From: a bacterium
Lineage (GTDB): Bacteria; Babelota; Babeliae; Babelales; JABCYS01
Reading direction: 5' to 3'
Length of the DNA stretch: 27,579 bases
NCBI GenBank assembly: GCA_027452085.1
Contig: DAIDHG010000009.1
Location: 1-27,579 of the forward strand
Under the pieces are notes generated by a model, which saw nothing but the letters and a program-made list of their open reading frames with translations, was not told the origin of the DNA and ran no database searches. Made by a program: the position numbers and the translations under genes. Below are positions 1-27,579 of the stretch, piece by piece (the stretch's first letter is position 1; every line of letters begins with the position of its first letter).

Positions 1-207
1 TTTTTTTCGGTATCCAATGTGCGACACAGTCGTTTAGTATAAAACTTTGGTTGAAACGGCCTCAAGAGAATGGGTCGATAAACATAAAAAAGCAGCTTCA
101 TAACGCAATAAACCACCACATTTTTGCCATATCAACTCAGACTCTTGCCACAATTTTCCGACTACGCTATTGTGGGGTTAGTGGATTACCAAAAAAGGAG
201 TAACATA

Positions 208-738
208 ATGAATAAAGATGTACGTACCATGCCGAGTGATCTCTTGCAGAACTTGGCACACTTGCCCAAAAAAATTGTGGCGCTCGAAGGCATTGAGCAC
301 ACGCCATCGTTCGTATTGCATGAACTGTGTGGTGAGAAAGCCTTCAATCTGAGTAAGGCAGCCTTCTTTATAGATAACCCTGATTTCAATCATTTTAAAG
401 GCGTAGCCGGCTATGAGGCCTCAACTGCTTTCGGCAATGCCGAACAAAAATGGCAAGACCCGCATGCCTTTATTAACCATATTCAAAATACTACCTTCAA
501 TAAATTGGTGCTCAATAGCGTGCAAGCAAGCATCCTGCGAGATGGTGAGATCGATCCTTTTAAAGCACAAGAACTTGCAAGCAAACTTGGTATTAAAGTG
601 CCGGCATTCCGCGCATGGGAGATGAAACACGATAATTTCGGTTTCTTGATTTATGAGTTTGCTGGCCAATCGCTTGATGGTGTTGAAGAGCATTTATACA
701 ACAGCCTGTATCTTTTAAACTTCTGTCCATTATTCTAA
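208..738 (+). CDS. Hypothetical cytoplasmic protein (176 aa), possibly GAF-like fold
   Basis: ORF 124-738. The ATG at 208 follows a strong SD (AAAAAAGGAG, 191-200) and the gene is followed by a terminator hairpin. The fold is a guess. Confidence 0.75.
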   Translation: MNKDVRTMPSDLLQNLAHLPKKIVALEGIEHTPSFVLHELCGEKAFNLSKAAFFIDNPDFNHFKGVAGYEASTAFGNAEQKWQDPHAFINHIQNTTFNKLVLNSVQASILRDGEIDPFKAQELASKLGIKVPAFRAWEMKHDNFGFLIYEFAGQSLDGVEEHLYNSLYLLNFCPLF

Positions 739-758
739 TCAGATCAGACAAAAGAAAT

Positions 759-804
759 AAACGCGGCCTATAGGTGATATTGCCTATAGGCCGCGTTTCG
801 TTTT
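759..804. terminator. Intrinsic terminator, probably bidirectional
   Basis: Perfect 16-bp inverted repeat AAACGCGGCCTATAGG (759-774) / CCTATAGGCCGCGTTT (783-798) with an 8-nt loop and A-rich/T-rich flanks, between convergent genes. Confidence 0.85.
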
Positions 805-887
805 GTGCCCTAAATCAACCGGCATGTTATAAATGCAGAAGGTGTGAAAAGCATTCACGCTCTGCCAATATCCGCTCTTTGGAAAAA

Positions 888-1388
888 TTAATCGACTGAA
901 ATAGTGCCATCCCGATTGATAGTAACCGTTCGATTATTGATAGCGCCTCTTTGATCTGGTCCAATGACTATATTTTTTACCTGTTGTGGCCAATTAAGCG
1001 GGCAAATGGCATTACTACTTTCTTTCTGCTCGAGTCGCGAGGCGCCTGTCGCTTTTCGGGCCGCCGCAATCTCAAGATCTTTATCCGAGGGTTTCCAATC
1101 AAAGTAGATGCGTAGTTGCGCCGGGATCTGCGGGCTCGTGCCCTTAAACCTTTCACCTGCAGGAATTTGTGTAGACCAATAGGTACTATCATCGCAATCG
1201 GCTACTACGCACGCCCAAGCAGTGTGGGCTAAACTTTGATTATCAATTGAAATGGTGTGTTCGATGCCTGGTTTGCTTGCAAAAGTGATGCACGTCGGGT
1301 TGTGTATCTGTGCCTGGATTGCTATTACGTTTAGTGTGACTATCGCGCCGATGAGGTATTTATGTAACATAGATTTCCAATTATGCAT
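888..1388 (-). CDS. Hypothetical secreted protein (166 aa)
   Basis: ORF with a signal-peptide-like N-terminus (KYLIGAIVTLNVIAIQA) and four Cys. No family recognised. Confidence 0.65.
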   Translation of the reverse strand: MHNWKSMLHKYLIGAIVTLNVIAIQAQIHNPTCITFASKPGIEHTISIDNQSLAHTAWACVVADCDDSTYWSTQIPAGERFKGTSPQIPAQLRIYFDWKPSDKDLEIAAARKATGASRLEQKESSNAICPLNWPQQVKNIVIGPDQRGAINNRTVTINRDGTISVD

Positions 1389-1592
1389 TTAATGTTCTTG
1401 CTATCGTTACTAATGTAAAAGAATGCGATTGGCTAAATCAAGGGAAATGAGCCCAAAACCTCATATCGAAACAGAATTTAAACATAGCTTATAGTCTTGC
1501 CGCATTTTTGAAATGTTCAAAAGATGAAATATTGCAATTCGAAACATTGATATGGTAGGTTGATAATGAATTAAGCATCAAAGGATCTAGTA

Positions 1593-1724
1593 ATGAAAAA
1601 CAGAAGAATACTTTTCTTAATAGGTGCATTTGCACTTCTCGATTGGTTTGTGATGAGCGCACACCGCAAGCCACAGGCTGTGACGCAGTCATCGCCCGAT
1701 AAAACAGTAACCGTGAGGAAGTAA
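1593..1724 (+). CDS. Small membrane/secreted peptide (43 aa)
   Basis: Read by eye, below the ORF-track cutoff: MKNRRILFLIGAFALLDWFVMSAHRKPQAVTQSSPDKTVTVRK*. SD-like AAGGA upstream, and the stop lies 2 nt before the next ATG. Confidence 0.55.
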   Translation: MKNRRILFLIGAFALLDWFVMSAHRKPQAVTQSSPDKTVTVRK

Positions 1725-1726
1725 CT

Positions 1727-1918
1727 ATGAAGCGTGTAAAAAAGGGTGGTGGTAAAAAACACACCACAAAAAGTCAGATTGAGAGCATGCGCCATTGTGC
1801 GCTGAGTGCAAAGGATATGGCAGATGTACCATCAACCAAGATGTATGGCAAAAGCTTCAAGCGCGTCACCCGCATAAACGACCCTGGTGATGGCTTGGCC
1901 AAATGGCGCAAAAAGTAG
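1727..1918 (+). CDS. Small highly basic protein (63 aa)
   Basis: ORF MKRVKKGGGKKHTTK...KWRKK with SD-like GAGG upstream, tightly packed between co-oriented ORFs. Confidence 0.55.
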   Translation: MKRVKKGGGKKHTTKSQIESMRHCALSAKDMADVPSTKMYGKSFKRVTRINDPGDGLAKWRKK

Positions 1919-1925
1919 GTGTAGA

Positions 1926-2294
1926 ATGAAAGTAAAACTAACCATTGCATGTGCTGCGTTGTTTTGTTTCGGCACCTTTTTGGCAATGACAAATACGCCT
2001 GAGAATACCCTGCATATTGCTGAAATGATTCGCGCATATCGCGCCAACCATCCAAAAGACTTTTCCTTTGAGGCGTACAAACTCAAGATGGAATCAGAAG
2101 GCCATCCTTATGATGCAATCCTTATGGAACGTATGATGAAGCGCGACGCTTTAAATGCAATCATTCACGACATGAAAGCTCAGGGGAAAAAAGTGAGCGA
2201 TCAATTATTGCGCGAGCAAAAGAGTATTTCAGATATGTCTGATATATTGCAAACGATCGAGACTGCGCAAGAGATGTACCGAACACAGTATTAG
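1926..2294 (+). CDS. Hypothetical secreted helical protein (122 aa)
   Basis: In-frame ATG at 1926 gives the signal peptide MKVKLTIACAALFCFGTFLA. AGGT lies upstream. Confidence 0.7.
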   Translation: MKVKLTIACAALFCFGTFLAMTNTPENTLHIAEMIRAYRANHPKDFSFEAYKLKMESEGHPYDAILMERMMKRDALNAIIHDMKAQGKKVSDQLLREQKSISDMSDILQTIETAQEMYRTQY

Positions 2295-2342
2295 AATTTT
2301 TGCATGCATGGCATTTAAGACAGGTGAATGCTGTTGTTGCGA

Positions 2343-3521
2343 TTAATGAGATGCATGAATAAATACTTTCAAGCCAGGCAACTCCTGGCCGGCCAAATAG
2401 GCAAGCGATGCGCCACCGCCAGTTGAAAGATAGTCAATGCGATCATCCAGGCCAAGTTCTTGCGCTGCGGCTACGCTATCACCACCGCCAATCACGCTAA
2501 AACCTGAACTATTTCCCATCGCTTTGAAGATACCCGCAACACCTTGCAATGTTTTTGGCCGGTCAACAAATCCCGGTAAGCCATTAAAAAAGATAGTTTT
2601 TGCGTTTTGAATTTCTTGCGCGTAGCAATCAATGGTGCAGGGGCCAATAGTAATTGCCATATCATCAAACGGAAAATCGTCCGCACATACGCATGAAAGA
2701 GGACCCTGTAAATTTCCTTGGGCTACTTGGTAATCCGATGGAATTACCAAGCGCACGTTTCGATCAAAGGCTTTTTTTATAAATTCAGCGACGGCGGGCA
2801 AACTGCCTTCATCGACCAATGATTTGCCCACCCCCTTGCCCAAAGCCTTGGCCACGGTGCACGAAATAGCAGGGCAGAAAAGGATGGTATGCACCCGCGG
2901 CAACATTGCTTCAATAAGCGGCAATTTATCATGCACCTTGCCGCCGCCCACAATAAAAACAAATGGTTCTGCCGGAGAATCTATGAGCCGAGAGAGGGCT
3001 TTCAATTCCTGCTCAACTAAAAAGCCAATAGTGCGATCCTCTGGCTTAAATAGGCTCGGTAGCACCGTGACCGATGTATCATCGCGATGCAGCACGCCAA
3101 AGGCATCATTTACATACAGATCACCCAAGGTTGCCAACTGTTGTGCAAAAGCTTCATCCTTATTTTTCTCTCCTGCAAAGAAGCGAAGATTTTCCAGCAT
3201 GGTTATTTGTGCATTCGGTTTAATTGCCGCAGCATCAGGTGTTGCCAAAAGTGAGGTTGTGTAGCCATGAACATTAAACCAGTGTGCTATGGGTTGAGTT
3301 GAGAATTTTGGATCGTGGCCTTTCGGGCGCCCTAGATGGGTGAGCAGGGTGATCTTTGCGCCATGTTCTAAAATATAATTAATGGTTGGTAGCAGCGCTT
3401 TGATTTTAAAATCATTGGCCACTATGCCATTGTGCAGAGGCACGTTTAAATCTGCGCGCAGAATCACTCGTTTGTTTTCAAGGGGTAACTGGGTGAGGTG
3501 TGATGTAAGCAGTTGACTCAT
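2343..3521 (-). CDS. pgk: Phosphoglycerate kinase
   Basis: Motifs RADLNVP, THLGRP, LENLRF, NDAFG, GGGDS and STGGGASL. Confidence 0.97.
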   Translation of the reverse strand: MSQLLTSHLTQLPLENKRVILRADLNVPLHNGIVANDFKIKALLPTINYILEHGAKITLLTHLGRPKGHDPKFSTQPIAHWFNVHGYTTSLLATPDAAAIKPNAQITMLENLRFFAGEKNKDEAFAQQLATLGDLYVNDAFGVLHRDDTSVTVLPSLFKPEDRTIGFLVEQELKALSRLIDSPAEPFVFIVGGGKVHDKLPLIEAMLPRVHTILFCPAISCTVAKALGKGVGKSLVDEGSLPAVAEFIKKAFDRNVRLVIPSDYQVAQGNLQGPLSCVCADDFPFDDMAITIGPCTIDCYAQEIQNAKTIFFNGLPGFVDRPKTLQGVAGIFKAMGNSSGFSVIGGGDSVAAAQELGLDDRIDYLSTGGGASLAYLAGQELPGLKVFIHASH

Positions 3522-3535
3522 CTTTTTTCTCTCCT

Positions 3536-4753
3536 TTACGCTTCGCTTCTTAAGACCTGTGCAATGTTAATGTATTTCGTTTGCCGCACGGCATACCAAA
3601 TGGACAGCAGACTTACCAGCATCGCTACGCCACATACCGCTGCAAATGTTTGCCATTCCAGCACTGCCGGCAGGTGCGTGGTAAAATAGACATCTGGCAA
3701 TTGAATAAACGGATATTGTTGGAGCAAGCGGCATATACCAGCACCAGCTAAAAGGCCCAAGAGGGTTGCTGCTGAGGTGATCATTAATCCCATGCACATA
3801 AATATGCGGCGAATAAGTCCGTGACTTGCGCCCATGCTGCGCAAGATAGCAATGTCTGCCCGCTTTTGTGTGATCTCCATAAACATCAAGGAAATAATAT
3901 TCATACTCGCCACCAGCGTCATCAGCGCCAAAATGAAAAACATCACGTATCGCTCAAATTTTGATGCAGAAACTAATGATGAATACCTCTCTTGCCAGGT
4001 GACCACTTCATACGATCTGACTGTTCTGCGCAATCGTTTTACCACCGCATTGGTATCAGCGCCTTTTTTCAATTTGAGACCAACTTCCGTGTAGGCTGCT
4101 TTTGGATATAGTTGCTTTAAGAAATCAAAATTACAAAAGACGAGACCCAGATCATACTCTTCGATGCCCGTCGAAAAGAGGCCCGCAATAGTCACGCGTG
4201 CGGTTTTAAAAGTAATTTTTCGTTTTTTGCGCGACTCAGGTGCATAGAGAATATTCAGTTCATCGCCAACCACTAAGCCCAACTGTTCAGCTTTCTTTTT
4301 GCCGATGATCACCGTGTTGTTGTGTAGAAGTTGCATGAGATCTTGGTGATCGCCGATAATGGTATTCTGCAAACGTACCACTTGGACTATTTTTGCCGGA
4401 TCAATACCACGCAGTAACACAACCTGATCTTGCTCACTGCTTGGCATCTCAATAATTGCCTGGCGCTCCTCTTCTGGAGACCAAGCAGCTATTTCTGTAA
4501 ATGAGTTGGTGAATATTTGATCCAGTGCTTGAACGTTTATTGGTAAACCGTAATTGCGAATAGTTACTTGCGGGTTGATCCCCTGTAGCTTTTCATACAT
4601 GGCTTCCTCAAAGCCGCGCATGACAGAAATGGTGACGGTCAGAGCAGCGACTGCGATAAAAATGCCAATCAAACAAACTTTAACCATGGTCGCGATACTG
4701 CGTTCATAGGAAGTGCCACGCAAATACCGCCATGCCAACATGAAGGTGATCAT
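3536..4753 (-). CDS. Lipoprotein-releasing ABC transporter permease (LolC/LolE, MacB/FtsX family)
   Basis: N-terminal LAWRYLR, TM1 followed by SVMRGFE, a large periplasmic loop, the EITQKRADIAILRSMGA motif and three C-terminal TMs with LPDVYF. Start taken at ATG 4753 (alternative GTG 4783). Confidence 0.9.
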   Translation of the reverse strand: MITFMLAWRYLRGTSYERSIATMVKVCLIGIFIAVAALTVTISVMRGFEEAMYEKLQGINPQVTIRNYGLPINVQALDQIFTNSFTEIAAWSPEEERQAIIEMPSSEQDQVVLLRGIDPAKIVQVVRLQNTIIGDHQDLMQLLHNNTVIIGKKKAEQLGLVVGDELNILYAPESRKKRKITFKTARVTIAGLFSTGIEEYDLGLVFCNFDFLKQLYPKAAYTEVGLKLKKGADTNAVVKRLRRTVRSYEVVTWQERYSSLVSASKFERYVMFFILALMTLVASMNIISLMFMEITQKRADIAILRSMGASHGLIRRIFMCMGLMITSAATLLGLLAGAGICRLLQQYPFIQLPDVYFTTHLPAVLEWQTFAAVCGVAMLVSLLSIWYAVRQTKYINIAQVLRSEA

Positions 4754-4915
4754 AAATTTTGTGCTCCACAATGTTTTTCCCACCCGAGCCTACCAATATA
4801 TATTTTTCTTAATAGCACCTGTTGTATGCTTTGAGAAACTATAAAGGACGTTCCTATCATTCGAAACCTGTGTGCAAAGGCAAAAAAGTGATGGTGAACA
4901 TTTTTGAGGTGTATT

Positions 4916-5644
4916 ATGAAGAACATGCATGTCTTATTCGGTGCAATGACGCTCATGGCATGTCTGTCAGGGTGTCACAAAATTGTTGATTGGGAAAAAG
5001 ATCATTTTTATCAAGGTGAGCGCTATTTCCCTGATGTTGATGATCCATTCACCCCGCGAAATATTATCAAACATTATATTCGCCAGCTGCGCGTATACGA
5101 TGAATTTGGCACACTCGGATTATTTGATGTGCTCATCCTCAATCATGATGTGCGACGTGTTTATGTTGAACTTCATGCTGCGCGCATGGGCTTTTCAACG
5201 GAAATAGAAGAGCAACTTATGCGTCGAGAAATGGCAGAGCATGAAGATGCATTATCATTTTATATTTTTGCCTATGCTCCTGATTCAACCATGCCATTAG
5301 ATGAAGAGGGCAATGCTCCATGGACGGTACTCTTACGCACTCCCGATGGCGAAGTTCGTCCGCGTTCGGTTCGGGTGGTTGAGCTTGCCGTTGAATATAA
5401 ATATTTGCTCAATGATTGGTTGAGTAAGCACAAAACTATGTACCTGGTGAAATTTGATCGCCCAGGTACGCCGTTTGAATTAGAATTCAAGTTGCCTGAT
5501 CGTTATGCCTGTGTGTCATGGGATAAACCAGCCGAACCGGCGCCGGTGCAGCATCCGCGCCGACGATCCATGAAAGCAAGACCAGCGCATTGTGTGCCTG
5601 GCAGACCGGCAATGCATCGTGCATCACAAGAAACGATTGTGTAA
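4916..5644 (+). CDS. Hypothetical lipoprotein
   Basis: ATG 4916 follows GAGGT. Signal peptide ends in the lipobox LSGC (MKNMHVLFGAMTLMACLSG/C). Pro/Arg-rich C-terminal tail. Confidence 0.8.
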   Translation: MKNMHVLFGAMTLMACLSGCHKIVDWEKDHFYQGERYFPDVDDPFTPRNIIKHYIRQLRVYDEFGTLGLFDVLILNHDVRRVYVELHAARMGFSTEIEEQLMRREMAEHEDALSFYIFAYAPDSTMPLDEEGNAPWTVLLRTPDGEVRPRSVRVVELAVEYKYLLNDWLSKHKTMYLVKFDRPGTPFELEFKLPDRYACVSWDKPAEPAPVQHPRRRSMKARPAHCVPGRPAMHRASQETIV

Positions 5645-5660
5645 TCCAAAAAGGAGAGTA

Positions 5661-6122
5661 ATGAATTTAAAGATAGTCATTGGCGCCGATCACCGAGGAT
5701 TCCATTTAAAGCTGCAAATCAAAGAGCAGTTTAAAAAACATGGCAGCTCTACGATAGAATGGCTCGATGCCGGTGCATTTACCGCCGAGCGCTCTGATTA
5801 TCCAGAATTTGCTAGCAAGGCGGCGCGTGAAATACGCGATGGCAATGCAATGTATGGTATTTTGATTTGTGGTAATGGCAATGGTATGGCCATCGCGGCC
5901 AATCGATTTCCTGGCATTTATGCCGCCTTAGCATGGAATGAGACGGTTGGTCATCTGGTCAAAGAGCATGATGGCGCAAACGTGCTCGTGTTGCCCGCAG
6001 ATTTTATATCAACGCATGATGCGATGGGTATCATTACCCAATGGCTTAATGCCCAATTCTTAGGCGGCCGCTACCAAGCTCGGCAGGAAATGTTGGAAAA
6101 ATTAGCTCGAGAAGAAGGGTAA
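5661..6122 (+). CDS. rpiB: Ribose-5-phosphate isomerase B (RpiB/LacAB family)
   Basis: Motifs GADHRG, SDYP, ICGNGNG, AANRFPG, EHDGANVL and F.GGRY..R. SD AAGGAG precedes ATG 5661. Confidence 0.95.
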   Translation: MNLKIVIGADHRGFHLKLQIKEQFKKHGSSTIEWLDAGAFTAERSDYPEFASKAAREIRDGNAMYGILICGNGNGMAIAANRFPGIYAALAWNETVGHLVKEHDGANVLVLPADFISTHDAMGIITQWLNAQFLGGRYQARQEMLEKLAREEG

Positions 6123-6157
6123 TAAAAAAGGCTCCCGCTATGGGAGCCTTTTTTATT
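6121..6157. terminator. Bidirectional intrinsic terminator
   Basis: AATAAAAAAGGCTCCC-gctat-GGGAGCCTTTTTTATT is a perfect inverted repeat between the convergent rpiB and AAA genes. Confidence 0.92.
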
Positions 6158-6171
6158 GTATAACCGGTGCC

Positions 6172-8736
6172 TTATGCAGCTTTTGCGGGCCCAGTGGTTT
6201 TAATCTTACCCGTGGGCGCTTGTGTTTCTTTTACTACCATCGCTGGCTTTGGTGCAAGAATGTCGCGCACATCAGCGACCATGAGTGTGCCTTGTAGTAC
6301 GAGCTCGTCGGCCAATTTTTTGAGCGATTCTTTATTCTTGCTCAACAGCTGCATCACCTCTGCTTCCGATTGTTGAAGCAATTTCTGAACCTCATTTAAT
6401 TTAGCGTCAGCGGCATCACGAGAGAAGTGCTCTTTCTTAAGCCCTTTAAACACAATCGACTCGGCGATCTGGCGTGCCTGCTCATTGCACTCAGGACGAT
6501 AGCTATAGGCCGTGGCGCCAATCAGTAACTTTTCTGCCACGTAACCGGCCAACAATACTTTGATCTTATTAATCTTTTGTTCAACAGAATCAAAGCCTGC
6601 CGTGTTCATTTTGTGCAAGGTGAAGATATCACCATAGCCAATGATCTTCTTCGGCCCGGTTGTATTTTCAGAATACCAAATGCGTTCTTCGGTTACCTTC
6701 TTATGAATTGGCAACATGGTAACTTTGTGCAGCTCTTCGCCGGTTGGTAACAACTCGTATGCCAATGCCTGGCCAGCCAAGTGGGCGGTAATAATGCTGC
6801 GCTCCTCTTGTGGGATATGCAGATCGCCTTCTACAATCTTCCGCTTAAAGGTATCGATACCATTTTCAAAGCATTCATAGCTCAAGCCAGCGCGATGTTG
6901 CATCGATTTTGATAAGGCATGATTTAAGATGCTGGCAAGATCCCCAAATGAGCAATCTTCCGTCTCTTTTGCTAAACGCTCAAGGTTGATTGATTTTGCA
7001 TTCAGGCGACGACGCACCAGCTCTTTTTCGAAGAATTCACGACGATCATTAAAGGTTGGGTTTTCAAATGGGATGATTTTACCAAAGCGACCCGGCTGCA
7101 ATAACGCTTGGTCGATATGGTCAAGCCTGTTGGTAGCCGCGAGGAAGATCACCTGTTTGCCAGGCTCCTGCGTCATGCCCACCAGGAACTGCTCAAGCAT
7201 ATCGCTGCTGCGGTCTCGTTGTAGATTTAAGAGATCAAGCTCGTCAATAAACACGATGCACGGTGCATACTTTTTGATAACTTCGATTACTTTCTTAATA
7301 CCAACCAGGCGCATTTCGCTTGAGTTGACCTTTAAGAAGGTTAACGGTTTGTTATAACGATGAACCAGTTCACCTGCCAGCGCTTCGGCTAAATAGGTTT
7401 TACCCGTGCGCGTTGGTCCATATAATAAATATCCCTTTTCAATTGCAGTACCAGTTTTTTCAAACATTTCTGGGTTCAGCAAGTATTGAATAACCGGAAT
7501 TAACTCCTGTTTTTGCTCATGTAAACCAGCAATATCGTCAAAGGTGATGCGCGGTACACTGTGCTCTAAGGCACCTTGGATCCAGAGTTGTTCAATAGCG
7601 CTTACTTGCTGTTTCTCATTATTAAAGAGTTCGCCCCATTTGAAGAACTCTTTTGGATCTTTGTAACATGCTTTCCAGCCATTCACGCCATCGGTTATTG
7701 AATCAAAGAATTTTTTGAATGCTAATGGGAGGGTGAACATAAAGAGTAGAGGGATTTTTGCGCGATCCAAAATACCAAACGCCCCCGTACCGGTGCCAGC
7801 AATAATTGGCTTATTTAAATCAAAGGTGCCGGAGTTGGTGAATGGTAATGGGTATGGCGGTGTGCCGATCACATTATCGTCATACCAGCGCACAAACGGA
7901 TTATTTGCAAAGGCAGTACCCAGATCAGAGCTGGCCATATGAGACCATACACCTTCTTGTGCCCCAACCGCTGGCGCCTGGGCAGGAGCCCCGCGGCCAA
8001 ATGCTCGGTATTCTTCCATCACATGCTGTGGCATTGGCTTCATTGCATAGCGTAATATTGAGGCTGCCAGAGTAACTGCTCCTAACGTAAATCCTTTTGC
8101 GTAATAGTTGCCCCGCTTGTTTACACGGCTGAGCCACTGTTTAAATTTCTGGAATTTCGTTTTGCCCAATTCATTCATGCTCAACTCAAGTTGGGCAAAT
8201 GCACGCTCAAAGGCTTGAAATTTACCAATCATATCGCCAATATTGAGCGGTGCTGGCTGTTTTGATTTGAATACAAAGGGGCGTAGATCGTTCAGATCAT
8301 TTTTTACTAAATTAATAAGGTAGGCAATGATTTGTTCATTAAGCTCAAATATCTTGGTTATATCTTCATTCGGATCGGTCGGATTGCAATATTTTTGCCA
8401 GGCAGTTGATACTGATTCGAGCGCCACATGAAATGCATTGAGATGTGGTTTGGCTAACTTAATTTCGCCGTTGCTCACCATGAGATTGAGCGCCATAATC
8501 TTTGATTTTAAGGCCTGTGGAATATGGATATAAGCATTTTCGAAGATTCCTCTATACATAGCCTCAATTTCTGCTTGGCTCGGCTCATAATTATCAGATT
8601 CCAGCTGCGGTAGTTCCGGCTGGTGAGAAGCCGGCTGCGCCATAGGCGTGGCTGGCTTTTGAGTAGCTCGTAGGGGGGTGAGCGGCAATAAACCGACCAT
8701 AATTGTAGACAATAATGCTATTCGTAAGTTCTTCAT
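6172..8736 (-). CDS. FtsH-like AAA+ ATPase with signal peptide and degenerate M41 peptidase domain
   Basis: Walker A GPTRTGKT, Walker B IVFIDELD and SRH AATNRLDHIDQALLQPGRF. M41-like C-terminus (TAHLAGQALA; IKVLLAGYVAEKL) lacks HEXXH. N-terminal signal peptide and two hydrophobic segments. Confidence 0.88.
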   Translation of the reverse strand: MKNLRIALLSTIMVGLLPLTPLRATQKPATPMAQPASHQPELPQLESDNYEPSQAEIEAMYRGIFENAYIHIPQALKSKIMALNLMVSNGEIKLAKPHLNAFHVALESVSTAWQKYCNPTDPNEDITKIFELNEQIIAYLINLVKNDLNDLRPFVFKSKQPAPLNIGDMIGKFQAFERAFAQLELSMNELGKTKFQKFKQWLSRVNKRGNYYAKGFTLGAVTLAASILRYAMKPMPQHVMEEYRAFGRGAPAQAPAVGAQEGVWSHMASSDLGTAFANNPFVRWYDDNVIGTPPYPLPFTNSGTFDLNKPIIAGTGTGAFGILDRAKIPLLFMFTLPLAFKKFFDSITDGVNGWKACYKDPKEFFKWGELFNNEKQQVSAIEQLWIQGALEHSVPRITFDDIAGLHEQKQELIPVIQYLLNPEMFEKTGTAIEKGYLLYGPTRTGKTYLAEALAGELVHRYNKPLTFLKVNSSEMRLVGIKKVIEVIKKYAPCIVFIDELDLLNLQRDRSSDMLEQFLVGMTQEPGKQVIFLAATNRLDHIDQALLQPGRFGKIIPFENPTFNDRREFFEKELVRRRLNAKSINLERLAKETEDCSFGDLASILNHALSKSMQHRAGLSYECFENGIDTFKRKIVEGDLHIPQEERSIITAHLAGQALAYELLPTGEELHKVTMLPIHKKVTEERIWYSENTTGPKKIIGYGDIFTLHKMNTAGFDSVEQKINKIKVLLAGYVAEKLLIGATAYSYRPECNEQARQIAESIVFKGLKKEHFSRDAADAKLNEVQKLLQQSEAEVMQLLSKNKESLKKLADELVLQGTLMVADVRDILAPKPAMVVKETQAPTGKIKTTGPAKAA

Positions 8737-8779
8737 GTTGTTCTTTACAGGTTTAATAGGCCATTTACAATGTGCGGTA

Positions 8780-8807
8780 ATTATACGGGCCTCTTATTTC
8801 CCGTCAA
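8780..8807 (-). promoter_or_regulatory. Sigma70-type promoter for the FtsH-like gene
   Basis: Minus strand TTGACG-N16-TATAAT, about 45 nt upstream of the ATG at 8736. Confidence 0.7.
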
Positions 8808-8826
8808 AGCCTAAGGAAGTTTTTTT

Positions 8827-10293
8827 ATGAATAAACGCAATATTATTTTGGTTTCTGCCGCTGGTGCAATTCTATTTGTACTCGCAGCGCGCCATTTCCA
8901 GCTCTTTAAGCGGTCTTCGTCGGAAACGCCCTCATACGTTACCATCTCTCTTGATCAGCTCAAAAACAAAAAGAATATTATTGATATAGCCATTATCGGT
9001 TCTGGCCCAGCCGGTTGGAGCGCGGCATTATATGGCGCGCGCCTTGGCAATTACACGGTGGTTATTGATGGCAATCTCCCCGGCGGACAGCTGACTAAAA
9101 CCTCCTTTATCGAGAATTGGCCGGGCTTTAAACGAATTAAAGGATCGGAACTTATGGATCAGCTGGCCTCGCAGGCAAAATCATATGGAGCCGAGGAGCT
9201 TAAGGATATCGTAACCTCTGTTGATCTAGCCTCATGGCCCTACACCATCAAAACCGATGAAGGGCACACCCTTCATGCTGCTGCTCTTATTATTGCCACC
9301 GGTTCCAGCCCGCGTAATACCGGTATTCCTGGTGAGATGGAATTTTATGGCAAAGGGGTGAGCACCTGCGCTATCTGCGATGCACCATTTTATAAAGGCA
9401 AAAATGCCGTGGTGATTGGCGGTGGTGACTCGGCAGCAGAAGAAGCACTGCAACTTGCGGTGTATGCAAAGAAGGTTACGGTTTTGGTGCGTAAAGAGGT
9501 AATGCGCGCCTCGGCAGTTATGCAGCAACGCTTAAAATCTGCGCACAATATAGAAATTCTTACCGATGTTGAGGCCGAAAGAATAACTGGAGTTGACACC
9601 GTAAAAGCGGTAGAAATTCGCAATAAAAAGACCAACGAACTCAAAGTGCTGCAAACCGATGGCTTTTTTATTGCCATCGGCCACCATCCAAACACCGAAC
9701 TGTTTAAAGGAACCAAGCTGCTCAACCCGCATGGCTATGTTATCGTGCATAACCACACGCAAGAGACGCCGATGCCAGGAATATTTGCCGCAGGGGATGT
9801 TGAAGATTCCCGCTATCGCCAAGCTGGTGTGGCCGCTGGCCATGGCTGTGCAGCGGCTATTGATGCTGATCGTTTCTTGCGTGAGGTTGGCCTCACCGGC
9901 AAGTTCAGAGATAATCTGAAAAAGACTGATGCATACTTTTCTGATTTTCTCGTAGCGAGAGCAGAGATCCCAATGCTGCCATCGCTTGAAAGCTTTAATG
10001 AAAAAGTGGTAAGCCAAAAAGGTATCTTTGTGCTGGATTTTACGGGCAAAAACTGCCCAACCTGCAAGCAGCAGTTGCCGATTATCGAGGCAGCAGCAAG
10101 CCGTTTTGCCGATTCAATAACCTTTTATAAGGTTGACGCTGATGAGGCAAAAGATCTTGTTATGTCTTTAAAGGTGCCAAAAGTTCCCTATGTGGTGATC
10201 TTTAAAGATGGAGTTCGCGTGGCAACCTTTAACAAAGTGGTAAGCAAGCACGAATTCTTTGAGCATTTAAGCTCAATATTGAGCGAAGCTTAA
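8827..10293 (+). CDS. trxB: Thioredoxin-disulfide reductase fused to a C-terminal thioredoxin domain, with N-terminal hydrophobic leader
   Basis: FAD motif IIGSGPAG, GGQL, active site CAICD, NADPH motif GGGDSAAEEA and FAAGDV. C-terminal thioredoxin fold DF...NCPTC...KVDAD...VP. Confidence 0.93.
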   Translation: MNKRNIILVSAAGAILFVLAARHFQLFKRSSSETPSYVTISLDQLKNKKNIIDIAIIGSGPAGWSAALYGARLGNYTVVIDGNLPGGQLTKTSFIENWPGFKRIKGSELMDQLASQAKSYGAEELKDIVTSVDLASWPYTIKTDEGHTLHAAALIIATGSSPRNTGIPGEMEFYGKGVSTCAICDAPFYKGKNAVVIGGGDSAAEEALQLAVYAKKVTVLVRKEVMRASAVMQQRLKSAHNIEILTDVEAERITGVDTVKAVEIRNKKTNELKVLQTDGFFIAIGHHPNTELFKGTKLLNPHGYVIVHNHTQETPMPGIFAAGDVEDSRYRQAGVAAGHGCAAAIDADRFLREVGLTGKFRDNLKKTDAYFSDFLVARAEIPMLPSLESFNEKVVSQKGIFVLDFTGKNCPTCKQQLPIIEAAASRFADSITFYKVDADEAKDLVMSLKVPKVPYVVIFKDGVRVATFNKVVSKHEFFEHLSSILSEA

Positions 10294-10358
10294 ACTTATA
10301 AAAAGAACGATCTGCGCGATATCTATCAATCTTCTTGAATTTCAAAAAAAGACGATCC

Positions 10359-10388
10359 TTGCAAATAGAAAACTCTGTCTGCTAAAAT
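10359..10388 (+). promoter_or_regulatory. Putative sigma70 promoter (extended -10)
   Basis: TTGCAA-N18-TAAAAT with TGn before the -10, 35 nt upstream of the ATG at 10424. Confidence 0.5.
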
Positions 10389-10423
10389 CAAGCTAATTAA
10401 AAGCTTTAAGTTGGACAGTAGTA

Positions 10424-11464
10424 ATGAAGAAAAATATAGGAAAAGCGGGCATTTTGCTCGCGGTCATAGCATTGCAGGGTGACTTTGAGGACGAAAGTCA
10501 GCTCTTTCGTAAAAATGCGGTTATTCGACCGATTATTCCGATCGTGGAAACGCCGCTGAATTCCTTAATGCCAGACTCGCATCTCGAGTCGGTAAAATTC
10601 TATTCTCAAAAGTCGCATGATTCGAACGAAAAAATATTGCGTCACGGGCTTCTTAAGCTCAAAAAAGATGCGCCAGCTACGGTATTGGTATGCCACGGCT
10701 ATATGTGTGACAAAACAGATGTTGGCATTTTTCGCACCATTTTCAAAGATTATAACGTTTTAACGTTTGATTTCCGCGCGCATGGCCAAGAAAAGGATGG
10801 GCAATATTCAAGCCTTGGGCATGATGAGATTTTTGATGTAATCGGCGCCGTTGAATACCTTCGTTCTCGGCCAGAACTTGCAACTAAGCCGCTTATCGCC
10901 TATGCATTCTCAATGGGGGCCGTTTCAGCAATCGGGGCGCAATCAAAGCATGGGAGCTTATTTGATGGCATGATTCTTGATTGCCCCTTTGATCATACAG
11001 ATACGGTTCTGCAAAAAGGTATCGAACAACTTAAGTTCACCATCTTTGGCCACGAGGTTGCGCTGCCAGGTCGCACCATATTGCAAAAATATGCCTATAA
11101 CCACTATGTGCAAAAATTTGTAAAAGCGGTCTTTAAAGCTATTACACCGTTGGATGCCACCAAAATTAAGACGCGTATTATGCCCGTGGCTCCGGTAGAG
11201 TCTATCGAAAATGTGAACGTGCCATGCTATTTCATCACCTGCAAAAATGATGAAAAGGTTCCGGTAGATTCGGTAGTTTCTGTGTATATGGGCGCAAAAG
11301 GCTTTAAACGGTTGTGGATTACCAACGGTCGCAGACACTACGATTCATTCTTTTCAAACCCTGAGCATTACGTTTTTCGGGTGAATGAGTTTGTAGATCA
11401 AGTTTCGCATGGCCAACTAAAGCATGATCAATCGGGATATATTTTCCAAGACAAAGACGTATAA
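10424..11464 (+). CDS. Alpha/beta hydrolase (serine esterase/peptidase fold)
   Basis: Oxyanion HGY, FDFRAHG, nucleophile elbow AFSMG, acid DEKVP and His in GRRH. Short hydrophobic N-terminus. Confidence 0.88.
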   Translation: MKKNIGKAGILLAVIALQGDFEDESQLFRKNAVIRPIIPIVETPLNSLMPDSHLESVKFYSQKSHDSNEKILRHGLLKLKKDAPATVLVCHGYMCDKTDVGIFRTIFKDYNVLTFDFRAHGQEKDGQYSSLGHDEIFDVIGAVEYLRSRPELATKPLIAYAFSMGAVSAIGAQSKHGSLFDGMILDCPFDHTDTVLQKGIEQLKFTIFGHEVALPGRTILQKYAYNHYVQKFVKAVFKAITPLDATKIKTRIMPVAPVESIENVNVPCYFITCKNDEKVPVDSVVSVYMGAKGFKRLWITNGRRHYDSFFSNPEHYVFRVNEFVDQVSHGQLKHDQSGYIFQDKDV

Positions 11465-11482
11465 CACAATAAAGGAGTAGTA

Positions 11483-11842
11483 ATGAAGCAACGTCTATTA
11501 TTAGTCGCAGCCTTGTTAGCGATCGCGTTAACAGCGCATGCAGCTGTGAACTTTATGAACACCAGCGATGTGCCGGTGCAAACAGCCAGAACCTATGGTG
11601 GTAAGGCGGATTATAAAATCCGTTCGGTTGCCCGAGAGGAATATCCATCAAAGGCTGTAGCACATGTTCATGAATATGTTGATGATGTGCCGGAATCAGA
11701 AACGCTTTTTGGATGGCATCGCTATCATCATCACTATGGGGATGGTCCATACTGGCGGCGTGGCTATTGGGGAAGGCCATACTATGGGCATCGATACTAC
11801 GGTTATTACCGACCATATTGGCGTCGTCACTATTATTACTAA
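11483..11842 (+). CDS. Secreted protein with Tyr/His/Arg/Trp-rich C-terminal half (119 aa)
   Basis: SD AAGGAG, signal peptide MKQRLLLVAALLAIALTAHA, ends YWRRHYYY. Confidence 0.8.
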   Translation: MKQRLLLVAALLAIALTAHAAVNFMNTSDVPVQTARTYGGKADYKIRSVAREEYPSKAVAHVHEYVDDVPESETLFGWHRYHHHYGDGPYWRRGYWGRPYYGHRYYGYYRPYWRRHYYY

Positions 11843-11863
11843 ACAACACTAAAAGGAGAAATT

Positions 11864-12262
11864 ATGAAGAAATTATTAGCATTTGCAGTTGTACTGCTTA
11901 TTGGCTCAACAATGTTTGCCCCACATGGTGGCGGAGGCGGCGGTGGTCACATGGGTGGTGGCGCTGGTCACGTTGGCGGTGGCCATATGGGTGGCGGCGC
12001 AGGTCATATAGGTGGTGGTCATTGGGGCGGCGGCCGTGGCGGCTGGGGCCATGAGCATGACGGTGGTCGTGGTTATTACGGCGATGGTGGCTTTTACGGC
12101 GGTTGGGGCTGGGGCTATCCATATTATGGCTACGGATATCCATACTATGATGGATACTACGGCGATGATTATTATGATGATTATTACCCAGACTACTACT
12201 ACGACTACGGCCCAGGCGTGAGCGTAGGTGTACCAGGGTTTGGCTTCTCAATTGGTATTTAA
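11864..12262 (+). CDS. Secreted Gly/His- then Gly/Tyr/Asp-rich low-complexity protein (132 aa)
   Basis: SD AAGGAG, signal peptide MKKLLAFAVVLLIGSTMFA, GGHMGGGAGH repeats, a YG/YD-rich block, ends PGFGFSIGI. Confidence 0.85.
   Translation: MKKLLAFAVVLLIGSTMFAPHGGGGGGGHMGGGAGHVGGGHMGGGAGHIGGGHWGGGRGGWGHEHDGGRGYYGDGGFYGGWGWGYPYYGYGYPYYDGYYGDDYYDDYYPDYYYDYGPGVSVGVPGFGFSIGI
11942..12031 (+). repeat. Intragenic 36-bp (12-aa) tandem repeat, about 2.5 copies
   Basis: GGHMGGGAGHVG / GGHMGGGAGHIG / GGHWGG. The DNA copies differ mainly at synonymous positions. Confidence 0.8.
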
Positions 12263-12276
12263 TTGCCACATGAATT

Positions 12277-12301
12277 GGGCCTCGCAGGAGGCCCTTTTTT
12301 T
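12277..12301 (+). terminator. Intrinsic terminator
   Basis: GGGCCTC-gcag-GAGGCCC followed by T7, just after the stop at 12262. Confidence 0.85.
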
Positions 12302-12349
12302 GGCTTTTGATCAACAAGATAGGCTGCTTAACAAAGAGATTTGCTGATT

Positions 12350-12652
12350 ATGAAGAAATATTTCCTATTTCTATTCCTCGCAAGCTCATGCGTTTTTGCT
12401 GTCAGCAAACTAACTGCTGATACCAAAGCCGAAATAAAGGCGCAGGCAAAAGAAGAGCGTAGGCAGCGACGTCATGAGCGCCGTCGTCTGCGTGCGTTAC
12501 AAAACCCCTATTATTATGGCGGGTATCCAAACCTTTGTTTTGGGCCACCATTTGCCTGGGGCTATAGCTACTATGGCAATTATTACCCCTATTACGGCCC
12601 ATATAATAATTGGGGACCCAACTTTGGCCTGAATTTCAACTTTTACCGGTGA
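12350..12652 (+). CDS. Secreted protein with Arg-rich helix and Tyr/Gly/Pro-rich tail (100 aa)
   Basis: ATG 12350 gives the signal peptide MKKYFLFLFLASSCVFA. Contains ERRQRRHERRRLR and ends WGPNFGLNFNFYR. Confidence 0.78.
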   Translation: MKKYFLFLFLASSCVFAVSKLTADTKAEIKAQAKEERRQRRHERRRLRALQNPYYYGGYPNLCFGPPFAWGYSYYGNYYPYYGPYNNWGPNFGLNFNFYR

Positions 12653-12655
12653 TGC

Positions 12656-12988
12656 ATGAAGAAGCTTTTACTTTGTTGCATCACCGTGTTGTTTCTCAAT
12701 GCCCAATTGTTTGCGTATCATGGCGATGCGGCTGCTCAATCTGTTCTGCAATGCCACGGCTGCGATCTCTGTCTTCAAACCGAAGATGGAAATTATTTAT
12801 CCATTTCTCGCGAGCAACTCATACGGGCGCTTCATCAAAGCGAGAACTCGTATTGCGCATCACCATGCACCGAAAAGTGCCTGACTCAAGTATGCCCATG
12901 CCATCATCATCATCGAAAAATACCTGTGTGCGAACACGGCTGTTGCCGATGGACTCGCTGGCGCTACCCGCAGTGGTATTACTTTTAA
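12656..12988 (+). CDS. Secreted Cys/His-rich protein (110 aa)
   Basis: Signal peptide MKKLLLCCITVLFLNAQLFA. Contains CHGCDLC, CPCHHHH and CEHGCC, and ends WRYPQWYYF. Starts 3 nt after the previous stop. Confidence 0.72.
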   Translation: MKKLLLCCITVLFLNAQLFAYHGDAAAQSVLQCHGCDLCLQTEDGNYLSISREQLIRALHQSENSYCASPCTEKCLTQVCPCHHHHRKIPVCEHGCCRWTRWRYPQWYYF

Positions 12989-13034
12989 CGATTGTTTTTG
13001 CTACGTTCTCCGTACACATTATTACGGAGAAACA

Positions 13035-14540
13035 ATGATCACTATCAATCTTTCTGCAAAATCAATCCATGACCAACCAGTTTCCAGCCGCGTCTGGTTC
13101 TTAGAAGAAGGGTTTACTTTTGGCAAAGAGCTCAATGCATTAGCCAAACATCTTTTCCCTTCACTTCAACAATTTTTCAACGAACGTGGTTTTACCGGCA
13201 AAGCAAATTCCGGTATCACATTACCAATTTGGCATGATGAAAAACTTCTGCATTTAATCTTTGTCGGCCTTGGTAAAAAGCATGGCAAAACGTTAACGAT
13301 GGAAAATTATCGCCGTGCCGTTGGTCGCGCCGTGCGTTTGGCAGAATCGCACAAGCTCTCATCGTTTGCCTTCGAACTCCTCAACCCAAAAGATTTTGGC
13401 GTCGATCTGAATCATTTAGTTCAGCAAACAGTAACCACGGCTCACATGGCAGGCTATCACTTTGATGATTTCAAACGAGATCGCCAATCAACTAAAGAGC
13501 TCGCCATCACGATTTGCATTGATAAAGCTCAGCAAAAAGCTGCTGAGCAAGCAAAAAAAGCCGGTGAAATTATTGCAGCTGCCGTAAATACCACCCGCCA
13601 TCAAATCGACACACCACCAAGCAGACTCACTCCAACACATTTGGCAGAGCACGCCGAGCGTGTTGCAAAAGAAAACAAACTTAAAATTACTGTATTTGGT
13701 GAGCCAGAAATTATTAAGATGGGCATGGGCGGCCTGGCAGCCGTTTCGGCCGGTTCGCACCAAGATGCAAAATTTATCATCATGGAATACAACGGCGGCA
13801 AAAAAACGGATAAACGCATTGCGCTTGTGGGCAAAGGCATCACCTTTGACTCAGGCGGGCTCAGCATAAAGCCAGCGGCAAGCATGGAAACCATGAAAGA
13901 AGATATGGCGGGTGCGGCTTCAGTGATTAATGCCATTGGAGCGCTGGCGGCATTGAAGGCCCCCGTAAATGTGGTAGCCATTGCGCCAACATCAGAAAAT
14001 TTACCAAGCGGCACTGCCACCAAACCGGGCGATATCATCAAATTCTACAATGGAAAAACGGCCGAAGTTCGCAACACGGATGCCGAAGGCCGTCTTATTT
14101 TGGCCGATGCTTTATCATATGCCGTAAAACATTTTGAACCGGGATTAATTGTCGACGTTGCTACCCTGACTGGCGCCTGTGATTATGCCGTTGGTCCATT
14201 CTACAGCGGTCTGTTTACTATGGATGATAAGCTGGCAGATACAGCGCTTGCCGCGGCACAAAAATCGGGCGATCGCGTTTGGCGTTTGCCATTGCATGAA
14301 GATTATGAATTTGCCATTGCATCAGATGTTGCTGATTTGTGTAACATCGGCAAAAGCAATTACAAAGCAGGCGCTACTACCGCTGCCATGTTTTTGAAAC
14401 ATTTTGTCGACGATTGCCCATGGATTCATTTGGATATTGCAAGTAATGCTTTCGATTTGCCAAGCACAAGCTATGTAGAACACGGTGCTTCTGGCGCCAG
14501 TGTGCGATTGCTCATCGAATTAGCACTCTCATATAAGTAG
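13035..14540 (+). CDS. pepA: Leucyl (cytosol) aminopeptidase, M17 family
   Basis: Motifs VGKGITFDSGG, MKEDMAG, NTDAEGRLILAD, ATLTGA and WIHLDIA. Confidence 0.96.
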   Translation: MITINLSAKSIHDQPVSSRVWFLEEGFTFGKELNALAKHLFPSLQQFFNERGFTGKANSGITLPIWHDEKLLHLIFVGLGKKHGKTLTMENYRRAVGRAVRLAESHKLSSFAFELLNPKDFGVDLNHLVQQTVTTAHMAGYHFDDFKRDRQSTKELAITICIDKAQQKAAEQAKKAGEIIAAAVNTTRHQIDTPPSRLTPTHLAEHAERVAKENKLKITVFGEPEIIKMGMGGLAAVSAGSHQDAKFIIMEYNGGKKTDKRIALVGKGITFDSGGLSIKPAASMETMKEDMAGAASVINAIGALAALKAPVNVVAIAPTSENLPSGTATKPGDIIKFYNGKTAEVRNTDAEGRLILADALSYAVKHFEPGLIVDVATLTGACDYAVGPFYSGLFTMDDKLADTALAAAQKSGDRVWRLPLHEDYEFAIASDVADLCNIGKSNYKAGATTAAMFLKHFVDDCPWIHLDIASNAFDLPSTSYVEHGASGASVRLLIELALSYK

Positions 14541-14549
14541 GCATTTTAA

Positions 14550-14640
14550 AAAGTATCTTGGATATTTAACCAAAAACGATCAAAAGTATGTTGGATATTT
14601 AGCCAAAAGTTGGATAAAGTATCTTGGATATTTCGCCAAA
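14550..14640 (+). repeat. Three 25-bp direct repeats with a 33-bp period (operator/iteron-like)
   Basis: AAAGTATCTTGGATATTTAACCAAA (14550-14574), AAAGTATGTTGGATATTTAGCCAAA (14583-14607) and AAAGTATCTTGGATATTTCGCCAAA (14616-14640), separated by 8-nt variable spacers. Confidence 0.92.
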
Positions 14641-14669
14641 GTGATTATAAATGCTGGAAAAACGTAGGT

Positions 14670-16034
14670 ATGAAGCGCATTGCCGATTATTTTTTGCTTG
14701 AATGGAAAAATCTCCCACGCCCGAAGCCCTTGCTGGTGCGCGGTGCTCGACAAGTAGGCAAGACCTATGCCGTGCAAGCACTTGGTAAAACATTTCCTCG
14801 ATTTGTAGAAGTTAACCTGGAGACCGATGATGGTGCCAGAAAAATTATTGGGAAAGATCTGGATCCTCATCGTATGATATTGCAGCTTTCAGAGTATCTT
14901 GGTGTGGAGATTATCCCAGGTCAAACATTACTTTTCTTTGATGAGATTCAGAAAGTTCCCAAAGCGATAACGGCGCTTCGCTATTTTTATGAAAAAGTTG
15001 AAGGGCTGCATGTTATTGCAGCAGGATCGCTTTTGGATTTTGCCATTGATTACGTAGGTATGCCAGTTGGTCGCGTTTCTTCTTTGTTTATGTATCCGCT
15101 TTCTTTCCTTGAGTTTTTGGTGGCCCGCGGCGATACACAGTGGGCTCAAGCAATCATTCGGCATAGCGTTGGCGATCCAATCAGTGAGCCGCTGCATGAA
15201 AAATTATTAGACGTGGTTGGTGAATATATCGCCGTTGGCGGTTTGCCTGGTGCTGTTAATGAATGGCTCAGCCCACCGCGATTAAGTGAACGATCTTCGC
15301 GGGCGGTAAAAAGAGTTCATGCAGATCTTATTTTTAACTATCGAGAAGACATTAAGAAGTATGCTGAAAAAGATGAGGTGGCGCAGATCGAAGCTGTATT
15401 TGATGAAGCGGTTAAACAGGTTGGCCGCAAATTTGTATTTGCCAATATCGAAGGCTATCGGAAAAGGGAGCTCGATCCTTCGTTAAAAGCGCTGGAAAAA
15501 GCTGGTTTAATGCATCGAGTTGTGCGCAGTTCAGGGCAAGGCATTCCGCTTGGTTCATTTTCGGATAAAAACGATTTTAAAGTGTTGTTATTAGACGTTG
15601 GCATGACACAAGCACTCAATAAGTTTGATATAAGTTCTTGGCTCATCGATCCATCGCAAAATTTTGTAAATCAAGGTGAAATTGTTGAGGCGTTTGTTGG
15701 GCAGGAGTTACTGGCCTATTCGGATCCTATTATGAAGGAAGAGCTCTTTTATTGGCGACGCCAAGAACGCACGAGCCAGGCAGAAATTGATTATTTGATT
15801 CAGCTAAGGAACAAGGTAATCCCCCTTGAGGTGAAAGCAGGTACCGACAAACGCATGAAAAGTATCCGCATCTTTTTGGATGAGCATGCTCGTTCTCCCT
15901 ATGGTATTCGATTTTCCTCACTCAACTATGAGCAGGCTGGTTTGATTCATTCATATCCGTTGTACGCCGTTGCCAAAACACTCTTTGATGCGAACGAAGT
16001 TATGCGTGAAGCCCTCTTGCATTTAGTTACATAG
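14670..16034 (+). CDS. AAA_14 ATPase with C-terminal DUF4143 / PD-(D/E)xK nuclease-like domain
   Basis: ATG 14670 (MKR, after AGGT). Walker A GARQVGKT, Walker B FFDEIQ, AAGSLL, GGLP and C-terminal YWR...EIDYL...IPLEVK. Confidence 0.88.
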   Translation: MKRIADYFLLEWKNLPRPKPLLVRGARQVGKTYAVQALGKTFPRFVEVNLETDDGARKIIGKDLDPHRMILQLSEYLGVEIIPGQTLLFFDEIQKVPKAITALRYFYEKVEGLHVIAAGSLLDFAIDYVGMPVGRVSSLFMYPLSFLEFLVARGDTQWAQAIIRHSVGDPISEPLHEKLLDVVGEYIAVGGLPGAVNEWLSPPRLSERSSRAVKRVHADLIFNYREDIKKYAEKDEVAQIEAVFDEAVKQVGRKFVFANIEGYRKRELDPSLKALEKAGLMHRVVRSSGQGIPLGSFSDKNDFKVLLLDVGMTQALNKFDISSWLIDPSQNFVNQGEIVEAFVGQELLAYSDPIMKEELFYWRRQERTSQAEIDYLIQLRNKVIPLEVKAGTDKRMKSIRIFLDEHARSPYGIRFSSLNYEQAGLIHSYPLYAVAKTLFDANEVMREALLHLVT

Positions 16035-16110
16035 TCGCGGCATTTAGGGCATCGCTAACGGCTGGCAAAAAAAAGGCACTCGATCGAGTGACTCAACTTT
16101 TTTACGTTTC

Positions 16111-16221
16111 TTATCGATGTGGCTGAATGTTAGGCCTGGTGGCATTAAATAGCCATGAATAAAATAATAGCGTCAGTGGCCCCATTAAAAAAGCCAATGA
16201 AGCGTTGTCTGTTTCTGTATA
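16111..16221 (-). pseudogene. Possible 3' remnant of a membrane-protein gene abutting the IS
   Basis: Open frame from the IS edge reads YTETDNASLAFLMGPLTLLFYSWLFNATRPNIQPHR*. It is followed on the minus strand by the palindrome CACTCGATCGAGTG and a T-run. Confidence 0.3.
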
Positions 16222-16227
16222 CAGGAC

Positions 16228-17262
16228 TTACGCATAAAAACCCTTAAAGATTCGTGCTGGTCGAATGAATCTTAGTGCCCAGCTGGGGTCCCTTTTCCCC
16301 TTTCGACGAGCCAAAACAGCCTCAGGATTCTTGAGCTTTTTTTCACGACATTCAAAAATCAATAAGGTGTATGCCAAAAACACGTTCATAAGATGGTTGC
16401 TTTGTGTCTGACGACTTCTGCTCTGACAATCCTTTAACCCCAAGTGTTGTTTGGCTGTTCGAAAAAATTTTTCAATGTTCCAGCGATATCCATACACCTG
16501 CACATGTTTACGAGGTTCTGCTTCGTAATTGCTTACCTGGTACACAACTTGGTTTTCACCATTTCGATTTTCTCGCTTGACGGCAGTAAAATATAATCCA
16601 GAAATACTTCTCCAAGAGCCGCCAACGGTTCTGTATTGTTTTTTTCCATTCATGAGTCCAGCAAAAAACAGGTCGATTCTCAGTGTTTTATCGCCAACTG
16701 TTATTACTCGGTTCGAATGAATACGCATTTCAAATTTTATGCTTCTTTCATTAAGCCACTGAATCAAATCAACTGAAGCATAAAGGCCATCGAGAATAAC
16801 AATTTTTATCGGCATCTCGCGTATAACAGCTAGGATAAGTAGCTTGGCCAAATCAGTTTTTTTGCGATATTCCCCTTCTTCAAGCAGTTCTTTATTCACC
16901 CACAGCAGGTGGTCAACTGGAATCGCCCATTTGCCATCCGTAACCATTGCTACAACTGCGCATAAAGATCGGTAAACCATGTTGCCTGAAGAGTCGTAGT
17001 TATCACTGGTTCCAGCAATGAGTCGAGAATACATTTTTTCGATTAGGGTATCATCGATAATAAGGTAAGCACTTTTAGAGTTTAAGAACTCCGCGGCTAG
17101 CTCAAAAAGCTCTCCGGATGTGGCTGGCGCCGCATTTAGCGTGCGTAACATGCGGTCACCACTGAGACCTAAAAACCGCCCAAGCGACTCGCAATTTTTT
17201 CTAAAGGTGGACGAAACTAAACCGCAAACGTATGCTAATCGTGGTTCGATTTTTTCGAACAT
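16228..17262 (-). CDS. DDE transposase (IS701 family / IS4-like)
   Basis: Motifs IIDDT, ILDGLY and the Y-x2-R-x3-E-x6-K signature (YGYRWNIEKFFRTAK). SD AAGGAG. The stop codon lies inside the terminal repeat. Confidence 0.92.
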   Translation of the reverse strand: MFEKIEPRLAYVCGLVSSTFRKNCESLGRFLGLSGDRMLRTLNAAPATSGELFELAAEFLNSKSAYLIIDDTLIEKMYSRLIAGTSDNYDSSGNMVYRSLCAVVAMVTDGKWAIPVDHLLWVNKELLEEGEYRKKTDLAKLLILAVIREMPIKIVILDGLYASVDLIQWLNERSIKFEMRIHSNRVITVGDKTLRIDLFFAGLMNGKKQYRTVGGSWRSISGLYFTAVKRENRNGENQVVYQVSNYEAEPRKHVQVYGYRWNIEKFFRTAKQHLGLKDCQSRSRQTQSNHLMNVFLAYTLLIFECREKKLKNPEAVLARRKGKRDPSWALRFIRPARIFKGFYA

Positions 17263-17299
17263 GGGGCTCTCCTTTTTATGCCATTGTAATAACAGCTAG

Positions 17300-17328
17300 A
17301 AAGTAGAGCTCCTTGCTTTAAAATGCAA
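17300..17328 (-). promoter_or_regulatory. Putative transposase promoter
   Basis: Minus strand TTGCAT-N17-TACTTT inside the IS, about 40 nt upstream of the transposase ATG. Confidence 0.55.
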
Positions 17329-17365
17329 GCCTAGACGGATCTTTCATTCATTTGCGGAAGTCCTG

Positions 17366-17626
17366 TATGATACTTAACTCTGATCTCGGCTGCGCGGGTC
17401 GCTAGTTCAATGGATAGAGGAATGAATCTATGCCTGCTTTAAATAAGACATGCTCAAATTGACGAAAATTATGCGGGGCTCGTGTATAGAATTTAATGAG
17501 CACCTCGGTAGCATTTACCGTGCACATTGCTAATGTATATGCCGCATTGAGTTGTTCAATTGCCCAATTGATATGCTTTTCCTCAAATGCAATGGCAATG
17601 ATTGGGGAGGCGTCGACAATCAACAT
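17366..17626 (-). pseudogene. vapC: VapC-type PIN-domain toxin pseudogene (frameshifted and IS-truncated)
   Basis: MLIVDAS...NATEVL is a PIN N-terminus. After ...AGID a second frame continues FIPLSIELATRAAEIRVKYH up to the IS end. The C-terminal acidic catalytic residues are absent. Confidence 0.8.
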
Positions 17627-17650
17627 TACTGACCGTTCTTATCTTGAATA

Positions 17651-17815
17651 CTAATCGCCCCAAACAATATCTTTTTCAGGTTTTGTAACTGGTTTTGCTT
17701 TGCCACCCCTTAGTCCAACACCGGCCATTTCGCGCCAATCGAATTTTTTAGTTGCTTTCTTTTGAGGCGCTGCTTTCTTTACGCGTCGTGCCGCAGTTTT
17801 TTTTATCGTTTTCAT
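17651..17815 (-). CDS. Small basic protein, putative antitoxin (54 aa)
   Basis: Read by eye: MKTIKKTAARRVKKAAPQKKATKKFDWREMAGVGLRGGKAKPVTKPEKDIVWGD*. It lies immediately upstream of vapC. Confidence 0.65.
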   Translation of the reverse strand: MKTIKKTAARRVKKAAPQKKATKKFDWREMAGVGLRGGKAKPVTKPEKDIVWGD

Positions 17816-17857
17816 GGCTTTTCTTTATGATTTGTTGACCTGGTAAGTCTAGCGTGT

Positions 17858-19339
17858 TTATTCGATAGTGCGAGACAGGTGCTCAATACATTGTTTAATG
17901 CGCTTGAGGCTTTCTTGTGTGCCGATCGCATTGAATAGTTCAAATACGCCAGGAGCAGCCGTTTTGCCCGTTAAGGCTATACGAATTGGCTGCGCGAGGT
18001 TGGGAAATTTTGTGTTCATCGAGGCCACGAGCTTTTTGCCGAGCGTGGTTAATTCAACTACCGGCCATTGGCGGGGCTCTGATTCTACACGTGCCACAAA
18101 TTGTTCAAGAAGAGCAATCGTCTCAGGTGTTTGAAACGGTTGAAGTTCTGCCGGGCTTGGTGTGCCTGGTTCATTTAGGTTTACTATCTCATCGCGAATT
18201 TCTTTGAGCGTATGGCATCGTTTTTTATAGAGGCCGATAAGTTCAATGAGTTGCGGTTCTTTAAAAAGAGGAGCCTTTTGTAATAGGTCGGAATCAACAT
18301 ACTTTATTAATTCGGCATACAAAGCCGCATTGTCTGCGGCATGCATATATTGGCTATTTACCCAATTCAATTTTACCAGATCAAAGATTGCGCCTTTTTT
18401 ATTCACATCACTGAGCGCAAAAAGACTGATGAGCTCTTGGCGGGTAAATAGTTCCTGATCGCCATGCGACCAACCAAGCCGAACCAAATAGTTAAACAAA
18501 GCTTCGGGGAGATATCCTTCTTTTTGGTAATCAATCACTGCCACGGCATTATCACGCTTGCTTAATTTCTTGCCTGATGGGCCCAATATTAATGGAATAT
18601 GCGCAAAGCGCGGCATGGCAAAGCCAAGCGCTTGGTACAGAAGGATCTGTTTTGGGGTGTTTGAAATATGTTCTTCGCCGCGAATGATATGGCTAATGTT
18701 CATATATGCATCATCAGCGACCACCACAAAATTATACATTGGTGTGCCATCAGAGCGTGCAATAATAAAATCATCAAGTTGATCCGCATCAACCGTGATC
18801 GTGCCATGCACCAAATCATCCCATGAAATGGGGCCTGAGCTAAACGGCAATTTGAAGCGAATTGCATACCCTTCAATACATTCATCACCGCCTTCCGGCT
18901 TTGACGAACAGTCAGGGCCAGCAAGTTCTTTTTTTCTTCCCATGTTTTCTGGTCTGCAGGTGCCTGGATATTTGAGCACCGAGCCGGTCTCAATCTCCTG
19001 CTCCTTGGCAGACTCGAGCTCCTGCACCGAGCAATAGCATTTATATGCTTTGCCTTCATCAATTAATTTTTGCATTAAACGCTTGTGCTCATCAAGGCGT
19101 TCGCTTTGGATGACCGGTGGTTCATCACTTGCCAATCCCAGCCACTCAAGGGCAGCCAAAATGCTCTGCAGATACTCGGGCTTTGATCGTTCACGATCGG
19201 TATCTTCAATGCGCAGCAAAAAAGCACCATTCAGGTGGCGCGCAAAGAGCCAGTTAAAGATTGCTGCGCGTGCACCACCGACATGTAGATGCCCAGTGGG
19301 TGATGGTGCAAAACGAACTCGTGGTGTTTGATTACTCAT
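17858..19339 (-). CDS. gltX: Glutamate--tRNA ligase
   Basis: RFAPSPTGHLHVGG (HIGH), RIEDTD, IRGEEH, KKLSKR (KMSKS) and anticodon domain PIRIALTG. Start at ATG 19339. Confidence 0.97.
   Translation of the reverse strand: MSNQTPRVRFAPSPTGHLHVGGARAAIFNWLFARHLNGAFLLRIEDTDRERSKPEYLQSILAALEWLGLASDEPPVIQSERLDEHKRLMQKLIDEGKAYKCYCSVQELESAKEQEIETGSVLKYPGTCRPENMGRKKELAGPDCSSKPEGGDECIEGYAIRFKLPFSSGPISWDDLVHGTITVDADQLDDFIIARSDGTPMYNFVVVADDAYMNISHIIRGEEHISNTPKQILLYQALGFAMPRFAHIPLILGPSGKKLSKRDNAVAVIDYQKEGYLPEALFNYLVRLGWSHGDQELFTRQELISLFALSDVNKKGAIFDLVKLNWVNSQYMHAADNAALYAELIKYVDSDLLQKAPLFKEPQLIELIGLYKKRCHTLKEIRDEIVNLNEPGTPSPAELQPFQTPETIALLEQFVARVESEPRQWPVVELTTLGKKLVASMNTKFPNLAQPIRIALTGKTAAPGVFELFNAIGTQESLKRIKQCIEHLSRTIE
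18862..18924 (-). repeat. Palindromic hairpin element in frame within gltX
   Basis: Minus strand TTGC-tgg-CCCTGAc-TGTTCGTCA-aa-GCC-GGAA-GGC-gg-TGATGAATG-tatTGAAGGG-tat-GCAA folds into a nested hairpin with a GNRA loop. It encodes about LAGPDCSSKPEGGDECIEGYA. Confidence 0.6.
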
Positions 19340-19354
19340 AGGTGTAGGCAATAG

Positions 19355-20044
19355 TTATGTGGTCATTCGCTGTTGCACTAGACCAAGCCACGGTGATGGA
19401 ATTGGTCGGGCGCCGCGTTGGCCAATGTCACGAATAGTGCGCCATGCCTGTGAGGCTTTTTCATTTTCGCCATGCTGTGCGTAGTATTCTCCTAAGCAAT
19501 AGAGAGCGAAATCTTGCACATCGTTATTGGCGTTGTTGGCAAGCTTGGTCAATTCATCAAGCCCTTCTTGGATCATGTCTGGTTGATCGAGCTTTATTAA
19601 GGCAAGCTTGGTAGCATATAAGCCAAACAACGGATTATCAGTTGGGTTAGCTGGTGCTAAGGCAAGCATTTTCTTCAATAATTCAATTGCTTCTTTTGTG
19701 TTGCCTCTCTTTAATGCCACATCAGCCTGCATGCCAAGAAAGAATGGTGCTAAGCGCGTATTAGAAAACTGTTTGTACCCACTTTTGAACGCCGCCTCCG
19801 CTTCTTCAAGGATCATATCTTTTTTAGCCTGATCCTTCTCGTCTGTATTCATGGCATTTTCATAAATGCCATAACTTTCTGCAAAGAGTTGATTTGCCTC
19901 TGCTTCACGATTATTGGCGTAGGCGTCATAGGCATAATAGCCGCCGATCAAAACGGCGCCTGCAGCAACGGCAATTGCTCCTACACGCATATAACGGAAT
20001 GAAAGAATGTTATCCCAGAGAGAGCCAGAAGATAGATGTTCCAT
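19355..20044 (-). CDS. Membrane-anchored TPR-like protein (YfgM / ancillary SecYEG subunit-like)
   Basis: Single N-terminal TM (GAIAVAAGAVLIGGYYAY) followed by Ala-rich TPR-like helices. Confidence 0.75.
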   Translation of the reverse strand: MEHLSSGSLWDNILSFRYMRVGAIAVAAGAVLIGGYYAYDAYANNREAEANQLFAESYGIYENAMNTDEKDQAKKDMILEEAEAAFKSGYKQFSNTRLAPFFLGMQADVALKRGNTKEAIELLKKMLALAPANPTDNPLFGLYATKLALIKLDQPDMIQEGLDELTKLANNANNDVQDFALYCLGEYYAQHGENEKASQAWRTIRDIGQRGARPIPSPWLGLVQQRMTT

Positions 20045-20100
20045 GTGATCCTTTATTTGGACAAATATTTTAGTGTGGGCGTTACGTTACCAAAGAAACT

Positions 20101-20137
20101 AAAAACCCTCAATACTTCATGAAGTATCGAGGGTTTT
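20101..20137 (-). terminator. Intrinsic terminator downstream of rpmF
   Basis: Minus strand AAAACCCTCGATACTTC-at-GAAGTATTGAGGGTTTTT, a long hairpin with one G-U pair that ends in a U-run. Confidence 0.65.
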
Positions 20138-20159
20138 CTTGTACACGGAAATTTGTGTG

Positions 20160-20169
20160 NNNNNNNNNN
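20160..20169. other. Assembly gap (10 N)
   Basis: Run of N characters. Confidence 1.
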
Positions 20170-20517
20170 GCCGCCCGGTAGGCCTCGAAGCGCTCGCTGG
20201 CCGTTGTTATCTCCCGCAGGTCTGCCAGGAAGCCGATCCGCTTGTGGCCCCCTGCTGCCAGGTGCTTCACCGCCGCTCATACGTTTTGCGACTGCTTGCT
20301 CGCGAGCGGTACGTGTTTGCACTCGTTTTGCTGTGCGTTCAGCCTTGGTAACCATGATCTTGCGTCCTTTATAGTGCCCGCAATTTAAGCACACTTGGTG
20401 TGGCATAATTGCTTCTTTGCACTGCCCGCAGGTAGCAAGCGCTTTTACCTTAATGCCTTTATTTGCAAAGCGGGAATCTCGGCGGGCGCGGGAGCGTTTT
20501 CGTTTAGGTACTGGCAT
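20170..20517 (-). CDS. rpmF: 50S ribosomal protein L32 (Zn-ribbon form) with a long C-terminal extension; 3' end lost in the gap
   Basis: MPVPKRKRSRARRDSR, CGQC...PHQVCLNCGHYKGR. The frame stays open into the N gap. Confidence 0.93.
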
Positions 20518-20557
20518 GGTTAGAACTCCAATAAATTCTTATTAATTAGGGAGCTGC

Positions 20558-20586
20558 AGTATGGCAAAAAACAGTTCATTCAGCAA
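20558..20586 (-). promoter_or_regulatory. Putative promoter for rpmF
   Basis: Minus strand TTGCTG-N17-CATACT with a TGn extension, about 40 nt upstream of the ATG. Confidence 0.45.
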
Positions 20587-20605
20587 GGCCTTAGGGCAGC
20601 AAGGG

Positions 20606-21694
20606 TCAAAATGGCCGCGGCGATTCATACAACCCGGCTATATTTTGGATAAGCGAGCCGGCAATCTGGAGTTGGAAAAGCGGGCCGTGTAGTTTGGCCG
20701 CATCGATCTCGAGCGCGTCTGCGAGATCGTCGAGCGATTGTGCCTGTTCTGAGCACAAGATCTGAATTCTCTGGGCCAATGGTAGATCTTTGGAATCCAC
20801 TTTCTTTTGGTCGGGATCGCTATTTCCAATAACCGAAATTCCCAGCGTTTCTAAAATATCGTGCGCCGATTGCACCAAGCCGGCACCTTGTTGTAGCAGG
20901 CTATGGCACCCTGCGCTCAGCGCGTCATCGATCTGCCCAGGCACGGCTAACACTTCTCGCCCCTGTTCGAGCGCATATTTGGCTGTTATGAGAGCGCCGC
21001 TTTTGGCCGCAGCCTGTACAACCACACAGGTGTGGCTTAATCCAGCAATGATCCGATTGCGCGCCGGGAAATTGCCTTGGCTCGGATCCATAGCCAGAGG
21101 GAAGGGTGATAGGATGGTGCCGCCAGCGTCGAGTATGGAACTAAATAATTTTTTATTCTCAGGTGGATATGGCTTTAATAAGCCCGAGCCGAGCACGACC
21201 ACTGTTTTACCCTTGGCTTGGATCGTCTCATAATGCGCATAGGCATCAATGCCTCGAGCTCCGCCGCTGACAATAGTGCAGCCATGCTCAACCAATGGTG
21301 GGATTAATGAGCTCAGTACTCGTTTGCCGTAGCTATTGGCAGCGCGTGAGCCAACAAAGGCGCAGGCGCGATCGCTACTTGGATGTGCGCCTTGGAAATA
21401 GAGCACCGGTGGCGGTGCGTAGATATTTTTGAGGCGTTCAGGATAGTCGGTATCAAGAATAGTAATGATATGTGCGTTGCATCGATTGAGCTGCGCAAGT
21501 TCTTTTTCAATGGCATCACTGTTGGCCAAGTCCAGTGTAATTTGTTTGGCTGCGGCTGGGGTAATGCCGGCATGTTGAGAAATTTCATGTGCCGACATTT
21601 GTGGTAGTGATCCCAGATGCGGTAGTAGCTTTTGCACCGTCACCGGCCCGATGCCGTGCATGAGATGTAATTGAACTAATAAATTTCTTTGCAT
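20606..21694 (-). CDS. dprA: DNA-processing protein DprA/Smf
   Basis: Motifs YPERL..I..PPPVLY, VGSR, VSGGARGID, FPARNRIIAGLS, SGALITA and GREVLAVPG, plus a C-terminal winged helix. Confidence 0.95.
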   Translation of the reverse strand: MQRNLLVQLHLMHGIGPVTVQKLLPHLGSLPQMSAHEISQHAGITPAAAKQITLDLANSDAIEKELAQLNRCNAHIITILDTDYPERLKNIYAPPPVLYFQGAHPSSDRACAFVGSRAANSYGKRVLSSLIPPLVEHGCTIVSGGARGIDAYAHYETIQAKGKTVVVLGSGLLKPYPPENKKLFSSILDAGGTILSPFPLAMDPSQGNFPARNRIIAGLSHTCVVVQAAAKSGALITAKYALEQGREVLAVPGQIDDALSAGCHSLLQQGAGLVQSAHDILETLGISVIGNSDPDQKKVDSKDLPLAQRIQILCSEQAQSLDDLADALEIDAAKLHGPLFQLQIAGSLIQNIAGLYESPRPF

Positions 21695-21700
21695 GTGTTT

Positions 21701-21734
21701 AAAAAATAACGGCGGACCAGGTTAAGATCCGCCG
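21701..21734 (-). terminator. Intrinsic terminator after gyrA
   Basis: Minus strand CGGCGGA...TCCGCCG stem followed by TTATTTTTT. Confidence 0.7.
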
Positions 21735-21752
21735 CTGGTAAAATACCTATTG

Positions 21753-24320
21753 TTATTGAGGCAATTCGTCGAGCATAAATACCGTTGTCTGCCCTTCATC
21801 AATGCCCTCTGCCTTTTGCGCAGGAGCTATGATGTCGGCCGGTCCGGTTTCTTCTTCATGAGAATCAGAGCCATTATGATTCTCTTCAAAGGCGACCATG
21901 CCCACCAAATGTTGGCCATCATCAAGCTTAATAAGTCGTACCCCATTGGCTGATCGGCTCATGGTACGAATTTCCTGTGAAGGAAGTCGAATGATCTTAC
22001 CAACTGAATCAATCAACAGCACGTTTGAGCTGTCTGAAACGCGTACCAAGCCAATTACATCGCCATTGCGCTTGGTAGTAGGTATGGTGCGCACGCCAAG
22101 CCCGCCACGGTGTGTTTGTCTAAAGTCTGCGCTGTTTACGCGCTTGCCGTAACCATTTGCAGTCGCAAAGAGAATGTCCGTCGGCTTTGATAGAATTTCC
22201 ATGCCCACCACATGATCATCTTTTTTGCAGCGAATACCGATTACGCCAGCAGCTTCTCGGCCCATAGAGCGCACTTCACTTTCCTTAAAGTGTATGCCCT
22301 GCCCCTTAGCCGTTGCAACAATGATATCATCATTGCCGCTGCTCACCGCGCAATAGGCCAAATCATCGCCTGGCTCTAGGGTGATTGCACGGATGCCCGA
22401 GGTGCGAATGTTTGCAAAACGCATTGCGTCTACCCGCTTCATCGTGCCGTTTTTGGTTACCATCACAATGAATTTATTTTCCATGCCACGTAAGCAGAGC
22501 AGTTTTACCACCTTTTCGCCTTGGCCAAGCGCTAATAGATTTACAATAGCGCGACCACGAGCAGTGCGTGATGCTTCAGGCACTTCATACACATTCATGC
22601 TATACACGCGGCCAAGTGAGGTGAAGAAGAGCAGCTCATCGTGGTTGCGCGCAACGAATAAATCTTCAATCAGATCATCTACCTCTTCAAGGTCAGACAT
22701 ACCCATCTTCCCTTTGCCGCCGCGATGTTGGAGTTGATATACCGAAATCGGCACGCGCTTGATATACCCTTTGCGCGTTATGGTTACCACCACCTCTTCA
22801 TCAGGAATTAAGTCTGCGGCAGAAAGGATGCCGGCGTCACCACCAAGTTGCGTTTTGCGCTTGTCACCAAACTCTTCTTTGGTCTTTTCAAGCTCTTTAA
22901 TGATTTCATCATAGAGACGGGAACGATCTTGAATAATTGAGCTGAGTTCGGCAATGCTTGCCTTTAGCTCGGCAACTTCGGCATTAATTTTTTCTTGCTC
23001 CAAGCCAGTCAAACGCTGTAAGCGCATGTCCAGAATAGCTTTGGCTTGCTCCTCAGAAAGCTTGAAGCTTGCATGCAATTTTTCTATCGCTTCTTGCGCC
23101 GTTGCAGATTTCTTAATCATCTGTACAACGTCATCAATCGAGCCAAGTGCAATTAAGAGACCCTGCAGAATATGCTCGCGTGCCTGCGCCTTTTTAAGAT
23201 CGTATACCGAGCGCTTATAGACAACCTCTTCCCGGTGTGCCAAAAACTCTTGGAGCATTTCACGCAGCGTGAAGATCATTGGCTTATTATCCAAGAGTGC
23301 CAACATGAGCATATGGATATTTGTTTCAAGATCCGTGTATTTATAGAGCTGATTGAGAATCAATTGAGGATCTTCGCCGCGTTTTACATCAATAACCAGG
23401 CGAATCCCTTTTTTATTTGATTCATCACGAATATTGGTAATGCCTTCGATCACCTTCTCTTTGACCAACTCAGCAATCTTAATCGTTAACTCAGCTTTAT
23501 TGACCTGATACGGGAGCTCCGTGATAACAACAGCTGACCCTTTTTTCGTTTCTTCAATCTCAACGATACCGCGCACCGTCATGCTGCCACGGCCAGTCTG
23601 ATAGGCCTTAATGATGCCTGAGCGGCCGCAGATAATACCGCCGGTTGGGAAATCTGGTGCTTGAATAATGCTAAATAATTGTTCATCGCTCATATCGCGA
23701 TTGCGAATCATCGCCAAGCAGCCATCGATAACTTCAGTTAAATTGTGCGGCGGAATGGTTGTCGCCATACCAACGGCAATTCCTGAGGTACCGTTCATTA
23801 AGAGGTGAGGGAGCTTGCTCGGTAGAATGACCGGCTCAACGGTAGATTCATCAAAATTTGGTACAAATGGAACGGTTTCTTTATCTAAATCAGACAAAAT
23901 TTCATCAGAGATCTTTTTCATGCGTACTTCGGTGTATCGCATAGCCGCTGCGTTGTCTCCGTCAACCGAACCCCAGTTACCTTGGCCATCTAAGAGCGGA
24001 TATCTCTTTGAGAAATCCTGCACCATGCCCACCATGGTATTGTACACCGCTTGGTCACCATGAGGGTGGTATTTACCAAGCACTTCACCCACCACACGCA
24101 CCGACTTATGGTACGGGCGATTGTAATGATACCCTTGTGTGTGCATTGCATACAAAATGCGCCGATGAACCGGCTTTAAACCATCGCGAACATCAGGGAG
24201 CGCACGGCTCACCACAACAGACATCGCATAGTCTAAAAATGAGGATTTGAGTTCATCCTCAATCAGGATCGGCTTGATGCCGGCAACAGGTAATTTGGCT
24301 TGATTTGGTGGGATTTCCAT
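21753..24320 (-). CDS. gyrA: DNA gyrase subunit A
   Basis: RALPDVRDGLKPVHRR, YHPHGD, catalytic AAAMRYTE, GyrA-box QHRGGKG, beta-pinwheel repeats and an acidic tail. Confidence 0.98.
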   Translation of the reverse strand: MEIPPNQAKLPVAGIKPILIEDELKSSFLDYAMSVVVSRALPDVRDGLKPVHRRILYAMHTQGYHYNRPYHKSVRVVGEVLGKYHPHGDQAVYNTMVGMVQDFSKRYPLLDGQGNWGSVDGDNAAAMRYTEVRMKKISDEILSDLDKETVPFVPNFDESTVEPVILPSKLPHLLMNGTSGIAVGMATTIPPHNLTEVIDGCLAMIRNRDMSDEQLFSIIQAPDFPTGGIICGRSGIIKAYQTGRGSMTVRGIVEIEETKKGSAVVITELPYQVNKAELTIKIAELVKEKVIEGITNIRDESNKKGIRLVIDVKRGEDPQLILNQLYKYTDLETNIHMLMLALLDNKPMIFTLREMLQEFLAHREEVVYKRSVYDLKKAQAREHILQGLLIALGSIDDVVQMIKKSATAQEAIEKLHASFKLSEEQAKAILDMRLQRLTGLEQEKINAEVAELKASIAELSSIIQDRSRLYDEIIKELEKTKEEFGDKRKTQLGGDAGILSAADLIPDEEVVVTITRKGYIKRVPISVYQLQHRGGKGKMGMSDLEEVDDLIEDLFVARNHDELLFFTSLGRVYSMNVYEVPEASRTARGRAIVNLLALGQGEKVVKLLCLRGMENKFIVMVTKNGTMKRVDAMRFANIRTSGIRAITLEPGDDLAYCAVSSGNDDIIVATAKGQGIHFKESEVRSMGREAAGVIGIRCKKDDHVVGMEILSKPTDILFATANGYGKRVNSADFRQTHRGGLGVRTIPTTKRNGDVIGLVRVSDSSNVLLIDSVGKIIRLPSQEIRTMSRSANGVRLIKLDDGQHLVGMVAFEENHNGSDSHEEETGPADIIAPAQKAEGIDEGQTTVFMLDELPQ

Positions 24321-24446
24321 AAGTCTCCAATGTCAACTTTGTATAATTTTTTGTTGGAGAATATTGTAGCAAAAAATTAATAAAACGGCGATTGTTAAAT
24401 CTTTGCCATCATGATTGCAGGAATATTTGAATGAGAGCAGAGTTGC

Positions 24447-24827
24447 TCAATCAAATAATGTGTATGAAACAACTGCTGAAAGCGCCAATAGTAGCGCAAG
24501 TTTGATCGAAGTGCTCAGTTGCGTTCGATTTGCGACCGTCTGCGTCTCATGTACTTCATGAACGCGCTGTGCTTGATTTGCAAGACGGCTTTCCAGAGAT
24601 TTAATTTGTTGCGAGACCAGATTCACCTGCTCTTCGATTGCTAAAAAATGTTGCTGTTGCATGTACAAAATCTGAGCCATGATTTCATCCATGGGCTGAC
24701 TCGACTTCTTTTCTTCATCATTATAGGCGGTCAGGCTTGAAGAAAGCTTTGCTGGCTTTTCGCCCGCGTGTAGCAGCGCTGGTAAACCTATTAATATACC
24801 GATGCACATTTTTAAACCATTAATCAT
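24447..24827 (-). CDS. Hypothetical coiled-coil protein with signal peptide and C-terminal TM
   Basis: Start uncertain (24848/24827/24809). Signal-like IGILIGLPALLHA, a Gln-rich heptad region and C-terminal LALLLALSAVVSYTLF. Confidence 0.65.
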   Translation of the reverse strand: MINGLKMCIGILIGLPALLHAGEKPAKLSSSLTAYNDEEKKSSQPMDEIMAQILYMQQQHFLAIEEQVNLVSQQIKSLESRLANQAQRVHEVHETQTVANRTQLSTSIKLALLLALSAVVSYTLFD

Positions 24828-25184
24828 TAGTAATATCCAATCACTCATATGGTGGTTTTTATTATGCTCAAGCTTGCATGAACAAAATTCGATGCGCAAG
24901 CGTGTTTTGAAATAGATGATCGAATTATTAGGTAAACGGCGTGCCTCTAAACTAGATAATGTAAAAAAGCCGGCAAACAACCCCATTTTTCTTATAGTCA
25001 AAACAAGATGATCTTTTGGTAAAAAACCGTCGTTTCCTGTCCATACGTGTGGTTTTAAAGCTGTCGCAAAGTGAACGGTTACAGATTGTATTGGCACGAA
25101 GTAGATACAGGCCCGCTCTTTTATATACCAGCCAAATCGGGTACATTTATTCAATAGACGGATCTGGTTGTCGGGAGATGATGA

Positions 25185-27416
25185 ATGTATAAAAGTTTTC
25201 TTACTCTATCCCTTTTGTGTGCCATTGCTTTTCCTGTCGTTGCTAGCGATGATAATACTATGGGGCCAGAAGAGCCCTCAGTTATTGCGCCAGACGCAGA
25301 ATTGGTGATTCTACTAGATGATGAAGCTGTAGGTGATGGTGCCTATCAAAATGAAGAAACCGATGATGAACAATCCAGGGTGCCCAAGACCACCAAGAAT
25401 GCCCTTTTCTATGCCATCGCCGCAGGTGATATCGATGCCGTAAAAGCGGTCATTTCGTATGATGACGAACTGATCAATCGAGGCTATCAGTTTCAAGTGT
25501 CTGATCCGGCATTTCACGGCTTCCATGCTCGCCCAAGCAATGGTGATACACCGCTCATCTATGCAGTAAAAACTTTTATTGATTTACAAAAAGCCTATGA
25601 GTCTCGAAAATTTTCTGATGAATTTACGGTGCAAATGGCCATTGATCATCGCCTGAGTATTGTTTCCGAGCTTCTGTTTCATCCTAAAGCTGCCGTCGGC
25701 GCTGAAAATGCACAAGGGCATACCGCAGCATCACTCGCTGCTCAAGCCGGTCTATCCCGTCTTGCCAATATGATCGCCACTGGTTCTCATGTGGCGCCTA
25801 AGCAAGCTGAGGTGTCCAACTATAAAGCACGATTGGCCAAGCTTGATGTGTCAGATGAAATTAGAAAAAAGATTGCTAGTGAAATCGATCAGTTAGCTCA
25901 AAAGCATCCTGCTGAAAAAAGCATACAAATAAACTACGTAAATGCGCTCCTTGATTTGCCGTGGGATAAGGCGGCCGATACAACGGTGAGTATTCCTGCG
26001 GTTGCTGCATCACTTGATGCAGAGCATTTCGCCTTAAAAAAGGTTAAAGATTCTGTGCTGGATTATTTGGCCGCGTCGGCGGTATCACGAGGCCATGGTA
26101 AAGGTAAAATTATTTGCTTAGTTGGCCCGCCAGGTACGGGCAAAACATCTATTGCCGAATCAATTGCAAAAGGGATGAAGCGCCCGTTTGCGCGCGCAAG
26201 CCTTGGTGGAGCACATGACGAGGCAGTGATTCGTGGTCACAATAAAAGTTATATCAGTGCAAATGTCGGTGAGATTTTGAAAGGTTTGATTCAAGCAAAA
26301 GTTAAAAACCCTGTCTTTTTGCTTGATGAAATAGATAAGGTTGGCACGGGTCATTATAATGGTAACCCGGTTTCTGCGCTGCTCGAAGCGCTTGATCCAG
26401 CGCAAAACAGTTCATTTGTTGATCGGTACATCGAAATTCCTTTTGATCTTTCTCAGGTGATTTTTATTGCCACGGCAAATTCCCGCGATACCATCCCCGT
26501 GCCGTTGCTTGATCGTCTGGAAATTGTTGAAGTGCCTGGCTATTCAATAGAAGAGAAGGTGCGCATTGCCACAGATCATATCATCCCAAAAATGGTAAAA
26601 GATGCCCAATCAGATGAGATGAGCTTTGCCGTTTCTGAAGAGGTGATTCGTGCCATTATTAAAAATTACACATTTGAAGCCGGGGTGCGCAAGCTCACTC
26701 AGCATCTTAAAACACTCTTTGCAAAAACGGCTCGTGAATTTTTAGATAAAAGAACGGTGGCCACCATCACCCCTGAAAATCTTTCCGAGTATCTTGGCCC
26801 CAAAAGAAGATTGGCGCGTGTATCGCAAAAGCCTGCAGTTGGTGTCGTTAACTGTTTATCCGTCAGAGCAGGTTTTGAGGGCGCAACCAGTATTCTGGAA
26901 ATTATTCTTACGCCCGGTAAAGGCGCCTTGAAAGTATCGAAAGTATTGGAAAACGACAGCAACAATGCCGCTGAGATTGCCTTGGCTTATGTGCGCGCAC
27001 ATGCGTCTGAATTAGGCATTTCAGCTGAGCAGTTTGCTAAAAATGACATTCATATACATAAACCTGGCATCGGCCATGTTGATGGCCCATCTGCCGGTAT
27101 AGCCAATGTAACCGCCCTTGTTTCCGTATTTACCAATCGCCCATGCGATCCAGGCTACGCCATGACCGGTGAGTTGAGTCTGAGAGGCCGCGTGATGGCA
27201 ATTGGTGGTTTGAAAGAAAAGATCTTGGCTGCCAAACGTGAAGGCATTTATAAGGTTATTATCCCGCAGGAGAATGAACCCGAGCTCAATGAGTTTAAAT
27301 CGCTCATCGAAGATATGGAGATCATCCCGGTCAGTGATGTGCGCGAAGTATTAGATCGCGTATTGCTGCCGGCAGAAGCTATCACTCGCAAGCCATCGAA
27401 GAAAAAAGGAAATTAA
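25185..27416 (+). CDS. lon: Lon-family ATP-dependent protease with signal peptide and ankyrin-like N-terminal domain
   Basis: LPW, Walker A GPPGTGKTS, Walker B LLDEIDK, ALLEALDPAQN, PLLDRLE, catalytic DGPSAG and IGGLKEK. N-terminus MYKSFLTLSLLCAIAFPVVA followed by ankyrin-like motifs. Confidence 0.92.
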   Translation: MYKSFLTLSLLCAIAFPVVASDDNTMGPEEPSVIAPDAELVILLDDEAVGDGAYQNEETDDEQSRVPKTTKNALFYAIAAGDIDAVKAVISYDDELINRGYQFQVSDPAFHGFHARPSNGDTPLIYAVKTFIDLQKAYESRKFSDEFTVQMAIDHRLSIVSELLFHPKAAVGAENAQGHTAASLAAQAGLSRLANMIATGSHVAPKQAEVSNYKARLAKLDVSDEIRKKIASEIDQLAQKHPAEKSIQINYVNALLDLPWDKAADTTVSIPAVAASLDAEHFALKKVKDSVLDYLAASAVSRGHGKGKIICLVGPPGTGKTSIAESIAKGMKRPFARASLGGAHDEAVIRGHNKSYISANVGEILKGLIQAKVKNPVFLLDEIDKVGTGHYNGNPVSALLEALDPAQNSSFVDRYIEIPFDLSQVIFIATANSRDTIPVPLLDRLEIVEVPGYSIEEKVRIATDHIIPKMVKDAQSDEMSFAVSEEVIRAIIKNYTFEAGVRKLTQHLKTLFAKTAREFLDKRTVATITPENLSEYLGPKRRLARVSQKPAVGVVNCLSVRAGFEGATSILEIILTPGKGALKVSKVLENDSNNAAEIALAYVRAHASELGISAEQFAKNDIHIHKPGIGHVDGPSAGIANVTALVSVFTNRPCDPGYAMTGELSLRGRVMAIGGLKEKILAAKREGIYKVIIPQENEPELNEFKSLIEDMEIIPVSDVREVLDRVLLPAEAITRKPSKKKGN

Positions 27417-27579
27417 TGTTGAAAAAATTAATGCTCATATCATTGGTTGGGGTCGCTGCCCAGGCAGAGGTTCCCCTTGTTTCATCCTTATCTCGTTCAG
27501 GTGATCTAACAGCCACTGAGCAATTGGCCATTGGTATTGTTGCCTCATCACTAGAAAAGGTTGAAAAAGCATTGCACAA
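27416..27579 (+). CDS. Secreted protein, partial (runs off the window)
   Basis: ATG overlaps the lon stop (TAATG) with SD AAGGA. Reads MLKKLMLISLVGVAAQA-EVPLVSSLSRSGDLTATEQLAIGIVASSLEKVEKALH... Confidence 0.7.
   Translation, partial: MLKKLMLISLVGVAAQAEVPLVSSLSRSGDLTATEQLAIGIVASSLEKVEKALH

Follow-up and report, generated by a model that had tools for sequence, protein, structure and literature searches.

The window analysed here is a stretch of 27,579 nucleotides from a 983 kb genome (93% complete) of the Babelota (Dependentiae). It encodes a Lon protease in which an export signal and an ankyrin domain stand where LonA has its N-terminal region. This ankyrin-Lon is real and conserved, and the partner gene that directly follows it was previously unreported. 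Together, the two genes may form an exported proteolytic module tethered at the periplasmic face of a membrane; we hold this reading tentatively, at somewhat below an even chance. The Dependentiae described so far parasitise protists from within their cells and possess ATP/ADP translocases as well as components of type II secretion (available text of PMC4776705 and PMC6561590).

The ankyrin-Lon open reading frame (25185..27416, + strand) encodes 743 amino acids and contains every motif quoted in an earlier note on this DNA. Its ATG is directly preceded by an in-frame TGA, with GGGAG 7 nt upstream; the hydrophobic leader is therefore the true N-terminus. A promoter and terminator scan gave 6 and 2 sites (5.8 and 3.5 expected), none of them at the gene start. 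Three Pfam domains exceed their cut-offs: Lon_C (residues 528-727, E 4.8e-52), AAA (residues 310-448) and Lon_lid. LonA matches begin at about residue 206, and the region upstream is without a LonA match. The full-length model has a pLDDT of 69.7; its top Foldseek matches are LonA structures. LON_substr_bdg, which the earlier note expected to be missing, was not found in ankyrin-Lon among the best 25 of 40 Pfam families; it is present in both canonical Lons of the genome (E 2e-38 and 1.8e-33).

Residues 1-20 (25185..25244, +) form a Sec-type signal peptide according to the sequence and a leader heuristic; cleavage is likely to occur after Val-Val-Ala. An acidic, disordered linker follows (residues 21-70; 25245..25394, +), with 15 D/E and no K/R at residues 22-63, a mean identity of 13% among homologues and a model pLDDT below 50. 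There is no further transmembrane segment in ankyrin-Lon after the leader and acidic stretch. Leader calls were made with our own n/h-region heuristic plus inspection, not with SignalP. The heuristic is passed by 10 of the 12 known ankyrin-Lons, and a leader is present in 11/11 that retain their N-terminus; the two misses are the G085 copy, which has a wrong start (the leader is visible from an upstream GTG), and a copy on a contig cut at the 5' end. Identity between the leader and that of the genus relative is 14%, yet the n/h/c pattern is kept. Complete members have a positive n-region, a hydrophobic core, a small-residue cleavage motif and an acidic region after it, in Lon and partner alike. 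The leader reported in the earlier note is thus conserved in character across the family. Ankyrin-Lon is probably exported across the inner membrane, as predicted from these leaders; their conservation would argue against the soluble cytoplasmic location typical of LonA.

Residues 71-200 (25395..25784, +) hold an ankyrin domain in place of the Lon N-domain; it has three repeats, the second interrupted by a conserved helical insertion. The Ank_2 match at residues 69-129 (E 1.6e-5, 25.8 bits) is just below its cut-off of 27.3; this cut-off is passed by the P0008 and P0010 copies and not by those of P0017 or G085. An alignment of 11 N-domain sequences, modelled on the P0010 copy, folds at pLDDT 96.8 into three ankyrin repeats, the second of which contains the helical insertion. 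Structure search aligns 87 residues of this model with ankyrin repeats (VIA Z 13.9, rmsd 1.4 A); all top rows are ankyrins, as are the top Foldseek matches. On the strength of the model, residues 71-200 are an ankyrin repeat domain. Replacement of the Lon N-domain by ankyrin repeats, as proposed in the earlier note, is backed by this fold and by the start of the LonA match at about residue 206. In LonA, the N-domain serves in substrate recognition, and LonA without it degrades disordered substrates and not damaged folded ones (PMC8087443, available text); a new N-domain or a partner would therefore set specificity.

A LonA helical segment (residues 201-262; 25785..25970, +) is retained before the AAA+ module; it aligns to LonA from residue about 250 and forms three helices in the model. 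The LonA-type AAA+ module (25971..26759, +) contains Walker A K320, pore-loop Y356, Walker B D381/E382, pore-loop-2 Y391, Arg finger R444 and sensor II R502. The Lon protease domain (26760..27365, +), placed by Pfam and motif alignment, has a Ser636-Lys679 dyad with 42 residues between and Pro before Ser (A type). Walker A and B, Arg finger, sensor II, pore-loop Tyr and the dyad are kept in 12/12 members, with Lys at Ser+43 in each. Pro precedes Ser in 11 of the 12, ankyrin-Lon included; G085 has Asn. In the PKDGPSA consensus, PK is replaced by HV in ankyrin-Lon. The AAA+ module and Ser-Lys protease are thus intact, as first described, and a dead or crippled motor is ruled out. The earlier note also drew attention to an altered pore loop. 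The RRT of pore loop 1 is indeed gone in 12/12 members, but the change carries less weight than suggested because Y356 is retained in all of them; the roles of the AAA+ residues, including the pore-loop Tyr that grips substrate in LonA, are given in the available text of PMC8503904. The short basic tail and stop (27366..27416, +) are not conserved in the family alignment. The last 12 residues contain five K/R here, 0-4 in the other 11 members and seven in the cytoplasmic Lon on contig C21; the meaning attached to the tail RKPSKKK does not hold, and a nuclear or other targeting signal is ruled out.

Criteria for Lon subfamilies include a 42-residue Ser-Lys gap, and LonA is described as cytoplasmic or organellar (PMC9569914, available text). 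Ankyrin-Lon has AAA+ followed by Lon protease in one chain and a Ser-Lys dyad, as is typical of the Lon family (MEROPS S16). It shares residues 206-730, comprising AAA+ and A-type Ser-Lys protease, with LonA (endopeptidase La; T. thermophilus 7p6u, B. subtilis 3m6a, M. taiwanensis 7fd4), together with all ATPase and protease motifs, the Ser-Lys gap and the 60-residue Walker A-B spacing without membrane insertion. It departs from LonA in having a signal peptide, an acidic linker and an ankyrin domain instead of the N-domain (LON substrate-binding domain) and coiled coil, and in being co-transcribed with a membrane-type partner. The score against the LonA model TIGR00763 is 541.5 bits, short of the cut-off of 608. 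Spacing from Walker A Lys to Walker B Asp is 60 in nine members, 59 in two and 67 in one. LonB (anchor in the AAA+ module, Asp before Ser) is ruled out by the Pro before Ser and the lack of an insertion, and LonBA (82-residue Walker spacing) by the spacing of 59-67. LonC (inactive ATPase, helical hairpin extension) is likewise ruled out; the ATPase motifs are intact in 12/12 members and there is no insertion.

The genome has two further Lons, on contigs C5 and C21, both canonical with LON_substr_bdg. A separate canonical lon, on which the earlier proposal depended, is therefore present, and ankyrin-Lon is not the only Lon of the genome. Of the three results that the earlier note named as refuting its proposal, none was obtained. 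The 12 ankyrin-Lons comprise the present protein, nine full-length homologues obtained by protein search (41-66% identical), a further one encoded by a genome of the same taxonomic family and another on a metagenome contig. Two quick trees place them all in a single group (SH-aLRT 99). Within the best 150 of 496 matches in 261 phylum genomes, the full-length architecture is found in 4/4 genomes of the same taxonomic family, and no match outside that family covers the start of the N-domain. One member was found among 62 loci of a metagenome scan. A protein search with the full alignment gave no new member among the 120 matches listed, and a scan of named genomes with the single protein gave no match. 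An N-domain profile searched against 1.84 billion representatives finds mostly long ankyrin arrays; among the 150 matches listed, those that are full-length in a single stretch are P0012, P0020, P0015 and a 676-aa protein of the same length as the G085 copy.

Identity to the genus relative rises from the leader (14%) through the ankyrin domain (61%) and motor (70%) to the protease (77%); the ankyrin domain has a family mean of 40%. For ankyrin-Lon, dN is 0.26 (0.28 in the ankyrin domain) at a saturated dS of about 2.4; for the canonical Lons, dN is 0.05-0.09 at a dS of about 2, also saturated. Ankyrin-Lon evolves faster than the canonical Lons, but it is under purifying selection. It occurs as a single copy per genome, before lepA in 5/5 loci and near gyrA in 3/4 genomes. 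Single copy, fixed synteny and purifying selection would not be the pattern expected of a fast-diversifying host-recognition module.

The next gene, missed in the earlier note, starts at 27416 by a stop-start overlap with Lon (TAATG). Its signal peptide and first ankyrin repeat lie within the window (27416..27579, +), where the contig end cuts the gene; the remainder is on contig C76 (2974-3435, - strand), followed by lepA. The join of the two halves is inferred from synteny, as the contigs have no end overlap. Complete partner orthologues lie directly downstream of Lon in G083, G084, G085 and L055, with gaps of 0-10 nt; the partner is thus adjacent, by gap or overlap, in 5/5 loci with context (five of the 12 Lons). 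The L055 partner was recovered at E 3.6e-36 although it was left out of the profile. Strong partner matches are found only in the four genomes of the same taxonomic family (of 261); G083 additionally encodes two more distant paralogues, and matches in five other genomes are weak (E 3e-6 or worse).

Like Lon, the partner starts with a leader and contains a split ankyrin domain, homologous to that of Lon (hhalign 98.2%, E 4.9e-14); its feature neighbours are ankyrin clusters at 0.95. Its insertion differs in containing two hydrophobic 17-mers in five orthologues (KD 0.94-2.19; the Lon insertion peaks at 0.49-1.26), although the hairpin of the G084 partner is only mildly hydrophobic. The 15 residues before the hairpin contain 3-5 K/R in these orthologues and the loop 1-3. 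The partner is therefore predicted to be a membrane-type protein whose insertion forms a hydrophobic hairpin. A complex predicted for the G084 Lon N-region and partner scores 0.57 (best of three controls 0.00). The mark is reached by 116 of 157 solved pairs and 2 of 215 mismatched pairs, and at 0.60 or below by 18 solved pairs and both mismatches; two paralogous ankyrin domains may also pass by likeness. Complex runs agree in at least 80% of contacts with a partner pLDDT of at least 69, and no interface was returned. The Lon ankyrin domain is thus weakly predicted to bind the partner. An adjacent exported paralogue with a hairpin, together with this weak predicted binding, makes it more likely that the ankyrin part docks the protease on a membrane partner than that it picks host targets alone. 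The degrader described in the earlier note as self-contained is doubtful in that respect, as a co-transcribed ankyrin-hairpin partner is conserved alongside it.

Leader-bearing Lons of other kinds occur elsewhere in the phylum. A total of 52 of 261 Babelota genomes, most chosen for high Lon_C counts, were searched, and 24 Lon loci were fetched. Of 38 Lon frames, three are cut at the 5' end and were set aside. With a stricter leader window, 0/10 frames that are canonical by N-terminal motif have a leader and 24/25 of the remaining frames do; the split is based on the N-terminus, and the leader count is therefore not independent of the grouping. Leader-bearing Lons are found in at least 22 of 261 genomes and 6 of 21 families; those other than ankyrin-Lon are from 18 genomes of five other families. 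N-domains vary across the phylum, as the earlier note envisaged for paralogues: these Lons start with multi-repeat ankyrins (five genomes), the original Lon N-domain (two), two or three AAA+ modules, or short unassigned segments. The multi-repeat type is a leader-ankyrin-Lon fusion with ordinary ankyrins, in five genomes of another family. Some are in tandem arrays beside canonical lon. They are scattered in a quick tree, none of them inside the ankyrin-Lon clade. Exported Lons are thus patchy, arrayed and apparently of several origins, which looks effector-like. The frame C18:13394-15235 resembled a leader-bearing ATPase by motif but was dropped as it had no Pfam match at 1e-5.

By default, Sec delivers proteins to the periplasm, a compartment generally regarded as lacking ATP. 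The earlier note concluded from this lack that ankyrin-Lon is host-directed; the conclusion does not follow, because the genome encodes ATP/ADP translocase-family proteins (TLC family in 4/4 genomes of the taxonomic family, as is the BamA family), from which host ATP is inferred to cross the periplasm. A periplasmic site fed by host ATP is a tentative assignment, somewhat short of even. Lon and partner would be co-produced and then exported across the inner membrane through Sec, as their leaders suggest; the partner, a split ankyrin protein with a hydrophobic hairpin insertion, would sit in a membrane, and Lon may dock on it through the paralogous ankyrin domain, for which the prediction is weak. 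Lon would then assemble as a ring and, powered by ATP, unfold and degrade proteins at this membrane. The simplest site would be the inner membrane on its periplasmic side, along the route of host ATP to the ATP/ADP translocases. Such a mode would resemble the machines of the mitochondrial intermembrane space (i-AAA, Skd3/CLPB) rather than a free effector. An envelope function is favoured by the single copy, the place before lepA, purifying selection and the conserved bacterial partner.

Several observations would count against a periplasmic site. By the positive-inside rule, the basic residues before the partner hairpin fit poorly with inner-membrane insertion that leaves both ends periplasmic. 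A DegP-family protease is retained (a match is found in 4/4 genomes of the taxonomic family and 250 of 261 phylum genomes), and exported Lons are patchy and multi-origin; ankyrin-Lon as a replacement for DegP is ruled out for the taxonomic family. Finally, a large part of the exported proteins is probably released from the cell. This is suggested by leader-like starts in 283 of 759 long ORFs of the source genome and by the three secretins, accompanied by two T2SS-F proteins, in each of the four genomes. T2SS components are core in the phylum (PMC4776705, available text). Chromulinavorax has signal peptides on 44% of its proteins and 78% of its ankyrin proteins, and vesicles bud in the food vacuole (PMC6561590, available text); the share of leader-like starts in the source genome is close to that 44%. 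The secretins and T2SS-F proteins might allow delivery to the host; no match to a T3SS/flagellar export gate (PF00771) or VirB4-type protein (PF03135) was found in 4/4 genomes. A host-side site, taking the two models below together, has a probability just under even.

In the first of these models, the pair is secreted onward by type II secretion or vesicles; the hairpin partner inserts, from the cytosolic side of the host, into the membrane of a vacuole or organelle and recruits Lon, which uses host cytosolic ATP to clear host proteins from this membrane. Chlamydial inclusion-membrane hairpins are a parallel for such a partner. The secretion components, the Chromulinavorax signal-peptide rates and vesicles, the basic hairpin flanks and the repeated, patchy origin of exported Lons all agree with it, and the gene pairing and predicted binding serve it as well as they do the periplasmic model. 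However, there is no injection route by the two matches sought, a six-subunit Lon would presumably need to leave as monomers, and single-copy, housekeeping-like synteny without sign of diversifying selection is not in its favour; the model is rather unlikely. Rather unlikely too is its wider form, in which Babelota ship complete ATP-driven degraders into the host and ankyrin-Lon, anchored on a host-facing membrane by the ankyrin-hairpin partner, is one of several repeatedly evolved exported Lons with N-domains swapped for different targets. The model of the earlier note is a stand-alone host effector whose ankyrins bind host targets and feed the protease, the neighbour being an unrelated or competing ankyrin protein. 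Here the ankyrin fold occupies the place of a substrate-recognising domain (PMC8087443, available text), the five genomes with leader-multi-ankyrin-Lon fusions offer a precedent and the export machinery is present. Strict pairing with a paralogous partner and the weak predicted binding are at odds with it, as are purifying selection on a single-copy ankyrin domain and a tail without a conserved targeting signal; this model is unlikely.

It is also conceivable, at a very low probability, that the leaders are not used for export and that ankyrin-Lon is a third Lon within or facing the cytoplasm, with the partner as membrane anchor and a function like that of LonB or FtsH. ATP is certain in the cytoplasm, and the basic hairpin flanks suit a cytoplasm-side anchor. 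The leader heuristic in its lenient form also passes 6 of 31 canonical Babelota Lons and 2 of 21 other Lons, and Met26 sits just past the leader of ankyrin-Lon. Met26 is not conserved in the family, however; the full leader pattern and acidic region are present in both genes of every complete member, and the stricter window separates canonical from extra Lons.

The Lon subfamilies described to date are found in the cytoplasm, in organelles, or in membrane-anchored form facing the cytoplasm. If the periplasmic module is correct, ATP-dependent quality control operates in the periplasm of an energy parasite, in convergence with the mitochondrial intermembrane space (Skd3, i-AAA); otherwise, the parasite sends a processive protease into its host. 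Either outcome, if true, would be new for bacteria, and the small size of the two-gene module brings periplasmic ATP in energy parasites within experimental reach without culturing the organism. E. coli Lon reportedly acts on c-MYC in host cells. In the literature searched, the nearest case is Lon released from dead cells (PMC11825663). No exported or ankyrin-fused bacterial Lon is described in the literature searched, although such proteins might appear in the annotation tables of PMC4776705 and PMC6561590. 'Ankyrin' is not mentioned in the available text of a 91-genome survey of Lon architectures (PMC2605481), and 'Lon' as a whole word is absent from that of PMC4776705 and PMC12172432; the available text on Chromulinavorax lists lon as cytoplasmic (PMC6561590).

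Several known systems share parts of this arrangement. Mitochondrial i-AAA (YME1L) is a membrane-tethered AAA protease of the intermembrane space. Like it, archaeal LonB, firmicute LonBA and FtsH are ATP-dependent proteases held at a membrane, as ankyrin-Lon may be through its partner. Unlike these systems, ankyrin-Lon has no anchor in its own chain; the anchor would be a separate ankyrin paralogue, and the bacterial examples face the cytoplasm. Legionella AnkX and AnkB and the ankyrin proteins of Dependentiae share the ankyrin fold, an export signal and, for the phylum, an intracellular lifestyle. Ankyrin-Lon differs from such effectors in having only three repeats, split by an insertion, in a single-copy, conserved protein fused to a processive ATP-dependent protease; T3SS and VirB4-type matches are also missing from the four genomes. 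In Skd3 (human CLPB), an ankyrin domain is joined to an AAA+ motor, and the protein acts in the mitochondrial intermembrane space (PMC7343390, available text). As in ankyrin-Lon, a single chain carries targeting sequence, ankyrin domain and motor, and Skd3 works between two membranes. Its motor is of the ClpB NBD2 type and there is no protease, in contrast to the Lon-type motor and Lon_C protease found here; membership of the Skd3/CLPB family is ruled out, and the likeness of the two architectures is probably convergent. Clusters of the Skd3/CLPB type are feature neighbours of ankyrin-Lon at 0.86, which serves as a lead only.

Fusions of a leader and several ankyrin repeats to Lon also occur outside the clade of 12 sequences to which the window's Lon gene belongs. 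Five such proteins fall outside this clade; they lie at fetched loci L143 (genome G206), L145 (G193), L147 (G215), L156 (G191) and L157 (G214). The G206 fusion contains two AAA+ modules, and the G215 copy is split into two frames in the assembly. Leaders are also found on Lons which have kept the LON substrate-binding domain, at L148:3467-5914 (G029) and L149:7383-9779 (G032). In a quick tree, both fall into the canonical Babelota Lon group; they are likely to represent an early stage of the same trend towards Lon export.

Leader-bearing Lon paralogues can also be arranged in tandem. Arrays of at least three are present at L136, L137, L138 and L139, in genomes G078, G080 and G081; in G078 and G080, they adjoin canonical lon. 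No DegP-family match was found in 11 of the 261 Babelota genomes, including these three (89-95% complete). G113 and G191 also lack a match, but these genomes are only 61-66% complete. The pattern in G078, G080 and G081 possibly goes back to one event.

Other AAA+ proteins of the source genome also bear leaders. The window encodes an FtsH-like protein (6172-8736, minus strand) with an AAA match and a weak Peptidase_M41 match. Its N-terminus is a signal-peptide-like leader, followed by at most one mild hydrophobic segment ahead of the motor; its metal-binding motif is HLAGQ, in contrast to HEAGH in the FtsH on contig C2. This protein is probably a paralogue of FtsH with an inactive protease, either exported or anchored in an unusual way. 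On contig C26 (4677-8303, plus strand; L161), a 1209 aa protein has four AAA+ domains in tandem behind a leader. Separately, a thioredoxin reductase-thioredoxin domain fusion (window 8827-10293, plus strand; centres CAIC and CPTC) has a basic and hydrophobic N-terminal leader; this places an export or anchor signal on a further cofactor-dependent, normally cytoplasmic enzyme.

The source genome has three secretin genes (C5:14469-14960, C54:23-400 and C54:4496-4972). All four family genomes have three each, two of them adjacent and long (frames of about 770-920 aa); PMC4776705 gives two for the genomes it describes.

In the relative G083, two ankyrin-hairpin paralogues of the partner, the gene overlapping the Lon stop, lie apart from the Lon gene (L127:1462-2100 and L130:1-654).

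Between gyrA and the Lon gene, and divergent from the latter, lies an ORF (window 24447-25154, minus strand) whose middle part resembles a coiled coil and whose C-terminus is hydrophobic. A Pfam scan gave no family above cut-off, and no counterpart was seen at the same place in G083 or G085. The minus-strand ORF at 20053-20517 contains a short stretch of unknown bases (X in translation), and its frame overlaps a ribosomal L32-like gene. The window also carries a DDE transposase (16228-17262, minus strand) and a run of four small, low-complexity ORFs with leaders (11483-12988, plus strand), which are Gly-, His-, Tyr- or Cys-rich.
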